Source of the DNA: a virus
Taxonomy: Duplodnaviria > Caudoviricetes
Direction: 5' to 3' (one strand)
Virus record (IMG/VR): IMGVR_UViG_3300024265_000049
Coordinates: 1-63,004 of that record
Length of the DNA: 63,004 nt
Shown: piece by piece, positions 1 to 63,004 of the stretch
Layout of the letters: the number at the start of each line of letters is the position of its first letter
Position numbering within the stretch: the first letter of the stretch is position 1
Notes under the pieces: generated by a model
Told to the model about the DNA's origin: nothing
Database searches by the model: none
Seen by the model: the letters and a program-made list of their open reading frames with translations, nothing else
Program-made: the position numbers and the translations under genes

Positions 1-14
1 GAGCCGCTGGTCAA

Positions 15-140
15 GCGTCTCTAGGAGCCTGTAGCCGTAGCTCTCGAGTATCTTGCCGGCCATATCGGGAGCTGACTCACAGTCGACCTCGAGGCGCTTG
101 ACCAGCGGCTCGCCGACGGAAGCGTCTATTGCGATCAGAT
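15..140. repeat. 126-bp terminal direct repeat (circular assembly overlap), copy 1
   Basis: Identical to 62879..63004. Confidence 0.97.
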
Positions 141-795
141 CCGGATCGATAGCTGTCAGGAGCATGACACGTCTGGCCAGCTCGCCATGCGTAAGCCCAT
201 GGCCAACCTTGACCAGGTCGGACACTTGGGGCCGTACGTGCCTCGACAGGGATCCCTTGCCGGTCAGCTGCAAGGGATTGCCGAGCAAAGGGCGAGAGCT
301 TGCCCAAGAGCGAGCACCGGTAATCAGCGGGACCTTGAACAGGTCCCCATCAAAGTCGTACTCGACCAGGAAATCGATCTCACCGGTACCCGGAGGCGCA
401 AGCCCTTGGAGCTCTGTTTCCCACCCTGTCCAGGGCCTGCCGTTGTCTCCTACGCGGGAAGGCACTCCAAAGAACCACGCGATCCCTTCAAGGGCCATCT
501 CTACCGTAGGCAACCCGCCGTCATAGGGGTTCTCGCCGATGTAGTGGTCGGTACCGTTAAAACGGATGACGGGCCACGCCTGGCCAGGCTTAGCCGTTGG
601 GATACTGCCCCCGGCGTCAGCAGGCGGAGACAAGCCGAGGGCCGCAGACACGCCGGGCTGAGGCTCTATTTGGAGGAGCACTTCGTTGGGCGAACTCAAA
701 TCAAAAACATCAATAGACAAGAACACGGAAACAGACAGCGAAGGATCCTCCGCGGCAGGAGTGATACTCAGAAATATACTTGCCTGCTCGGTAAT
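15..795 (-). CDS. N-terminal part of tail tip/baseplate hub protein; continues across the junction into 62878..61257 (about 800 aa if it starts at ATT 795)
   Basis: Hand translation: the frame of ORF 61257..62927 stays open through the terminal repeat up to 909; AGGAG lies 7 nt before ATT at 795. Confidence 0.75.
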
Positions 796-887
796 GGTCC
801 TGCTCCTGTGATAAGATGTCTGGGCGGGCCGGAGTCTTGAACTCTCCAGCCCTGCCCCCAAACCATGCGCTGAAAGGAGCGACAGGA

Positions 888-1586
888 ATGGCTGACAAGA
901 GGCACTGTATCAGAATCGCAGCCCTGTTCGTTCAAGAGCGAAGCGCCTACACCGACCTTCCCGGAGTAGAAGCGTGGGGCGAAGCGCAAGATGCGCGAAC
1001 TTATCAAGGCCCTTGGCCTGTTGTAGCCCACCCTCCGTGCGCCAGGTGGGGAAGATACTGGAACGGCGGGCCGAGTGCTCGAAAGAAGCAACTACTAGGA
1101 GACGATGGCGGTTGTTTCGAGTCCGCATTGCTTTCTGTTCATATGTACGGAGGGGTACTCGAGCACCCTGCCGATTCTCTTGCATGGACGTGGTTCGGAA
1201 TCGAAAAACCACCAAGGTGCGGAGGTTGGATAAGGTGCAAAAACTACGCATGGACCTGCTGCGTGGAACAAGGACACTATGGACATATGGCCAGAAAAGC
1301 AACCTGGCTCTATATTTCTGGAATAATTGAACCGCCAGAACTTATCTGGGGGCCAGCTATGCACGCTCGTCGACTCAAGCCATCATACAAGACCGAAAAA
1401 GAATACCGCAGAGCAGTAAAAACAGGATCGTGCCAGAGGCTATCTAAACGGCAAAGGGCTTGCACTCCGGTCCCATTCAGAAATTTGTTGATTTCATTAG
1501 CGCGAAACACTCAGGCTCTCGACAAGGGTCGCCCTGTCTTTCTCCCCGCTCAATCCGCCGGAAGATGGCCTAGTCCTGCGTTATAG
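888..1586 (+). CDS. C5-cytosine DNA methyltransferase-like protein
   Basis: AHPPC (catalytic PC, motif IV), VLEHP (motif VI-like), YGH..RKATWL (motif VIII-like); no FxGxG; AAGGAG RBS before ATG 888. Confidence 0.6.
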   Translation: MADKRHCIRIAALFVQERSAYTDLPGVEAWGEAQDARTYQGPWPVVAHPPCARWGRYWNGGPSARKKQLLGDDGGCFESALLSVHMYGGVLEHPADSLAWTWFGIEKPPRCGGWIRCKNYAWTCCVEQGHYGHMARKATWLYISGIIEPPELIWGPAMHARRLKPSYKTEKEYRRAVKTGSCQRLSKRQRACTPVPFRNLLISLARNTQALDKGRPVFLPAQSAGRWPSPAL

Positions 1587-1650
1587 TCGGCAGACGGCGC
1601 CGACCGTTACCCGGCCCCGACCACCTAACCGGCCACAGAAAGGAACTCTC

Positions 1651-1869
1651 ATGGCCAGCCAAAATGATTCTAGCAGATCCGAATCCACAGAATACGCTTG
1701 CCTGCGGGTGGAAAATGGTATAACTCATTGCAGCTCAGATGCAAAATCCACAAAGTGCGGGTTCCCTGTTATGCGGGAATTCGACATTCTGTGGACATCT
1801 ATACAGATCGGAGCCCGTTGTATTCGCTGCCATCAACTCACGCATCCGCCTCATAATCCCTCAAAATAG
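1651..1869 (+). CDS. small Cys/His-rich hypothetical protein
   Basis: AAGGA RBS; HC, KCG and CIRCH residues. Confidence 0.5.
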   Translation: MASQNDSSRSESTEYACLRVENGITHCSSDAKSTKCGFPVMREFDILWTSIQIGARCIRCHQLTHPPHNPSK

Positions 1870-2572
1870 GTCGCTCAATATACTCGATCTCGTCCCGGAG
1901 ATCATTGAAATCAACAGTCTCACGGTCGACCGAAACGATCTCAACCGTCACCAGCCCGTAATACCTGACCAGAAGCGAGCCCCCCACGTCGCCGCTCAAG
2001 TCTCCGGTAACGAGCTCGCCTACATCGTCAGTGGAAGAGATTTGGATCTCGTCGCTGCCAGCAGGGACTCCACTGACTATAGTGAGGGTCGCAGCTCCTG
2101 GGTGATTTGTCGGCTCCGTCGTTGCTGTCACGACCCCCGAGGCATCTCTGATTTCAACCTTAGGCACGACATGCAAGGCGCGGACTCCGGTACTCCCTGA
2201 GATCAGGTGTGCAAGGCTCCACGTTGTCCTGGCCGTGCTCCTGATAGACCACGACTCGACCCGAGGCTCCGGTAGCCACAGTCGGGGCAAACCCTGCTGC
2301 TGCACAAGCCTGAGCCCTGAGACGTGCTCAAAATCGGTCTCACTGACGTACGGCTGAAACGACAGAACCCGCGTGGGATAGTCTGAAGCTCCCGTACTCG
2401 CCTTCGGGCTAGCCCCCCCGCTTTGGGGAGTAAATCCAGCAGGAGCTGCTACCCCGGCAAAGGTACCCGGCAAGGTGCCTGAGCCTGCCCGTAGCTCTCC
2501 GGCTGTGCCGATCTCGCGACCAGCTAGCCAAACCTTGTGCTTATGGACATCGGCCCACTGGGAAACACCCAT
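1838..2572 (-). CDS. minor tail protein (distal-tail position)
   Basis: Follows the tape measure gene; coupled TAATG start. Confidence 0.5.
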   Translation of the reverse strand: MGVSQWADVHKHKVWLAGREIGTAGELRAGSGTLPGTFAGVAAPAGFTPQSGGASPKASTGASDYPTRVLSFQPYVSETDFEHVSGLRLVQQQGLPRLWLPEPRVESWSIRSTARTTWSLAHLISGSTGVRALHVVPKVEIRDASGVVTATTEPTNHPGAATLTIVSGVPAGSDEIQISSTDDVGELVTGDLSGDVGGSLLVRYYGLVTVEIVSVDRETVDFNDLRDEIEYIERPILRDYEADA

Positions 2573-2820
2573 TACGCAACCCTCGGTCCCGATTTGAACA
2601 AATCCATCAAAAACGGATCCGCCTTACCTGCGCCTATTTTGTCGATCTTGCGACCAAGCCCCTGTAGATCACCTCGCATGCGCCGTAGATCGCCCGTAGA
2701 CGGTCCTCTCGCGGCAGTCTGACTGCCACCTACACGCACACCTGTCAGCCTGGATAAGCTGCGGCTCGCCTCTCCGGCCTTGCGGATTACGACGTCAAGC
2801 TGGGATCCTATCGTTGCCAT
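2572..2820 (-). CDS. hypothetical protein
   Basis: Translationally coupled ORF directly after the tape measure gene. Confidence 0.5.
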   Translation of the reverse strand: MATIGSQLDVVIRKAGEASRSLSRLTGVRVGGSQTAARGPSTGDLRRMRGDLQGLGRKIDKIGAGKADPFLMDLFKSGPRVA

Positions 2821-2837
2821 GGGCTCATCCTATCAAT

Positions 2838-5800
2838 CTACAGAGTCCGTTCCGCCTGTTCTCTCAACTGCACAAGCTTTTGAAAAACTTCCTCGATTTT
2901 GGCCAACAGGGAATCCAGGGCTCCGCTGACCTCTTTGATTCCGTTTTTGGCGGCTTCGACCAGAGCAGGAATCAGTTCCGTCATCTCGGTAATTTTGACG
3001 CTGATACTGTCGATTTTTGTTTCGACCTTGCCTAGTCCGCCTTCCAGATCTCGAAGTATTCCAAGGGTCTTACCCTTGATCTCTTCGCCAAGAGCCTGGA
3101 GCCGCTTGATCAAATCCTGAAGACTGCCATCGTCTCCAGCAAGCTCCTTAGCCTGTTTTGCGGTTTCTGTCAGCTGAGTTGCTATGTCCTTGATTGCACT
3201 GGCAGACCTTTGGATTCCTTCAGCGACTTCTTTTTCCCCAAGCTTGGCCACGGCGTCGACCAGCTTCTTGACTTCGGCTTCTTTTTCAGCTACTTCAAGG
3301 ACACCCTCGAGAGCTTCCTTGAGCTTAGCAGGACCTTCGGATTCTGAGGATTTGACAATTGCGTCTATATTTTCTTGAAGTTTCTCGAAGTTGCCAGTTT
3401 CTACCGCCGTTGCCAAGGTAGCAAGGATCTCTTCAAGGGTAGTCTTGAAAGGCGGAAGCTTTTCCCCGAGGGTCGAAACGCTGTCAGATATAGCGCCTAT
3501 CGGTTCGGCGACTGCGCCGATAGCCGTACCCGCCTCGGCCAGCCCCGGAACGGCCTCGGCAACGGCAGTGCCGAGCTCCTTAATTCCTTCCCCGGCCTCG
3601 GGAGCTTTGGTGGCTATCTTCCCAACGCCAGCAGCAGTTTTGTTCGACTCCTTGGCAAGAGCCCCAACCCCTTCAGCTGCCTTCTTGGCCCCTTCGCCGA
3701 GATTCGTGAGCTTCTTGACCCCATCCGCCGTCTCGATGATTTTTATTGATTTGGATGTTTTTCTGGTTGAATCGCTCAGGCTGTCTGCGCTGTCCGCAGC
3801 CTTGTCCGATGCGGTAGTCCATGAAAAAATGAGATCGATTCCGTCGTCTATCTCCCCGTCGAGAGCCGCAACCCCTTCGGCTGCCTCTTCCGCCCCAGTG
3901 CCTAAATTGGTGAAACTCTTGACCCCTTTGTCAGTTTCGAAAGATTCGATCGAAGCAGACGCGTCGTCAAGCGCCTCGCTAGTATTGCTTGCCTTGCTGG
4001 CCGTTTCGTCCAGTGTCCGATTGTAGTCTAGAATTTTGCCGGCAGACGTTTGCCCTGTTTCTCCTGTTTTTTCGAACGCTTTGTCAAGTTCTCCGAGAAG
4101 ATCAGCGAGCTCGAACGCTTGAACGCCCCCGCGCTCTCTCAGGCGTTCGAGCTCGGTGACAATCAGCCCGACATTGTTTCGCGCCGTGGCGCTAAGGTTG
4201 TCGAACTCAGACCCGCCCTTGATGATCTTATTTGCCAACTCGTCCAGTTCTTGGCCAACCTGTCCCGTAACATCTTCTACAACCGCCAGTCCAGCAGCCG
4301 CTTGCCGCGAGACAGCATCCGTTTCGGCGAGCGCTTGATTTGCCCCAAAAATAGCGTTTATATCGTCTTGCACGGGATCGCTAAGGCCAAGCCCGCCGGC
4401 CGCATCCTCTTGGATCCGATTCACCAGATCGCGAACGTCTGACAGCTGATCCCGGACCCCTTCTACCCCGGTTGCGCTTACCCCGATCTCTGCGCCCGCC
4501 CCTCTCTCGCTTTCGGCAAGCAGAGCTCTGCGTTTTGCAGCAAAATCCCCGAGCTCTTTTAGTTGTTCCTTGTTTGAGTCCTTCAGATTGTCCAGAAATC
4601 TTTTTTGCGCAGCATTCGCTAAGTCTTCCCGTTCAGCCTGCTCCTTTCTAAGCAAAGCCTTTCGTTCTGCCGCTGCCGCTTCTTCGGCTGCTAATTGATC
4701 TTCAAGCCCTCTTTTTTGCCGGTCTTCGATCCTTTGCAGGATCTTTTCTACTGCGCCGTCAGCGTCTTCTAGAACCTTAATGGAAAGCCCGGTTACCTTA
4801 CTGATCGCAGCAAAAAGAGTTTCCGAGCCCTTGATGTAGCCAATAAGAAACCGGTCAAACGTATTGGCTGCCAGGTCCCACAACTTGATCCAGTCCCCGG
4901 TAACGAACCCCACAAGAGCCCGGGTCAGATCTTGCAACTGATCAGAAATTATCTTGAATGCTCCGGAAACGCTCCCGGCTACCGATTTCCCGCTGATCTC
5001 CAGTTGGTCAAAAAGCTTGAGCCATTCTTCAAGCTCAGGGATCATGTTCTCGCCGATTTCTCGGCCAGTTTCGAAAATCCCATTCTGCACTCTTTGAAGT
5101 GTTGACCTGAAGTCCGCGGCATTCTTGAGCACTGCCGGGCCAAACAATTTGGGCAGCTCAGCTGCCAGTACAATCGTCGCCTCTTTGGCCGGGATCAAGC
5201 CCTTCTTCTGGAGTTCAAAGAGCCTCTCAGTAGTAATTCCCAGGCCCCGTGCAAGAGCTTCGGTGACGCCGGGCAGAACCTCCATGATAATCTTGAGATC
5301 CTGCATCTCAAATTTGTTCTTTGCTAGACCTTGCTCTACTTGCCTGAGTGCCCGATTCAACTCTTCTTGAGTCCGGCCCGCACCCGTAGCGGCAACTGAA
5401 AAACCTTCAACGATTGCCTCTGACTCTTTGAGAGTCAGGCCCATGCGCAAAGCGGTATTGATGAATTTTGCGGTCGATTCCTCAAGCCCCTGGAGATCAG
5501 CCCCCAATGCTTTAGCCCTGGCCCGGACCCGTTCTAGAACTTCGTCGGCTCCAACGCCATCAATGGCGTCCAGGGCGTTCTCGAGACGTTTCAGGTCGTT
5601 AGCGGCCCTGACGGCAGCTCCGCCAAGCTCCGCAACTTTCCGGACCACTATTGCGGCAAAGAATCCGGTAACGGCCGTCCGCAAGCCCTGGAAAGTGCTG
5701 GTCAGTTTCGAGAACTTAGAAGGGGAAGCGTCCTGGGAAAACTTCTTGAATTCCGTCCTGGCTCGCCGAGTGGCCCGCTCTACGTCCTTGAGCTCTTTCT

Positions 5801-6191
5801 CGGTCGCATTCAGCGCCCGCGGAGCACGTTTTCCGAATTCGAGCATGGCGCGGCCAGCTCGGTCCACCTCTGCCCTAAGCCGCTGTGTCGACTTAGCGGC
5901 CGGATCAAAATCGATTCGCTTTGACGCCTTCCCCAGTGCTCTTGCCGCCCGGGTAAACTCCTTTTCAAGACGGTCGCCTTCCTTGGTGAGCTCTTTGACG
6001 TCTCGAGTTGTTTCGTCAAGCTCCTTTTGAGCCCTGTCAAGCCCCTCGGTGTCAAGCTTGAGATCTTGCTTTTCAAGATCGCTAATAGCCGAATCCAAGT
6101 CACGAACCCCAGACCCCAGCTTGGCAACTTTGCTGAGCTCCGCCCCGGCAAGCTCAACGATCAGCTTCAGGACGGCCGTAGCATCAGCCAT
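2838..6191 (-). CDS. tail tape measure protein
   Basis: 1117 aa, Ala/Glu/Lys-rich and helical; tape-measure domain-like segment (RALRQVEQGLAKNKFEMQDLKIIMEVLPG); follows the tail tube gene. Confidence 0.9.
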   Translation of the reverse strand: MADATAVLKLIVELAGAELSKVAKLGSGVRDLDSAISDLEKQDLKLDTEGLDRAQKELDETTRDVKELTKEGDRLEKEFTRAARALGKASKRIDFDPAAKSTQRLRAEVDRAGRAMLEFGKRAPRALNATEKELKDVERATRRARTEFKKFSQDASPSKFSKLTSTFQGLRTAVTGFFAAIVVRKVAELGGAAVRAANDLKRLENALDAIDGVGADEVLERVRARAKALGADLQGLEESTAKFINTALRMGLTLKESEAIVEGFSVAATGAGRTQEELNRALRQVEQGLAKNKFEMQDLKIIMEVLPGVTEALARGLGITTERLFELQKKGLIPAKEATIVLAAELPKLFGPAVLKNAADFRSTLQRVQNGIFETGREIGENMIPELEEWLKLFDQLEISGKSVAGSVSGAFKIISDQLQDLTRALVGFVTGDWIKLWDLAANTFDRFLIGYIKGSETLFAAISKVTGLSIKVLEDADGAVEKILQRIEDRQKRGLEDQLAAEEAAAAERKALLRKEQAEREDLANAAQKRFLDNLKDSNKEQLKELGDFAAKRRALLAESERGAGAEIGVSATGVEGVRDQLSDVRDLVNRIQEDAAGGLGLSDPVQDDINAIFGANQALAETDAVSRQAAAGLAVVEDVTGQVGQELDELANKIIKGGSEFDNLSATARNNVGLIVTELERLRERGGVQAFELADLLGELDKAFEKTGETGQTSAGKILDYNRTLDETASKASNTSEALDDASASIESFETDKGVKSFTNLGTGAEEAAEGVAALDGEIDDGIDLIFSWTTASDKAADSADSLSDSTRKTSKSIKIIETADGVKKLTNLGEGAKKAAEGVGALAKESNKTAAGVGKIATKAPEAGEGIKELGTAVAEAVPGLAEAGTAIGAVAEPIGAISDSVSTLGEKLPPFKTTLEEILATLATAVETGNFEKLQENIDAIVKSSESEGPAKLKEALEGVLEVAEKEAEVKKLVDAVAKLGEKEVAEGIQRSASAIKDIATQLTETAKQAKELAGDDGSLQDLIKRLQALGEEIKGKTLGILRDLEGGLGKVETKIDSISVKITEMTELIPALVEAAKNGIKEVSGALDSLLAKIEEVFQKLVQLREQAERTL

Positions 6192-6303
6192 CAGAGCTCC
6201 CTACAGGCCCCATGCTGGCCGATCGGCCCAGACGCACCTTATGACCCGTCTCGCTAGAGATCGACCCTGGGGTGCCTGTGGGCGCTGTGGGCATATGAAA
6301 ATA

Positions 6304-6347
6304 GCCCCGGAGCAAACCCTGGAACGGTGGACAGGGACTCCGGGGCC
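6304..6347 (-). terminator. hairpin after the major tail gene
   Basis: GCCCCGGAG...CTCCGGGGC inverted repeat followed by TATTTT on the minus strand. Confidence 0.5.
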
Positions 6348-6373
6348 GTGAGGAGATGATTGAGCCCTGCTTC

Positions 6374-7825
6374 CTATGCTTCCTGGTCTGCTACCGCTGC
6401 TATCACGTCAATTTCCACGCCAGCATCGGCGATCGACGCGTCAGGATGCGAGGCAAGCGCCAGAGTTGCACTGTCGTCCGTTGCCCCGCCGGTGAACGTT
6501 TTGAGCGTCGACCCGTCGCTATGCCTGAGATTCGGCGCTGTGATCGTGACCGAATATGTAGCCGGCGAAGTGCCACTGTCGATAACAACCTTAGAGTCGA
6601 TCGTCGTGACAAGGCTGACCTTGGCGTTTTTCGGGATACCGAACTGGAGCCGATCGCTGATCCACTTGCGGGCAAGGCCAATCTCGAGCGATGGATTGCC
6701 GGACCCGAAAAACGCTTGAGACATCGCCCGGCAAATGCCCGGAGGCACCATTTGAGCATCACTGGTCAACGTCAAGTCAAGACTTTCCAGGGTTGGCGTT
6801 TCAACGCCGTCGACAGTCAGGCAAAAGTTGACCGAAACCAAGTCCGGCTCTGTCGTGGGGACTGGCGCCCATGTCGCCGCGAGAGTATTAGACACGACGT
6901 CAAGGTCTGCCCAGCCGGTGCCCGTTTCGTCCACCACGGCCACTTCAATTGGCGCGCCACCTGTTGCCAGTCCGATTGGTTCACCTGTTACATCGTCTAT
7001 CACCTCGGACCATCTAGGCTGTCCGCCTTCGCCGGTCTCGAGACCGCAGGTCACGGTGAAGGTAAAGGACCCTACAAACGTCGGAGTTGACCCGATTTCA
7101 GCCTGGAACGTCAAGACCTTGGGGTCAGCAAGCGTACCAGCGCCGGTTGGAGCACCGATCTGCTTGAGGTTCAATTGCTGTTCAGCAGCAGCTGGAACGA
7201 TTTCCGCCAAGGACTGCAAGCCTCTGGCAATTGGTACCACTGCCGGAGTACCGGTATCGATGGCCCAGATGCCTTCGTATTCACTGTAGTTGAGCGGAAG
7301 AATATTCCACAATGAATTGACCACGGCGTTGGCCGCAACGTTCAGGACCCAGCTTTGTACCTTAGCCGGACCCCATCTGTGGACATTAGAACCCGAAGAA
7401 TTGAAATAGAACCACAGGGCTCTGAGGGTTGCGGCATCGATCCAATTGACGTCCGTCTGAGTATTGCTGATCCGGTGGCGGTACGCCAAGCTCCCGAGAA
7501 GCTGCTCAGGCGTTGCCGCGCCACCCAAAAGCGAGGTCAATAAGTTCAGCTCCCAGATACTGGGCCGCAGCGGGTGCTGCAAAGGCCAGGGGCCGGTGCC
7601 GATAGCCCCCGGAAGAGTTTCAGGGGTCCAGCCTTGGCCGGCGATATTGCCGTCAAGCGAAACTCGCCCAACGGTGGGAGTAGGGCCAAGGTTCGAAAAC
7701 CCCGAAGGCGTCGGGTACCGAAACCCAACAGCCGCGTCCTCCGTCCTGATATCGCCTGCTTCACTGAGCGCAAAACGGATCTTGGCCAGTGACGGCCGGA
7801 ACTCTTCGGATCCTAGTCCACTCAT
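6374..7825 (-). CDS. probable major tail tube protein
   Basis: Beta-rich 483 aa ORF with strong RBS, just upstream of the tape measure gene. Confidence 0.6.
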   Translation of the reverse strand: MSGLGSEEFRPSLAKIRFALSEAGDIRTEDAAVGFRYPTPSGFSNLGPTPTVGRVSLDGNIAGQGWTPETLPGAIGTGPWPLQHPLRPSIWELNLLTSLLGGAATPEQLLGSLAYRHRISNTQTDVNWIDAATLRALWFYFNSSGSNVHRWGPAKVQSWVLNVAANAVVNSLWNILPLNYSEYEGIWAIDTGTPAVVPIARGLQSLAEIVPAAAEQQLNLKQIGAPTGAGTLADPKVLTFQAEIGSTPTFVGSFTFTVTCGLETGEGGQPRWSEVIDDVTGEPIGLATGGAPIEVAVVDETGTGWADLDVVSNTLAATWAPVPTTEPDLVSVNFCLTVDGVETPTLESLDLTLTSDAQMVPPGICRAMSQAFFGSGNPSLEIGLARKWISDRLQFGIPKNAKVSLVTTIDSKVVIDSGTSPATYSVTITAPNLRHSDGSTLKTFTGGATDDSATLALASHPDASIADAGVEIDVIAAVADQEA

Positions 7826-7857
7826 TTGTCTCTCCTATCGAAAGCTTCAGACCTGGA

Positions 7858-8388
7858 TTATGCCGCCGCAAGCTCGGCAAGGCGACTTCGCTGTTTGTCC
7901 CTCGCCTTGGCTTTGTGCACCGCCGTCTCTTCGGCAGACCTGGCCAATTGCGCAATAGCCTCGGCGTCTGTGATTACCTCGACAGGGCAGCTTCTGGACT
8001 CGAGCACTTTGCGTTGATCGCCGGTCACCTTGACCAAACGGCCGAAAGCGGTAATTTCCCCGATACCTTCTACGATGGCCGTTGCCCCCTGTCCTTTCGA
8101 ACGCCGCACCCAGAGCTCGCCGCCCTGAAGAGGAGGGTTCGCGACGTATCGGACAGGCCCTGGAGTCACGACACCGTCGCTATCAATGGTATGGCCCGCG
8201 CCCAAAGACTTGAGCACGCCGCCGGAAAGCAGTCTGGTAACTTCACTGACAAGTTCTTTGCCGCTCAGGCCAAGTCCGGTTTTGAGGTCCTTGGCAAAAA
8301 GTATCTTGCCTTTGGACGCAGCCGCAAGCAGAAAACCCGACGGATCGGCGGAAACGGCCTCAGGGCTCTTGGGTGGGGTCTTTGCCAT
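7858..8388 (-). CDS. hypothetical protein (tail region)
   Basis: GAGGAG RBS; operon context. Confidence 0.55.
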   Translation of the reverse strand: MAKTPPKSPEAVSADPSGFLLAAASKGKILFAKDLKTGLGLSGKELVSEVTRLLSGGVLKSLGAGHTIDSDGVVTPGPVRYVANPPLQGGELWVRRSKGQGATAIVEGIGEITAFGRLVKVTGDQRKVLESRSCPVEVITDAEAIAQLARSAEETAVHKAKARDKQRSRLAELAAA

Positions 8389-8401
8389 TGCTTGAATCTC
8401 C

Positions 8402-9034
8402 TCAGCAGGTTGTTCTCACCAGGCCGAAAACGGCACTCCAGGTTGCGGCTGACATCATACACGACGTGCCGTCAGAAAGCGAGACCTCTTGGACCTGATG
8501 ATCGGTCGGAAGGATCCCGTCTAGAATTCCATGCCTTGCGGTTGGTACGTTCAGGAGCCCGCCAAAGCCCGTAGGGAGGTCCGGCCAGGCCGTATACAAC
8601 GGAGAAGCATTGTCTCTCCAGACCAGGGTGGGGTTGCCTTCATGAGGCGTTCCGGCCGCGTCCTGCCCGCCTTCTACAGCAAGGCGAATCATAAAATCAA
8701 GGTCCAGGGCGGCGCCTTCAGCCTTGCCGGTCGCTCCAGCATCGGGAAGCAGCTCAACCTCCTCAGGCCACACAAAAGTCAGATTTAGCCTGAGTCCTTC
8801 GATGCCGCCGCTTACGTTGTCGCTGGTGCGGTCAAACCCCAGTGACCACCCGTAAATGTGCCAAGGAGCGCCGGAGAAGTTAGGCCCCGAGGTCTTGCGC
8901 ACTGCGTCTGCCTTGTCTTGGTGAAACCACTTTAAGACGGCCGCTTGGCGTATCGTCTCCATTAAGACGTCGAGAGCAGCCCCCGAGACCTGCTGAGGAG
9001 CTCCGCGAGCAGCTAAGGCTGAGACAGGCATCAC
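8402..9034 (-). CDS. probable tail completion/terminator protein
   Basis: Position between neck and tail tube genes. Confidence 0.4.
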   Translation of the reverse strand: MMPVSALAARGAPQQVSGAALDVLMETIRQAAVLKWFHQDKADAVRKTSGPNFSGAPWHIYGWSLGFDRTSDNVSGGIEGLRLNLTFVWPEEVELLPDAGATGKAEGAALDLDFMIRLAVEGGQDAAGTPHEGNPTLVWRDNASPLYTAWPDLPTGFGGLLNVPTARHGILDGILPTDHQVQEVSLSDGTSCMMSAATWSAVFGLVRTTC

Positions 9035-9507
9035 TCAGGCCCCGTCGTCGTTGGTCGACACTTGCGAATCAGCGGCAACTTAGCGCCGCCAGGAGTGCTC
9101 TCTTGCAGCTTCTTTCGAATCACTCCGGCCTCGAGCATTGGCCTTATCGTGTCCCATGGCTCGCCCTGTTTCCGGTGAAACCAGCCCGGGAGATCAAACT
9201 TGCTCTGCCCTTGACCTGGAAAGACATTGTACCAACGCCTGAATTTCAAGGCCCCGTAGAGCTTCCGTTGGAAGTCGGTCAAGGCTTTGCCGTTGAACTT
9301 GCTCATGGGAGATATTGCCCAGGCTGACCAGGGGCACAGACCGGCCGACCTGTAGGACTCCTGATCAGCCACTCGAGTAACCGCCAAGAGTTCCACCAAG
9401 AGGCGGCTAAGAGCGAGCGGGCGCAAAGGAGAGTACCACGAAACAAGGGGTTGTGCTAGACTGTCTAGACTGGCCAGGACGGCTCTACGGTCCCGGCCAG
9501 TCCCCAA
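9031..9507 (-). CDS. hypothetical head-tail region protein (true start probably near 9427)
   Basis: Overlaps the next gene by ATGA; TG-G-TACTCT promoter near 9430-9438. Confidence 0.4.
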   Translation of the reverse strand: MGTGRDRRAVLASLDSLAQPLVSWYSPLRPLALSRLLVELLAVTRVADQESYRSAGLCPWSAWAISPMSKFNGKALTDFQRKLYGALKFRRWYNVFPGQGQSKFDLPGWFHRKQGEPWDTIRPMLEAGVIRKKLQESTPGGAKLPLIRKCRPTTTGPE

Positions 9508-9532
9508 CCATACACCCTAAGGAGGTGACAGG

Positions 9533-9766
9533 ATGGCTGACAAGACGAAGAATAGCACGGGTCATCGAGTCTGCACGAAATGCCCGACTCCCCACCCGGA
9601 GAACTGCGAAAGGTGCTTCGGGTTTGGGCTAGTCGATTCGGTTCCGATTGCAGCAAATCGCGCTTATGGCCCGTTACTTCCTGGCCGCAAGACATGCGAG
9701 ACGTGCCGGGGTTCGCAACCAGGACCACAAGGCGTCCACGCACTAAAGGAGCGACAGGATGGCTGA
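9533..9766 (+). CDS. small Zn-finger protein (moron)
   Basis: Three CxxC pairs; GGAGG RBS. Confidence 0.6.
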   Translation: MADKTKNSTGHRVCTKCPTPHPENCERCFGFGLVDSVPIAANRAYGPLLPGRKTCETCRGSQPGPQGVHALKERQDG

Positions 9767-10049
9767 CAGAATCAAGGATAGTGCAAAACGTCCGCCTGTA
9801 CGAATGATCGTCGAGTGCCATGGAGCTGTCAGCAGGGCCGTTGCCCTGTCGCTAGTCGCCCGTGTCATCTCAGAAGGAAGGATTTCGGAAGGGTCGAACG
9901 GAAGCCAATACTGCCACATTACGGCATTTGAAGACGGAACGAAAGTCTATGCCACTAGAAACAAGGCGAGCGACCGTTTCACCGTATGGAAGCCAAGAAG
10001 TCTGGAACGCACTAAGCAGGCTGAAAATCAAGGAAAACAATCGCCTTAG
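9759..10049 (+). CDS. hypothetical protein (moron)
   Basis: AAGGAG RBS; leader shared with genes at 888 and 9533. Confidence 0.6.
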   Translation: MADRIKDSAKRPPVRMIVECHGAVSRAVALSLVARVISEGRISEGSNGSQYCHITAFEDGTKVYATRNKASDRFTVWKPRSLERTKQAENQGKQSP

Positions 10050-10539
10050 TCCCATCCAGCATAGCCGGAGTGGCTCGCACTGCCCTCTCAGACAGCCGTA
10101 GACCAACCTGCAAGCGCTCTTCCGACAGCCACACGCCCGTAGCCCTGCCCAGACCTGCACGCATCACGGCGGGATCCCTGCGTGGCCTGATAAGCGCACC
10201 ACGGTGGTGCGCCAGAGCAATCACGTTGCTCTGTCTGATCCTCATTTCCCGAGGGCCGATCTCAGCAGGAGCGTTTGCCCATGCCCTGGCCACTCGACCG
10301 CCTGTGCCGCCCAGGGTAGTAGGCGCAGGGGTGAAAGTGCCGAACGGGTGAGCCCTGGGCCACGCAGGGATACCTCCCGCCTGAAACTGCTGGTCAACGC
10401 CCGCTCTCCAGACCTTCTCTACTTGCTTGCCAGTAGGGCCGGCCAAGGGGCGCTTGAGCTTGTTTTCAGTTCGCGCAGTAAGGTTCAGGTACTCTTGAAA
10501 GCCCTTCCTGGTAAATCGGAACCGTAAGAGGGCAGCGAT
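10012..10539 (-). CDS. virion morphogenesis/neck protein (Mu gpG-like); probable ATC start at 10539
   Basis: QQFQAGGIPAW and ALAHHRG..IRPR pattern; frame open upstream of TTG 10446 to a GGAG-N6-ATC. Confidence 0.55.
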   Translation of the reverse strand: MAALLRFRFTRKGFQEYLNLTARTENKLKRPLAGPTGKQVEKVWRAGVDQQFQAGGIPAWPRAHPFGTFTPAPTTLGGTGGRVARAWANAPAEIGPREMRIRQSNVIALAHHRGALIRPRRDPAVMRAGLGRATGVWLSEERLQVGLRLSERAVRATPAMLDGTKAIVFLDFQPA

Positions 10540-10551
10540 AGCCGACTCCGA

Positions 10552-10860
10552 TCAAACCTCTACCGGGTCAACAAAATCAGTCCTCAAGGGGAACTGAGTC
10601 CAGGCCAGCACCTCGCCGGTCACCTGGCACCAACCTCTCGCAATCTTCCGCCAAAAACAGCACGCCGTCCGATCGTAGACAGCTGTCTCCCACTTCCCGA
10701 AAGTCAACAGCCGCACCTTCTGCCGGTGTCCAGGCTCGGCATGTGTCCCGCCTTCGAAGTTTGCACGATCCTGCTTTTGGTCGCCCTTCCTCTTTGGGCT
10801 CTCGTCGTACACTGCCGGGCGCCAAGCCCTGGCCCACATTGATGGTGTTCTCATATTCAA
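10552..10860 (-). CDS. hypothetical protein
   Basis: ORF with a V.AW..FP C-terminus typical of small phage proteins. Confidence 0.4.
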   Translation of the reverse strand: MNMRTPSMWARAWRPAVYDESPKRKGDQKQDRANFEGGTHAEPGHRQKVRLLTFGKWETAVYDRTACCFWRKIARGWCQVTGEVLAWTQFPLRTDFVDPVEV

Positions 10861-11217
10861 GAAACCCGCTCAACTAGAACTGCCAGACATGCGCCCGCAA
10901 TGAGGCCAGAGACAAGTACTCGGGTGAGAGCATACCTAACTTCGGGCCTTGTTGTCGTTGCAAGAGCAAGGAACACCACAAAACCACAAAATAGAGCACC
11001 TTCGATCATTTTCCCCTCACGCAAGGGTAGACGGCTTCCGGAAAGTACATTGCCTCTTCTGGCGCCCGAACGCCTACGGTTACCGGAACGAGAAAATCGT
11101 TCTGCTTGGAGCACATTTTGACCGCATCGCTTCTTGCTGGCCACAGTCCTATAAACTCCCACGAAGACGATTCAGCGTCAAGAGTTCGACCCACCAGCCA
11201 CAGGACTACCTTGGAGC

Positions 11218-12240
11218 TCACAAGCACGCCTTGATCAGCATGTGCCGAATCTTAGCCATCTGACCATGGTCGCACACTACGCCTCTGTTTTCGGCGTCGA
11301 TAAGTGCCACAAGCTTCCATGCTGCCTGTCTGGCAAGCTGCGGCAGCACCCTTGCCGCTCGAGTCGTCCAGATCAGCCCGTTGTCGTCCTCAGTAGCCCC
11401 AATCGTGGAGTCCCAAAGCGGCTCACTACCCGTGATTGTAGTTCCCGCCACGGTACATTCAAGAACAATTCCACCCCTTGATGAGTCCGCCTGGATACTT
11501 GCCCTCGAGGGAAGGACAAACGACCCTCGGTCATCGCCGTGAGCTGTAGACTGGCCCACGCCATAAGCCGTGTTCGACTGCCAGGTTTCTATGGCTGCCG
11601 CAGGCGGGTCCTGCCGTGGCCCATCAGGCAAGCTGCCCACCTGGCCAGGCATCAGGTAACCGGCCGTGAGAGACCCAGCAGCCCCCAAACCGGCGCTATT
11701 GCCGATCGTGTAGTCACTGGTCTCGAGGCCTGGTAAGGGGTCGGGTCGCACTCCGGATGAGAACTGGGTAGTCCAGCGCCACCCACGACGTCGGTAGAGC
11801 TCCTTGTGGCAGTTACTCCTGATTTGGTAAGTGTCCGCTTCGACCACTTGGTCGGTACCAGTCGAGAACGTATCGAGTCCGTGGAGCAGGGACACCTCGG
11901 GCACTTGGAGCCCCTCAGCGTCAGCTATTGGCGTCTCGACCGGAAACCGGGGCAGTACCAGCGCGGTGTCGCCAAATCCAGGAAGCCGGACAACGTACTC
12001 TTGCCGCCAAGGCTCGCGATCGCCTATGAGCTCCGAAATCCTCATGGCCACCTGATCAGCCAAGAACGCCGCGCTGATATCGTCAGGTGTCGAAGTCAGG
12101 CCAGGGACCAGCTTGACCTCGTCAGGGGTAATCGGCCGCTTGTCGACCGCGTAGGTGACGATATCGAGATCTAGGATCTCAGTTTCCCCGGCCATAAGAG
12201 AGGGGGCCATCTTGGCTGCCGATGTGGGACGCTTAGGCAT
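11218..12240 (-). CDS. head-tail adaptor-like protein with inserted W.....Y..G module
   Basis: LPRFPV, YTAGY-like (LTAGY) and LP..ARQAAW.LV features of gp6-like adaptors; position after capsid. Confidence 0.55.
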   Translation of the reverse strand: MPKRPTSAAKMAPSLMAGETEILDLDIVTYAVDKRPITPDEVKLVPGLTSTPDDISAAFLADQVAMRISELIGDREPWRQEYVVRLPGFGDTALVLPRFPVETPIADAEGLQVPEVSLLHGLDTFSTGTDQVVEADTYQIRSNCHKELYRRRGWRWTTQFSSGVRPDPLPGLETSDYTIGNSAGLGAAGSLTAGYLMPGQVGSLPDGPRQDPPAAAIETWQSNTAYGVGQSTAHGDDRGSFVLPSRASIQADSSRGGIVLECTVAGTTITGSEPLWDSTIGATEDDNGLIWTTRAARVLPQLARQAAWKLVALIDAENRGVVCDHGQMAKIRHMLIKACL

Positions 12241-12476
12241 TTCAGGAACGGCCCAAGACAGCGAAGTCCACTATCCCAGCAGGGGCCTCCAGCTGAACCA
12301 GCTCTACTCGAGGAAGCATCTTCCCTCTGAGAAACCACCGAAGCTCTCCGAGATGTTGTCCCGGTATGGCCAAGCCGGACATAGCTGGGGCCTGTTCAAC
12401 CTCAGCCAGGAGCTGCCGCTGTTTAGCCCTCCCTGAAATCGCCAGTCCAGCTATCAGCCCGGCAATGAAACCTCTT

Positions 12477-12767
12477 CTAGTGCCCTTCATGATGCCCCTT
12501 TTGCGTATTAGGCTTCTGCTCTCCCGCACCATCGCTTTGGTCGATCCCCAGCTCCGGATCGTTCAGCGGCGAGACCAGGGCCGCAGCAAGCCTGAGAGCG
12601 TATGCCGCCTCGTCGACTTCGCTGGAGATCGACCGGCGCAAATCGCCAGAGACCGAGGCGAGAAGCAGGTCGAGAGCCATAGCGGTCTTGCGCATCGCGG
12701 CAGCAATGGCCTTGTCGATGTCGGTCTCTTCCCACCGCAAGGGTCCGCTGAGCTTCGCCCCCTCCAT
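12477..12767 (-). CDS. hypothetical protein
   Basis: AAAGGA RBS. Confidence 0.45.
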   Translation of the reverse strand: MEGAKLSGPLRWEETDIDKAIAAAMRKTAMALDLLLASVSGDLRRSISSEVDEAAYALRLAAALVSPLNDPELGIDQSDGAGEQKPNTQKGHHEGH

Positions 12768-12835
12768 ATGAGGTTTCCTTTCGCGTAATGCCGGAACTGG
12801 GTCGCCCTGGCAGGGAGGAGCATAGCACAGAACGC

Positions 12836-12870
12836 AAAAGACCCCCGGAACGGCCTATTCCAGAGGTCTT
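12836..12870 (-). terminator. rho-independent terminator
   Basis: AAGACCTCTGGAA/TTCCGGGGGTCTT stem plus U tract on the minus strand. Confidence 0.6.
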
Positions 12871-13168
12871 GGCAGTCTCCTTAGAGCTTTTGACGAAGGC
12901 TCAGAGAATGGGAGGTCGTCGCCGGGACCCCAATTGCCAGGAGCAGTCTACTCCGCTTCCTGCTCCTGGGGCAACCCCATCTTCGCCTCTTCGTCAATCT
13001 CGCTCTTCGGCAGGTCTTCGGAGCTTGCCCGGTCTTGATCCTTGCCCTCTTCTCGATCCCGGCTGAAGCACCCTCGACCTGCCTCAAAATCTGTGCCGTC
13101 AGCTGGCCTGAGAGCCCCTGTCTGGTACATGTGCCGAGCGCTACGCATAACGGGGGTCCTCTGGATAG

Positions 13169-13242
13169 TTGCGGGAACCGGATTCGAACCGATGCATACT
13201 GGGTTATGAGTCCAGCGCTCTACCAGACTGAGCTATCCCGCG
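13169..13242 (-). tRNA. tRNA-CAT (Met/fMet-like)
   Basis: Cloverleaf CGCGGGA TA GCTC AGTCTGGTA GAGC G CTGGA CTCATAA CCCAG TATGC ATCGG TTCGAAT CCGGT TCCCGCA A; CCA not encoded. Confidence 0.9.
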
Positions 13243-13761
13243 TTACTTTTTGGCAGTCTTCCCCCGAGGCTTTCTTGCTTTTTTGGCGACAGGCTTCGCT
13301 TTTGTGGTAACCGGCTTATGCCCTTCCGCCATCTTCTCCAGGGCCACCCCAACACCGTCCTGGGACGCCGCTTCTCGGAACCCTCTGATTGCCTTTAGGC
13401 GAGGCCCTTCAAGATCCCTATCAACTTGGTAAAAGCTCCGAAGGGCAATGTCGGTCAATCGGTCTTTTCCAGGATTAAGCAATTGGCCAAAGTAGAAGAT
13501 TCCGCGAATGTGGAGCTGCTGCACGTCGAAGGCAGTAAGGCCATGGATCTTGTCCAGGTCGTCGGCACCTTCCACCCTGTCAAGGGCGACGAGGAACCGG
13601 GCGTGCCGGCCCTTGCTGAGTTCGCGTTCATACTCGCCGAAGCTTGCCCAATGAGGTTCGCCAATATTACGACTCCCGAACTGACGAGCCGTAATACATC
13701 GAACCTTCTGGCCATCATCCGAAATCGTAGCGCCCCGAGGGGCTTTGTGTTGATTCGTCAT
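13243..13761 (-). CDS. hypothetical protein (HhH-like segment, basic tail)
   Basis: DDLDKIHGL...L..RGI..FGQL resembles a helix-hairpin-helix module. Confidence 0.45.
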   Translation of the reverse strand: MTNQHKAPRGATISDDGQKVRCITARQFGSRNIGEPHWASFGEYERELSKGRHARFLVALDRVEGADDLDKIHGLTAFDVQQLHIRGIFYFGQLLNPGKDRLTDIALRSFYQVDRDLEGPRLKAIRGFREAASQDGVGVALEKMAEGHKPVTTKAKPVAKKARKPRGKTAKK

Positions 13762-13823
13762 GTCTACCCTGGGCTAGGCATCAAGCTGCCGAAAAGTCTT
13801 GCTAGGCAAGCTGCCAGAACTTC

Positions 13824-14444
13824 CTAGATGCCCCTGGGCGCGTAAGGCGGAACGTGTGAGGCGACGAAACCATAGACGGCAGAGATATCGGCCGTATCAA
13901 GGCTACCGGCAGAAAGATCAGCGGTGAACTTGACTCGGAAGAAATTGAGGCCGATCGAAGGGCGCACGCCAAAGCTCAGGCGCACGACCGTCAAGACGTC
14001 GGTCTCAGCTCCTGACGCAATTTTGACTGTGATATCGTCCTGGACGTTCGCCGTTACTCCGACCTCCTGGTCCTCTTTCGGGGTCAGCCCCAGCTCGACA
14101 ATGTCAACATTGAGCGGAACGGCCGGAACTATAGTCAGAGCAGCGGCGTCAGGGTCGCCGCTACTGTCGGGGGGGGCGGTTTCTATCTTGAGAGCCTTGA
14201 GCTTCAGATTCTCAGCATCGGCCAGCGTAGTCAAACAAATGACCATCAGCTCAAGGGCAAAAAGCTGTTCCCCTTCGGTACCATGGGCCGTCAAGCTTTC
14301 AGTGTTCAGGCCAGTCACAGACACCCATTCTCCGATGTGCTCCTGATTGTCGGTACCGGCAGCGGCTACGATCGCTTTTGTAGCAAGAGCAGGATAGATA
14401 CCATATCCGGCCTCGTGCGGAACTTTGGTCTTTGCAATGTTCAT
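13824..14444 (-). CDS. probable capsid decoration protein
   Basis: Directly after the capsid gene; AGGAG RBS; acidic and beta-rich. Confidence 0.5.
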   Translation of the reverse strand: MNIAKTKVPHEAGYGIYPALATKAIVAAAGTDNQEHIGEWVSVTGLNTESLTAHGTEGEQLFALELMVICLTTLADAENLKLKALKIETAPPDSSGDPDAAALTIVPAVPLNVDIVELGLTPKEDQEVGVTANVQDDITVKIASGAETDVLTVVRLSFGVRPSIGLNFFRVKFTADLSAGSLDTADISAVYGFVASHVPPYAPRGI

Positions 14445-14579
14445 TCGGTCATTCTCCTGCCCTTACGGGCTCTTTGGTTCTCGGCTTGCCTCATTCAGAC
14501 CCGGGAAGCTACCCCCGGAGTGACAGCAGCCCCGAGGGGAACAAGGCTGCTGTTTCGGCTCGAGAAGGGGAAATCGAGC

Positions 14580-16028
14580 TTAGGAACCAGAGGTTGCCTG
14601 TCCGATACCGCCCCAGTTGACGTCGTTCCAGATGAACCCAGCCTCTGCCCTGCGCATCTCGATGTCATGGTACGCCTCTAGGAGCATAGCTCCCGAGGAT
14701 CGCTCGAACAGATGATAGGAACCGCTTGACTGGGACGTGTCGGTCACGGAACCCTCGAGAGACGTCCGCACGTTAACCATTTGCTCCTCAGCAAACATGA
14801 CCTCCGCCATGTCCACCAGGATCAAGGTTGAACCTTTGCCGCCAGGATCCCCCGTAGTCGTAATGCGAGTCGTCCAAAATAACGGGATGCCGCCCAGGGT
14901 GCCGTTCCGCTCTACGGATGGCCAAGCAGGCGAGCCGTCATTCGTACGCTGCTCGGCAAAGAAATCGAAATCTCGCCAGCTCGTAAAGTAGACCAGTCGC
15001 TGGGGATCAATGGACGCGTCGGCAATGGCGGCCTTGCCAGTCCTGATATCAAGGACCACGTTGTTGATGCGTGTCGCGTTGCTATCAGCAGCAGCCAGCA
15101 CAACCGCAGTCTTGGCATGGTCGGCATCGATCAGCGTAGTCAAGCCCTTCGGGCGCGCTAGCGTACCGTCGCTGAGCAGTGCGGCTGAATCGATCGCAGC
15201 GGAAGCGCCAGCCAGCATGTCGTTCAGGATGAAAGCGTCCGTTACGACCGTAGACCTCTCCAATGCCCGGAGCGAGAAAATCACGATACCCTTGAGGATC
15301 TTTGCCACCAGGGCACGTTCCGCAAAGCTGACTCCCGTGCGATCAGGGACCGAGTCCTCGTTTTCGACGTAGGAGAAACTCGTCCCCTCGGTTTGCACCA
15401 GATAGGTAGCCTTGCCACCAGTAAGCGGTACCACAAGCGGAGAGGCTGCTAGAAACACAGTGCGCGGACGGAGGAATTCGACCAGTCCGTCGAGGAACAT
15501 GTCCGGAATGGTAATACCGATTCTCGAAACGCGATCAGAACGAAGCTGGTCATCAGCAAGCACGTTCTTTTCCAACGCTTGAGTAACCGGATGATCCTCG
15601 CCATGGAGCTTGACGGCAAACTGGAGCGGCGTCATGCCTCCGCCACTGGGGCTGCTTTTCTGGCTGAACGCCGCGAGCATGGCAACCCGAAAGCAGCATG
15701 CCGCATATTGCCCGGGAAACACTTCGCCAGAATGCCGATCAGCGAAACTGTAGCGTACTCGGCGCTGAATGGTCGGACGCACCGCTTCGGGAATACCGAT
15801 AGCGAATTGCTCAGCGCTCCAAAACTCGGGAACGTCGATCCGGCCGGCGTTGTTTCTCACCCGACTTTCAAACTCGGCCATCCTGGTGTCAATAGCTGCG
15901 ACCTGACCAGGAAGAGCGTTCAGGCCCGCCTCTTCCATGACCGAACTTAGAACCGTCTGCATGTCCTCGACACTGACGCCACCGCCGCCGCCACTTTCAC
16001 CGCACCGAAGATTCGTCTTGACTTTCAT
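14580..16028 (-). CDS. HK97-fold major capsid protein
   Basis: IP..FLDG.VE.LRP, D.A.L..DGT...PKGL and GTLGGIP motifs; N-terminal delta-like region. Confidence 0.9.
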   Translation of the reverse strand: MKVKTNLRCGESGGGGGVSVEDMQTVLSSVMEEAGLNALPGQVAAIDTRMAEFESRVRNNAGRIDVPEFWSAEQFAIGIPEAVRPTIQRRVRYSFADRHSGEVFPGQYAACCFRVAMLAAFSQKSSPSGGGMTPLQFAVKLHGEDHPVTQALEKNVLADDQLRSDRVSRIGITIPDMFLDGLVEFLRPRTVFLAASPLVVPLTGGKATYLVQTEGTSFSYVENEDSVPDRTGVSFAERALVAKILKGIVIFSLRALERSTVVTDAFILNDMLAGASAAIDSAALLSDGTLARPKGLTTLIDADHAKTAVVLAAADSNATRINNVVLDIRTGKAAIADASIDPQRLVYFTSWRDFDFFAEQRTNDGSPAWPSVERNGTLGGIPLFWTTRITTTGDPGGKGSTLILVDMAEVMFAEEQMVNVRTSLEGSVTDTSQSSGSYHLFERSSGAMLLEAYHDIEMRRAEAGFIWNDVNWGGIGQATSGS

Positions 16029-16043
16029 TGTCCATGTCTCCTG

Positions 16044-17372
16044 CTAGTCAGGGATATCCAGGTGCCCCTGCCGTCTTTCTTTGTCGATTCGAAACGCTCT
16101 AAACTTGTCCGTCAATGCTGATCTGAACTCGCCAAGAGTAAAGCTCTCTGGACCCTCTTCGTCTGCCCTGTCGCTGTCGCTGTTCTCTTCGGGCGTCACT
16201 TCAGGAGCTGACTCAGGGTTCGCCTGGCCTTCCCTGACGAGCTCAAGCCTCATGATCCGCTCAAGCGCATCGGCCTCTTGTGCCAAACCTGCCGCGCGAG
16301 CTGCAACCAACAGGGTTTCGTCAGGATCTCCATCGTTGGTGGCAGCTGCGAACCGGCCCCAAGCTTCCGGATCGAGCCCTTCTGGACAGTCACCTTCAGC
16401 GCTTCTCAAAGTGTGAGCTATTTGCTGGTCACTGGCCAAGGTGCTCTCAGGCTCTTCCTTGCCGCCCGGCAGCTCCAGCGCATCGACCCCTTCGGCCCCG
16501 AGAGCCACCAACGCATTGGCATTGACCAGGCCGAGTTTTGAAGCAAGAGCCTCAAGCGTTGCAAACTCAACAACCCGCATCGGGTCCGCGTAGGCTGTCT
16601 CCATTTGTGCCGTGATCAAATTGCGCAACGGCTCAAGCTCTACAGCTCCATTGTCAACAGCCAAACGAACGGCGTCGGCGTGGCGAGGAACCGGCACAAA
16701 GGACAACTCTACCAGCTCATTCGGGTCCTCTTTGGAACCAAACGTTACTGTCGAGTCGTCGTCGTCAAACGTCACCTTACCGACCAGGAACCCGGGGGAA
16801 AACGCGTTCAACGCGCCAAAGCGATACAGCCCGAGGACGGTAGTCGCCAATGGGTTCACTTCGTCCGGGGCCAGCTCGGCAAACCCGATCAGGTTCGACG
16901 TCGGCCTAGTGTTCTGGTGCCCAGTAAACAACCACCGGGCGATGATCATGTCCGGGGTCGAGAACGATGTCCGGTGATTCCACGCTCCTACGGGATTTGA
17001 GGAGTTGAACTTATCCAGGTCCCACGCGTCATTGGGCACGACAATGTTTGAACGGTTAGGCGTCGCCAAGCTCCAGCGGGCTTTCATTACGCGATCGAAA
17101 TCTACGGCATTGTCACCGTTGATCTCTTTGGCGCGTTGCTCCAGTATAGGCCGGTCCTTTGGCTTGACCCCAAACTGAGTGGCCCCGAAGACGTCAGCAG
17201 TCACCAAAGCCCGGTCGTCAGTGTGCCGAGCGAAGATCTCACCCGCGTCGGTTTCAGGTTCGGCCCTGATTTCACTCAAAAGATCAAAGGACGCCTCTTC
17301 GCGGGAGTCCGTCCACCCGAGGAATTGACCACCCTGAGTCAAGTGTAAGCGCTGTAATCTCTTGAATTTCAT
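16044..17372 (-). CDS. HK97-type prohead protease with acidic scaffold-like C-terminus
   Basis: WNH, G.LNAFSPGF and ELVELSFVPVP motifs. Confidence 0.85.
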   Translation of the reverse strand: MKFKRLQRLHLTQGGQFLGWTDSREEASFDLLSEIRAEPETDAGEIFARHTDDRALVTADVFGATQFGVKPKDRPILEQRAKEINGDNAVDFDRVMKARWSLATPNRSNIVVPNDAWDLDKFNSSNPVGAWNHRTSFSTPDMIIARWLFTGHQNTRPTSNLIGFAELAPDEVNPLATTVLGLYRFGALNAFSPGFLVGKVTFDDDDSTVTFGSKEDPNELVELSFVPVPRHADAVRLAVDNGAVELEPLRNLITAQMETAYADPMRVVEFATLEALASKLGLVNANALVALGAEGVDALELPGGKEEPESTLASDQQIAHTLRSAEGDCPEGLDPEAWGRFAAATNDGDPDETLLVAARAAGLAQEADALERIMRLELVREGQANPESAPEVTPEENSDSDRADEEGPESFTLGEFRSALTDKFRAFRIDKERRQGHLDIPD

Positions 17373-17383
17373 GGCCGCCTCTG

Positions 17384-17413
17384 AAGGTAACAGAGACAGA
17401 TTAGGAAAGTCAA
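17384..17413 (-). promoter_or_regulatory. sigma70-type promoter for the protease/capsid genes
   Basis: TTGACT-N18-TACCTT with TG extension. Confidence 0.45.
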
Positions 17414-17651
17414 CTCTTTTTCAATTCCAATCTCCATCGAGCTGAGACAAGCTCGGCGCCCATTTCCTGCACGTCCCGTCCGGCGACACGGATCATCAAT
17501 CCACGGTCGGGGAGTCGCCAGCGGAGCAGGCGCCAATGCGGTCTCTGGCACGCTCCGCTTTCGTGGGTGCCCCTTGCTCTCGATCGAACTTGATCCTGGG
17601 CACTTGGGCCATTGGCGTCCGTCTCATGCGTTAACCCTCAAGGCATGGCAA

Positions 17652-18449
17652 TTACCTTGTTTCAGGGCAGCTCGGATCGCCAGGGCCAAGACAAACAACA
17701 GGCCCGGCATCGCCCCCGCCGCTCCCATCAAGGTTTGGATTAGGGCCTGGCGGAGAAATCAACACCCGCTGGACCGGTCCCATGCCAGGACCTACGAAAA
17801 GAAGGTCCACTTGGACGCACCCAGGGCACAGGTTTCCAGTCGTCTGAAGCAGGTACCCGCCAGGGTTCGGCTCAGGTAGCCCTGAAAGGCCCATATCGCC
17901 GTCCTGAGAGGGCCTGCGGCTTGACCCCTGGGTCGCTACCGAGCTAGGTCCGCGTCGATACAGGAGCTCCTGGGGGCCGCCACCGTTGGGATAGAGCTCC
18001 TGGAGAGTTGCGGGATAACCACCGAGCACAGCAAACCAGTCGTCAAGGTCGGCTTGAGCCCGCCTCATGTCGATCTCGTAGGTCACGAAATGAGCCTTCT
18101 CGATAGCGCACAGGCCGTAAGGGATACCGATACTGGCCAGAATCCCGATGATTGCGATTACGACCAGGAGTTCAACAAAGGCAAAGCCGGGTCCAACATG
18201 GACCGGATAGCCCAAAGAGGCCCACTGCCTCGCACGGTCATGCTCTCGGTAACGGATATGCTCATAGTCGAGTTTTTCGCGAAATCCCTGAGTCCTAAGG
18301 GACAGGCACCGGGCAGTAAGAAATTTCTGCCTTTTCCGGCAAACAGTGCGATTCTTGCAAGAATAGAGCCCTGTCCATCGCATATAGCGCCCAGCGCCCA
18401 CCCGGGCAAATGGCCCATTTTTGTCGTTACAGTTCCTACATCTCTTCAT
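17652..18449 (-). CDS. type IV pilin/pseudopilin-like protein with Cys-rich N-terminal extension
   Basis: G|FAFVELLVVIAIIGILASIGIP prepilin motif (F1, E5) and GGYPATLQEL; start MKRCRNC with RBS. Confidence 0.75.
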   Translation of the reverse strand: MKRCRNCNDKNGPFARVGAGRYMRWTGLYSCKNRTVCRKRQKFLTARCLSLRTQGFREKLDYEHIRYREHDRARQWASLGYPVHVGPGFAFVELLVVIAIIGILASIGIPYGLCAIEKAHFVTYEIDMRRAQADLDDWFAVLGGYPATLQELYPNGGGPQELLYRRGPSSVATQGSSRRPSQDGDMGLSGLPEPNPGGYLLQTTGNLCPGCVQVDLLFVGPGMGPVQRVLISPPGPNPNLDGSGGGDAGPVVCLGPGDPSCPETR

Positions 18450-18636
18450 CGCGGCCCCTTCCTCGTTCCGTTCCCTTTCGAAGCTTCTTGCGCATCTTTG
18501 CAAATCTTGCCTGTTTTTCCAAGTGCTCTTTCTTGTGGGCAATACACCGAAATGGGCCAAGAGCAATGACCTTGCACCCATGCTCAATACACTCCCGGTG
18601 AATCCTCATCTCAACCCGTTGCCCCTGTCCATCGTG

Positions 18637-18861
18637 TCACCTGTTGCGGCATATCACGACCAGGAGTTCAATGAGCGAAAAGCCCAGATCTAACTTTTTT
18701 TCTCCACTCGACAAATCGCGAAGAAAGTCGCCAAGCCTCATAGCTGTTTCCCCAATGTCCTTTCCGACTTCCTCTAGCCGTTTCGGATCAGTTAGCCTGG
18801 GTTTCTTCACCTCAGATTCTGGCCAGCACGACACGCAATCACACCCTTCGTGATGTCTCAT
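18637..18861 (-). CDS. small protein ending in a truncated prepilin motif
   Basis: C-terminus KKLDLG|FSLIELLVVICRNR-stop. Confidence 0.5.
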   Translation of the reverse strand: MRHHEGCDCVSCWPESEVKKPRLTDPKRLEEVGKDIGETAMRLGDFLRDLSSGEKKLDLGFSLIELLVVICRNR

Positions 18862-18952
18862 CTCAGCCCCTTTCTGTGATAAGATCGGCAGGCACCGGCC
18901 GGGGTTGCCGCCCTGAGCCGGGCCTTTCCACCAACGCCCTGAGGAGACGTCA

Positions 18953-19270
18953 ATGTCCGAGACCCAGAGTAGCACAAAGACGTGCAGCCATTGCCAATTG
19001 GCGCACGACGCACCGGGCCGCTATTGCCGATCTTGCCACGCTGCCTATATGAGGAACTGGCGCAAAACCCACCCGCTGACACCCGAAGAAAAAAGAAAAG
19101 ACAGCTGTCGCTCCATGTCCTCGTACTACCTGAAAATCGGCAAACTGACCCGGACAGACTGCAAAGACTGCGATTCTCCCGATACCGAAATGCACCACCC
19201 TGACTACGGCCAGCCGCTTCTAGTCGTCTTCCTTTGTCGCCCCTGCCACCTTGCGCGACACGCGGCCTAA
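18953..19270 (+). CDS. HNH-like Zn-finger protein
   Basis: CxxC pairs and EMHHPDY..PL.VVFLCRPCH..RH; GAGGAG RBS. Confidence 0.7.
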   Translation: MSETQSSTKTCSHCQLAHDAPGRYCRSCHAAYMRNWRKTHPLTPEEKRKDSCRSMSSYYLKIGKLTRTDCKDCDSPDTEMHHPDYGQPLLVVFLCRPCHLARHAA

Positions 19271-20899
19271 TCACCGACTCAGCCTCCGGTCAGCCAGCTG
19301 TCGATCGATTACCGCCAGTCGTTGATCCAGGTCGCCCATTCCACTTGTGAGCTTCCTCAAGCTCCTCGAGTCGAATCCGTTACCCTTCGCCGGCAACGCA
19401 CTGCCTGAGCCCGAGTTCCTATCGCCGTCGCCCCTGTCGCCTCCGGCGCTGGCTATGCGCAGCAAATCCTCATTCCCCGGGGCCAAGCTGTCAACAATGA
19501 TCCGTCCCCTTGGCACGACATGAGCACTTCCCGCCGCCTTGTCTTCGAGAGCCGGCCAGCCGCCAAGGGCCAAGATTTGATCATTGGTCAAAACCCAGGG
19601 AAACTTCTCGGCAACCCTCAGCTGGAACTCTCGGTCAGTATTGACGAACGGCAGGTGACGGACTACCAGTGTCGGGTCAAACTCGTGCCGGGCGAAATCC
19701 TGGAGAGTGATCTCAAAATCCAATACTAAAGGCGTCATGACCGTAGCAAGGAAAACGAACCGCTCCAGTTCCACACCGGACATCCCAAGCCCCGAATTAT
19801 CGTCATAGTTTGCCAGCATCGACGGAGGGATTCTCAGGTGTTGGCGAACAAATTCCCAAATGAACCGGGAATACTCCGAGGTCTTTGCAGGGTCGAACGG
19901 CTCGCCAAGCTTCTCGATTGCAAACGAATCCTTTACCGGCAACTGGCTGTCACTGTTTACCCTGTGAAAGGCCATACGAAAAAAACGGCCCAGCCCCCGG
20001 TGTTTGCGATCCATGTACCGTTCTTTTTCTATCGGGTCCTCTTCGCCCCTGTAGACCATCATCAGCGGCGGAGAGTTGTTGTTCCTGAAAAACGTTCCTA
20101 CCATGCGGGACATGAACTCAGACCCTTCGACCTCGTCGCCCAGGGCTTGTACGATCCCACGACCACGAGCATAGATATTTCGCGGATCAGGTCTGCTCCA
20201 CTCGAAGATTTCAGACGGATCAACCGGTCCAGCAAAGCCAGCAAGGCGATAGTTTGGGTCTTGCCCGGGTCTCGGAATGCTAATCACCTCAGTAGGTACC
20301 AACGTCAGCGCCTCATCGGGCATGGCACGCGGAGATGTCCTCCCCAGTCGCCAGAAGCTCTCGCCTACCGCGGCATAGTGAACCATCGTCATCCTGCGCA
20401 ATCGCCGGCCACTCCATCTCCTGATATTGCTGGTCAGGATCTTATTGAGGCTTCCGTTAGGGTCTTCAGGCACTAAGTCGCCAGACGCAATCAAGTCGTC
20501 AACAAGATCAAACCGCGTTTCTTTGGCGCCTCGCGGTCGATGAGGGCCACGGGGCAGGGAGCTGGCTGTCATAGCATTGGCAATCACCCCCTTGTTTCGC
20601 GGTCTATAGACTTGGAACGCAACCTCAGAGAATGCGTCGGCATAGACCCCTAAGGGGCCGTCCAGGTACGGAGAGTCCACCAGGAGCTCTAACCATTTGC
20701 GCTTAGACCTTGGCAGGTGCTGAGAAGCCATCGACGACAGCGACACCACCAGCTGCCGGAGAGCGTCCGATTCGGGTTCAGGAGACGCAAACTCGGCCCT
20801 GACGCGCTGAAGGAAACCGTCGTAACCCACGGGGCCGTTCCGGCGAGATGTCCCGCTAGAGCGGCTTGTAGGGCGTTTGAACCATGATCCAATGGACAT
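19271..20899 (-). CDS. portal protein
   Basis: GESFW, RGRG...AL, FFRNN..P and RIPPSML motifs of HK97-type portals. Confidence 0.85.
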   Translation of the reverse strand: MSIGSWFKRPTSRSSGTSRRNGPVGYDGFLQRVRAEFASPEPESDALRQLVVSLSSMASQHLPRSKRKWLELLVDSPYLDGPLGVYADAFSEVAFQVYRPRNKGVIANAMTASSLPRGPHRPRGAKETRFDLVDDLIASGDLVPEDPNGSLNKILTSNIRRWSGRRLRRMTMVHYAAVGESFWRLGRTSPRAMPDEALTLVPTEVISIPRPGQDPNYRLAGFAGPVDPSEIFEWSRPDPRNIYARGRGIVQALGDEVEGSEFMSRMVGTFFRNNNSPPLMMVYRGEEDPIEKERYMDRKHRGLGRFFRMAFHRVNSDSQLPVKDSFAIEKLGEPFDPAKTSEYSRFIWEFVRQHLRIPPSMLANYDDNSGLGMSGVELERFVFLATVMTPLVLDFEITLQDFARHEFDPTLVVRHLPFVNTDREFQLRVAEKFPWVLTNDQILALGGWPALEDKAAGSAHVVPRGRIIVDSLAPGNEDLLRIASAGGDRGDGDRNSGSGSALPAKGNGFDSRSLRKLTSGMGDLDQRLAVIDRQLADRRLSR

Positions 20900-21280
20900 G
20901 GCGAGTTATGGTAGCACAGTTGCGCCGGAAGAGGACGGTTCGCCGCCTCTCTTCTTCTTTGTTGCTACCCCCTGGTCAATCTGCCGTGCAAAGGAATGTA
21001 TTGCTCTGCAGCTCGGCCTCGAGATTGCCGATGATTTCAGCGTCCACCTGGTGGGAATTGCCGGCAATCTCGCCCGCCAACCAGGACTGGATCGGGTCTT
21101 TGGTGATCCGACCTGCGATGGCGGCGAGGGCCGCTTCGCCCTGATGGCTGTCGAGCTCGGGCTCGCGGATTGCCGTCCAGGCTTCGAGTGCGGATGTTCC
21201 ACTGCTCAACCACTCGAAGGGGCTTGCTGCCGAGGCTTCGTTGATTGCGGTCGCTAGATCCACGGCTGCTTGTTCTGGCG

Positions 21281-21832
21281 TCATTGTATCTCCAGTCGTT
21301 GTATGAGCCGCCACAGCAAGATCAGCAGGGCGGGGAGTCCCCCGTAGCTCACGATGGCTACCGTGAAAACGTAAAGGGGCGAGATTGCACCTATAAGCGG
21401 CGCAAGGATCGTGACGCCGAAGACCACGATCCCGAACATCGACACGCGGCGAAAGGTCGCATTAGTGCTCTCCATGGCTGTAAATAGGCGGACAGAGAGA
21501 GCCGCCAGGATTCCCACCAATGTGACCCACTCAGCGACCATAGCCGCCAAGACTACGGCTCGAAGCCCTGGGGCCGCAAGGAGCAACGGGACCGACGAGA
21601 ACATCGAAGCTCCGATCAAGAAGGACCAGCCGAAGAGGCGGAAGAACATCCTGTGTTCGGCCCACAGCCGCCATCCGCCGGCGAGCATCACCAGCGCCAT
21701 CAAGGAGGGCAAGATATGGGGAACGCCACTGGAGTTCGCTCCCGCAAGGCACCCCGGATTCGAGAAGGCGAGAGTGAGGCCGGCCGCAGGTTTCACGCTA
21801 AGAGCCCACGCTCCGGAGACTGCCCATTTCAA
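21281..21832 (-). CDS. multi-pass membrane protein
   Basis: Several hydrophobic segments. Confidence 0.55.
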   Translation of the reverse strand: MKWAVSGAWALSVKPAAGLTLAFSNPGCLAGANSSGVPHILPSLMALVMLAGGWRLWAEHRMFFRLFGWSFLIGASMFSSVPLLLAAPGLRAVVLAAMVAEWVTLVGILAALSVRLFTAMESTNATFRRVSMFGIVVFGVTILAPLIGAISPLYVFTVAIVSYGGLPALLILLWRLIQRLEIQ

Positions 21833-22365
21833 AGCAATTTTAGGAGGTAGGGCCAGAGCTCACGCCCTCCGGCAAAAAGCAGGGCACAGATCGCAAGTCG
21901 CCGATTCGACTGAGCCTTGGCCGTCGTTTCCCGAAGCCGGAGGTCCAGCTCCTTCTGCTCCTGGCGGTATTCATACAGCTTTTCTTTGACCGTGTAATTC
22001 ACCGTAGGCACGCCATTGAGAGCCGTGGCCTGCTCGGCGGCGCTTATTCGTTCGGAGCGCTCGACGGATCGACGACGCCATGTAGTATAGGTGATGCCGA
22101 ATCCGAAACCCGCACCGCCGATCACCATGAAATACACCCACCCGTCGACCACAACCTGATTCCAGCCGAAGAACTCTGGGTGAGAATGTGGGCGAGCGAT
22201 CGGCATTGGCCCGGCCGGCCCGCTCAATGCCGGCGCCCAGGCGGCGACCAAGGCCAGCGCGATTGCCCATCTGGGCCACAGCGTTCGAACCCTCTTCCAG
22301 GTCATCGACGAAAGGGTAAACCATTGTGCCCATCGGGTCAAGCTAACCTCTCGGAAAAACTTCAC
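21829..22365 (-). CDS. membrane protein (holin/antiholin candidate)
   Basis: TM segments plus coiled coil, in the lysis block. Confidence 0.4.
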   Translation of the reverse strand: MKFFREVSLTRWAQWFTLSSMTWKRVRTLWPRWAIALALVAAWAPALSGPAGPMPIARPHSHPEFFGWNQVVVDGWVYFMVIGGAGFGFGITYTTWRRRSVERSERISAAEQATALNGVPTVNYTVKEKLYEYRQEQKELDLRLRETTAKAQSNRRLAICALLFAGGRELWPYLLKLL

Positions 22366-22739
22366 TCACGCTTAACAGTCTGCACTTCTCGACAAAAGCA
22401 TCCTCAGCCAAAACCTGATAATCCCACGCGTGAGCATCTCTAGGGGTAGGCGCTTCCCCGCTCTTGCATCCGTCGAGACCGAGAAAGGCGGCTTGTGAAT
22501 GATTTGGACGAAAGGCGATGGGCGACAGTACGCCGAGCTCCACAAGTTTCAGGCAAGCATCGGAGCAGTCGGCGGGTTCTGGCCTCCGCGTGTTCTCTTG
22601 GACGCAGTTTTGCAGTCGGAGGCCATGGAGAACGTTACCCTTCCACAAAAGGTCCCATATCCCCGGGAACCCATGCGCTATCACGAGGAGTCCTTCTTCA
22701 TGCCTCATGTGTCATGTGTCACCTTCAACCACCCGGGCA

Positions 22740-23408
22740 CTACCGGCGAGATAGCGGCAGCCCAGTTGCGCCTAGATGTTCAAGAACAGAAAAGCAGCAA
22801 TCATAGAGCGCCCATAGAGCAGCAGGATAATCGCCAATATGAATCTCTGGCCCAGCTTCCATCAAAGACTGTACAGCTTCATCAATCGGCGAATCAGTCG
22901 GCGAATCAGTCGGTAAAACATCTGCCCGCACAGAATCTAGTAAGCGGTAGAGCTGGTCACCCGGACATGCGGTCGTCCTGTGGTCGCGGTGCCCCGAAAT
23001 CAGCAATGACTGAATCGAATAGTGAATCGCGCACCACCGACAGAGTTTGACCAGAGCAGCTAACTGGTCTTTGTCAACATGATCGTGGCCCTCTTGGAAA
23101 TTGCCGAGCAAGCAAATACCAATGCGTCTCGAGTCAGCACCTGAAGAATACGAACCGATCGCCGGCAAACCGTCAACCTCGGGACGGCCTTCGCAGATCT
23201 CACCAACTTCGGTTATCAGAAAGTTGTAGCCGACATCGACCCACCCCCAACTCTGGTGATCAATCTGAATCTGCTGTACCGCACCGGAAGACCTCCTGAA
23301 AGGGTCTGCCGAATGGTGGACAATGACACCTTCGGGGGAATGCATCTGAGTAAAACGACCGTTAGGCGGCTTAGCGCCCCACTCGGCACGTTTGATGACT
23401 TTGATCAT
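22740..23408 (-). CDS. N-acetylmuramoyl-L-alanine amidase (PGRP/T7-lysozyme type)
   Basis: RAEWGA, VHHS, W.DVGYNFLI, EGR, GHRD and TACPG motifs. Confidence 0.9.
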   Translation of the reverse strand: MIKVIKRAEWGAKPPNGRFTQMHSPEGVIVHHSADPFRRSSGAVQQIQIDHQSWGWVDVGYNFLITEVGEICEGRPEVDGLPAIGSYSSGADSRRIGICLLGNFQEGHDHVDKDQLAALVKLCRWCAIHYSIQSLLISGHRDHRTTACPGDQLYRLLDSVRADVLPTDSPTDSPIDEAVQSLMEAGPEIHIGDYPAALWALYDCCFSVLEHLGATGLPLSRR

Positions 23409-23452
23409 TTACTCCTTCTCCAGAAATGCCGCTACCATAAGGAGTCCTTCCA

Positions 23453-24253
23453 TCACAGCGCCACCACTTCGCCAACGGCATATTCCCGATCAGACCATTC
23501 TACGAGGACCGCTTCTTTTTCCCGGCGCCTCATGAGACCGTCGAGATTCTTGCCGATCCACAGGCGCCTCATCTCTCGAATGGCAGCTGCGATCTCCGTG
23601 CGTGCAAGCGTTTGAAGAATCCTGCCGGCCGACAGTCGCCTACACGACTCACGGATCTGCCTCATCTCCCGACGTCGCTCCCCGCTCATCGACGTGCCGC
23701 GATTGTATACCAGGCTGAGAAGCGCTCCCTGTGCGTCGGCGGACAGGTGCTCGACGCCGGGGAAGGCTCGGCGCGTCTTCTTAGCATAGTCCGGGAGGGT
23801 GCGCCGGTAGAAGACCTCGCGGGCCGCTTCGAGAGGGATCTCGACATCCCTGAGCAGCCTCGTTGTCCGGAGCCACGTTTCGGCAGCGCCGCCGGTAAGT
23901 CCCGCACAGTCCAGGAGCTCCTCGAGCTCCCACGGCGCGATATACTGCTTCCAGACGGCTTCGATCCGCTGCTTCTGTTTCTGGTGACCGAGATCATAGC
24001 CGATGCCGACCGTCACGCCCGAAGCGCCGCCAGGCCAACCCGGTGCCGTCAACTCGCGCCGATAGTGGGCAGCGCTGCCGATCTCGAACCGCACGATCGC
24101 GGAGATGCTCTTCCGGGACACCAACAGGCTCGACAGGCTCGATGGCACTTCTAGGCCGGCAGCTGTCTCAAACGCTGTCAAAGTGGCCGGCCCAAGGATG
24201 CCGTCTGGCCGAAGGCCATAGTGACCCTGTAGCCGCTTGAGGCGAGTCATCAT
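23453..24253 (-). CDS. muramidase (pesticin/lysozyme-like) with N-terminal PG-binding repeat
   Basis: LQ..YGL.PDGILGPAT; FE..., WPGGASGVTVGIGYDLG, ALLSLVYNRG and GL.RRREKEA. Confidence 0.85.
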   Translation of the reverse strand: MMTRLKRLQGHYGLRPDGILGPATLTAFETAAGLEVPSSLSSLLVSRKSISAIVRFEIGSAAHYRRELTAPGWPGGASGVTVGIGYDLGHQKQKQRIEAVWKQYIAPWELEELLDCAGLTGGAAETWLRTTRLLRDVEIPLEAAREVFYRRTLPDYAKKTRRAFPGVEHLSADAQGALLSLVYNRGTSMSGERRREMRQIRESCRRLSAGRILQTLARTEIAAAIREMRRLWIGKNLDGLMRRREKEAVLVEWSDREYAVGEVVAL

Positions 24254-25281
24254 CAGACCAGAGACCCTTCAAGGTAAAGCCGTTCAAGCTTCGCCATCAC
24301 TCCCCTGCCCAAGTGAGCCCCTACGCGTCCCCTGCCCCTCTTCCACAGCCGAGTCAACAGCCTAGAAACCGGGCGCCAACCCGGAAGATTATGGCGATAG
24401 GGCGGCTTATTGAGGTTGTACTTTGCGACCGCATTCTTGCCGGTATAGACCGTATCCTCACCAGCCACCAGCAACACACCCCCGTGCTTTGCCCATGGCG
24501 GCATATCGGTGATCAGGTCTTGGTAGCCTCGAGAGGTGTTCATGAAGGTGTAGGAGCTCAGGCCATGTGCGACCCCCTGGGTCAGTTGCCACTGCCACGC
24601 CTGACCCGCCCTGTTCCAGAGCTTTGCGGGCTCATATCCAATGACCAGGTCAGGATAAACCGACTCGGTGTAGATCAGCCTTGCGGCCGCCATATGCGCA
24701 AGATCCGCCCCCATTGAGTGGCCGAAAAGAAACAGCTTCCAGCCTCTGGCCTGCAATTCCGCCGCTTGCATAATTACAGGCCACAGTTTATTGACCGGCC
24801 CCTGAAATCCCCAGCCGCACCTGACACCTTTAGGAAGGCAATCGGTGATCACGCTGCCGCTAGCGCCACGCTGCCGGCGCGGTCCTGCGAGATCCGAGTC
24901 CTTGTCTTTCCATTTTCGGAGCACTCCGGCCCTCATGTCGGTGCGAATCCAGTCACGCCAGAACTCACGGCCCTGAGACCCACGAAACGCCATCGCAGCG
25001 GTTCTAGTGCTGGCATGCAGGGCCAAGTACGCTTGAGCCCCAGCGCCCGGAGAGTGGAGATCGGCGACCCATCCAGAAGGCGCTAGCTCCTTCTGGATCT
25101 CCGGCTCTGTCTTGTACGACAGGCGAGCGTGGGCCATGCCGGCTACCAAGTGGGCAGCAGGGTAACCGCCTGACACCGGGGAATGCTTATAGTGCTCCAA
25201 GTGCCGAGGGTTGAGCCAGTCAATTGAGCCGGTCATCTCGCTGATCGTCGGCCCACCTCTCTTCGCTTCAACCTCTACCAC
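24253..25281 (-). CDS. class 3 lipase / alpha-beta hydrolase
   Basis: AFRGS, DW.TD, GHSMG nucleophile elbow, DLIT.MPP and a C-terminal His. Confidence 0.85.
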   Translation of the reverse strand: MVEVEAKRGGPTISEMTGSIDWLNPRHLEHYKHSPVSGGYPAAHLVAGMAHARLSYKTEPEIQKELAPSGWVADLHSPGAGAQAYLALHASTRTAAMAFRGSQGREFWRDWIRTDMRAGVLRKWKDKDSDLAGPRRQRGASGSVITDCLPKGVRCGWGFQGPVNKLWPVIMQAAELQARGWKLFLFGHSMGADLAHMAAARLIYTESVYPDLVIGYEPAKLWNRAGQAWQWQLTQGVAHGLSSYTFMNTSRGYQDLITDMPPWAKHGGVLLVAGEDTVYTGKNAVAKYNLNKPPYRHNLPGWRPVSRLLTRLWKRGRGRVGAHLGRGVMAKLERLYLEGSLV

Positions 25282-25607
25282 TTCGAGACCTCCTCTAAAC
25301 TATCCTTCGGCAACGGCTGAACAATGTAACCAAGTCGCTCAAGACGCTTTGCCGCCTTTTCATCGCGATCGCAGTCGATCTGTAGCGCGCGGGCAATATC
25401 GACCTTTTCGGGTGTCCAGTCGTCGGCATGGAAACTCATACCCTCAGCGTCATCTCGGTAGTCCCACACTCCGCCAAACTTGACGCCTTCTTCGTCAATG
25501 ATAACCTCTAGCGCCATCCCGAGAGGATGGAAATAGAGCCGATTAACATCCGCGAGATACCCCTGATCGCGGAACTCCTTGGGGGAGAGGCGTTTGATTT
25601 CGCTCAT
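25275..25607 (-). CDS. hypothetical protein
   Basis: Coupled ORF starting MSEIKRLSP. Confidence 0.55.
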   Translation of the reverse strand: MSEIKRLSPKEFRDQGYLADVNRLYFHPLGMALEVIIDEEGVKFGGVWDYRDDAEGMSFHADDWTPEKVDIARALQIDCDRDEKAAKRLERLGYIVQPLPKDSLEEVSKW

Positions 25608-26347
25608 TCCTGCCCCGCCTTGCCCCTGTTCAACCTCTCCGCCTTCAGCTGCCGTTCTTCCCTGTCCGCTCGGGCAGTGGTCCATGCCTGATACCGCCCT
25701 GTAAGCCTCAGAGAGTCGATCTGACGGCTTTGGACCTTGGACCGACTCCAGCACCCCTCGATCAATCCCCAGCCGACACAAAGGCCACCTGACTCCACCT
25801 TGGGAGGTTTTCGGCCCCACTCGTACTTGGTCTGGATCGTCACCGGCCACGGGCCAGCCGGGATATCAGTCCCGAAGATTACCGCAGACCCGCGGTCCTC
25901 TTCGATCACCTTGAGACCCCCCAGCGTGGGCACCGCCACAATTGCAGTACGGCGCCAAGCCTCGGCCCCGAGGAACGGCTTGAACCGGCCGCCTGTGGGC
26001 AGATAGTACTGAGCCCCAACAGCGGCGCCGGTAAAATCGACGCTGGGGATCTCCTCGGATCGTGTCTCGCCCTTGCCGATAGCCGCGTTGGCTGTCCAAT
26101 ACAGTCCCCTTGCCGGGCTCGGGACTCGCAAAAAAAGGCCGGCAAACTCGATCTTCCTGACGTCCCCGTCGCTTGTCCCTGCTCCCACAAAGACCCCGGC
26201 GGCAACTCCAGGCAGTTCCTCGCCGTCACAGGCTCGCGGAAAAAGGAACAAGGACAGCCCAGCTATAACGCCCACAACGGCCATCCAGCCCACTGTGGCC
26301 CAAATCTGCCGCCCAACCGCCCGAAGCTCAAACCCGAAAGTGCTCAT
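25604..26347 (-). CDS. outer-membrane beta-barrel-like protein
   Basis: Signal peptide, alternating beta-strands, GAQYYL...RFKPFLGA, terminal L.LTGRYQ. Confidence 0.55.
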   Translation of the reverse strand: MSTFGFELRAVGRQIWATVGWMAVVGVIAGLSLFLFPRACDGEELPGVAAGVFVGAGTSDGDVRKIEFAGLFLRVPSPARGLYWTANAAIGKGETRSEEIPSVDFTGAAVGAQYYLPTGGRFKPFLGAEAWRRTAIVAVPTLGGLKVIEEDRGSAVIFGTDIPAGPWPVTIQTKYEWGRKPPKVESGGLCVGWGLIEGCWSRSKVQSRQIDSLRLTGRYQAWTTARADREERQLKAERLNRGKAGQE

Positions 26348-26901
26348 AGCCCGATTCTGCCTTCGAAGACCATTGCGCCGAACTCCATCGCGTCATTCAC
26401 GGAGAGCAAGCCGGAAAGCACCGCATTTTCTCCGAACGGGTCAGCTCGCAAAGACTTGCGAAATCTTTGCTCATCAGCACGCGCCACAAACCCAAGGCGC
26501 ACGGCAACAGCCGCAACATCGGCAGCACTGACAACTGGAATTGAATAAGACTCACTCGCCACTATGACGCCCTGATCGTCCCGCAATTCCTGGTTGACTA
26601 TATATGTCCCAAATCCGCCCCCGGTAACGTCAACAATTGCCTGAGCGCCAATCGAAACAAGGCGCGAAGCCTGGAACGCCGAGCCAATCGGGGAAAACTC
26701 AAACCGCACCCCGTTTTCGACCACCACGCTCTGTGGATCGCTCGACTGGTCTTGGCAAAAGATGCTCAAAACACCGGCACCATTTTGGCCGCAAGTGGCC
26801 GTAGCCGTAGCAGTTCCCGACCGGGGAGAAGTAGGCGAGTCGCACCCTGGCACCACTAGCAGCAATGCAAAAATCAGCGCCATCTTGAATCCGTCAAACA
26901 T
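26344..26901 (-). CDS. lipoprotein
   Basis: Hydrophobic signal plus VPGC lipobox; AAGGAG RBS. Confidence 0.6.
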   Translation of the reverse strand: MFDGFKMALIFALLLVVPGCDSPTSPRSGTATATATCGQNGAGVLSIFCQDQSSDPQSVVVENGVRFEFSPIGSAFQASRLVSIGAQAIVDVTGGGFGTYIVNQELRDDQGVIVASESYSIPVVSAADVAAVAVRLGFVARADEQRFRKSLRADPFGENAVLSGLLSVNDAMEFGAMVFEGRIGL

Positions 26902-26942
26902 CAGTCTCTCCTTGGTTTCCTGGAATTGTCTATCGTCAAGAT

Positions 26943-27314
26943 CTATCTCACGTATCCTGTACGAATCCCGCTGCCGTCTTTTGGCTCTAGCCTGATTTTC
27001 ACCCGCTTGCCGGGCACTATCTTCGCGAGCTTTTCCCCTTTTTTGAGCGCCTTGAAAGAGAACGCCAGGGGACCTTCGCATGAACCTGGATCAACCCTGA
27101 AAGCTTCCCAGGAAACAATTCTTGTGACGTTACCGACAAGGCCGGGAACGGTAGAACACTTGGCAAAACCCGTGCCAGTGCGAGGCAGGTTCAGCGCGTT
27201 AGCCACTCCCTTGACCGCCGACTGGCTCGTGTCAACGATCGCACGATTGATTGCGCATCCTGGAAGAAGCAGGGCGAACACCAGTAGAGCTACGCAGATA
27301 AAGCTATTCCTCAC
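26943..27314 (-). CDS. lipoprotein
   Basis: Hydrophobic signal plus LPGC lipobox. Confidence 0.6.
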   Translation of the reverse strand: MRNSFICVALLVFALLLPGCAINRAIVDTSQSAVKGVANALNLPRTGTGFAKCSTVPGLVGNVTRIVSWEAFRVDPGSCEGPLAFSFKALKKGEKLAKIVPGKRVKIRLEPKDGSGIRTGYVR

Positions 27315-27579
27315 GTCCTTCTCCTTTTGTCGATTCCAGAATGAAATCACGCACTCGGTCACGGGCCAGCCCGTCCGTTGGCAGTTCGAGGTAGGCCAGG
27401 ATCTTTTCCGCTTTGGTCACGGCTTCCGCCTCCCTGGTCTTGAGCAATACGTCCACAGCCCTGGCTATCACGGCCGAGTCCGATACGCCTCCATGAGCTC
27501 GGCCGTAGGCCCTGACAGCCGACCACTGGGCAAGGCTCAGGCCAATGGATTTTCTTTGAATGTGTTCTTTTGCCGCCAT
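27304..27579 (-). CDS. ribbon-helix-helix-like DNA-binding protein
   Basis: RKSIGLS...W..V...G....SDSAVIARAVD pattern. Confidence 0.45.
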   Translation of the reverse strand: MAAKEHIQRKSIGLSLAQWSAVRAYGRAHGGVSDSAVIARAVDVLLKTREAEAVTKAEKILAYLELPTDGLARDRVRDFILESTKGEGREE

Positions 27580-27973
27580 GGGTTTCCATCCTTGCACCAT
27601 TGTGGGTCAGTGTCAAGAAGATTCTTCTCGGGACTCTTCAAAAGGAGATGTTTCGGCTATCCACTCCTCAAGCCCTGGTGGCCCATGAAGCGGAGACCTC
27701 ACCTCGCGGTCGTAGCACTCGCCATCTTCCGTTGAATGTTGCCGACAAATCGCCGCGCCGCACCGGCGACAATCATTCTCTGCCTTAGCGTCACAATAGA
27801 AGCACGCACTTTCCACAGACCCCGGCATCACTTCGCCTGCGCTTTTGCTGCTATAGCCTGAGCACGGCCGGAATCGAGTTCTCTGATCGCGTCCAGTGCT
27901 TTGTGTAGCTTCACGATCTCAGCAGCATGATGCCTAACGGTGATCACCTCCAGCAACGCCTGATTCGCGGGGG

Positions 27974-30067
27974 TCATTCCCAGGTCTCCTTTGGTGGTCT
28001 TGCTGAAGCGCACTTTATCGACGCCGCACGGTCCGGCGATCTTCCCAAAATCTTCTTGATTTCCTTGGTTGGCGCAAGCATCATGACGTCAATCTTGCTC
28101 CCTCGAGCGGATCCCCGTGGAGCTGCCGTTTCTTTGATCTCGGGCACCCCCAGGGCTATCAAGTCTTCATGCGCCTTCTGGTCTCGGCACATGACCACCA
28201 AGCCAAGGGCTATAGCGTCGGCCAGGTCAAAGGCGTACATAGACCGGGCGTTAGCCGCTGCCCGATCCTGGCCTGGCAAAGGCAGTAACGGTGCCGCCCC
28301 AAACTGAATCCACCGCACTGTGCAGCCCATCGCCTTGAGGCTCGATCCGACGCCATGGCCCCCGCCAAGGTCCACTTGATAGACAGGGCTCTTCCCCCAC
28401 CTGGTCACCAGTTCCTCGGCCGCTTTAGCGCCCTTGTCGTCCACTGAGAGGGAATAGGGCTCGCCGATAATCGCGGGGACGCCGGGAAATTTAGTGCCGA
28501 TTAGCCCATCTTGTAAATTTACACTTCGGGCTAACTTCAGGGAGCTCCCGCCCGGATCGGACGATGCGGAAACTCCCTGCGTCAAATGCGCGTTGCCTTC
28601 CAGGTCGCCCAACGTGCTTTCCACACCAGGTTTTTCTCTGCTCGGCTGATGGTTCATCACCTCCTTTTTCCAAGATTCAGAATCCATGCTGAACTGCATC
28701 ATCAGCACTCGCGCTCCGTCTTGCAAACTGTCTCCATCCTGCTCCCTCGCCTGCCATGCCAGCTCAAGCAAGTCCCGAGGGCTCAGGCCCCACCAGGGAG
28801 TGCCGATCATCTCGTCCCCACCCTCGGCGTAGGCAGCGTCTACCCCCACCACTCGAGGAGCTCCTTCGGCATCGGGCACTCTCAACCGGAGCTCTACCGC
28901 TTTGCCCAGCATATAGGCGCCGAAGAGCGACCGCGGATCGATCGGAGGCCAACCGCCCACGATCACCCCGTATGCCTTGCCGGTAAGCGGTCGAATCACC
29001 AGCACCTCGACAGCAGGGTGCCCAGGGTGCCCGTCCTCTCGAGGCCCCAGGACGTCCTCTAAGCCACTTGGGGGCAGCGCGTACAGGAAGTCGCCGGCCT
29101 CCGGCTTAGGCCGGCAGAAGCCCTCTGGTGGCTTCTCGGCGCTATCCCAGTGCTTCCCGCGAATCTCAAAGTTCCGCTGGTCCCTAAGGTCAGCCTCTAC
29201 CACCACATGAGAAACCGCTCCCGGGATGACCTCTCGCCGTTGCTGAATGTTCTCGTGAGCCTGGAGTCCCTCAACCTTTGACTCTCCAAGGCCGAACCCA
29301 ATCCGGCCAACTGCCGAGCTGTAGACCGTTCGCCACCTGACCACCTGAGACAGATGATGTCCAAGCCCGGTAGCTGATGTCGGGTTTGTTGACCCGACAG
29401 CTCGATTATCCGCCCCCCTGAGCCTGCCCTTGAGAGCCTCAATCACGGCCGGCGAAATCGCCTTGACCTCTTCCAACCACGCCACCATGTTCGAATGGTG
29501 CGCCCCTAAGACATGGTGAGACACCTCATCAGCTCCTGCCGTAACAGGAGCCGTAATTCTCCGCATGTACCAACGGCCTTCGATCGGCTGCCAGTTAACC
29601 GACTTCGTCGAATGCCTGCCCCAACCTGGCAGCAAATGGCCTCGGTCCCTTGCCCTCTCCCCAAGCTCCAAGAAGTGTTTCTGGTACGCTTCGAGCCCAG
29701 CGTCTCCGGTAGCCGCCACGATCAGAATTACACATCCCCTGGGCCTGCCGTCCTCTTCAATCGCTGACCCGGCAGCATCAAACGTCCAGCCCAGCACCAT
29801 AGCCGCAAGGGCAGCGGACTTGCCCGTTGCATTTGCGCCTACTGCCAGGAGCTGAGTCGATTCAAGGTAAGCCTGAATCAGTCGTGTCTGGTCCCTGGCC
29901 AAAGTCCACCCGAACACCCTGCGGATATACCTCTCCGGGTCGCCTGCGGCGTAGAGTTCACGAGCCCGCTCCCTGTGCTGATCATCGGCTACGGAATCAG
30001 GCCGCAGCTCCCTGGCAGCCTGGGACATGAGGCCCGCCGAGGAGCGCCTAAATCTCGCTTTCGTCAC
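27974..30067 (-). CDS. terL: terminase large subunit
   Basis: Walker A GANATGKS, Walker B WLEE, STNPT, nuclease VGVDAA...GGD, and C-terminal LGRSPDRA. Confidence 0.85.
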   Translation of the reverse strand: MTKARFRRSSAGLMSQAARELRPDSVADDQHRERARELYAAGDPERYIRRVFGWTLARDQTRLIQAYLESTQLLAVGANATGKSAALAAMVLGWTFDAAGSAIEEDGRPRGCVILIVAATGDAGLEAYQKHFLELGERARDRGHLLPGWGRHSTKSVNWQPIEGRWYMRRITAPVTAGADEVSHHVLGAHHSNMVAWLEEVKAISPAVIEALKGRLRGADNRAVGSTNPTSATGLGHHLSQVVRWRTVYSSAVGRIGFGLGESKVEGLQAHENIQQRREVIPGAVSHVVVEADLRDQRNFEIRGKHWDSAEKPPEGFCRPKPEAGDFLYALPPSGLEDVLGPREDGHPGHPAVEVLVIRPLTGKAYGVIVGGWPPIDPRSLFGAYMLGKAVELRLRVPDAEGAPRVVGVDAAYAEGGDEMIGTPWWGLSPRDLLELAWQAREQDGDSLQDGARVLMMQFSMDSESWKKEVMNHQPSREKPGVESTLGDLEGNAHLTQGVSASSDPGGSSLKLARSVNLQDGLIGTKFPGVPAIIGEPYSLSVDDKGAKAAEELVTRWGKSPVYQVDLGGGHGVGSSLKAMGCTVRWIQFGAAPLLPLPGQDRAAANARSMYAFDLADAIALGLVVMCRDQKAHEDLIALGVPEIKETAAPRGSARGSKIDVMMLAPTKEIKKILGRSPDRAASIKCASARPPKETWE

Positions 30068-30467
30068 GGCTCGTTCTTCGGTGTCGGCCCTGGACCAGTC
30101 GCTGAATCATACGTGTCAAAAAAAAACGGTTCGCAGCACCCGCCATGGTCCGAGAGACGAACGCACAAGGCCGACAAGCCTGAGATTTCGCCCCGAATTG
30201 GTTTGCCGCACAAGTCGCCAAGCTCGCGGCCGCCCGGCTCGCCGGATGGATTCCTCGCCTCTTCCACGGCTTCGTCCTGTACTACCGCCATTCTCGTCTC
30301 CCTTCGTTTGAAACAACCCCGCTCCTGAGTGAGCCCAGGTCTGGTCACGGGATCCCCTGTTTGCTCCCCTTGCCCTGCTCTTGCTGTGCACACCGGGCCG
30401 ACACAGGACGAATGCCAGGAAAGCCATTTGCGAGGCCACGATACCCCACTTAAAGGATGCGGGCCCG

Positions 30468-30839
30468 TTAGTTTTTCTTGGCTTTCGCCCCGGAGACGAT
30501 CTCGCATGCCGACTCGAGGGCAGCTCTAACCTTCTTCGGACTGAGGCCGTAGACTTTCGCCAGCCCCTCAAGGTGAGCTTGGCGCGCCTCTTCGGCATCA
30601 ACAGCTTCCTGAGCTTCTCGAAGCTCCTGGCCAGCTGCGGCAGCCGCAGCCAAAGCGTCTTCTACCTTGTTGCCAACCCATCCTGGAAAGTCTGGCCGAT
30701 CATGGACAGCCTGAAGAGCGAGACCGGCTAAGCAGTCCTCTCGCTCTTGCTCGGTCACTCCGAAATCTGCTGCCTTGAACACCAGAGACACCTTGTGTTG
30801 TACGTCTGACCCCAACGGGCTTGGTTTTCTTCCTGCCAT
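30468..30839 (-). CDS. hypothetical protein
   Basis: ORF with RBS. Confidence 0.5.
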   Translation of the reverse strand: MAGRKPSPLGSDVQHKVSLVFKAADFGVTEQEREDCLAGLALQAVHDRPDFPGWVGNKVEDALAAAAAAGQELREAQEAVDAEEARQAHLEGLAKVYGLSPKKVRAALESACEIVSGAKAKKN

Positions 30840-31131
30840 TTATCAATCCCCTTCCTTGGTTGTGGTCGACTCGCGGACCGCCGACACGTTTCTTACCCGC
30901 GCCGCCCCCGGGATGAACACACGATCGAACTGGACGCCATTACGGGTCAGCAGGTCACAAACCCGATCCTTGGTGTCTGCCCCGTTCTCGAAGGCTTGCC
31001 GCTGGATCTCGGGCAAGTCGGCCGGAATTAAGTCGTGAAGGCGCGCCCAGTCACCGGGCGAGGTGTATCCCATGGCCCTAAAGTCAAAGTTTTCGTTCAT
31101 TGGGTTTTTCTCCTTAGCTCCAGCCATGACA

Positions 31132-31208
31132 TGGTGGGGCGCCCGGGACTCGAACCCGGACGAAACGCATAAGGATGCGCGTCCTCTTTCCATTTGGGAT
31201 AACGCCCC
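31132..31208 (-). tRNA. tRNA-like gene with degenerate anticodon loop
   Basis: GGGGCGT/GCGCCCC acceptor stem, ACCA end, D-loop GG, CCGGG-TTCGAGT-CCCGG T arm; anticodon arm GCGCA-TCCTTA-TGCGT has a 6-nt loop. Confidence 0.7.
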
Positions 31209-31297
31209 ATTGAAGCGCCCGCGGGAACCGGCCGGCAATCGAGACCCGGACTTGAACCGGGGCACCTAAGTAACGACCCACTCGCCAGCCAAGGAAG

Positions 31298-31326
31298 ACT
31301 CTACCGCACCACTGTGGTGCAGTCAA
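31298..31326 (-). promoter_or_regulatory. sigma70-type promoter with palindromic spacer
   Basis: TTGACT-N17-TAGAGT; GCACCAC-N-GTGGTGC at 31306..31320. Confidence 0.6.
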
Positions 31327-31339
31327 CCCCCTCAGGCAC

Positions 31340-31368
31340 AAAAAGGACCCGAGAGCTTGCTCGGGTCC
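31340..31368 (-). terminator. rho-independent terminator
   Basis: GGACCCGAG/CTCGGGTCC stem plus TTTTT. Confidence 0.75.
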
Positions 31369-31406
31369 GTAGAGTGATGAAGGAAACCCGCTGCTGTCGC
31401 CCAGGA

Positions 31407-31823
31407 CTATGCCACAAACTCCAGCTGGTCGCGCTTCCTGACAAGGTCGGCCAGCACCCTCTCTAAGTTCCATCCCCCGAAGGGTGCTGTCGTGGCGGTT
31501 CCGTTTTCTGCGTCCGGCGAGCCCTCCGATTCTTCAACCTCGTCGGTGCGATACGACGCACAGTTGGCCGAAGCTCCGTTGTTGTGGTTGCCGATGGGGT
31601 CCAAGACTTCGCGCTGGATTCTCTCCGCCTGTTCAGCTGTTCCGAACCACGAATTGATATGCCACACTATAGGGCTCGGACTACCCACCTTGCTTAGCTC
31701 TACAGTCATAGAGTCGCCAGCGTTAGGATCAGACTCTAATGCCCTTGCGTTTGCATTGTACTGGCCCCTTGGATCAGAACCGGTGACCCTGGTCAGTGAC
31801 CATGTTTGCACGTCACCGCTCAT
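31407..31823 (-). CDS. hypothetical protein (possibly virion-associated)
   Basis: Coupled to the upstream ORF. Confidence 0.45.
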   Translation of the reverse strand: MSGDVQTWSLTRVTGSDPRGQYNANARALESDPNAGDSMTVELSKVGSPSPIVWHINSWFGTAEQAERIQREVLDPIGNHNNGASANCASYRTDEVEESEGSPDAENGTATTAPFGGWNLERVLADLVRKRDQLEFVA

Positions 31824-32521
31824 GACTGATCCTTCATCCAATTATACAGCCCTTCGATCTGGGCTCGGCTGTGGTCTTCGTTATAGACAACATCGTGGGA
31901 CATATCAACAGCCGCCGCCGCCGATGTGCCCATAATGGCGAAGTCGTCAGCCGCACCGAGCGTTAAGGTCCAGGTGGCGGAGGTCGTCCATAAACCACCA
32001 TCTATTCGTTGCTCAAGAGCTGTCCCCGCTCCCCCATAACGCCACTGGTACACAAAGAATTCATCTGTTGCTTTTCCGTGGGCAGTCGTTAGCAGTACCG
32101 TGGAGCCATTTCTAGCGCTCACGGTAGTGGCGTCTATTCGAAAATTCAAAGGAGGGGAGCCAATCCTATGAGCCGCCTGCCACTGCCTGTTCAGAGCAGT
32201 CTTTCCATTGTAGGCTATTCTTGCGGAACCGCTACACCCAGCGTTTGAAAAAACAGTGTCGGCGCCGCTGCCTATCGCCATTCTGTCATCGACAGCGTCG
32301 CTGCTGACGGCAGTTGCAATCAACTGAGGTCTATTGGCTTCCACGTTGGCAGTAAGGTTTGACAACAATCCCAGATTGGTCCAAGGGTTCACGCCACCGA
32401 CGTCCAGGATGGCGTTTTCGCGGCGCAAATCCACCGTGAGGCCCGACAGGAAGCTTGGGATTGTGCCCCCGTCGCCCTCATTGCCGGCAGCAACATTAAG
32501 CAAAAACCAAGACGAGCTCAT
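31820..32521 (-). CDS. ConA/LamG-like beta-sandwich protein (possibly virion decoration)
   Basis: W.NL..., RIDG and VVYN..HS.AQI..LYNW pattern. Confidence 0.45.
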   Translation of the reverse strand: MSSSWFLLNVAAGNEGDGGTIPSFLSGLTVDLRRENAILDVGGVNPWTNLGLLSNLTANVEANRPQLIATAVSSDAVDDRMAIGSGADTVFSNAGCSGSARIAYNGKTALNRQWQAAHRIGSPPLNFRIDATTVSARNGSTVLLTTAHGKATDEFFVYQWRYGGAGTALEQRIDGGLWTTSATWTLTLGAADDFAIMGTSAAAAVDMSHDVVYNEDHSRAQIEGLYNWMKDQS

Positions 32522-32530
32522 AGTCCTGCT

Positions 32531-32887
32531 CTATGAGTCCACGCCTAGCCGTCTGAGGCCCACCTTGACCTCGAAACCGGCCACTGGCGTATTATCCAGT
32601 TCAAGTTCGCAATAGGTAAGGGCCGCAAGCGACATAGCTTCGCCATTATCAATGATCGGATTGATAGCGTCTGCCACGACAACCAGCACCAGTCCCGCGC
32701 GAACGGCTTTCATGGTGTCGTCTCTTGACAGGCCGGATCTCACCGTAACCGAGGTTCCTGACAATGCCGGCATGTCAAACGCGTAGTTTGCCGACCGGTG
32801 AAGACTTTGGATGTCGCTCGTTGGCCCGGTACCGTCCCAGGCGAACGTTACGTGCGTTCGCGCGTCTATGTCGTCTTGGAGTGCCAT
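32531..32887 (-). CDS. hypothetical protein (possibly structural)
   Basis: Acidic, beta-rich ORF. Confidence 0.45.
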   Translation of the reverse strand: MALQDDIDARTHVTFAWDGTGPTSDIQSLHRSANYAFDMPALSGTSVTVRSGLSRDDTMKAVRAGLVLVVVADAINPIIDNGEAMSLAALTYCELELDNTPVAGFEVKVGLRRLGVDS

Positions 32888-33185
32888 AGCTACTTACCCC
32901 CTGCCTGAGTAGAGATAACGCCCTGAGCAATGCCCAGCGGGCGTGCAAGGGGTATCTGAGTGGCGCATCGTTGGGCTCATGGCAGGGAAGTGTAACAGAT
33001 GTAGGTAAGCAGAGGGAAGAGTGAAGAAAATTCGAAGAATCCCTGATTGGGGGTTGACAGCGCTAGCAAGGCAGGCTTCGCCGGACATCTTGCGCAGCCG
33101 CTTCGAAAGCTTGTCACTAGCAACCCACTCATTAAGTAGGCGGTTTCGGTTAAGGAGCTCTTCCATACAGCGCGTCGCTGGCGTA

Positions 33186-33743
33186 CTAATGCTCATCGTT
33201 GTTGTCCCGACTTTCCTTCGACTGCCCATGATTCACGGATCTTTCCAGATCGAACGTCCACAGAGTCTTGGCGCCGCCTGATTTCTTGCTAGCCCTGTTT
33301 GTCCACGTACCCCCGCCGGTAGATCCTTTCATAACGGAATGCTTGCGCCAGCCGGCGAGTTGGTAGATTTTTCCTCCACCAGGGCCGTGCTCTCGCAAGG
33401 AACAATAAGACACGGCAATCTCCGCAGGCCAATATGGCCACAGCGTGGCCCCGATAGATTGCCACAGCCGCAGACAGGCTACTGTGGCCCAGGGGTAGTC
33501 GGGGTGGCGAACCAAGCGCGACAGCTCTACAACTTCCTTTCGTGGGCGGCCAGCACTGGTACTGCCAACGGTTGACGCTGAGACAGCAACTGCGACGATT
33601 CCCAGGCCATCGGCCTCAAGGGCAAAGTCTTGCCGCCCAAAGGGACGTCGGTTGGAGCCAAGATAGTGGCCCCATTGTTCAAGAAGGCCATCGGCCACCT
33701 TAGGTTTGATTAGGCCAAAAACAGCAAGGGGGACCGTCCTCAA
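33186..33743 (-). CDS. Mom-like (GNAT-fold) DNA modification protein
   Basis: HYLG, VVELSRL, VSY....H.....G.IY..AGW motifs of the Mom/XF1762 family. Confidence 0.65.
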   Translation of the reverse strand: MRTVPLAVFGLIKPKVADGLLEQWGHYLGSNRRPFGRQDFALEADGLGIVAVAVSASTVGSTSAGRPRKEVVELSRLVRHPDYPWATVACLRLWQSIGATLWPYWPAEIAVSYCSLREHGPGGGKIYQLAGWRKHSVMKGSTGGGTWTNRASKKSGGAKTLWTFDLERSVNHGQSKESRDNNDEH

Positions 33744-34390
33744 GGCTCTACCTTCCCTTCGATTGCCCGCAAGTCCTTGACCTCCTTTGCCGGTGGAGCC
33801 ACCCCGTCTGCTTCGCACGCTGCCACCTCGAGAGCGTAAAGTAACGCGTGTGCCTCTTTGGTCGGCAAGGTATCCAGAATCACCCGCCGATACAGCGCGT
33901 TGGCCTCCTCGAGCTGCCGCATCGACGCATCGTAAACCGCCAGCTCCCTAGGGGCGTCAAGGCCGTGCAAAGACGCCTTACGCTCCGAGATAGTTACCGC
34001 CGTCCTGATAGCTACCGGACTTGCTTCCCGGCCCCCCCGACCGCACGTCAGGCAAGGCTCGTGAGTCCTTAGCTGAGGCTCTAGAGCGGCCAGGTTCCTT
34101 TCTAGGCGTGCGTCCTCCAGTTGACGCATGCTTTCAGCTAAGCGCTTGTCCGCCGGATAGTTCTTGGCGAGCTCCTTCTTGACCCAGGTATGAACCGTTC
34201 CGGGGGTGTACGGCCTACCGGCATACAAGCCAGTAGTGCGCAGAGGCAGTGCCTTGCAGATTTCGGTATACACCATTCCCTCAACGCGCATCTTGAACGC
34301 CTTGCGATGGAGATCTATAGCCGCTTCCGGGTTACTCCCGGAAGCACTTTGTACTGCGGCGTTCGGCATTCGATTTTCTACGTTTTCCAA
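33740..34390 (-). CDS. terminase small subunit-like HTH protein
   Basis: AF.MR.EG..Y.EI HTH; ERKA.LHGLDAP motif. Confidence 0.6.
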   Translation of the reverse strand: MENVENRMPNAAVQSASGSNPEAAIDLHRKAFKMRVEGMVYTEICKALPLRTTGLYAGRPYTPGTVHTWVKKELAKNYPADKRLAESMRQLEDARLERNLAALEPQLRTHEPCLTCGRGGREASPVAIRTAVTISERKASLHGLDAPRELAVYDASMRQLEEANALYRRVILDTLPTKEAHALLYALEVAACEADGVAPPAKEVKDLRAIEGKVEP

Positions 34391-34877
34391 TTAAGCAAGA
34401 GAAGACTTGCGTTATTTATCCGCAACGCCCTGTGAGTCTGCGAAAGTTTCGCTAACCCTGAGCTCAAGGCCCTCTCCTTGCTCCTTAGGAGGATCAGGTA
34501 ATTCAAAAACGCACTTATGCAGCCTGTATAAGTCAGTCTCCAGGGCCTCAATTGACGAACCCGCAGAATCGCCATCAGCCAAGTTCCCCCGGTGAGCCGC
34601 ACTCCACCCCGCCAAATTCCAATTCCCTGCACGGTCCATGGCCAGCCACGCCGTTCCTGTCTTCTTGCTCATGGCTTCTTCTCCTCTGTCGCCTCGCCGG
34701 CACTGCCTCCGCCGTACTGGCCCAGGCCCAACACCCACCGCAAAACACTGACGCGAGCGGTTAGCTCCGTCTGGATAAGGGCCAGGGGGGCATTGACCAG
34801 GACGAACGCAGGCTCGTAGTGTAAGCGTTCATCGGCTGCAATGTGCGACACCATGTCTCTGATTTGCTGTTCGCTTT

Positions 34878-35201
34878 TCATGGTGTGCCCGAGTGCGAAA
34901 GTAGCCGACTATTCCGACTTGTCAAACTCATGCCATCTCCCTTCTTCAGTTTCACCAGTCTGACGCTAAGCCGCAATCGACCATGCCTGATCCCCTCTAC
35001 TTCCGCGCACGCTATCCCCAACATACCAGCGTAGGACTCCAGACTCTCGATATTGACCCGCTGGCAGGTCTCTTCAATGCGGCGTATGGTCACATGAGAC
35101 AGCTTCGTGAGCTCGGATGCATGTACGCGGTTATGGCACCCAACGAGAACGCGGAGCGCCTCGAACCGCTGGACAGGGGTTACTTCGCGATCGATCGTCA
35201 T
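34878..35201 (-). CDS. XRE-like HTH protein
   Basis: SELTKLSHVTIRRIEE...ESLESYAGMLGI. Confidence 0.55.
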   Translation of the reverse strand: MTIDREVTPVQRFEALRVLVGCHNRVHASELTKLSHVTIRRIEETCQRVNIESLESYAGMLGIACAEVEGIRHGRLRLSVRLVKLKKGDGMSLTSRNSRLLSHSGTP

Positions 35202-35496
35202 CAGTCCTGGCCCTGACTCCCCAGGGACCGAAGGCCCGGGGGCTCAACGCCATCGCTACTGCCGAGCAGAAGATGATCCAGGCGCTTCTTGACGCATTGC
35301 ATTTTTGCCCAATCAACGAGAATCGACACTGCCACGTCCTTCGACAGTTGCTCGGCCTCGTCGGCGGTAAGGTCCGAGAACAAAACCCAGTCCGGCCCCT
35401 CTCCGGGGTTCTTGCTCCTGATCATACTGAGGTTTAGGGGAACCCTCTTCATCGGTCCGCCGGGGACATAGCCACACACCTGAACTGTGAATCTTC

Positions 35497-36078
35497 TCAT
35501 GGCTCCAGCTCCTTCCTGTACTTGGCCAACCACCAGCGCAGGACAACGGCAACCGACTTATCAAGGTCTTCGCGAGAGAGAGGAGCTCTCAGTAACCCTC
35601 GAGTATGGAGAACGTCGACGGCGTTCGTGAGCGTACGGCAGACGTAATAGCGGGGAGCAAAGGAATCTTCGAAGAAAGATTCGATAACCGTCCGCTTCTT
35701 CGCGTCAGGCTCTTCAAGGTCTAAGTATCCCGTCCACCCGTCAACAAACTTGGCTGCCCACTGCTTCTGCGCTGGAGACTGAACGTTCTTGCCCCACTTC
35801 AACTCTATCGCCGTTGCGGGAGGCCCCGCGAATATCCAGTCGCCTACCCCAGGCTTCACACCTACCCATCTGAGCCTGCCCGCCTCCGCCCTGGAAGCAC
35901 GCTCGTTCGGCACATGGAACCCTGCTCCACGTAGCTCTACTTCCGGCAAGTCCAGCCAGTAATTGAGCGCCGCAGACAAGTGGTCTTCGTGATTCTCACG
36001 CACCTTGCGGACCGCCGTGGACTTAGTGTCTTCGCGGGACGCCGCCAGGGCATGCTTGCCGAGGTTCTCGAGAAGCAT
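35497..36078 (-). CDS. VRR-NUC-like PD-(D/E)xK nuclease
   Basis: FHVPNE, GVKPGVGDW, IELK and SPAQKQW motifs. Confidence 0.75.
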   Translation of the reverse strand: MLLENLGKHALAASREDTKSTAVRKVRENHEDHLSAALNYWLDLPEVELRGAGFHVPNERASRAEAGRLRWVGVKPGVGDWIFAGPPATAIELKWGKNVQSPAQKQWAAKFVDGWTGYLDLEEPDAKKRTVIESFFEDSFAPRYYVCRTLTNAVDVLHTRGLLRAPLSREDLDKSVAVVLRWWLAKYRKELEP

Positions 36079-36511
36079 AGCGTCAGTCCGACACTACCCG
36101 GCGAGTCTTCGATGGCTCAGCACCGATTTGCCGAATAAGCTCCTTGCACTTCCTGGCCAGGGACAGGTAATAGCCCTGAGAGCATTTGGTTGTATTTGGC
36201 TTGGCCATCGACTCACAATGCCACCTGAACTGATCCAACAGCTCGGGAACGCCATCGAGCGAACTCAGCAGGTCTTCGAGCTCATCCGCTTTGCGCCTCG
36301 CGGCATCTGCCCGTTCCTTTAAACTCACGCTCTTCCCCTTTCTTCTGCTAACCAAGTGGCGACCGGCACTCACCCGGCGAAAGCACCTCAGCACCGGAGG
36401 GGTTGCTGGTGATCACGCACGGAACCGGTCGCCACCTGTAATCAGTATCTCTAAACAGTGGCCCGTGGCCACTGGAGCTATCCTGTCAGATCTTGAAACC
36501 GAAGTCAAGCC

Positions 36512-37234
36512 TCACCCGCTTACTTCCCGAAGGAACGTGTGAATAGATCCCGGCACCCTGGCAGGACCCGCTTGGAGCGCAGTCTTGCGCTCAATCGACA
36601 GAATCGTAGCCCTATCGAAAACAGCCTTGACGCCTGCCACAGTGGCCAAGGAATCGCTGCCTGCCTCGAGCAGTCTTATTATCTCAGATGCGGTATATAC
36701 CACGCCCTCGACGCGCTTCTTGGAATTGTCCGACACCAGGGAATAGCCCTCTCCCGCGTCAAGGACTCCGCCCGCAACCCTGGTCGCCAGCCCGGCCCAA
36801 GAAAAGTCACTTACCGGCATTGATCCGACCTCGAGCGCCGCCATAGCCCTCCAGGCTCCGTACCTGCCGCACACCAACCGAGACCGCGCTGAAACCTTAC
36901 CTTTAACGGTAATCAACTCGACAAAAGCAGTGCGGTCACGATTGTAGACCGCCCGAATCGGCTCAGGCCAGGACTCGAAGCGCTCCTCGACCTGTTTTTT
37001 GGTCCACTTCTCGATCTGCAACCAGGGAGGGCACTTGACAAGCCAATAGTGCAACAGCCCCGCAGGAGTGGCCCCTGACCGACGCAGATTATTTCGGAAA
37101 TGGAGCGGTCGCCCTCGCGCGAGCCATGCCCCTAGCGGAGAGGGGAATACGGCGCGCTCTTCAGGAGCGATCTGCTCTAACGGCACCTGGGCTGTAAGAG
37201 CTTGATTGAATTGTTCGACAGGAGAGATCACCAC
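36512..37234 (-). CDS. hypothetical protein (replication operon)
   Basis: Coupled to the primase-helicase gene. Confidence 0.5.
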   Translation of the reverse strand: MVISPVEQFNQALTAQVPLEQIAPEERAVFPSPLGAWLARGRPLHFRNNLRRSGATPAGLLHYWLVKCPPWLQIEKWTKKQVEERFESWPEPIRAVYNRDRTAFVELITVKGKVSARSRLVCGRYGAWRAMAALEVGSMPVSDFSWAGLATRVAGGVLDAGEGYSLVSDNSKKRVEGVVYTASEIIRLLEAGSDSLATVAGVKAVFDRATILSIERKTALQAGPARVPGSIHTFLREVSG

Positions 37235-39336
37235 ATCATCACCTGCTCTTCTTCCTCGGCTTTGCTCGGCGCAAACAATAATGGGCCTCCAGGACCGGGA
37301 CGCTCCGTTAGCCGCAGCTCTATCTTTGCCCCGTAAAAATAGCTCATTGACTTGACACCATCGACAACCTCGACCGCTTTAGCCGCCGGAACCCCTACGT
37401 CTCCGCGACCCCTGAAGAGCTTCTCCAACACTTGCACGGCTTGACGAAGCGAACCGACGCCGGTATTAGTCTTGCCCGTCGCGGCTTGGTCAGCTGTCAC
37501 GTCAACAGTGCCGAGCCAGCGGAAAGAGCCCGCACGACGCACAGCCTCTATCTCCTCCTTGGACAATTCGTCGACCTGCTGAGGCGAGAGCTCGAACATG
37601 TCGCCGGTTATTTGGTATATCAGGGACGCCGCGTTCGCCGCGTTCGTTACCTTGGCTTGACTTATTATTGCCAACCTGACTCCGGGGCGATTGTCTTCCG
37701 CCGGCATTACGGTCAAAACGCTCCTAGCTGACCCACTCCATACCACGGACCCAAATACGGCATCCAGGGCTGAATCCTTACCTCCTTTCGAACTCCATCC
37801 GACAAGAACAACAGCGGAACCATATGGAATCCCCAGGTCGCAAATCGGTTCAAGTATCGGAGCGACCACGTCCTGGTCATTCATCGAACCGGCGCCAGGT
37901 GGCCAAAACCTAGAGATTGGGTCGAAAAAAATCATCGACGGGCGGACCGCTTCGACGACTTTGCGCAAGTGCTCCAGGTCGGCAAACGTCACCCGGTTTT
38001 CGCGCGTATTGTAGACCACTAGTTTCGACAAGTCTCCGCCGCACACCATAAGGCGTGGCGCTAGCGTATCCTCTAACTCGTCTTCGCCAGAAAACACCAG
38101 AACCCGGCCACTCCCTAAATCACTACGCTCAGCATCGCAATTCTCCAGCACTTTGCCCCGCGTAATAGCTGCTGACAGAGCCATCAAAAAAAACGACTTA
38201 CCGAGACCGGCCTTGCCACATACCAAGGTCAACTTGCCGGCAGGCAGCAACGGATGCATGAGATATTTGATCGGCTTCATCTTGACCTTATCGCCCCATT
38301 GGAGCAGCCTCTTAATTTCGCCAGCCGTGGGCATTGGGATCGTGTTAAGCGATACCCCCGCCTTTGCCGCCTCGTTGAACGCCGGCAGAAATCCCTCAGC
38401 ACCCCTAGCCCTAAGCATAGCCGCCGGGTCCTTCTCTGGCAGCTCTATCACCCTGACAGGCACGGTCCGGCCAAGGGTCGGCAAGTGCTTTGCGAAATGC
38501 TGGCAGAACTTCAGCCCACTATCACCCTTCGCAGGATCAGAATTGCCAGGCTCGCGAATCAGATACAGCCGCTCGAACCCTTGAACATGCTCAGCCCTCA
38601 GTACCGTCTCCACAGCTCCCGTCCCGGGTATTCCTACGACCGGCAAGTCCTGGGACCTCAAGGCGGCAAAATCGGTTTCCCCCTCCACAAAAATCAGAGA
38701 TGGTCTCGGCCTGGCCCGGTACTCGTCTAACAGCCACTCGCCATAGAGCTGCAAGGATACGCCGCACCTCTCGGAAACATACTTCGGGGCACCTTCAAGG
38801 GATGCTCTGATTTTGGCAAACGTCTCCATCGCCGGCCAGTCGCACCCCTCGAGCTCTATAGCCCCTTTTTCCCCTTTCTCCGCTTGCCGATAATACGGCA
38901 CCCGGCAGCCCTCGACCATGTACGTAGTGCCGTCCTTCTTCTCGCACTTATAGAATCCTTCGGTCCAGCCAAGGGCCCGCAAGTGATCTGTCGCCACTCC
39001 TGACTTTGCCGCGATCTGCTCCAGAGTCGGTTTGTCGAACCCCGTTTTCTCACCCACTGAATCTCCTTTCTGGCGTCGGCCGCCTGAGTATCTGCCACTC
39101 GGTATCCTTGCTGCCTCGAAGAATGCCCCCTCAGGCAGCCGTAGAGCCGCTGTGATCGATTTAAAGTCGCACCCTCTTGCCCAACACCTGACCAGCACCT
39201 TGTCGCCCCTCAGGTCCACTGAGAGACTTCTATCGTCTCCCCTGTGGACTGGGCAACGGGCCTTGTGCTGCTGCCCACTGCCCTTGGGGTCACACCCAGA
39301 CCCTTTGAGGGCTTCTATGACGTCGCGATAGGACAT
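37228..39336 (-). CDS. primase-helicase (Zn-binding domain, TOPRIM, RepA/AAA_25-type helicase)
   Basis: CPVH..D..SLSV...CWARGC; IFVEGETD; GKAGLGKS; FSGED; FFDP. Confidence 0.9.
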   Translation of the reverse strand: MSYRDVIEALKGSGCDPKGSGQQHKARCPVHRGDDRSLSVDLRGDKVLVRCWARGCDFKSITAALRLPEGAFFEAARIPSGRYSGGRRQKGDSVGEKTGFDKPTLEQIAAKSGVATDHLRALGWTEGFYKCEKKDGTTYMVEGCRVPYYRQAEKGEKGAIELEGCDWPAMETFAKIRASLEGAPKYVSERCGVSLQLYGEWLLDEYRARPRPSLIFVEGETDFAALRSQDLPVVGIPGTGAVETVLRAEHVQGFERLYLIREPGNSDPAKGDSGLKFCQHFAKHLPTLGRTVPVRVIELPEKDPAAMLRARGAEGFLPAFNEAAKAGVSLNTIPMPTAGEIKRLLQWGDKVKMKPIKYLMHPLLPAGKLTLVCGKAGLGKSFFLMALSAAITRGKVLENCDAERSDLGSGRVLVFSGEDELEDTLAPRLMVCGGDLSKLVVYNTRENRVTFADLEHLRKVVEAVRPSMIFFDPISRFWPPGAGSMNDQDVVAPILEPICDLGIPYGSAVVLVGWSSKGGKDSALDAVFGSVVWSGSARSVLTVMPAEDNRPGVRLAIISQAKVTNAANAASLIYQITGDMFELSPQQVDELSKEEIEAVRRAGSFRWLGTVDVTADQAATGKTNTGVGSLRQAVQVLEKLFRGRGDVGVPAAKAVEVVDGVKSMSYFYGAKIELRLTERPGPGGPLLFAPSKAEEEEQVMMW
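39153..39224. repeat. 72-bp direct repeat, copy A (inside the primase Zn domain)
   Basis: 71/72 identical to 39689..39760. Confidence 0.9.
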
Positions 39337-39626
39337 CGCAGTCGGGACAAGATCAGAAGCTCACCAAGCCTCGTGCGGTATGTCCTGGCGGGCCAAGAAT
39401 AATACAAAACAGCAACACCGCTAGGCCAAGGAAATATCTTGCTTCGGCCGAAGAGCTGATCAAACAACCGACAAAGCCATCCGCCCATTCTGCGACCGAC
39501 CAAGCGCTCCCTGTCTTCCACACTCAAAGCCGTAAGATCAACAGTCAAGTTCACCACGATACCCCCTTTCAGTCTCCGAAATGCCCCTGGCTGACCAGGT
39601 AGCAAATCCACGAAATTGCCGCTATG

Positions 39627-39785
39627 TCAATCCACGGAGCAAGATTGGTCGTCAAGTTGTTGAACTTGTCTCTCACAAATTTCCCCCTTGATCGATTTAA
39701 AGTCGCGCCCTCTTGCCCAACACCTGACCAGCACCTTGTCGCCCCTCAGGTCCACTGAGATTTCAAACGGCAGGACCTGCGCCAT
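39627..39785 (-). CDS. 52-aa ORF containing an in-frame copy of a primase Zn-domain fragment
   Basis: Hand translation MAQVLPFEISVDLRGDKVLVRCWARGRDFKSIKGEICERQ...; ATG directly follows the upstream stop. Confidence 0.45.
   Translation of the reverse strand: MAQVLPFEISVDLRGDKVLVRCWARGRDFKSIKGEICERQVQQLDDQSCSVD
39689..39760. repeat. 72-bp direct repeat, copy B
   Basis: 71/72 identical to 39153..39224. Confidence 0.9.
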
Positions 39786-40310
39786 TCACTTCGCATGCCC
39801 GTCCAGATCGGCCTGATTGAGTAACAGCTTAATTGCAGACTGGACAGCACCCTTGTCTTCGGCGAGCGTCTTGCAAGCGATCTTGGCCATCTCCCAGGCA
39901 AGAGACGCGTCCTCTTCCCTGGCCTTGAGCTCCGCAATGACCATTTCGGCCTTGAGCTTCCGGGGAGCTGCCGGACCGCCATCTGGCTGAGCTCTGATTG
40001 CTGCTGCATATGCCCTGATTCTAGCAGCTTTGTAGCGCCGGTAGCGATCGCAACAACCGGCAGCGAAAGATAACGCATCCTCAGAACTAAGTAAGCACTG
40101 CCTCAGCTGATAACGCAAGCCTTCGACGGACCCAAGATCGACATTTGACCCGCCAAAGTCTTCGCCAAACCTCCGTCGCGGAGCCCATTCTCCAATCGGC
40201 TCCCAACTGCCGTCAAGGGCAACCGACCCCTTTACCACTTCGCCAGTAGAAGGGTCGACCCACTCCTTGACGGGCTCAAACGACAAACTAACTTCAGGCT
40301 TGGCCGGCAT
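39786..40310 (-). CDS. hypothetical helical protein
   Basis: ORF in the replication operon. Confidence 0.45.
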   Translation of the reverse strand: MPAKPEVSLSFEPVKEWVDPSTGEVVKGSVALDGSWEPIGEWAPRRRFGEDFGGSNVDLGSVEGLRYQLRQCLLSSEDALSFAAGCCDRYRRYKAARIRAYAAAIRAQPDGGPAAPRKLKAEMVIAELKAREEDASLAWEMAKIACKTLAEDKGAVQSAIKLLLNQADLDGHAK

Positions 40311-40514
40311 CGGCCTTTGCCCCGGGCACGTATTCAGCGCCCACAATAAACGCATCGGCCGTGCCCCATGGATCACCAGTCTTAGCCCGCAACCGATCAC
40401 CGAGTTCCGCAGGACACTCAAGGTCAACAGTTTCGAAACGGGTAGTATCTTGCCAGGTCTCCTCGCTTGTTTGGCGAGTGCCGGGAACCTTGAGTATCAG
40501 TCGAATTCGCGCCA

Positions 40515-41213
40515 TCACGACCCCTTCCTGTGCTTCGCCATGAATCTCTTGTTCCCTACCCCCAACTTCGCCACCGGCCCCGCTTTGAGCTTGTCAATAG
40601 ACGACCGGTCGTAGTGGTTCCACCACTCTTCAGGACCGAGAATCTTCTTCGCCTTGCCGGCCAGAAAGGCGTTCTTCGACATGGTTGATTCTACTATGTC
40701 CCGGAACACCTCTCGAACCCGCTCAGCCGCCTCGGGATTATTTAACACCGCTTCCAGTACCACTCCGTAAGCTCTCACGTCCCACAGAGCAAGACCCAGC
40801 GCCGAAACGTCCTTAACCAAAGGATCTCCTGGCGACCGGTCGGGCCAAAAGTACTTCTCCGGACCCGCGTCAAGCTCCCGGACCCCGCCCTCGTTTTTGG
40901 CAAACCACTCGAGTACCGATCCGGCCAGCACTTTACGCGCATGGCCAGCGGCTCTGCCGATCTCCTCGACCAGAAGAGCAGCCTGAGTGGCCTGCTCCGA
41001 CGTGGCAGTGACCGGATCAAGCTCCTCAGCCAGCTGGTCAAAACGATCTCGAAGCGCAACCAAAGCCCCGGCCGCACTCTTGCGCGCGGCCGGGAAGTCG
41101 TTGGAAGCAGACCTCCTTGAGATGTCCCCCGGAGCCTCCCATTGTTCGCCGAATTTCGGAATCGGCATAGCGGCACCAACAAACGTACCCGGAAATCTTT
41201 CATCGTCCTGCAT
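40515..41213 (-). CDS. hypothetical protein
   Basis: AGGGG RBS before MQDDE. Confidence 0.5.
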   Translation of the reverse strand: MQDDERFPGTFVGAAMPIPKFGEQWEAPGDISRRSASNDFPAARKSAAGALVALRDRFDQLAEELDPVTATSEQATQAALLVEEIGRAAGHARKVLAGSVLEWFAKNEGGVRELDAGPEKYFWPDRSPGDPLVKDVSALGLALWDVRAYGVVLEAVLNNPEAAERVREVFRDIVESTMSKNAFLAGKAKKILGPEEWWNHYDRSSIDKLKAGPVAKLGVGNKRFMAKHRKGS

Positions 41214-41244
41214 AGTTTCCCCTTTCTCGTTCCTAAACAGCAAG

Positions 41245-42024
41245 TCAAAAAGGAATCGAATCGTCATCTTCCGGCTCGTCGGGAAATTGCCCGACACTTG
41301 ACGGCTGCTGACTACTAGAACCCTGCTGCTGTTCGTCTGACTTCTTACGGTCGTTGTACTTGACGTAAGACTCTGGCACCCCATAAGACCTCGCCTTATC
41401 GTCGGCCGGCCTTAGCCCTGGTAGCCACGCGGCCTGCATCGCAAGATGCTCCTTGTATTCTTTCGACCCGGGGAGTGCCTTGTTCTCAGGCGCATAGGGG
41501 GGCGCCAACTCAGCATACGTCTTGCCAGATTTCTTCAACGAATGAACAACCCTGAGCAGACAGGATGCGCCAATCGGAATTCCCGGCTTTTTCTTGAATT
41601 GCTTCTTGAGCTTCTTTTCCTTCAAGCTCGGATTCCAATCTTCCGGCCCTGTTCCCAGTTCACGACCCAAGATGAAACCAGCAGACCGCTCAGGAGTCAC
41701 CACCTTGCCAAGCCAAGTGGCCATCAACTTCTCATAGGTGCTCTGCCATTTCGGGTCTTCATTGTGCGAGAAATTAAAGTTGTTTATCCACCACTTCACC
41801 TCCATCGGCTCTCCCTCACGCTCCTCGGCTTCGGAACCAAGTAGACACTCAGGAAGAACGAAAATAGCCAACGCCGTAGGCTTCGGCTTGTCACCAGGCT
41901 TGAACGGCGTACTCATTCCCATATCTAGCGCCTCCGCCAGAACCGCCCTGTGGACCCCTTCTGGCGGCCGGAACGCCGATCCGTCTCCGTCTGACCCCGT
42001 ATTCGCCGTCGATTTAGCTGGCAT
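41245..42024 (-). CDS. phage single-stranded DNA-binding protein-like
   Basis: F.PP.EG.H.A....A.DMG N-terminus; acidic C-terminus EDDDSIPF. Confidence 0.7.
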   Translation of the reverse strand: MPAKSTANTGSDGDGSAFRPPEGVHRAVLAEALDMGMSTPFKPGDKPKPTALAIFVLPECLLGSEAEEREGEPMEVKWWINNFNFSHNEDPKWQSTYEKLMATWLGKVVTPERSAGFILGRELGTGPEDWNPSLKEKKLKKQFKKKPGIPIGASCLLRVVHSLKKSGKTYAELAPPYAPENKALPGSKEYKEHLAMQAAWLPGLRPADDKARSYGVPESYVKYNDRKKSDEQQQGSSSQQPSSVGQFPDEPEDDDSIPF

Positions 42025-42054
42025 CTTTTTTCCCCTTCTGGTTGATTTCTAATC

Positions 42055-42348
42055 TCAGGATTCCGTCCCATCGCCGTCAGCTACCTGGCGATTTTCGCCC
42101 TCTTCGTCTCGCCCCTTATGCGAGAAAACCCGCACACCGCACGGTTCCGCTGTCTTGCCCTCTCGCCTTGGTCTCAGCCTGCCGTCAGGGCCCAGGCGCT
42201 CCCCTTTGTCAGCCCACTGGTCTACCGCTTCCGCCAGGCATTCCTGCAATGGCCTCAACTGTTTCGCGGCATACTCGCGTAGTTTCGTGTACTGCTTCCA
42301 CGGAAGCGTTAGACCCCCTTGTACCTTCTTCTCTTTGACCGCCGCCAT
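42055..42348 (-). CDS. ribbon-helix-helix-like regulator
   Basis: LTLP.KQY.KLREYA....RPLQECLAEAVD; first gene after a promoter. Confidence 0.5.
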   Translation of the reverse strand: MAAVKEKKVQGGLTLPWKQYTKLREYAAKQLRPLQECLAEAVDQWADKGERLGPDGRLRPRREGKTAEPCGVRVFSHKGRDEEGENRQVADGDGTES

Positions 42349-42398
42349 TTTCTGCCGCCCCTTTCCTCGGATTTGCCCTTGCGCCAACTCCTAGGACC

Positions 42399-42427
42399 AT
42401 AGTAGTATCACGGTACTAGGAAGTCAA
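42399..42427 (-). promoter_or_regulatory. sigma70-type promoter of the replication operon
   Basis: GGGG-TTGACT-N17-TACTAT. Confidence 0.65.
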
Positions 42428-42672
42428 CCCCTTCCTGGGAAAACCTCAAACCGGCCACAGGCGCCCGTCCCGACGTCAAACGGCCATCACGCACAGGGGC
42501 AAGGAGAGATCAGCATGAAGTCATTCTCTGAGATCAAGCAGGAAATCGAACGCCGCCGAGACGAAGCCTGGATACGGTCCCTAAACACCAAGAAGACGCG
42601 TTTGGTACAGAGGCTCGCTCTGGCTCGACACGACGAAATGACCCGACTTCTTGAGTGGCTGGGAAACGCATA

Positions 42673-44850
42673 ATGGAGTCCAAGGGTTCTGGAAGGGCAA
42701 AGACAGCGATAGAGTGGGGGCGACAATTCCAGGTTCAGGAAGCCACCGTTGGGCGCCCGGAAATCGGTCCCGGCCTCATCGAGTGGATCGCCCAGGCTCC
42801 GGGAGTTGGCAAAGTCACTGCAAAGGGCATCGTCAAACACTTCGGCGACATGGAAATCGAAGAACTTCTCGAGACGATCAAAGACCCTGCCCGTCTCGAA
42901 GAAATTGACGGTATCGGACCCGCAAAGGCCAAAGCCGTAGCCAGGGGATCCAGGAAACGAAGCGAGCGGGACCAGCTGACTATGGACTTGCGAGACAAAC
43001 ACGTCCCGCTGGCAGCCGTGGCGAGGGTTTTGAGGAAGTTCGGAGACGATGCCTCCGAAGTAGTCCGGCGATACCCCTACGGCCTACTTGACGTCAGGGG
43101 CATAGGATTCGCGACAGCGGACAAGATCGCCCTGGCTTCCGGCTTTGTGTCGTACGGTTCATTTCAACGGATACAGGCCGGGGTTGTCGAAACACTGAAC
43201 CAAGCAGCTGGCAGGGGCCACGCCTATCTGCCAATCAAAATCCTACTCAATGGCGACAAGGACAGGGGACTCAAAGGAGCAACCAGACTCCTGAAGCTCA
43301 AAGAGGCGACCATTGGCGGCTATCTGCGGAAAATCGTGAACTCCGGGAAGATCCACATCGACGGAAACAGTGTTTATCTAGACAAGAACAATCGTGAAGA
43401 ATCGGTGGTCTCGATACGGCTATCTGCCCTTTCGAAGGTTAAGGTCGCCACAATTGAAGCCGGCGCACTTCCGGGCCAGCTGATGACAATCACATCAAAC
43501 GAGACCGCCGTCACTCTCAGTCACGACCAGAACTACGCAGTGACCACCTCTTGCCACCAGCCGGTCATAGTGGTCACTGGAGGCCCAGGGGTCGGCAAAA
43601 CGGCCATAACTCAGGCAATCGTTAAAACATGGCATCGAGCCGGACTGAACATCGAACTGTGTGCACCCACGGGCAAAGCTGCAAAGCAGCTCGAAAAAGC
43701 CACCGGCTGCGAAGCAAAAACAATTCACCGGCTCCTCGAATATGGGCCGCAGGGCTTTGCCCGTTCCCGACAATTCCGCCTATCCTGCCAGGCCCTTGTC
43801 GTTGACGAGTCCAGCATGCTTACCACTAGCATGGCAGCGCGATTGCTGGATGCTATTCCTCTTGGTTGTAGGATAGTGATCGTTGGCGACCAGGATCAAC
43901 TTCCAAGCATCGGATACGGAGCGGTACTTCGAGACATCATAAAATCCGAGAAAATACCAGTAATTCGACTAAATAAAGTCTTCAGGCAATCCGCCGGGTC
44001 GCGGATCGTGACAAACGCGCACCGATTTATCAACGGGAAACCACTCGAGTACCCTGGTCACGGAGAAAATTCCGATTTCTGGATCCACAGAAAAAACACC
44101 TCTGCCGGGATTCTCGAAGCTCTCGACGGTTTCCTAACTCGCCATATCCCTGAAAGGTTTGGCCTTGACCCACTCAAGGACGTCATGGTCCTGACCCCGC
44201 TAAATGGTACCGAGCTCGGAACCGTTGCTTTGAACTTACGTCTCCAAAGCCTGCTAAATCCAGATGGCCAGAAGGTGGGAAACTGGCCTATCCGAGTAGG
44301 AGACAGAGTTATGCAGGTGAGAAACAACTACGCCCTCAAAACTTTCAATGGCGACGTCGGGGCAGTCTTGTCATGGGATCAGCGGAAGAAGGAGGCGTGG
44401 CTACAGTTCGAAAACAGGGACATCCTTTACACAAAAGAGCACCTGGAAGGGCTCCTCCCTGCCTACGCGTGCACAGTCCACAAGGCACAAGGAGGCGGGT
44501 TTCCAGCCGTAATAATGATCGTTCACGATGAACACAAATGGCACCTGAAGAGAAGCCTAGTCTATACCGGAATGACCAGGGCCGAAAAACTACTTGTCCT
44601 CATAGGGCAGTCGGCAACACTGACCTATGCCAGTGGCAATCTGAGAGACGCAAACCGTTTCACCGGCCTCGCCGAAAAATTACTTCACCCGCCATCGGAA
44701 CTTCCGGAACTCAACAGAGCCGAAATGATCAAATCTAAGCTATACACTTGCGACGCCTGCCAGCGCTCTTTCGCAAGCGACAGCCCGCAAATCTTCGAAT
44801 GCCCCGAGTGCGGAGAATCCGACCAAATCAGAGAACTTGGGAACGAGTAG
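42673..44850 (+). CDS. recD2: RecD2-family (SF1B) helicase with C-terminal Zn ribbon
   Basis: HhH repeats (GIGF.TADKIA), GGPGVGKT, APTGKAA, TIHRLL, DESSM, GDQDQLPSIG, FRQ, TVHKAQG and YTGMTRA. Confidence 0.9.
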   Translation: MESKGSGRAKTAIEWGRQFQVQEATVGRPEIGPGLIEWIAQAPGVGKVTAKGIVKHFGDMEIEELLETIKDPARLEEIDGIGPAKAKAVARGSRKRSERDQLTMDLRDKHVPLAAVARVLRKFGDDASEVVRRYPYGLLDVRGIGFATADKIALASGFVSYGSFQRIQAGVVETLNQAAGRGHAYLPIKILLNGDKDRGLKGATRLLKLKEATIGGYLRKIVNSGKIHIDGNSVYLDKNNREESVVSIRLSALSKVKVATIEAGALPGQLMTITSNETAVTLSHDQNYAVTTSCHQPVIVVTGGPGVGKTAITQAIVKTWHRAGLNIELCAPTGKAAKQLEKATGCEAKTIHRLLEYGPQGFARSRQFRLSCQALVVDESSMLTTSMAARLLDAIPLGCRIVIVGDQDQLPSIGYGAVLRDIIKSEKIPVIRLNKVFRQSAGSRIVTNAHRFINGKPLEYPGHGENSDFWIHRKNTSAGILEALDGFLTRHIPERFGLDPLKDVMVLTPLNGTELGTVALNLRLQSLLNPDGQKVGNWPIRVGDRVMQVRNNYALKTFNGDVGAVLSWDQRKKEAWLQFENRDILYTKEHLEGLLPAYACTVHKAQGGGFPAVIMIVHDEHKWHLKRSLVYTGMTRAEKLLVLIGQSATLTYASGNLRDANRFTGLAEKLLHPPSELPELNRAEMIKSKLYTCDACQRSFASDSPQIFECPECGESDQIRELGNE

Positions 44851-44975
44851 TTCAGGTGCCTCGATGGTCCAATCATCGTACCTTGCTCCCAGGGTGTAAT
44901 CACCGGCCCTGGCTGCTTGAGTCGTCGCATGGTCCCCGGTACGGCCACGAAACGGCAAATTCGCGAGGCCGAATC

Positions 44976-45386
44976 ATGGTGACTTTGGGCAAATCACATC
45001 GTTACTCCAACGCCAGCGGCCGGCAGTATCGTAGTCGCCTGGTCATGTCCTACGGCCTGGAGCGGACCTTAGTAGGCGGTCACGTAACGGCACAACATTA
45101 CGCCGAACACGTCGACCACATAAACGGCCTCGTAGACGATGACCGATCGGAAAATCTACGGCTCCTAGGAGCAAGTATTCACGGCCAAAACCACGCCCTT
45201 GCCACAATCGACACCAAATGGCGAGACTTCGAAGGCCGTTTCATCGAACACGATCCCGACGAGTACGCTATTAACCGCTTCGGTCCTATCGTCAGCTTTC
45301 GTGACATCCCAGACATGGGCGGCCCGCGAACTCGCACCCTTGCCGAAGCCTCCAGAAGACCCCTGGACGCAAAAAATCTCCGGTAG
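44976..45386 (+). CDS. HNH homing-endonuclease-like protein
   Basis: EHVDHING..DDDRSENL......H...H. Confidence 0.7.
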   Translation: MVTLGKSHRYSNASGRQYRSRLVMSYGLERTLVGGHVTAQHYAEHVDHINGLVDDDRSENLRLLGASIHGQNHALATIDTKWRDFEGRFIEHDPDEYAINRFGPIVSFRDIPDMGGPRTRTLAEASRRPLDAKNLR

Positions 45387-45433
45387 ACTACGCACAACAG
45401 CCTACCGGAGATTCTGCCGGCCCACGAGACCAA

Positions 45434-45973
45434 CTACAGGCCGCAAGAGGGCAGCTCAAGCTGTCTCCCGTCTAACCCTGGTAAGGGCGGAGGCACAACA
45501 AAGTGCCACTTGGGGTTCTTTTGCCCTCTCGCCTGAGGTCTTCCCAGGCACAGAGACCTTGCCCTCTCAGGGGAGACGCGGTCATCTCCCCGCGGCTTCC
45601 GCCTTAGAATTTTATCAATAGCCGACGCCTTCATCCCGTAGCCTCTGGCAAGATCCTTCAACACGTTGCCTGGCCGGCCAGAACTTGCCGGCAGCAAGGG
45701 CAGCGCCTGGATCTCCTTGATAATTGCGGCATTTTTCGGCACAACGCCCCGAGTCTTACGGACACGCGTCTGCCATTTCTGACTCGACGCCAAATGGACC
45801 CGGCTCTTCTCCAGCACCCACAGCCAGTCTTTACTCTGGAGCTCTGCCTCCCTGGATAGCCATAACATCATCGGAAGGATACTGCTCTCAATTTTCCGAT
45901 CGAGAGCGGTATTGTCCTCGATCCATGTCCGAATTGCCTTGACCTGGAACTCGAGCTTCTCGCAAGGCGTCAT
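45434..45973 (-). CDS. hypothetical protein
   Basis: Coupled ORF. Confidence 0.45.
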   Translation of the reverse strand: MTPCEKLEFQVKAIRTWIEDNTALDRKIESSILPMMLWLSREAELQSKDWLWVLEKSRVHLASSQKWQTRVRKTRGVVPKNAAIIKEIQALPLLPASSGRPGNVLKDLARGYGMKASAIDKILRRKPRGDDRVSPERARSLCLGRPQARGQKNPKWHFVVPPPLPGLDGRQLELPSCGL

Positions 45974-46262
45974 CAGCTTGCCGCCTTGGCCAAAACAAAA
46001 CAGCTCAACGACTGGGCCAACCCCCGGACACTGCCCGGCACAACCCAGACTCGCCGCATCAAACCATGGTCAAAAAATAACTGCGAGAAAATACAAATTT
46101 GTTCGAATTCAGGCTCATAGAAAACAGTATGAGAGTCAGAACTCACATACTCAAACTCCGTAGGCGCTAACCGCAAAACCACCGCTGTAGGCGCCTTGCC
46201 CAAATCGGCCCACCCTAGAAGTACTCCCCTCTCGTCTCGAACCTGTCTCCCGGTTGCATACA

Positions 46263-46901
46263 TCAGTTTGCCGCCTTCCCGGCACAGATCGGACCCAAAC
46301 CTCGAGTAATACTCTCCGGATCTGTCAAGCTCCTACCGCACCGCCCACAGGTTCCCTGATGCCAGAACTGCACACCTTCAGGCAGCGACTTGCCGCTTAT
46401 CAAAGAACACCACAGCCACAGGAAGGCACGCGCAGAGACCGCCCCGGAGCCTATCTTCGACTTCTTACCTAGGTAGTAGTGCCACCTTGCCGAACGCGCT
46501 CTATGACCCCCGTACGCCTTCCATAAAGGGAAGGGGGGGGGCAATATAGCAGAAGCGCCGTAAACCCGCTCCGCCCCACGGTCGAAAATAGTGCCGAAGT
46601 AGGTATAGTCCCCCTCGTTGTACGGTCCGGTCAACACTGACACGAACCGCCTTCGGCCTTCCCCGGCTGCCACTGGCCCTCGAGCTGTCTCGACTTGATA
46701 AGTCTGGTGCCGATCGGTCGATGCGTTGTGCAAAGTGAACCTGATTTTCCGGCCTGGGCGCTCAGCCGAAACGATGTAGGCCAGTTGGTCGACAGGGCTC
46801 GTTATCTTGCCGCCTCCGAGCTCTACGATGTCCAGGCCAATGTCCCCGGGCTCGAATGTGGAACCGTGACCAGTTTGCTGCCATGAGTAAGGTAAACCCA
46901 T
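46263..46901 (-). CDS. DUF6011-like protein
   Basis: C-terminal CGRCGRSLTDPESITRGLGPIC. Confidence 0.75.
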   Translation of the reverse strand: MGLPYSWQQTGHGSTFEPGDIGLDIVELGGGKITSPVDQLAYIVSAERPGRKIRFTLHNASTDRHQTYQVETARGPVAAGEGRRRFVSVLTGPYNEGDYTYFGTIFDRGAERVYGASAILPPPFPLWKAYGGHRARSARWHYYLGKKSKIGSGAVSARAFLWLWCSLISGKSLPEGVQFWHQGTCGRCGRSLTDPESITRGLGPICAGKAAN

Positions 46902-46905
46902 GCCT

Positions 46906-47301
46906 TCACATCCTTTCTGGGCCGTCCGGTCCGTGATCAACTCTGGTCAACGGCGGCCCAGGATAGACCGTCGTCATAGTGAATTCCGACGCATTGATAA
47001 CAAGCTGGCTTTGACGAGCTCTCAATTGCAGGCACCAGGTCACCGGCAACCCCAGAAACGACATGCCGACATGCAACTCGGGGACCAGAAGTGTTCCGTC
47101 CGCTTTCCTGCCATCGCGAAGACACTCGAAATCGCGGAGGCAAAGTTCCCAATGGCCATCCCCGAGACTCCCGCCGACAGCCCCGAGCTCCAAAACGGCC
47201 TTTGACTGCACCTCGCGAAGAGAATTCAAGAGCTCAAGATGCACGTCCTTGTCAGCCATCCAGTCCTCTTTGGTGCCCCGTTCGTAGCTCACAAAACTCA
47301 T
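46906..47301 (-). CDS. hypothetical protein
   Basis: GAGGT RBS; coupled. Confidence 0.5.
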   Translation of the reverse strand: MSFVSYERGTKEDWMADKDVHLELLNSLREVQSKAVLELGAVGGSLGDGHWELCLRDFECLRDGRKADGTLLVPELHVGMSFLGLPVTWCLQLRARQSQLVINASEFTMTTVYPGPPLTRVDHGPDGPERM

Positions 47302-47609
47302 GCCACCTCACCTTCTTCCTTAGTCTCGGTCTTGCTGAAGATCTTGTCTACCCGATCAAGAATCAACATGCCACGAGACCGCAAAGCACCGTCCTTCGGC
47401 AACTTGAACAACACAAAGTCAGGCGCTCCTGCTTCTGAAGTGTGGTGCGTGCTGGCCTTCGTCAGTTCACGGAGATCCCGCAATGCCGAGAGGGCAGTGC
47501 GAAGCTCAGATTTGAGCTCTCGAGCTTCCTTGATCGCCTTACGTTCCTGGGCTGCCGCGACCTCAGGCATCGACGGGCCATCTAACACTGTTTCTGAATT
47601 GACACTCAT
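47298..47609 (-). CDS. hypothetical protein
   Basis: Coupled ORF. Confidence 0.5.
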   Translation of the reverse strand: MSVNSETVLDGPSMPEVAAAQERKAIKEARELKSELRTALSALRDLRELTKASTHHTSEAGAPDFVLFKLPKDGALRSRGMLILDRVDKIFSKTETKEEGEVA

Positions 47610-47763
47610 GCCGTTTCCCCTTCCCTACTGCCGGCCACCGTCAGGCGAAATACGACACCCGTGCCCAACGCCTCGGTAATCTGCAATTCCAGGTCTCGAG
47701 CATCAACCTTGCCGAGCGCTTGCTCCAGATCGTCCCTGTCAACCGGATCTACCGTTTCCAGAA

Positions 47764-48108
47764 TCAACGCCCAGATCTTGTTCCCCATACCGTCGCCCCT
47801 TCTCTGTAATAGCCCGGGGCCATCTCGAGGCCCTTGGCTTGCCGTTCTCTTGCCAGGTCACCATGGCCTAGCAACGAATTCATCAGCCGACCTACCGACC
47901 GGCCACACTGTTCAGCTGCCAAGAGTAGGCCAAGCACCCAAGAGTTGAAGTGCTTCCCGCGGGATACCTTGCCGTGCTTCTGATTCTGCCACTTGACCAC
48001 CAGCCAACCGCCTTCGCCGTCCCGATCGGGCTCGAAGGCCCACGCCTTGACGGCACTGGAGCCCTGGACCTGATGAATAAGCCGGCCGGCGTTTTTGGTG
48101 ATGTCCAT
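47764..48108 (-). CDS. KTSC-domain-like protein
   Basis: SSAV.A..F......G.L.V.W......L..A..SVGR..N pattern. Confidence 0.45.
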   Translation of the reverse strand: MDITKNAGRLIHQVQGSSAVKAWAFEPDRDGEGGWLVVKWQNQKHGKVSRGKHFNSWVLGLLLAAEQCGRSVGRLMNSLLGHGDLARERQAKGLEMAPGYYREGATVWGTRSGR

Positions 48109-48157
48109 CTTGGTCCTTTTTCGGTTGGTTTCGACCGGTCCCCCCGGCCACAAAAGA

Positions 48158-48186
48158 AGAGTACTGCACTCTTGGGGAGTTGTCAA
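48158..48186 (-). promoter_or_regulatory. early sigma70-type promoter
   Basis: TTGACA-N17-TACTCT; near-duplicate of 49781..49809. Confidence 0.7.
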
Positions 48187-48349
48187 CCCCTAATCGTGGA
48201 TTTCTCGGACTTTCTCGTGACCTCTCCAGTTCCAGTACGTTTCATCGCCTTGCCGCACCAGATGCAGTCCATGCTCACTAAAAGTTTAGCCGTCACGGCA
48301 TAGATCCCCGTGTCGCCGCACTCGCACCTAAAAAACACAGCCCGTTTTT

Positions 48350-48787
48350 TCACCGCACACCCCCTAACAGTTCAGCCGCCTCGCGCGCCGTGGACACGTT
48401 TGTCGATGTCACATCATCGCCAACCCAAATCCCAAACCTGCCACACGCACGCCGATAGGCGATAATCTCGCCATCGTTGTCCATTAGCACCTTGCCGACC
48501 CCGAGAGCCGTCAGCGCCACCTCAAAAGCATTGGTAGCTCTCCAAGCTTCCATCTCCTGACGGTCGGCTTGCGTAGGTCGGTGCCCCTGAGACTCCCTGA
48601 GAGCTACCTGCCAAGCCTTCGGCCCTATCTCAGCAATGAGCTCCCCTTCGTTCAGGCTTAGGTAGGCTTCTTGCGTCTCGTCCCTGAACTTGGCATCCCG
48701 CTCAGTCTCGCCGGACTTCTCGGGCCAAATGCCAGACTTCCGGCACCTGGCCTCGAACGTAGTAAGAAAATCGTCTGCTGTGGCCAT
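48350..48787 (-). CDS. hypothetical protein (MATADD copy 1)
   Basis: GAGGAG RBS; N-terminus duplicated at 49451. Confidence 0.6.
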   Translation of the reverse strand: MATADDFLTTFEARCRKSGIWPEKSGETERDAKFRDETQEAYLSLNEGELIAEIGPKAWQVALRESQGHRPTQADRQEMEAWRATNAFEVALTALGVGKVLMDNDGEIIAYRRACGRFGIWVGDDVTSTNVSTAREAAELLGGVR

Positions 48788-48814
48788 GGTCTCGAGCTCC
48801 TCTCTTCATTGGTT
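48644..48814. repeat. ~170-bp imperfect direct repeat, copy 1
   Basis: 73-bp exact core 48716..48788 = 49380..49452. Confidence 0.9.
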
Positions 48815-48908
48815 GAGTGTCAGTTGTAACGGACGAGCTTGTCGAGCTCTACCGGGATGCGCGGGCAGATCCTGACAACCCCGGCGAGGGTGGCGGGAGA
48901 GTAGGGCA

Positions 48909-49451
48909 TCAGGCGGCCTCTTCGAGGTCGACCAGCAGGTTCTGAAGGATGGCGACATCCGACTCGTCGTTGGTCCAGAAGATCCCTTTGCCGAGATCGA
49001 CCCAGCCGAGGCGCTCGAGGCGGTCCCGAGTGATCGGCGCTGACATCCGGCCGTCGACCCAAAGAGTCCAGACGGTCAGGATCCCATTCCTCATGTAGAG
49101 GCTGAGCTTGGCGGTTCCGACTTGTCGATTCTCGAAGATTGGCATCTGTGCTGGAGAAGCGGAGGGCAGCGCCCGAAGCTGCTCGAGGCGGTAAGCGTTC
49201 CAGTTTTTGTCCGTGAAGTGTCTAGTGCCGGCCATGTCTTTTTTCCTCGGGTTGGTGGTCTTCGGCCCGCTCAACCGACCCCGGCGGGTCGGCTCAGCGG
49301 GCCGGAGCCCTTCATTCAAATTCAGGTAAGCTTCTTGCGTCTCGTCCCTGAGCTTGGCATTCTGCTTTGTCTCACCGGCCTTCTCGGGCCAAATGCCAGA
49401 CTTCCGGCACCTGGCCTCGAACGTAGTAAGAAAATCGTCTGCTGTGGCCAT
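48909..49451 (-). CDS. MATADD copy 2 fused in frame to a second gene (internal start 49235)
   Basis: Duplicated 48-aa N-terminus, then a hairpin and GAGGA RBS before MAGTRHF. Confidence 0.5.
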   Translation of the reverse strand: MATADDFLTTFEARCRKSGIWPEKAGETKQNAKLRDETQEAYLNLNEGLRPAEPTRRGRLSGPKTTNPRKKDMAGTRHFTDKNWNAYRLEQLRALPSASPAQMPIFENRQVGTAKLSLYMRNGILTVWTLWVDGRMSAPITRDRLERLGWVDLGKGIFWTNDESDVAILQNLLVDLEEAA

Positions 49452-49479
49452 GATCTCGGGTTCCTTCTCTTCGTTGGTT
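49308..49479. repeat. ~170-bp imperfect direct repeat, copy 2
   Basis: See 48644..48814. Confidence 0.9.
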
Positions 49480-49780
49480 AACTGGCCCGTCCGCTCTACC
49501 ATGGCTTGCAGATCCCCGGGACGGTCCCTTTTGCGACCTCGTTTGCAAGCGTCCGGACCGGCCAGTCAGTGTGTATCTCGAGCCAGTCGGAGCTAGCGGT
49601 CAGGAGGTAAGCCGCGATCTTGTCGCAAGCGACGCGAGCGGGATGATCAGCGGGGGCGCCGGCTACCATCTCTTGCAAGGTTGCGAGCTCGGTTGTCATC
49701 CGGTCGCGAATAGCGGTGTTGGTAGCGTTCATGTCTTGATCTCCGTTTTGGTTTTGGCGTCGCGCCCGATTGCTAAATAC

Positions 49781-49809
49781 AGTGTATCGCACTCTTGGAG
49801 TACTGTCAA
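49781..49809 (-). promoter_or_regulatory. early sigma70-type promoter
   Basis: TTGACA-N17-TACACT. Confidence 0.7.
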
Positions 49810-50213
49810 CCCCTAATCGTGGAATCAGTCAAGGTTTCTCGCCTGGCCCTCAGCTGCTTCACCTTATCCATCGCCTGATACGCACGAAAAGACGGGCTGT
49901 CAATCTCCCTCATCCCGTGATCACAAGCTTCTCGAGCAGATTCAAAAACCTCCACTTCGTGCTCCGGCACAGCACCAACTCGGGAAATTCGCAAAGCCAA
50001 GAGCGCAAACTCCCCTCCTCTGGAAGAGTGGCAAGTAGCCCACCCGCTGCAACACTGATCAGGACCCGCATGGCACATAAACAGCGCAGCCAGTTGACTG
50101 TGCGTCTCGCCATCGTAGTCCAGAAGCTTTGCGTACTCGCTCGCATCCCACACTCCCGAGGCAACGTCTTTGCGGTAAGGGCAGGTGGCGCAAGGCCGTG
50201 GTCTGATTTTCAC
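49806..50213 (-). CDS. DUF6283-like protein
   Basis: RPRPCATCPYRKDVASGVW...EY.KL.DYDG, FMCH and CSGW. Confidence 0.7.
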   Translation of the reverse strand: MKIRPRPCATCPYRKDVASGVWDASEYAKLLDYDGETHSQLAALFMCHAGPDQCCSGWATCHSSRGGEFALLALRISRVGAVPEHEVEVFESAREACDHGMREIDSPSFRAYQAMDKVKQLRARRETLTDSTIRG

Positions 50214-50560
50214 TCCCCAGCCCCCAAGCCCACTCCATTGCGCGGCAGGAACCGACCCGCCCCGGGCTCGCCGGCTGGCACACGGCCATAGGGGTACGGC
50301 TGGACCCGGAGCCGGTTGGACTCGCGGAAATAAGTGTCCGCCATCCCGTGCAACGCCGCCCCGAACTTGCCTCCATTGCGCTCCCTGACCCGCCTCAGCA
50401 GCGCCTCAGCCTCGGCCAAGACATTGACAGTCCTGCGGCACAGACTCACCGGCTCGCCGCTCTCAGGCTGGCAATACACCCGCGGAGGACCGGGAGTGCC
50501 TACCGGCAACTGGGGAACGTCCATCCCGCAGGTCAAGCAAGCAAACTGCAAACTTTCCAT
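50210..50560 (-). CDS. Zn-binding hypothetical protein
   Basis: CxxCG...G.P..YC...C; AGGAG RBS. Confidence 0.55.
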   Translation of the reverse strand: MESLQFACLTCGMDVPQLPVGTPGPPRVYCQPESGEPVSLCRRTVNVLAEAEALLRRVRERNGGKFGAALHGMADTYFRESNRLRVQPYPYGRVPAGEPGAGRFLPRNGVGLGAGE

Positions 50561-50623
50561 GACGAATCTCCTTTCAGGTCGATTACCTTAGAACCTATTC
50601 GCCGCCGTGACGCGACCCCTTGC

Positions 50624-51211
50624 CTAGCCTACCCCTTGGCGTCTTATCGCGCTGAGGGGGCCTAAGGGCCCCAGGGCTACTGCCAGCGCTTCGGCCATGG
50701 CTGGCCCCAGTTCATGGCCAGATCCCATTCCGGCAGGCTTGCCCTCCCAGTGGCACAGAACGAACCACGACATGGCAGCTATCGACACCTCGACCCGGAC
50801 CCCCTTGTCGTAAGCCGCTGCCATCACCTCAAGCGCCCAGGAGTCAGTAGGCTCCGGATACAGGGCGAAGACCAAGTGACTCAGCTTGTCCTTGATCTGA
50901 TCGACAAACGACCGACACTCTTCCTCAGTCTTCCGAACAGTCCAGAACGGCACCCCCTCGAGAGTCCGGCCGCCACACTGCCAAGCCTTCGGGGCAATGC
51001 CGAGGGCCTGGCAGACCATTGCCACCTTGTCGCCATAGTCCTTGGTCAACTGGAAGCGACCCCCACAGGTAGGACATGTTCCGCGCCTGATCGCGAGATA
51101 CATATCCACCTCGGCCCTTGCTAATCTCAGAGTGCCGCCCTCAGCATCCCGGCAAGCCTTGATTGCCCTGGTCTTCTCTCCCCTGTCTGCCAACTCCTTC
51201 CAGTACTCCAT
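50624..51211 (-). CDS. protein with N-terminal ribosomal L7/L12 CTD-like segment and CxxC
   Basis: GEKTRAIKACRDAEGGTLRLARAEVD resembles the L7/L12 consensus G.KI.AIK..R..TG.GLKEAK..V(E/D); AGGAGG RBS. Confidence 0.5.
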   Translation of the reverse strand: MEYWKELADRGEKTRAIKACRDAEGGTLRLARAEVDMYLAIRRGTCPTCGGRFQLTKDYGDKVAMVCQALGIAPKAWQCGGRTLEGVPFWTVRKTEEECRSFVDQIKDKLSHLVFALYPEPTDSWALEVMAAAYDKGVRVEVSIAAMSWFVLCHWEGKPAGMGSGHELGPAMAEALAVALGPLGPLSAIRRQGVG

Positions 51212-51319
51212 CGTTGCCTCCTTTCCTGTTTACCCGGCCATGAATCCCGCTTCCCTGAACCTCGCCTCGACCGGGCACGGTTCGCCCGCCTCGTGCAAAT
51301 CAGCCGCCGTCCCGTGATA

Positions 51320-52534
51320 ATTCCAGGCACCCAGCATCCCCGACTGTAGGCCCAAGTGAGGGTCTTTCAGCCTTCCAGTGATCCTCCAGCGACTCAGCCC
51401 CTATCTCTGAGCCTCGCTTGTCCTTTCCCGTAGCCCGCCAGGGTGGGCATGAAAACGCACCTACAGTTTTTTGGCCTGGACGTCGCTGGTCGCTACCGTG
51501 GGATCACATACCCACTCGTTGCCAGGAAATCGGAGCGTTACTCCCGACCGGGTCTTTCTAGCGTGGAGACACGCGCCGAGCACCGCAGGCTTGACGACTT
51601 GAAATACCCTTGAGATTTCAGGAGTCAGGGACAATCAACACTCCGTTTGCGGCAATTGGGCTGTAGCTCTGAAGCGCAGAAGAGGACTCTTGGAGGTGTG
51701 CTACTACGCCAAAAGCTCCAACGGTCAGCTTGGGAATCATCGGGGGTGCCGCGATCGGCATTCTTAACGAGCCTCGGTCACTCGCCCACCAACTCAAACC
51801 CGCAGTTCCTTTCGTACTGTGCGGGCAAACCCTTGCTTGCGCTACTTTCTTTCTTGGGGTCACGGGCTATCGCTAGATTGACTCTGCCCCCGGTGGAACT
51901 TCACCCGTTTCCGGGCTAAGAAGGGCCGGGTTTGTACTTGGCCAGTGTCGCTCGCTGCGGCCGTCCAGATTTCGCGCTCCGTGTCGCTACGCCGCAACAA
52001 ACTCTACACCGGGCACTTGCGGATGTCTCCGCAAGGTCGCTCCACAGGCGTCTATTCCTGCTTGAGGCGGGCATTTCCTCCACGCCTGCGCGACTGTCAA
52101 GGCGGCTGGTTGCTCCGGATCACCTGCGCAGGCATCCGGATAATACGACTCGCTACTCCTTAGAGGATGGCTGCTTCCAAGCCAACCTTCCCCCAAGGGT
52201 CCACTACTGCGCTTCAAAGATCTGCTCTCAAGAGCTTCATGATCATGGAGCTCTTGAGTCTTTCCAGGGTTCCACGCTACTTGTCAGCTGCGGGGCTATC
52301 GGCAAGGTGCCTTCCTCCCGTCCTCCATGGACGGCGCTGCACAAGTAGTGTGGAACCCTGGCCTATGACCGCTCCCTGTCTACCGCGTCGCCTACTACCG
52401 CCTAGCTAGCCAAGCGTCAGCCGCGCGAGACTGTGGCCTTCCCTGGGGTCTCCAGGGCACAGGGGACGCGCAAGCCGGACAGCTGGCGAGCTGCGGCAGG
52501 AGCAAGTGACTTAGTGACATAGGAAACGGTCATC
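51320..52534 (-). ncRNA. large structured ncRNA (GOLLD-like candidate) containing a split 23S rRNA H43/H44-like motif
   Basis: No credible ORF; many nested helices (52365-52377/52521-52533, 52264-52284/52341-52361, 52226-52258, 51667-51679/52207-52219, 51684-51696/52190-52202, 51343-51350/51460-51467, 51322-51328/51474-51480); GAAA tetraloop at 51904-51915; own promoter. Confidence 0.85.
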
Positions 52535-52540
52535 AAAAGC

Positions 52541-52570
52541 AGTCTACCGGGACAGAGCCCCTCGAGTCAA
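52541..52570 (-). promoter_or_regulatory. promoter of the large ncRNA
   Basis: TTGACT-N18-TAGACT; predicted +1 (~52534) coincides with the first base-paired segment. Confidence 0.65.
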
Positions 52571-52687
52571 GGACCAAAAGCAAACGGCCCCAGATTGCAG
52601 GTCCAGGGCCGATTGGGATGATCGCCTAGCCATGTCACCGGCCAGAAGAATTCTATTCTGGCACAGACGGCGGGGCGGTGTCAAGGG

Positions 52688-52933
52688 CTACCCGCCTCCG
52701 ACGTGTTCAGTTGCACTATCGCACGGATTTCGCGGTGCACGAGCAACCCACTCTGCCCCATCGTACACAGCAGGGAAATACACCCACTTAGCACTCCATG
52801 CAGTGAACGGCTTCCCCTCCTGGATTCCGAACCCGTCGTCAAACTCCGTTTCAAGCTCTTCCTTTGACAGGGTGCATTTCAAGATCTTATCGCCACTTGC
52901 GGCGAACTCAATCCTCTCTTTCCAAGTAGCCAT
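52688..52933 (-). CDS. hypothetical protein
   Basis: GGAAGG RBS; aromatic-rich FTAW...VYFP.VYDG.EWV. Confidence 0.6.
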   Translation of the reverse strand: MATWKERIEFAASGDKILKCTLSKEELETEFDDGFGIQEGKPFTAWSAKWVYFPAVYDGAEWVARAPRNPCDSATEHVGGG

Positions 52934-53760
52934 CGTACCTTCCCCTTTCGTTTGTTTACCCACACAGGCGCCCGTAGCGCCCCTGTGCTCGTCGATCTCC
53001 TGTGCCCCGCTGCCAGAGTAGGACACGCTTGTGAAGTCTAACCAGCGGCCTGCTGCGGCTTCTCGGGCGGTTCGGGCTCTACTTGGCCCAAGTCGTCGGG
53101 AATCACGATCTGTCCGACCACAAACGCCAGGTCTCTCGCCCTTTCCGCATCCGCCTCCTCGCGGCCCAAAAACCGCCTGCATGCCACCTTTTCGAGTAGC
53201 TTGCGGGCAGCTGCAACGCCGAGGGCGAAGCCACGTCTTTCCGCTACGCCAATTTGCGTGAAACTCTCTTTCATCGTTTCTCCTTGTTGGTTATCTACCG
53301 TTTCAAGGCGCCGCCGTGGGTTAACGGCTCGCATGCGCCGAGCGCCACCCGCTTCGATCGCTACCGTTTTGTTATCAATGATTCCCTTGGTCAGCATCTC
53401 GGCAGCAGTGGCCAGCCATTTCGCGTCGTTCTCGGGCATGTCCTCCTCGTCAAGGGCGAGGTGAACCACGGTATAGACCATGGCTGGCAGTTCGCTTCGT
53501 TCTCTCATGCCAAAAATTCGCCGTGCCGCTGCTACACGCCCAAGCGCTTGCGCGAACGCAAGGCCGCCAGGGCCTTTGCATTCCACCTTCCCTCCCTCTG
53601 GGGTATTCACTGCCTCTATCCGCATCTTCATTGCTGTCTCCTTCTGGCAAAGCACCTGCCAGCCCCTTCCGGGCTACCCCTGGCGCGGACGCCATAGAGC
53701 TGACAAGTGGTGTGACTTACGGTAGACTCGACGGCTACTACAGCGACCGACGCGGAAAAA

Positions 53761-54129
53761 TCATTCGATGCCGAGATGTGATTCAAGATCGCTGAGCAAC
53801 TGGTCGGTCGGAAAGATGCCGATTGGCCGATCATCGAGCGTCAGCGTTCCGCTATGAGCGTCCACGGGGCTCGGCTTCTCCTCTATCCACCGGCGCTCGA
53901 GCAGGATCCGATAGCCGGCCGGGTTGTCGCCAAGGCCACCGCCAGTGACCTTCCCAAGTTTCTTACTCTTGAAGCTGAAGGCTGCGCCGTGCTTCTCGTA
54001 GTTGACGGCGCAAGCGCGCAACGTCTGGAAAACCATGGCTTCGGCCTCGGTCTTGCCGGCGAACTCGCACAGAACAAAGCTGTCCGGCATCGCGGCGTTG
54101 ATTCTTTCGATTCGGTCGATCGTTTCCAT
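53761..54129 (-). CDS. hypothetical protein
   Basis: GGGAG RBS after a repeated leader. Confidence 0.55.
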   Translation of the reverse strand: METIDRIERINAAMPDSFVLCEFAGKTEAEAMVFQTLRACAVNYEKHGAAFSFKSKKLGKVTGGGLGDNPAGYRILLERRWIEEKPSPVDAHSGTLTLDDRPIGIFPTDQLLSDLESHLGIE

Positions 54130-54164
54130 GTCATCTCCCGTTGTGCGCCCCGTGGCGCGGTTGC

Positions 54165-54764
54165 TCAGTCCCAGTAGGCCGAGGTGTCCTGAAAGTCGGG
54201 CCGGTTCTCTTCCAGCCATTCAACGCAAGCTGCGCGTTCTGGGCTGTGATGCCCTGGATCGACCTTCACCTCGAAAGCGACGACGTCATTAGCTCCGACC
54301 ACGCGGCCGATCTGCGACTTCTCTTTGTCCGCCAGGTAGTTGTCCGTGTAGCCGCCCTCGGGCTCGGTCTCGATTCGATAGTAGGCGACCGGACGCATAT
54401 GGGCCGACCGGTCGTAGAACGCCGCTTTGTAGAAGATCGAGGCGCGCAGTCTACCAAGCTCGTCCAACAAGTCGGAGTGCATGGCGTGGCCTGTGGCCCG
54501 CTTCTCCCACCCTTCAGGCAACTCGACGTAGGCGAACAAGTCGTCAGCTTCGCCGAGGAACGCAATTCCCATCGCTTCGAAGGCCGCTCGAGGGCGCGCG
54601 TCTTTTGGCAGCGTGAGGCTTTCGACCAATGCCTTCTGGCCCGCTGCTTCCTGACGCTCGATCCCGCCGGGAGAGGAAGCGACTAGAAAATTCTCCATAT
54701 CGTCTCGGGCTAGCGCTCCGACAGCTGCGGCGTTCATGCCGGCCGTGTCGATCTTGTTCATCAT
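54165..54764 (-). CDS. hypothetical protein
   Basis: GGAG RBS after a repeated leader; GC3-rich codons. Confidence 0.65.
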   Translation of the reverse strand: MMNKIDTAGMNAAAVGALARDDMENFLVASSPGGIERQEAAGQKALVESLTLPKDARPRAAFEAMGIAFLGEADDLFAYVELPEGWEKRATGHAMHSDLLDELGRLRASIFYKAAFYDRSAHMRPVAYYRIETEPEGGYTDNYLADKEKSQIGRVVGANDVVAFEVKVDPGHHSPERAACVEWLEENRPDFQDTSAYWD

Positions 54765-54811
54765 CGGTTCTCCGGTTGTGCGCCCCGTGGCGCGGTTGAT
54801 GTGATTCTGTA

Positions 54812-54920
54812 CCCTTCGGCAATACCTGCCGCGCGGTGATGGGACGAAGACGGGTCGTATCCTTGGGGGTCCTGGCGGGCTAGCAGCGGGATATGGGACG
54901 CGGCAGGTATTGCCGAAGGG
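54812..54920. repeat. perfect 22-bp inverted repeat with 65-nt spacer
   Basis: CCCTTCGGCAATACCTGCCGCG (54812..54833) and its reverse complement (54899..54920). Confidence 0.9.
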
Positions 54921-55988
54921 CAGCTTGGGGGTCGGGGGTCCAGCGGGTCAAACTCTTAGTCTGTCAAAGGCAATTCGGGCATTTGGACCCATCCATCGTC
55001 TGACCACTTCCAGACTTCTCCGGTATTAGTCAGCACAAAAACTACCGCCCCGGTTGTCCCCCAGAAAGCCTTGATTTCTGTGATTTTACGGTCCACGGAA
55101 TCCCCCTTCTTTTGTCTTCGGTTACGAGCAGCCGACCGGCGGATCCAGTCGGCTCATCGAGCCCGAAGGCTCTAGCGAGAGGAAGAAGGCGAGGCCGGCC
55201 GTGTGGCCCGCCTGCTCAGTTCAGGGCATCGTCGCTTCCATCTCCCTCATGTAACGCTCTCCGGCAGTCTCCATCGATTCCGGCAAGTTGATGTAGCCGG
55301 TACCGGTGAAAGCCATTCGACGGCCGTTGATGACGTCGACGGAATAGTGGCGGTCGTTGAAGAATACAATCATATGCTTATCTCCTTGAGCAGGACCGGA
55401 GTAATTCCGGCCCCGTCTCCTTCCTCTCGTCGCAAGAGGGAAGCGGCAGGGCGACCCCTGCGGGCGCCTCGTCGATCCTAGGAACACAATAGATGCGGGC
55501 TGAGCGCTGGCGGTGTGAAGCAGCCGAGCGAACCTGCCGAGTCCTTGACCTTGACCGCCGGAACGATCGTCTCATCGCCGTTTCCGGTTCTGAAACGGGC
55601 GAACCCTACGGAGCCTTTCTGGTAGGCCGCGATGACGGTTCCAGTGATCAGCTTGCCGCTGAAGTGTAGGACGCGTTCGTGAACGCTGCCCACTGTTACG
55701 GTGTAGCTGCCGAGGCCGAGGTCTGAAAGTGTGATGATCATGAGTGATCTCCTGAAACGGCCGAGCGGATGTATTCCGCCCTCCCGCTTCCCTCTTGCTC
55801 CGGTCTCGTGACCGGCCCTACTGAGCCCTGGCAACTGCTCTCGTTCGCCTTCGGTGTCACCCGTTGGCCGGCTTGGCTGCCTCGCCTTTCGTCCCGTGTC
55901 TCGCCGCGTCTGGAGCTGCCAGCGATCAGGGTCTGATTTTCAAAGAGGTTGCCGGCTGGGTTTTGCGTGCGCCCCGTCGACAAGAAGC

Positions 55989-56017
55989 AGTGTATGCGAG
56001 GGCTAGTCGGAAGTCAA
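55989..56017 (-). promoter_or_regulatory. early sigma70-type promoter at the divergence point
   Basis: TTGACT-N17-TACACT. Confidence 0.65.
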
Positions 56018-56155
56018 CCAGAATCTGACTATGCGGAGACATTGGCCAAACCTGGATCTAGTTTTGTCTATATGCAACTAGACCTTGACTAGACAGTGCG
56101 AGACGGCAAAGAATGACCGAGGCGCACAGAAAACGCGCCCCATGAAAGGAGCCAA

Positions 56156-56404
56156 ATGGCCCACCTGACAATCGGACCAGTTGAAGACAAGCTGAAAGAA
56201 CGCCTCGAGAGAACGGCTCTGTTGATCAACCGGTCGGTTTCGTGGTACGTGCGTGTCGCCCTGGACAAACAGACAGCGGCAGACCTCGACATAGAGCCGC
56301 TGGGCGTCCATGTCGTGTCTGTTGGCATGTACTCCCAACGCAAGGAACAGCACCGCATAGAGGCCGAGGCCAACAGCATCGCCGTAGACACGGAGAAGCC
56401 ATGA
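56156..56404 (+). CDS. ribbon-helix-helix (CopG/Arc-like) regulator
   Basis: LTIG.VED.LKERLE..A....RSVSWYVR.AL; AAGGAG RBS; divergent from the early promoter. Confidence 0.65.
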   Translation: MAHLTIGPVEDKLKERLERTALLINRSVSWYVRVALDKQTAADLDIEPLGVHVVSVGMYSQRKEQHRIEAEANSIAVDTEKP

Positions 56405-56613
56405 ATTACCTTGTCTGCTACCTGCTGATACTTCTCGTGTATCGAGTCTGGAACGCTGGAACTCGGCCGGCTCACGAAGAGTGCCAGCAATGCGGTCTTT
56501 GGATCGGGGACCCGCCACACGGAGAGCCTCGGATTTGTCCTGTATGCGAAACGCCGATGCTCGCAGCCGGATCAACCCTGAGGCAGACTTGGGACTGGAG
56601 AAAGCTTTGACCG

Positions 56614-56910
56614 ATGGCCAAATTTGAAGAAATAGCCCGGGCTCTCTCCACCTCGCCATTGTGGATCCTGTGTCGCCCTGAAGCGTACGGCGTGACCTGG
56701 CAATGGTCCACCGAACGCGACACTCCCGAATGGGCGAAGAAATCCCAGTGGAAACAGCGGACCTACACGTGCAGGATTTTCATAATTCTCATCGGCCGCA
56801 AGGCCATCATTCGCCTAGACAGTTGCCCGTGGATCGCCACTCGAAACATGAACAGCACCAACAAACACGCACTTGAGGTCATTGCCGACCCGGAAGGAGC
56901 GTTCAGGTAA
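56614..56910 (+). CDS. hypothetical protein
   Basis: ORF in a small plus-strand operon. Confidence 0.45.
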   Translation: MAKFEEIARALSTSPLWILCRPEAYGVTWQWSTERDTPEWAKKSQWKQRTYTCRIFIILIGRKAIIRLDSCPWIATRNMNSTNKHALEVIADPEGAFR

Positions 56911-57347
56911 TGGAAATATCCTGGCCGTGGCTCTCGCTTATGACCTGGAAATGGGGCGGGATTTGGTTTCGGGTTCCACGCAACGGCCCTGGCTTATGGT
57001 TCACTACCTACAAGGCGTTGCCTGAAACCTTCAGCGAACGCAACGGCTGCGATCGAGTGTTCCGGCTTGGTAATTGGGCAAGATGGAAACTCCTGGCCCC
57101 TTATCGGCCACCATCACGGACACCTCAGAAGCTGCTCACTGACGGCAACGTACAGCACGAAGGCGTCCGTTACCGGATCTTTAAAGGCTCAATGGAATGG
57201 AACCCGACCCGTCACGGTTCTCCCCGTTGCGGATACGACTGGTGGCCACTGGGGTGGCAGCAAGTCGTATGGTCGGAGCGGCACCGGGAGATGGTCCTGC
57301 CGTTCTTTCACGCTAGGACTACTGAGGCACCAGTGCACCCCTACTGA
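56910..57347 (+). CDS. Trp-rich hypothetical protein
   Basis: TAATG coupling. Confidence 0.45.
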   Translation: MEISWPWLSLMTWKWGGIWFRVPRNGPGLWFTTYKALPETFSERNGCDRVFRLGNWARWKLLAPYRPPSRTPQKLLTDGNVQHEGVRYRIFKGSMEWNPTRHGSPRCGYDWWPLGWQQVVWSERHREMVLPFFHARTTEAPVHPY

Positions 57348-58273
57348 GGCACCAGAGTAGCCAACACGGTGCCGTGAGCAATGGTATTGTTCGTCGTAGT
57401 GACAGCTCGGGCAATTAAGCCTTCGCCAGACGCCCCAGCAACTATGATATTGAGCGACGGCCTATCCCAACTCCACTCTTTCCCATTGGCTACCTCGTGA
57501 TTCGGAGTCATGTCCGAAAGGGACGATGCACCAGGGGCAGCTGGCAATGGTTCGCCAGCAGGAACATAAGTCCACCCCAAGGCACTATGCTTCAGAATTT
57601 GCAGGTCGAATCCTGAGTCGTTGGCGCCCCCGAACGCCTGAGCCGCCAGGCTAGTCAAGGTGAAATCAGTAGCCCCTCGGTCGTACCACGTTGCTAACCC
57701 GAAATTCATCAGCAAGTCTGGCCCCGAAAGTTGGGAGATCGTAAGTTCGCCGTTCCACCGTTTCAAAGTTGAATAGTAGGTACCAGCTGCCGCGGCATCG
57801 CTGACTATCAGGTCCTCGGTATCTGCCGGAGTGCTGACTGCTCCAAGTATTGATGTACCCGTGACTCGAACAGTCGTATCGCCACCGCCAGCCCCTGCCG
57901 CTTGTACCAGAAAGAAACGCGAGCCGTGAGCGACGTTTGCACTCCCAAAATTGACACTCGGGTTAAAGTCATTGTCGGACAATCCGAACTCGTATGATCC
58001 GATAATGAAGGTCGTTCCACTGCTACCAGTTACAATTCCTACAGCCAGGCTGTCGTGAGTAACCGAGCCGCCGTGTAGGCTCCAGGTATCGGTGGCTGTG
58101 CAGATGGCCGCCGGGTCAGGCGCACCCAAGAGTACGTAAACTTCGCCAACGGTGCATTCCGCAGGAAGCACAGTGCCCCTGCGGTGAGATTTGCCGGCCG
58201 CGTAAATCAGGCCACTGCAAACTGCAAGAACGGCAATGAGTCCGCCAACTATTGATTTTCTGCGTTTAGTCAT
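57341..58273 (-). CDS. tail fibre/receptor-binding-like protein with N-terminal hydrophobic leader
   Basis: Last gene of the tail operon; LPAECTVGEVY.......IC..TDTW module; G/S/T-rich. Confidence 0.5.
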   Translation of the reverse strand: MTKRRKSIVGGLIAVLAVCSGLIYAAGKSHRRGTVLPAECTVGEVYVLLGAPDPAAICTATDTWSLHGGSVTHDSLAVGIVTGSSGTTFIIGSYEFGLSDNDFNPSVNFGSANVAHGSRFFLVQAAGAGGGDTTVRVTGTSILGAVSTPADTEDLIVSDAAAAGTYYSTLKRWNGELTISQLSGPDLLMNFGLATWYDRGATDFTLTSLAAQAFGGANDSGFDLQILKHSALGWTYVPAGEPLPAAPGASSLSDMTPNHEVANGKEWSWDRPSLNIIVAGASGEGLIARAVTTTNNTIAHGTVLATLVPQ

Positions 58274-58310
58274 AATTGAGTCACCTATCTGCAATCGTGT
58301 GGATATCGAA

Positions 58311-59858
58311 TCAGGCTATGTCCGTGCCGACTGAAACATCTAGCCAGTCGGGCGCCGTACCGGGAGACAAAGTCGAGGACACGGTAAATACCAGGCCCGA
58401 CAAGGGAGGGATTTCCAGTATCTCAGGAAACCCTACGGCCAGCCTTGAAGTCGCGTCCCAATCATACCCGGGAAGGACCCCTGACGGAAAAATACTGGTC
58501 AAGGTCCCGTCCCCTTCCTCTATTTCCACCTCTATTTCAACCCTTCCCGAGGTTGGTGTAGGAGTAAATCCAGACGGCAAAACGGGAACAAATAGCGCCA
58601 TCTTGTCCGGTCTAATAAACGCCGTTCGGGTCGATAGGTTGGGGACGCCCGCAGTATCGCCATCGCTTGCCGCAATGAAAACATGAATCAGCGGCTTACC
58701 AGCCTCCCATGGCCTATGATCCGTCCGGTCAGTCTCTACGCTTCCAGCTATGACAATCTCGGCTATTCTAAGAGATCCCACTTGGGGAGTCGAACCATCT
58801 GCCGTGTCGTCCACTGACCCGTCAGGCAGCACCCAAACCGTGTGAGTTCCGTCACCTGGAAAGGAACCACTGTTCTCGGTCTTGTTAGTATTGAGCCTTG
58901 CGTGAGCAATTGCCGCGACCCCTACCGGAGCAACGGTGTAGTCCAGTCCCGAAGTCACGACATCGAAGAACTTCGGAGTCGCATCCACAAGCTCGGTATG
59001 CTGCGGCGCAAGAGCATCAGCGTCAGCAAAGCGAATGCCCCAGCCCGTGGCGATCGAGCCTTCAGGTGCTACGTCGAAGTCGACAGGAAACACCGGAGTG
59101 CCGGTTACCTTGTCGGATTTTGAAACCAGCCGGCCGGTTGCAGTGAGAACTGTCCGGAATCCGTAGGCTTCGCCAGCTATCAGCGCCGAGGCTGACTTGT
59201 CCAGATTGTCCAGTATTTCGTCGCCGAACGATGCCCCACCGAGCTCCTGGAAAGGCTTGCCGGCCGTATACCAACTGTAGAGCGGCCAGCGAAGCGTAGA
59301 GCCTGCGCCAGTACCCGAAACTGAGATTGCCGCGTCACGGGACAGCACGGCCGTTCCTACGCCTTGCACTACGCCGCGAAGGATCCCCGGGGTATGTGCC
59401 CAGATGCCACCTGGAAGGGCTTGGGTGCGCTGGAAATCCCAGCCTATTTTCAAATCTACCCCGACCTCTTGCGCACCAGCGGGCAAATTCACCCTGACGT
59501 TCATCAGATGCTTGGAATCTGTCGGCAAATCTGGAAGAGATATAGGTACCCCTGTACCTACCGAATTCCATCCCGCAAGCTCGGGGATATCAGGAAACTG
59601 GACCTGAAGCGCAAGAGAATCGAGAATCCCTATTCCTTCTGTCAGCCACTGGCCGCCAGTTGCAGATAGGCGAGCCTGGACAGTTCCTACAATGTTGAAC
59701 GCCGTATCTACAGCCGTGGGTCCAGTTTTCTCAAATCCATTATGCAAGCTCCGTACCGATGCGGCCGTAGGAGTTCCGGGAACAACAGTGCCCAGGTCAA
59801 GGAAAGCCGTCACCAGAGTGTCGGTTTCGTCTCGAATCTCAAGAAGTGGATCTGGCAA
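58311..59858 (-). CDS. minor tail protein
   Basis: Acidic, beta-rich; AGGAG RBS before TTG. Confidence 0.55.
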   Translation of the reverse strand: MPDPLLEIRDETDTLVTAFLDLGTVVPGTPTAASVRSLHNGFEKTGPTAVDTAFNIVGTVQARLSATGGQWLTEGIGILDSLALQVQFPDIPELAGWNSVGTGVPISLPDLPTDSKHLMNVRVNLPAGAQEVGVDLKIGWDFQRTQALPGGIWAHTPGILRGVVQGVGTAVLSRDAAISVSGTGAGSTLRWPLYSWYTAGKPFQELGGASFGDEILDNLDKSASALIAGEAYGFRTVLTATGRLVSKSDKVTGTPVFPVDFDVAPEGSIATGWGIRFADADALAPQHTELVDATPKFFDVVTSGLDYTVAPVGVAAIAHARLNTNKTENSGSFPGDGTHTVWVLPDGSVDDTADGSTPQVGSLRIAEIVIAGSVETDRTDHRPWEAGKPLIHVFIAASDGDTAGVPNLSTRTAFIRPDKMALFVPVLPSGFTPTPTSGRVEIEVEIEEGDGTLTSIFPSGVLPGYDWDATSRLAVGFPEILEIPPLSGLVFTVSSTLSPGTAPDWLDVSVGTDIA

Positions 59859-59876
59859 TTTGACTCTCCTGTGCTT

Positions 59877-61220
59877 TCAAGCAGCCCGCAAGTCTGCCAC
59901 GACCATGTCCGCATCGAAGGCTACGTCCTCTACCTCTGTGAATGACGCATCGGCCCACGACGTCGCCGTCAGCGGAATTTCGACAAAACCAGAGGTGCCG
60001 TTTTCCGACCCTGACGTCGGCCCCGGCGTGGTCCACACGGGGAACCCGGTGATCGCCGAGCGGCCGAGGTTCCATCCGTAGCCAGCCGCAGAGAGGCCAA
60101 ACCACCTCTGGAAATACACCTCTCCCTCGGAAAGTCCAAAGTCGGTCCACCCACTGGCGGCCAAGTCCACTGCCCCTGTCGTCGTAAAGATCTTGATATC
60201 TCGCACCGGGGACGTCGACGCACCCCCGACAGTCCAATATTTGCCGTCCGCAAGCCCAATGGAGTAAGGGTGATTTATGTGATTCGGCCGGCCTGGGAAA
60301 TCGGAGATAAAGTTATCGCTGAAGCCACCACTGTAGACAATCCGATGGAATGTCGTGCTGTTTACCGGCATTACTGCATCCAGGGCAAAGAACTCTGCGC
60401 CGAAGTCAATCTGGCCAATAAAGGTCTCGTCGACGGCAATCGTCTGGCTCGAGAGGTCGCCGGGGAACGTAACGACCTGCGTACGCGTCCTGAGCTCGTA
60501 CGAAACCATCATCCAGAGTTTGCTGTCGAAGTAGTCCCAGCCGACCAACCGCTCGCCGCCGGTTCCCGGCACGAAGCCAGGATCGAAAAGGCGAGAAGTC
60601 GACACCCCTGTGTCGATGTTAATCACGTTCATCGTGTAAATGTCGGGAGCGACCGACGTGTCCTCCATCGCAATCATGATGGACCCGTCAGGAAGTCCGG
60701 GGATTCCCGTGACAGCCCGGGCGCGAAGCAGCGCGCGTCGGCCAGTATCGCCACCCCCGGCAGCGCCAGAACTATGGCCCTCAATCACCACTCCGGTATG
60801 CAACGTTTCGATATGCTTACCATCGCCGCTGAACGATGCAACGTCCACCGTCAAAGTGCCGGCAACGCGAGTGATCATCCTAATCGCAATGAGTGGGGCC
60901 TTAGCCGCCGCTGGCGACGCCGCAGGAATCACGCTCTCCTGGCTCTCAGAGCCCGCTCTACGGCCTTGGATACTTGCCTCTATGGCCAGGGAGCTCCTGC
61001 CGCCCTGTGGCCTTAGAACGGACACAGAGGACCCGGGAGTAGACGAGGACCCGGGAGTCGAGGTAGACACCAGCAATGGGTTGCCGCAGGTCTCGGAGAG
61101 AACAACCTCCCGCTTGTTTCCCACGGGGCGAAGGACCCGGCCCCGGGCTACGCGCTCGTTCAGGGCCATCTGCCGCTGAATGCCCGTTCTCAGGATAGTT
61201 GATGGCCTCATGCGATTCAT
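59877..61220 (-). CDS. minor tail protein
   Basis: Tail operon context; beta-rich. Confidence 0.5.
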   Translation of the reverse strand: MNRMRPSTILRTGIQRQMALNERVARGRVLRPVGNKREVVLSETCGNPLLVSTSTPGSSSTPGSSVSVLRPQGGRSSLAIEASIQGRRAGSESQESVIPAASPAAAKAPLIAIRMITRVAGTLTVDVASFSGDGKHIETLHTGVVIEGHSSGAAGGGDTGRRALLRARAVTGIPGLPDGSIMIAMEDTSVAPDIYTMNVINIDTGVSTSRLFDPGFVPGTGGERLVGWDYFDSKLWMMVSYELRTRTQVVTFPGDLSSQTIAVDETFIGQIDFGAEFFALDAVMPVNSTTFHRIVYSGGFSDNFISDFPGRPNHINHPYSIGLADGKYWTVGGASTSPVRDIKIFTTTGAVDLAASGWTDFGLSEGEVYFQRWFGLSAAGYGWNLGRSAITGFPVWTTPGPTSGSENGTSGFVEIPLTATSWADASFTEVEDVAFDADMVVADLRAA

Positions 61221-61256
61221 GGGGAAGAGTATAGCACGGGCCGGAAATTTCCTTAT

Positions 61257-63004
61257 TCAAATCGCCGTCCCTAACTTGATCAGCAATCGCGTAGCCCGTT
61301 GCAACGTCCCAGAATCGTCCCTCTCGTCTACGTGCTCAAGTTCCTCGATCCAGGCGTTTGACGGGAACGGATAGGCATCCGGGTCAATGCCCAGCTCTAC
61401 CGACTCGAGTCTGACTGGATCCAGCACCGCCAGCAGGGCATTCAGCGGCACCGTCAAGGGTACATCAGCAGCTACCAACCGTCGCAACTCAATCTGCGCA
61501 AGCCGATCAGCCTGAGCGGCCGTCTCGACTCCGAAGTCGAAACGAATCGAATCGGTCCATGGTGGCACTACCAGCCCGTCAGGCAAGCACGCAATTCCGC
61601 GAATCTCGATCACGTTTTTCTCAAACTCAGACTCTTCGTTGCAGACTTGAGCAATCGGGAGATGGCTGGTTAATCCTGTTTTAGTAACGGTTGGAAATGG
61701 CTTACCCTCTCCGTTGACTGAGGACATGATTTCCGTATGAGTACCGCCACCCTCGGCGATAAACGGTCTCCGCACCGTCAGAATCGCACGGCCAAACAAG
61801 GACTCCGTCGACGATTCGGTACCATCCCTGTATTGATAATCGTCTCCGTCTGGACGCTCAAAACCGAGATCAGTTTCGACGCGCAAAGTCTCGAAACCTC
61901 CCGACCGGTCATCGGATGTCGGTGTTTCGATATCCAGCAAGCTGATCAGCGTAGTCTGAAAACTCAACCATTCAAGTCTGACAAATTCAACCCCCCAACG
62001 GGCCATGCCGCCAGGCGGGGAAAACACAACCTCAGGGCCGACAATTACACCATCCGGCTCGCCTGGTCCTATCCATAGCTGGTCATCGCCCAGGATCGGC
62101 AGTCCTCCTCCCCTGGTCAACGTGTTGGAGATCACAAAGGCCGCTGTCCAGTCAGGGGGGGAAGTCAAGTCCTGCCGCCATGCTGCCTCGAGCATTCCCC
62201 AACCGCCTTGGCCCTTTTGAATCTTTGCCAGTCGCCCAGTCTTGCCGATTGGCATGGTCAAGTCTTGCCCAGGGTCGGGAGGCCCAAGAGGTGCAAATTC
62301 CGAATCCCTGAAATGCTCCTCTCGGGCATATTCGACGACTACAAAGCGAGGGCTTAGCCATTGGAAAACAGGAGCAGTGTCGTCTTTAGATGGAATCGAT
62401 TCAGTGAAGAAGTAGCCAAACGCTCGGTAACCGCTGAAGGGTAGTCCGTCGAGCGACCCTACGGCCGTCCGATATCTCCACGCTTCGGGATTGTGGAATT
62501 GCCAAACGAATCTCTCTGTAACCTGAGGGCAGCCTAAATAGAACGACTCACGGACAATGATCCGCTCGATCACCTGCTCCACTTCCTGTGGAGCAGGTGC
62601 GGTTACTACATTGATGTCCCCTCCGCCGTCCTGGAACCAGCCGGCGACTGGCACAGTAAAGAAGTCCACCGTTTCGGATTCGACCCTTTCTCGCACTGTC
62701 CAGGCGTCGGACAAGTCGGGAATAATCGGCCGATCTCCTTCGATCGCCAGGCACTGTGGTGTGGTTTCCCAGTCTGTAGCAACCTCGACCCCCGCAACGT
62801 CTACCCTGTCGACCCTAATAGTGACTACGGGCTCCAGGTGTACCGGGGCAGCGTGCCGAGCTGTGATTTCCCCTGAACGCGTCTCTAGGAGCCTGTAGCC
62901 GTAGCTCTCGAGTATCTTGCCGGCCATATCGGGAGCTGACTCACAGTCGACCTCGAGGCGCTTGACCAGCGGCTCGCCGACGGAAGCGTCTATTGCGATC
63001 AGAT
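61257..63004 (-). CDS. C-terminal part of tail tip/baseplate hub protein (joined to 15..795)
   Basis: C-terminal ET..QA.RLA..EL......TVPLN..L...D.V.L pattern of hub proteins; frame continuous across the repeat. Confidence 0.7.
   Translation of the reverse strand, partial: LIAIDASVGEPLVKRLEVDCESAPDMAGKILESYGYRLLETRSGEITARHAAPVHLEPVVTIRVDRVDVAGVEVATDWETTPQCLAIEGDRPIIPDLSDAWTVRERVESETVDFFTVPVAGWFQDGGGDINVVTAPAPQEVEQVIERIIVRESFYLGCPQVTERFVWQFHNPEAWRYRTAVGSLDGLPFSGYRAFGYFFTESIPSKDDTAPVFQWLSPRFVVVEYAREEHFRDSEFAPLGPPDPGQDLTMPIGKTGRLAKIQKGQGGWGMLEAAWRQDLTSPPDWTAAFVISNTLTRGGGLPILGDDQLWIGPGEPDGVIVGPEVVFSPPGGMARWGVEFVRLEWLSFQTTLISLLDIETPTSDDRSGGFETLRVETDLGFERPDGDDYQYRDGTESSTESLFGRAILTVRRPFIAEGGGTHTEIMSSVNGEGKPFPTVTKTGLTSHLPIAQVCNEESEFEKNVIEIRGIACLPDGLVVPPWTDSIRFDFGVETAAQADRLAQIELRRLVAADVPLTVPLNALLAVLDPVRLESVELGIDPDAYPFPSNAWIEELEHVDERDDSGTLQRATRLLIKLGTAI
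62879..63004. repeat. 126-bp terminal direct repeat, copy 2
   Basis: Identical to 15..140. Confidence 0.97.

Follow-up and report, generated by a model that had tools for sequence, protein, structure and literature searches.

Does this phage locus encode a free-standing copy of the ribosomal GTPase-associated centre, and does the RNA act together with the L12-like gene that follows it on the same strand? The window, by which we mean the whole stretch of DNA analysed, is an entire 63-kb virus record (63,004 nucleotides) with a CheckV completeness of 73%. Since its genes include those for a tape-measure protein, a major head protein, a portal, an amidase and a primase-helicase, the window represents a tailed phage of bacteria, and this phage is a siphophage. 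The RNA locus is located among small minus-strand genes without assigned function; the longest open frame on the minus strand between 52560 and 51212 has at most 98 codons, and the two tRNA genes of the window lie more than 20 kb from the RNA. The features of the locus are compiled in Table 1.

Table 1. Coordinates of the RNA, its parts and the neighbouring genes in the window
Feature	Position	Strand	Basis
Sigma-70-like promoter match (9/12), predicted start near 52534	52541..52570	-	Consensus scan only
Three long hairpins directly upstream of the RNA	52226..52533	-	z -7.8
Complete self-closed RNA mimicking the 23S GTPase-associated centre; its 441-nt insert bears a sarcin-ricin loop	51667..52219	-	Fold z -4.1
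Closing helix, 5' arm, at the place of H42; pairs with 51667-51696	52190..52219	-	Inverted repeat I1 and fold
H43, 1082-1086 junction loop and 5' side of H44 (G1055-U1090)	52155..52190	-	28/37 identical to 23S; covariation
Insert between U1090 and G1091	51714..52154	-	Type B
Sarcin-ricin-loop-like hairpin in multi-way junction	51798..51826	-	7-bp stem and 12-mer (51818-51807)
UUUG linker and H44 hairpin (G1091-C1104), A1095 at 51705	51696..51713	-	23S comparison and covariation
Closing helix, 3' arm	51667..51696	-	Inverted repeat and fold
Probable 57-aa ORF, TTG start, GGAG 6 nt upstream	51461..51634	-	Between the RNA and the L12-like gene
Possible 36-50-aa ORF immediately upstream of the L12-like gene	51230..51382	-	Weak
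195-aa protein: N-terminal three-helix module, middle domain, C-terminal alpha-beta3-alpha domain	50624..51211	-	7-member alignment model
Degenerate bL12-CTD-like helical hairpin (aa 12-37)	51101..51178	-	Structural neighbours, profile, model
C-terminal domain (aa 120-189), dsRBD-like / phage ABA-sandwich-like fold	50645..50854	-	Z 5-6

The two ends of the phage RNA re-form the H43-H44 fold

The 23S GTPase-associated centre consists of the H42 tip, H43 and H44 (E. coli 1051-1108) and is the site of uL11 and thiostrepton. The initial annotation had taken the large RNA of the locus for a mimic of this centre, and our comparison bears this out: the H43-H44 mimic has one match in the window and none in 100 shuffles, and the halves 52190-52155 and 51709-51696, with the insert omitted, are identical to the Salmonella 23S record in 40 of 52 bases. 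Positions are given in E. coli numbering, with its landmarks placed on this Salmonella record. A 30-nt inverted repeat (52219/51667) closes the RNA; no kink-turn is seen in the closing helix, and position 1067 (52178) is a G. The insert of 441 nt is the longest among the 273 listed RNAs of the family described below. Each of its ends has a 3-bp stem with an adjoining GA/GA motif (type B), and beyond the 5' GA motif it diverges from the consensus of the long subfamily. The GA/GA motif at the insert base is kink-turn-like, which is a lead only. A 23S gene or gene fragment was rejected as an identity for the RNA, since the region 1051-1108 is split by 441 nt and Rfam gives no LSU match over the RNA; none of the Rfam covariance models matched over the RNA in the window.

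We place the end of the RNA at the closing helix (51667). A longer RNA reaching to about 51320 was rejected because the following gap folds like shuffled sequence (z +0.4) and holds two probable small ORFs; the exact sequence of the 57-aa ORF was absent from the protein collection searched. The L12-like gene, which had been placed about 110 nt downstream of the RNA, in fact starts 456 nt past its end, beyond these two ORFs. The further statement that no terminator separates RNA and gene holds, as no terminator-like site is present on the minus strand from 52585 to 50100. The three upstream hairpins (52533-52226) begin at the predicted transcription start and probably share the transcript of the RNA; no relative of them was detected among the family loci collected. 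Further upstream, the minus strand at 52684-52575 contains a promoter-like site (10/12, extended -10) and, some 75 nt beyond it, a hairpin resembling a terminator, which together may specify a small RNA.

A family of phage RNAs shares the split core

A blastn comparison with cultured phages yielded matches of 37-42 nt in unannotated gaps of XacN1, pf16 and UNO-G1W1, in the latter two within tRNA arrays. All three have a common design, in which H43 and the start of H44 are followed by an insert, the remainder of H44 and a closing helix. The family was collected by six pattern scans together with nine annotated records, and both halves were present in at least 30/33, 109/120, 92/120, 46/52, 85/117, 33/55 and 7/9 loci, respectively, amounting to at least 273 distinct family RNAs with that of the window included. 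The loci left out because both halves were not found (3/33, 11/120, 28/120, 6/52, 32/117, 22/55 and 2/9) include chance matches, genuine rRNA, loci at the ends of contigs and loci whose 5' half is remodelled, as in L389.

Letters that are invariant within the collection patterns were not counted as evidence, and for the covariation of the core each half was scored only in loci found through the other half (the first 148 parsed of 159). Pair 1058-1080 is formed by UA in 58, GC in 44, AU in 25 and CG in 6 of 138 RNAs, compensatory changes are also apparent for pairs 1057-1081 and 1054-1105, and the first insert pair is kept in all 148 parsed RNAs. The tertiary pair 1082-1086 covaries as well (UA 121, CG 88 and AU 30, together 239 of 257). 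While the letters of U1060-A1088 and of the 1071/1072 triple are invariant or nearly so, they are partly fixed by the collection patterns and covariation is impossible there. In the exposed loops, position 1067 is a purine in 268 and position 1095 an A in 252 of the 273 listed RNAs. The family hence has the H43 and H44 helices with the pairing of rRNA, and the two ends of the RNA re-form the H43-H44 fold. The phage RNA resembles the GTPase-associated centre in 40 of 52 bases, in its helix pattern, in the 1082-1086 pair and in the 1067/1095 loops; it differs in being free-standing and self-closed, in being split between 1090 and 1091 by the insert and UUU(G/A), in an A at 1101 and in a closing helix without the kink-turn of H42.

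The inserts differ widely in length (23-441 nt). A group I intron was rejected as their identity, as 12 of 106 RNAs have A instead of an invariant G at the end of the linker and inserts are as short as 23 nt. A tRNA gene is found within 1 kb of 160 of the 273 listed RNAs, the window RNA not being among them. The largest protein cluster in the RNA flanks spans 5 of 148 loci, so that no conserved partner gene is apparent. Rfam gave no match over the RNA in 20 family loci at the gathering score, nor in eight loop-bearing loci at E 0.5.

Several further observations concern the distribution and variety of the family. In GTDB genomes, the pattern matches containing the full RNA (33 of 55, L458-L512) are mostly on MAG contigs, which may be prophages or phage contigs binned wrongly. 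A second insert class is marked by a conserved GGCACCCC-tetraloop-GGUAAGG element at its end (L002, L003, L007, L012, L036, L515 and others) and is also present on an Aromatoleum plasmid; GGUAAG occurs near the 3' end of 49 of the 170 non-B inserts listed. In the short type-B members of the cultured jumbo phages XacN1, GAP32 and CBB (L001, L040 and L513), another hairpin takes the position that the loop occupies in long members. A contig from the same sample as the window matches only the H43 piece (window 52155-52195) and is either a further family member or true 23S.

Most long inserts carry a sarcin-ricin loop

The insert of the window RNA contains an element absent from the initial annotation, a hairpin at 51826-51798 whose 12-mer differs from that of rRNA only by its GAAA tetraloop. 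Judged by sequence, this sarcin-ricin loop is a second ribosomal site within one RNA and a new element. We analysed its occurrence in the long set, i.e. the 48 listed inserts of at least 250 nt that are of type B or loop-bearing; no collection pattern included the loop, and two of the patterns enriched type B in the set. The sarcin-ricin hairpin filter was passed by 37 of the 48 long inserts and by none of the 56 shorter type-B inserts listed, and the rRNA 12-mer is present with at most one mismatch in 31 and exactly in 16 of the 48. Since the filter required GUA and six of seven pairs in any of 16 registers, the pairing is partly by construction, and the evidence resides in the register and the pair types rather than in the pairing rate. 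The stem register is that of rRNA 2646-2652/2668-2674. Five stem positions are paired in 37/37 RNAs with two to four pair types each, and the C2658-G2663 pair is invariant among them. In an alignment of 23 hand-chosen RNAs of the 37, 95.5% of cells pair compared to 76.2% when shuffled and 30-49% when slid, and both sides change in all seven loop-stem pairs.

The loop is likewise enriched over controls: it was observed in 11 of 148 RNAs against a shuffle mean of 0.76 and maximum of 4, and the 12-mer, with at most one mismatch, has 33 occurrences in 49,985 nt of insert sequence vs three in 1,680,126 nt of flanks. The 37 loop-bearing RNAs represent about 27 k-mer lineages with a locus GC of 26-65%. 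One full-length member with the exact 12-mer is carried by pVL1_2 (44304-44651), a closed phage-plasmid of the cultured, non-pathogenic Methylobacterium indicum VL1 that also encodes a terminase. When inserts were compared with 23S by k-mers, only the sarcin-ricin segment exceeded the null (30/37 vs a null maximum of 14); look-alikes of H41/H42, H69, H94 and H97 were dropped since they did not, and no k-mer match to H42 above the null was found in the inserts. The AGUA/GA bulged-G motif, the C-G-closed GNRA loop and the 7-bp stem are present, and in constrained folds of most members the loop belongs to a junction at which its own helix meets a basal helix and a variable arm. The appended domain thus presents a sarcin-ricin loop on a stem of H95 length in a junction laid out like H94-H95-H96, and structural selection acts on both this loop and the H43-H44 core across many phage lineages. 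The phage loop is like 23S H95 (2646-2674) in its 12-mer, C2658-G2663 pair, 7-bp stem register and the multi-way junction below; it is unlike H95 in its unrelated stem letters, its varying tetraloop, a position 2666 that is mostly A, and in sharing one small RNA with the uL11 site.

The loop varies between members. Its tetraloop is GAGA in 21 of the 37 loop-bearing RNAs, position 2660 is G in 10, and position 2666 carries C, the letter of the bacterial record, in one. Position 1067 in the core is G in 17 of the 37 compared to 24 of the 236 loop-less listed RNAs. In about ten long inserts the loop is eroded or absent. As 236 of the 273 listed RNAs lack it altogether, the loop is not needed for the function of the core; the RNA of pf16, a phage infecting Pseudomonas putida, is one of these loop-less members. 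The kink-turn-like motif at the insert base has its 5' CRA and 3' GAG together in 22 of 157 unselected RNAs and on one side in 3 + 3. No covariation was detected beyond its 3-bp stem and none in the C-stem, hence a uL10 site is no more than a lead.

The closest relative of the window insert among the matches listed is L389:1520-2030, located right after a tRNA gene; the 12-mer of its loop is exact, but its H43 is remodelled. Matches to the 12-mer also occur in the short inserts of L468 and L480, and a loop match with three mismatches in the short non-B insert of L134 was treated as chance. In a phage with a loop-bearing RNA, an SRP-RNA-like match at the gathering score lies within a tRNA array (L316:1173-1216, minus strand).

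Possible functions of the RNA

Among 50 RNA-bearing genomes, none encodes uL11 over the cut-off or uL10, and one, a provirus, encodes an EF-type GTPase. Since the phages lack uL11 and uL10, the partners of the RNA would be host proteins. We tentatively favour, as a good possibility, that the RNA imitates the factor-binding centre away from the ribosome, loading host uL11 and acting as a decoy for translational GTPases. The RNA would be transcribed with its neighbours, trimmed to the closing helix like the RNA of tRNA arrays, and bound by host uL11. The long subfamily would then display two rRNA surfaces that are jointly read by EF-G, IF2 and the EF-Tu/tRNA complex, and might thereby capture and divert such factors during infection. 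The added sarcin-ricin loop would accord with the earlier suggestion that the RNA engages translational GTPases, and we infer that its addition is most sensible if the target reads both sites. According to excerpts of one study, the sarcin-ricin loop is the affinity and activation point of translational GTPases, isolated fragments of it bind EF-G and IF2 with micromolar affinity, and A1067 and A2660C/G2661A mutants do not significantly lower EF-G GTPase activation (PMC5829649); the variation of the phage RNAs at 1067 and 2660/2661 thus falls on positions that these excerpts describe as tolerated for EF-G activation.

The decoy reading has to be weighed against the RNAs that lack or alter the loop: the 236 loop-less RNAs and the roughly ten long inserts with an eroded or missing loop, the G at 1067 in 17 of 37 including the window RNA, the restriction of GAGA to 21 of 37, and the single C at 2666. 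Moreover, loop-E modules of the AGUA/GA kind recur widely in structured RNAs, and a ribosome-like distance between the two sites is presumed.

Alternatively, the RNA might only sequester uL11, leaving ribosomes short of the protein and the stringent response dampened, or act as a protective cap, with the loop as a generic folding or oligomerising module. Loss of uL11 is known to relax RelA. Most listed members are indeed loop-less, the insert lengths vary widely, tetraloop variants and eroded loops occur, and a GNRA hairpin is found elsewhere within the same inserts. However, a generic module requires neither the exact rRNA 12-mer, as present in 16 of 48 long inserts, nor the same 7-bp register, and the exposed 1067 and 1095 loops are largely conserved. 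Furthermore, the RNA has no match to H38, the main anchor of RelA in excerpts of the above study (PMC5829649). We thus regard a function limited to uL11 as somewhat unlikely.

A further reading, which we consider unlikely, is that the RNA serves as bait for ribosome-inactivating toxins, or for defence effectors, whose site of cutting or modification is H43-H44 or the sarcin-ricin loop. By analogy, such a decoy would parallel phage tRNAs that offset tRNA-cutting defences, and the tRNA genes within 1 kb of 160 of the 273 listed RNAs would agree with it. Toxins are known to act on both sites: a bacterial toxin ADP-ribosylates 23S helix 44 (PMC8661411), and the sarcin-ricin loop is the target of alpha-sarcin and ricin (PMC5829649). 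To our knowledge, no anti-phage effector has been shown to attack either site. However, the depurination target 2660 is G in 10 of the 37 loop-bearing RNAs, and bait for a single enzyme requires neither two sites nor an elaborate scaffold.

The GTPase decoy thus remains the reading that we favour. A more far-reaching form of it, in which the long subfamily would be a natural minimal factor-binding centre of about 400-550 nt that, with host uL11 bound, arranges the sarcin-ricin loop and the 1067/1095 loops as in the ribosome and serves as an RNA activator of GTP hydrolysis by EF-Tu or EF-G off the ribosome, appears doubtful to us and quite improbable.

The L12-like gene looks like a bystander

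The same-strand gene with the L12-like segment reported by the initial annotation is present as the 195-aa ORF 51211-50624, whose protein family is rare (seven members found). Of the proposed L12 likeness, the part that stands is a three-helix module with L12-CTD-like neighbours. The Atlas model of residues 1-46 has such neighbours at a TM of 0.72-0.85 over 42-46 residues; its ten listed neighbours, five of them PF00542-containing clusters, all stay below the threshold for naming. When 13,514 frames were scored with a profile of five other L12-like segments from phages, the module came second (E 0.28), and the alignment-based model (pLDDT 81) contains N-terminal helices at 3-9, 13-24 and 28-43. 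The full alpha/beta fold of the L12 CTD does not stand: this model has no strand of at least three residues in the N-terminal module, residues 1-44 have no match in Pfam, PHROGs or PDB sequences, and the protein is below the Pfam cut-off for PF00542. A single-sequence structure prediction was unusable (pLDDT 42). In a wide fold search, bL12 was absent from the best 50 matches, which were filled by matches to the C-terminal domain, and the resemblance of this domain to dsRBDs and phage ABA-sandwich proteins is middling (Z 5-6). Ribosomal bL12 is tethered via uL10 by an N-terminal dimerisation domain, and no such domain is seen in the 195-aa protein. A protein-alignment search of viral contigs gave 143 pattern matches and no confirmed relative.

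If RNA and protein belonged together, L12-like genes should accompany the RNA elsewhere, the check that the initial annotation had itself put forward. This expectation failed. Within flanks of up to 2.5 kb (197 loci with at least 700 nt downstream), an L12-like gene is present at 1 of the 272 other listed loci and at none of the 36 other loop-bearing loci. Genome-wide, PF00542 matches occur in 5 of 50 RNA-bearing records, at least 18 kb from the RNA, and in 4 of 25 records of a second, partly overlapping set; one of the latter is a weak match, the only one among 14 loop-bearing records, and the others lie about 2 kb, 7 kb and 130 kb from the RNA, the record with the 2-kb distance having been chosen because of the flank result. 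As PF00542 misses the module of the window itself, degenerate L12 copies at a distance from the RNA may have escaped these counts.

That RNA and protein form one phage stalk-base particle, as had been suggested, is in our view very unlikely. While both lie on the same strand without a terminator-like site between them, the N-terminus has the L12-CTD-like neighbours and profile rank given above and the C-terminal domain has a dsRBD-like fold, the two do not co-occur, 456 nt and two probable ORFs intervene, the module is found in two of the seven protein-family members and is absent from five, and no uL10 is encoded in the 50 genomes. In addition, the C-terminal domain is acidic in the window protein (3 K+R vs 6 D+E). 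In the accessible part of PMC6375957, phage bL12 domains are mobile inserts in varied contexts, and the distribution of the L12-like gene fits theirs. The window protein is like them in carrying an L12-like segment within a larger protein that has homologues without it, and unlike them, as described there, in consisting of a helical hairpin only and in lying under all profile cut-offs. The bL12-like protein therefore looks like an unlinked passenger and a bystander to the RNA.

Relation to known RNAs

A non-functional captured 23S remnant or an assembly chimera, to which the strong sequence likeness to 23S might point, is largely refuted and can practically be set aside, since in 23S some 1,600 nt separate the pieces, which occur here in a new order with compensatory changes in many lineages, family members are present in cultured phages as well as on a closed phage-plasmid, and one contig of the probable source run, which is not independent, covers 50400-52461 with no differences.

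Leaders of ribosomal-protein operons that mimic rRNA, such as the L10 leader, act in cis on their own operon. The phage RNA shares with them the mimicry of a protein-binding site of rRNA; unlike them it is phage-borne, has no fixed downstream gene and has no Rfam leader match. GOLLD and ROOL are likewise large, structured phage RNAs that are often near tRNA islands, but the accessible part of PMC12286853 describes them as RNA-only cages and mentions no mimicry of an rRNA site, and the phage RNA has no Rfam match.

Mimicry of tRNA by viruses is well known. In the full-text literature searched, which is mostly without subscription journals and excludes supplements, no paper describing an RNA like the present one was found; lists of candidate phage RNAs in supplements could contain the motif. 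Within this literature and Rfam, a free-standing phage RNA that imitates two functional sites of the ribosome is new as a kind, and a viral RNA that rebuilds the factor-docking centre of the ribosome from two distant rRNA elements is undescribed as far as searched. The finding points to an unrecognised translation front in the conflict between phage and host, and it offers a small natural scaffold with which to ask whether the uL11 domain and the sarcin-ricin loop suffice for GTPase binding or activation.

Two further observations were made elsewhere in the window. A tRNA-like gene at 31132-31208 (minus strand) has an anticodon unassigned by ARAGORN and no Rfam call at the gathering score. The adjacent minus-strand ORFs 48350-48787 and 48909-49502 have a near-identical stretch of about 45 residues (MATADDF...) in common, a local duplication.

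Follow-up and report, generated by a model that had tools for sequence, protein, structure and literature searches.

A structured RNA locus in an uncultured phage genome carries a candidate copy of the ribosomal GTPase-associated centre

Introduction

The GTPase-associated centre (GAC), which is the uL11/thiostrepton domain of 23S rRNA, consists of the top of H42 together with H43 and H44, and on the ribosome it receives translation GTPases jointly with the sarcin-ricin loop. Bulged-G motifs like that of the sarcin-ricin loop are also common in unrelated RNAs. In rRNA operons, 16S and 23S are flanked by RNase III processing stems. The c4 antisense RNA of phages P1/P7 and the CI antisense RNA of P4 are small RNAs that lie upstream of their target, in the same direction, and pair with it through two complementary segments. 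Among larger molecules, GOLLD and ROOL are described as large RNAs that are often phage-borne (PMC12286853). Our literature search, which covered listings and the beginnings of abstracts outside subscription journals, returned no phage RNA that copies the GAC or the sarcin-ricin loop.

Here we analyze a minus-strand locus in a 63,004-nucleotide stretch of phage DNA (the window; IMG/VR record IMGVR_UViG_3300024265_000049, to which all coordinates refer). Its RNA combines long stems with a candidate GAC copy joined to a sarcin-ricin-like hairpin, and a small complementary RNA is predicted upstream.

Results

A gap between genes that matches no Rfam family

The gap at 51212..52687 is flanked by two minus-strand genes and sits in the early/replication part of the phage genome, the rest of which is a dense reading in table 11. 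It had been singled out in an earlier note as ORF-poor, and the gap is indeed closed in every frame: the longest open run spans 99 codons of the gene strand and 143 codons of the opposite strand, each gene-strand frame contains 17–21 stops, and all three stop codons occur when frames are combined, one frame being free of TAA. None of its ORFs matched Pfam (0/7). A 3.7-fold enrichment of the motif GUAG is confined to the gene strand. Most of the gap is structured RNA encoded on the minus strand.

At gathering thresholds, cmscan of the whole window returned one tRNA and nothing else. When 4227 Rfam models were run on 51000–52900 at E ≤ 10, there were five chance-level matches (two miRNA precursors, a snoRNA, a thermometer and a rhizobial sRNA; best E 1.1). 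The earlier note had suggested an enlarged GOLLD relative; no GOLLD or ROOL match was obtained at this threshold, and that suggestion is not upheld. Models for HEARO, OLE, group I/II introns, RNase P, tmRNA, 6S, Y-RNA-like RNA and LSU rRNA were unmatched in the same region and in its homologue L018, and cmscan of L018 gave no GOLLD, ROOL, HEARO, OLE, group I/II intron or rRNA match. ARAGORN found no tRNA or tmRNA in L001 or L018. There is a T-arm-like hairpin in L018, which was rejected as a tRNA (ARAGORN negative, tRNA-Sec model E 5.3).

L018, a metagenome locus, is the one homologue found (73% identity over 225 nt, E 6e-26). L018-type sequence is also present among the DNA contigs of the sequencing run that contains the window and may be its source, where only partial variant contigs were recovered, so the two do not represent independent habitats. 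Searches of 50,697 phage records with blastn using the gap, and of the same records using the L018 RNA, gave no match, as did a homologue search of E. coli genomes. DNA patterns built from a 31-mer identical in both RNAs and from the 3' block had 0 matches in IMG/VR and at most 3 in GTDB genomes, all in unrelated DNA without the hairpin. Proteins were also used as bait in IMG/VR: P0001, the 135-aa and 205-aa proteins and the major head protein had no relatives there, whilst P0002 led to 12 loci that were all gene-dense downstream and without nucleotide similarity; five contigs with P0002 loci showed just 15–19-nt chance matches. P0003 and P0004 are encoded on two Logan contigs of ~1.4–1.5 kb.

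A promoter-like site, P2, and a scaffold of three helical domains

The elements of the large RNA and the region behind it are as follows.

52541..52570, minus strand: P2, a promoter-like site (TTGACT, 18 nt, TAGACT) with a predicted start near G52534/A52533
52362..52534, minus strand: D1, an imperfect rod of ~173 nt closed by 52533-52521 / 52377-52365
52432..52462, minus strand: 31-mer at the D1 tip, identical in the window and L018, forming a hairpin with a 5-nt loop and a 5-nt bulge
52264..52361, minus strand: D2, a long stem pairing 52361-52336 with 52288-52264 and capped by a 47-nt tip
52225..52260, minus strand: near-perfect palindromic hairpin, in the window only and absent from the equivalent position in L018
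51665..52223, minus strand: D3, a closing helix (52223-52193 / 51693-51665) with the ~500 nt that it encloses
51212..51664, minus strand: 3' region, including a 3' domain proposed earlier (z +0.16, 56/100 shuffles as good)
51470..51600, minus strand: moderately conserved block within it, 57% identical to L018 (shared-fold z −0.70, not significant)
50624..51211, minus strand: gene for P0001, 195 aa, of no family

A promoter scan found two sigma70-like sites in the gap, with 0.8 ± 0.8 expected. P2 lies just before the predicted start, and its hexamers are retained in L018 (TTGACT, 17 nt, TAGGAT) on either side of an unrelated spacer. Several proposals of the earlier note can be judged here. Its claim that the RNA has its own promoter agrees with P2, and the nested elements that it described, a 5' domain, a long stem, a hairpin and a central domain of ~550 nt, are all in the minimum-energy fold, as the D1 closure, the D2 stem, the palindromic hairpin and the D3 helix. 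Shuffle z-scores, computed on 200-nt pieces and on parts of the RNA, showed that 52224-52540 folds far below shuffles (z −9.1, 0/100 shuffles as good) and that 51660-52225 folds moderately better than shuffles (z −3.9). The opposite strand in the window also folds well (z −7.3 and −3.2). The further claim, that G-U pairs point to the minus strand, is weakly true in the window (8 G-U vs 3 A.C in the 5' part, with the other strand at z −7.3) and strong only in L018. There the gene strand has 30 G-U against 4 A.C, with −275.7 vs −230.3 kcal/mol on the other strand and a fold z of −12.2 vs −6.6.

Common to L018 and the window are P2, the D1 rod with its identical 31-mer, a 25-bp D2 stem whose sequence is unrelated, and the D3 helix; the comparison of D1–D3 is one between these two sequences. 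For D1, RNAalifold gave 47 pairs, none of them broken: 29 have the same bases in both RNAs, 8 differ at one base and 10 at both. The column-shuffle z was −3.6, although RNAalifold overfits with two sequences, and against the 10 'compensatory' pairs observed, shuffles averaged 5.9 and reached 12. The D2 stem in the window has 24 pairs, one A.C mismatch and one bulge, and in the comparison of its 25 rungs with L018, both bases differed in 15 and a single base in 3, 6 were identical and 1 was unpaired in the window. The D2 tip in L018 is 153 nt long and unrelated to that of the window. Among 27 D3 rungs, 18 were the same, 2 changed on one side and 3 on both sides, the others being paired only in the window (1), only in L018 (2) or in neither (1). 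In L018 the D3 helix caps just ~55 nt, the ~505 nt at 51691-52195 of the window being missing there.

The proposal of a large structured ncRNA, possibly of a new class, is partly supported: it holds for the ~870 nt from 52534 to 51665, for which there is no Rfam match and whose promoter and three helical domains persist in the homologue with compensatory changes. It does not extend to the 3' domain (51322-51480), as the surrounding 51212-51664 folds at shuffle level, is 47–57% identical to L018 and has no conserved fold in common with it. No terminator-like site was found between the predicted end of the RNA (51665) and the start codon at 51211. A P0001 homologue is also present downstream of the RNA in L018, with two other ORFs (137 and 184 aa) in between. 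The AlphaFold model of P0001 (mean pLDDT 50.7) was too poor for a structure search.

A GAC-like module at the tip of D3

What D3 encloses in the window is, by alignment and pairing, a separable GAC-copy module, absent from L018.

51691..52195, minus strand: GAC-copy module of ~505 nt, copying 23S rRNA H42-H44
52166..52186, minus strand: copy of the H43 hairpin, 20/21 identical to Salmonella 23S (L027 1098-1118), E 2e-4
51695..51710, minus strand: H44-like hairpin and 3' strand, GGCGTAGTAGCACACC, with two stem pairs invariant in 6/6 members
51798..51826, minus strand: sarcin-ricin-loop-like hairpin on the module insert, with AGUACGAAAGGAAC at 51818-51805

The H42-like closure of the module pairs 52195-52190 with 51696-51691, and between the H43 and H44 parts there is an insert of ~433 nt whose first helix is 52154-52152 / 51716-51714. 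A longer alignment of H43 to 23S is 26/30 identical. The window H43 hairpin aligns column for column with five family members, and its loop has G where 23S, pf16, Aeromonas 4_4572, XacN1 and L023 have A.

Four collinear blocks (E 1e-12 to 4e-6) link the window to L022, a Methylobacterium plasmid element, and the same 5' and 3' blocks were found in unannotated gaps of the phages pf16, Aeromonas 4_4572 and XacN1, as well as in a Pseudomonas plasmid tRNA array (L023). This family is absent from Rfam 15. In an alignment of all six (window, L022, L023, pf16, Aeromonas 4_4572 and XacN1), the pairing of H42, H43, junction, insert and H44 is kept in 94.7% of cells, compared with 79.7% after shuffling and at most 52% after sliding. 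Changes on both sides were seen for 8/19 pairs (2/500 shuffles reach that), and the covariation score was 0.442, a value reached by 0/500 shuffles, vs 0.127 shuffled. The closing helix in the place of H42 has both-side changes in 4/6 pairs, and the insert helix at the junction has three pairs, paired in 100% of cells, 2/3 of them with both-side changes; at the junction, the window and L022 have a C-G pair where the other four members have U-A. The insert is longest in the window, at ~433 nt, and spans 115–284 nt in the other five. When the L022 insert was used as a query, it matched only itself among plasmids, gave one 30-nt match to XacN1 among phages, and gave 2 weak short matches, taken as chance, in 401 genomes of one alphaproteobacterial order.

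The pf16 copy is located between two tRNA genes; Aeromonas 4_4572 and L023 also have tRNA-gene neighbors, L022 and XacN1 do not, and the one tRNA gene of the window is 38 kb off (13169-13242), which places its copy outside a tRNA array. The L023 copy is enclosed by a perfect 16-bp stem. Some family members end at a terminator and are not ahead of genes.

The sarcin-ricin-like hairpin has the stem 51826-51819 / 51804-51798, in which a G-C pair of the window is replaced by U-A in L022. The bulged-G signature AGUA / GAA, with a closing tetraloop on a helix, is present at 51818-51805, and the likeness to the sarcin-ricin loop spans 12–14 nt. The homologous hairpin in L022 is 19/23 identical to 23S 2690-2712 (E 0.026), and over 36 nt the hairpin block of the window matches that of L022 at 83% identity (E 3e-7). 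The loop is GAGA in a 335-nt variant contig in run X1 vs GAAA in the window.

Collinear similarity to 23S past the short motifs, as a 23S gene fragment or pseudogene would have, was not found: only 21–30 nt (H43) match at E < 0.05, and the sarcin-ricin element, which in 23S lies ~1600 nt downstream, here falls in the space that separates the H43 part from the H44 part.

A predicted short RNA upstream of the large one

52655..52684, minus strand: P1, a promoter-like site (TTGACA, 18 nt, CAGAAT, TG before the -10; 10/12 matches)
52575..52648, minus strand: short leader or small RNA (hairpin, tail, terminator-like hairpin, U-rich run)
52611..52585, minus strand: terminator-like hairpin between P1 and P2, followed by the U-rich run

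The stop codon of the gene upstream is followed directly by P1. Only its -35 is clearly retained in L018, where the scan makes no call. The hairpin of the small RNA has the stem 52645-52640 / 52631-52626, the loop 52639-52632 and the tail 52625-52617; the stem sequence is identical in L018, where the terminator U-run is weak. Loop and tail can base-pair with the 5'-terminal ~22 nt of the large RNA (52533-52513), forming ~19 pairs in the window RNA and in the L018 RNA. Within the 10-bp loop helix, the window and L018 differ by 3 double and 1 single compensatory changes and 0 disruptive ones. RNAduplex did no better than shuffles when given the entire leader and the entire large RNA, and the pairing claim is limited to these specific covarying segments.

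Discussion

What the analysis finds at this locus is homology, folds, covariation and conserved promoter hexamers. On balance we think that it is probably a phage ncRNA locus in which a large RNA from P2 serves as a decoy of a factor site and a small complementary RNA is made from P1. We infer its transcription, and the ends, processing, binding partner and benefit to the phage proposed here are likewise conditional. The large RNA would start at P2 (~52534) and be built of three long helical domains, D1–D3, with the ~505-nt module at the tip of D3 rebuilding the GAC and an inserted branch carrying the sarcin-ricin-loop sequence. P1 would make a ~75-nt hairpin RNA whose loop and tail could bind the 5'-most ~22 nt of the large RNA. 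The module may mimic the factor-binding site away from the ribosome and, as a decoy, capture a protein that normally recognizes those rRNA elements. Such a protein could be uL11/uL10, a translation GTPase or RelA-type factor, or a toxin of the host's defences that acts at that site. A stable carrier would be formed by the long, near-perfect stems, which are probably also RNase III processing sites that release the tips, as in rRNA operons. By competing for the 5' end, the small upstream RNA may tune the folding, processing or stability of the large one.

A bolder version of this, which we put forward tentatively, is that there are modular phage 'display' RNAs in which RNase III-cut stems carry swappable mimics of the translation machinery at their tips. 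In the present case a two-part replica of the GTPase site, with GAC and sarcin-ricin loop on one RNA, would sequester a translation GTPase, a factor of the stringent response or a host immune toxin aimed at the ribosome, and the tandemly encoded, antisense-like small RNA would gate this activity by competing for the 5' end of the scaffold.

We regard it as unlikely that the RNA is a ~1.3-kb structured 5' leader of an early operon starting with P0001. Here the copy of the ribosomal site would bind a host ribosomal protein or factor and so set downstream expression, like the leaders of r-protein operons, and the small upstream RNA would act like P1 c4 or P4 CI antisense RNA within one transcription unit. 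The stretch free of terminator-like sites from 51665 to the start codon, the P0001 homologue downstream in L018 and the placing of the small RNA, upstream of its target, in the same direction and with two complementary segments, are consistent with a leader. However, in L018 the ORFs of 137 and 184 aa intervene before the P0001 homologue, D3 and the gene are ~450 poorly conserved nt apart, there is no Rfam C4 match at E ≤ 10, and other GAC-copy members are in tRNA arrays or terminator-ended, not before genes.

Far less probable is that the region is inert or acts as DNA, either as decaying pieces of host 23S or as palindromes that form a replication origin, packaging site or protein-binding site. 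In the window, its long, near-perfect inverted repeats give equally good folds on either strand, and it lies in the early/replication part of the genome. Yet the rRNA-like pieces total just ~60 nt, are re-ordered as H43, sarcin-ricin-like and H44, and, across six unrelated replicons, have a covarying closing helix of their own. The 30 G-U pairs of L018 are C.A mismatches on the other strand, and the gene strand there is 45 kcal/mol more stable; the gene-strand-only enrichment of GUAG (3.7-fold) and the conserved promoter hexamers also argue for RNA.

We give even less credence to a partly coding locus, with a leaderless ORF of 38–41 aa in D1 that begins at the predicted transcript start (AUG 52533; GUG in L018) or another genetic code. 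The same frame is open in both RNAs, and one indel between them is of 3 nt and another of 6 nt, but a second frame is likewise open in both, and the differences fall 8/14/10 at codon positions 1/2/3, with no third-position excess. No single stop reassignment opens the gene-strand frames, the gap ORFs have no Pfam match and the rest of the genome is dense in table 11. A peptide across the identical 31-mer is necessarily common to both RNAs.

Least credible of all is an enlarged GOLLD/ROOL relative, which size, phage origin and many helices fit but which is opposed by the failure of Rfam models to match the window region or L018 at E ≤ 10 and by three long, nearly perfect rods where many short helices and junctions would be looked for.

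If the decoy explanation is true, the RNA would be a new kind of viral weapon, imitating the factor-binding face of the ribosome and not a tRNA or promoter, and it would supply a testable hypothesis for an uncatalogued phage/plasmid RNA family that copies the uL11/GTPase domain. The window member is the most informative of those aligned, as its GAC copy is joined to a sarcin-ricin-like hairpin, a combination that points to proteins touching both: translation GTPases, RelA-type factors and toxins. It also indicates that such a module can be placed at the end of a stem in a different stable RNA. Because the locus has its own predicted promoters and a candidate RNA regulator, the whole unit could be cloned and tested without the uncultured phage. 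The question bears on why phages carry unexplained stable RNAs beside tRNA genes.

Comparison with known systems

Like GOLLD, ROOL and OLE as described in PMC12286853, the window RNA is large, phage-borne and highly structured; unlike them, it is unmatched by their models and is rod-like with swappable tips. Its 21–30 bp stems enclose each module as the RNase III stems of rRNA operons do, although here cleavage is putative and the stems may simply stabilize the RNA. The arrangement of c4 and CI recurs in a small RNA upstream of its target, in the same direction and with two short complementary segments; this is a likeness of layout only, as there is no Rfam C4 match at E ≤ 10 and the target is the 5' end of an ncRNA. 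With the sarcin-ricin loop (H95) the hairpin shares the AGUA...GAA bulged-G sequence, a GNRA-type tetraloop and a covarying stem, whereas it has GAAA for the GAGA of 23S, and A for the 23S C near the 3' side.

The resemblance to the GAC of 23S takes in H43 (20/21), the stem pairs and loop type of H44, the junction and a closing helix at the place of H42. In contrast to the GAC, the window copy lies outside an rRNA gene, is closed on itself by its own helix, holds the ~433-nt insert and has G in the H43 loop. With the other GAC-copy family members it shares the 5' and 3' blocks, the covarying four-helix core and a long closing helix. It differs from them in its longer insert; moreover, only the window and L022 have the sarcin-ricin-like hairpin, and the window copy tips the stem of a larger, apparently promoter-driven RNA and does not stand in a tRNA array.

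Structure and strand of the RNA

The gap at 51212-52687 of the minus strand holds a conserved, strand-specific, non-coding and highly paired scaffold with conserved promoter hexamers, and the third stem of this scaffold bears a sarcin-ricin-like branch and a copy of the 23S rRNA GTPase-associated centre (GAC; H42-H44) that shows covariation. The features are, in window coordinates:

52684..52655, minus strand, sigma70-like site P1
52570..52541, minus strand, sigma70-like site P2
52362..52534, minus strand, first helical domain (D1)
52264..52361, minus strand, second domain, a long stem (D2)
51665..52223, minus strand, third domain (D3), closed by 52223-52193 / 51693-51665
51691-52195, minus strand, GAC-like module
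51818-51805, minus strand, sarcin-ricin-like loop, AGUACGAAAGGAAC

The gap measures 1476 nt, between minus-strand genes at 52688-52933 (phrog_21631) and 50624-51211. As the earlier note had observed, it is poor in ORFs: all frames are closed, with a maximum of 99 open codons on the gene strand. None of seven gap ORFs tested matched Pfam, and no ORF was common to the window RNA and L018, the metagenome homologue described below. A frame of 38-41 codons from the predicted transcript start is open in both RNAs (window 52533-52417, minus strand; L018:1392-1516), beginning with AUG in the window and GUG in L018. It is the sole frame open in both, and differences within it are spread 8/14/10 over codon positions 1/2/3, a substitution pattern which argues against coding.

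At gathering thresholds, Rfam 15 found across the whole window only the tRNA at 13169-13242. At E ≤ 10, the gap region gave five matches, all chance-level, and no GOLLD, ROOL, intron or rRNA match, so that the suggested relationship to GOLLD or ROOL was not borne out; the scaffold is without a catalogued relative.

All helices proposed previously are present in the minimum-energy fold of the window. Compared with shuffled sequences, 52224-52540 folded with z = -9.1 and 51660-52225 with z = -3.9. The value for 51212-51664 was +0.16, and the proposed 3' domain is therefore unsupported. The earlier argument for the minus strand from G-U pairs is weak on the window alone, because the opposite strand folds almost equally (z = -7.3 and -3.2) and the 5' part has only 8 G-U pairs vs 3 A.C mismatches. 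It gained force once L018 was included: for L018 1386-1892 the gene strand folds at -275.7 kcal/mol (z = -12.2) vs -230.3 kcal/mol (z = -6.6) for the other strand, with 30 G-U pairs vs 4 A.C. These energies and the G-U excess settle the strand and argue for selection acting on the RNA. The locus is very probably a real structured non-coding RNA.

GUAG was enriched on the RNA strand only, at 9.8 per kb in window 51212-52540 (minus strand) vs 2.7 in the remaining window, and 8.4 vs 4.1 per kb in L018:1386-2333; the complement CUAC was not enriched. GTAGCG occurred 5 times vs 0.19 expected, and several GUAG copies resemble the H44-loop context (GGCGUAG...).

A homologous scaffold in a metagenome

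P0001, the 195-aa product of the downstream gene, had two relatives among 5.8 billion proteins, and scanning their alignment against JGI metagenome contigs gave one locus, L018. Its similarity to window 52645-52424 extends over 225 nt (73% identity, E 6e-26), and the P0001 homologue of L018 lies about 2 kb further downstream. L018 is the only scaffold homologue found, with L018-type sequence also present on other contigs of X1, the DNA run that contains the window; no further members turned up in the IMG/VR, GTDB genome, phage and plasmid records searched.

Conserved in L018 are both leader hairpins (the small one and the terminator-like one), the D3 helix and the D1 rod, whose 31-nt tip matches the window's letter for letter; at the position of D2 it has a 25-bp stem of unrelated sequence. 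The D1 consensus fold of both RNAs has 47 pairs (29 unchanged, 8 changed on one side, 10 on both, 0 broken). Its column-shuffle z of -3.6 is the more meaningful figure, since shuffles also yield about 6 'compensatory' pairs. The 25 rungs of D2 comprise 6 unchanged, 3 with one-side and 15 with both-side changes and 1 unpaired in the window; the 27 of D3 comprise 18, 2 and 3, respectively, with 3 paired in one RNA only and 1 in neither. Downstream of D3 the two are 47-57% identical, with no significant common fold.

The D2 tip of L018 (1592-1744) is a 153-nt multi-branch fold that includes a tRNA T-arm-like hairpin near 1723-1741, GGGTTCGATTCCCG. ARAGORN called no tRNA there and the best Rfam match was tRNA-Sec (E 5.3); the tip may represent a second type of translation-machinery mimic carried by this scaffold. 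The four known P0001 members are the window's, two on short Logan contigs and that of L018, and in the window and L018 alike the gene is found downstream of the RNA (window 50624-51211, minus strand; L018:3471-3977). P0001 matched no Pfam or PHROG family and its AlphaFold model is poor (pLDDT 50.7). Directly after the L018 RNA, 2334-2747 encodes a very basic (Lys/Arg-rich) 137-aa ORF without a window counterpart, which could be an RNA-binding protein.

Predicted promoters and a putative small upstream RNA

The two sigma70-like sites are separated by a terminator-like hairpin. The claim that the RNA has its own promoter held: the P2 hexamers are kept in L018 around an unrelated spacer, and a promoter scan also calls the site there. 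The weight of such sites lies in their conservation and not their rarity, as there are 10 in 19 kb vs 5.7 expected.

P1 would give an RNA of ~75 nt, consisting of a hairpin, a tail and the terminator-like hairpin. The hairpin stem has the same sequence in window and L018. The 8-nt loop of this hairpin and two stem bases (52639-52630) are complementary to 52522-52513, and the tail (about 52627-52617) to 52533-52524, the extreme 5' end of the predicted P2 transcript. In L018 both of these helices recur in different letters, the 10-bp loop helix showing three both-side changes, one one-side change and no disruption. Because D1 is closed by a helix whose 5' strand is this same target segment, only one of the two pairings can form at a time. 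A whole-molecule duplex search of leader against large RNA scored no better than shuffles; position and covariation in two sequences suggest that the small RNA may pair with the large RNA's 5' end.

A ribosomal-site copy inside D3

The D3 helix encloses ~505 nt in the window vs ~55 nt in L018. By blastn, the window RNA matched two plasmids over 40-44 nt, each time in an unannotated gap: one from Methylobacterium (L022) and a 910-kb one from Pseudomonas (L023), where the gap lies within an array of nine tRNA genes. Used as query, the L023 element matched 23S rRNA genes, as well as unannotated gaps in several phages, among them pf16 (flanked by tRNA-Asn and tRNA-Pro), Aeromonas 4_4572 (ahead of tRNA-Met) and XacN1.

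Alignment to a Salmonella 23S rRNA record identifies the common 5' block as the H43 hairpin with its junction, which we take to be the uL11/thiostrepton domain, the GAC; the window is identical at 20/21 positions and the phage copies at 29-30 of 30-31. The 3' block resembles the H44 hairpin and 3' strand in every element. The two blocks flank an insert of 115-433 nt, and a helix belonging to the element itself closes them. Pairing of the H42 closure, H43, junction pair, insert helix and H44 was tested on an alignment of six sequences: 94.7% of cells were paired vs 79.7% shuffled and 27-52% slid, both-side changes occurred in 8/19 pairs (reached by 2/500 shuffles), and the covariation score was 0.442 vs 0.127 (0/500 shuffles). 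At the junction, the window and L022 have a C-G pair where the other four members have U-A. No GAC-copy element matched an Rfam family. We hold with high confidence that the window's central domain belongs to this family.

The inserts of L022 (near 1588-1606) and XacN1 contain a second, H44-block-like GGGCGTAGAAC... motif, and the window has GGCGTAGCGAC near 51990, which hints at internal duplication of an H44-like element. In L023:1-2000 (Pseudomonas sp. FeN3W plasmid CP136011.1), the tRNA array that holds the GAC copy has further unannotated gaps at about 120-600, 860-1040 and 1225-1400, possible sites of other RNAs; no RNA genes are listed for this plasmid in the PLSDB table.

Four blocks are collinear between the window and L022 (E 1e-12, 4e-6, 3e-7 and 1e-6), one of them a hairpin with sarcin-ricin-loop sequence in its loop; the L022 hairpin is identical to 23S positions 2690-2712 at 19/23. 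Run X1 also contains a low-depth 335-nt variant contig, 88% identical over window 51669-51881 (the 3' part of the module). Its sarcin-ricin-like loop reads GAGA, the 23S sequence, and its H44 loop GUAACA, the XacN1 sequence. The same sample thus contains a third relative of the module, and a closer one.

The phage and its possible source

The window is one linear IMG/VR viral contig (63,004 bp, CheckV completeness 73%) of a tailed phage, encoding a tape-measure protein, major head protein, portal, primase/helicase, RecD-like helicase, amidase and lysozyme; the majority of its proteins are without a family. Queries with four window proteins found no close relatives in IMG/VR. The sole public run containing the stretch is DNA from a subsurface metagenome and may be the window's source. 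The only tRNA gene (13169-13242, minus strand, 60.6 bits) is surrounded by structural genes, a long way from the RNA locus. A 110-aa ORF at 42055-42387 (minus strand) weakly matches a Barstar-like (barnase inhibitor) family of Pfam (E 8.6e-4), its 19.7 bits falling below the curated cut-off of 23.4.

Possible function and comparison with known systems

The module may act off the ribosome, imitating the docking site of translation GTPases, and would bind a protein that recognises GAC or sarcin-ricin rRNA elements. As candidate partners we name uL11/uL10, EF-G-type factors, RelA and toxins that attack the ribosome, a class with some members that cleave or modify the sarcin-ricin loop. We put this decoy mechanism forward tentatively, at somewhat below even chances. 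The main rival is that the entire locus is the leader of an early operon, a reading that stands because there is no terminator ahead of the next gene.

The stems of 21-30 bp would stabilise the RNA, and their size suits RNase III, which frees rRNAs from similar stems; the small RNA may compete for the scaffold's 5' end. Long stems (about 16 bp or more) also surround the GAC copies of L023 and the Aeromonas phage.

Rfam 15 has no entry for the GAC-copy family, nor was the family found in the part of the literature covered, where a GAC copy with a sarcin-ricin-like hairpin on a larger promoter-driven RNA likewise had no counterpart. The principle of mimicry is not new, since the leaders of ribosomal-protein mRNAs already mimic rRNA; this kind of gene is.
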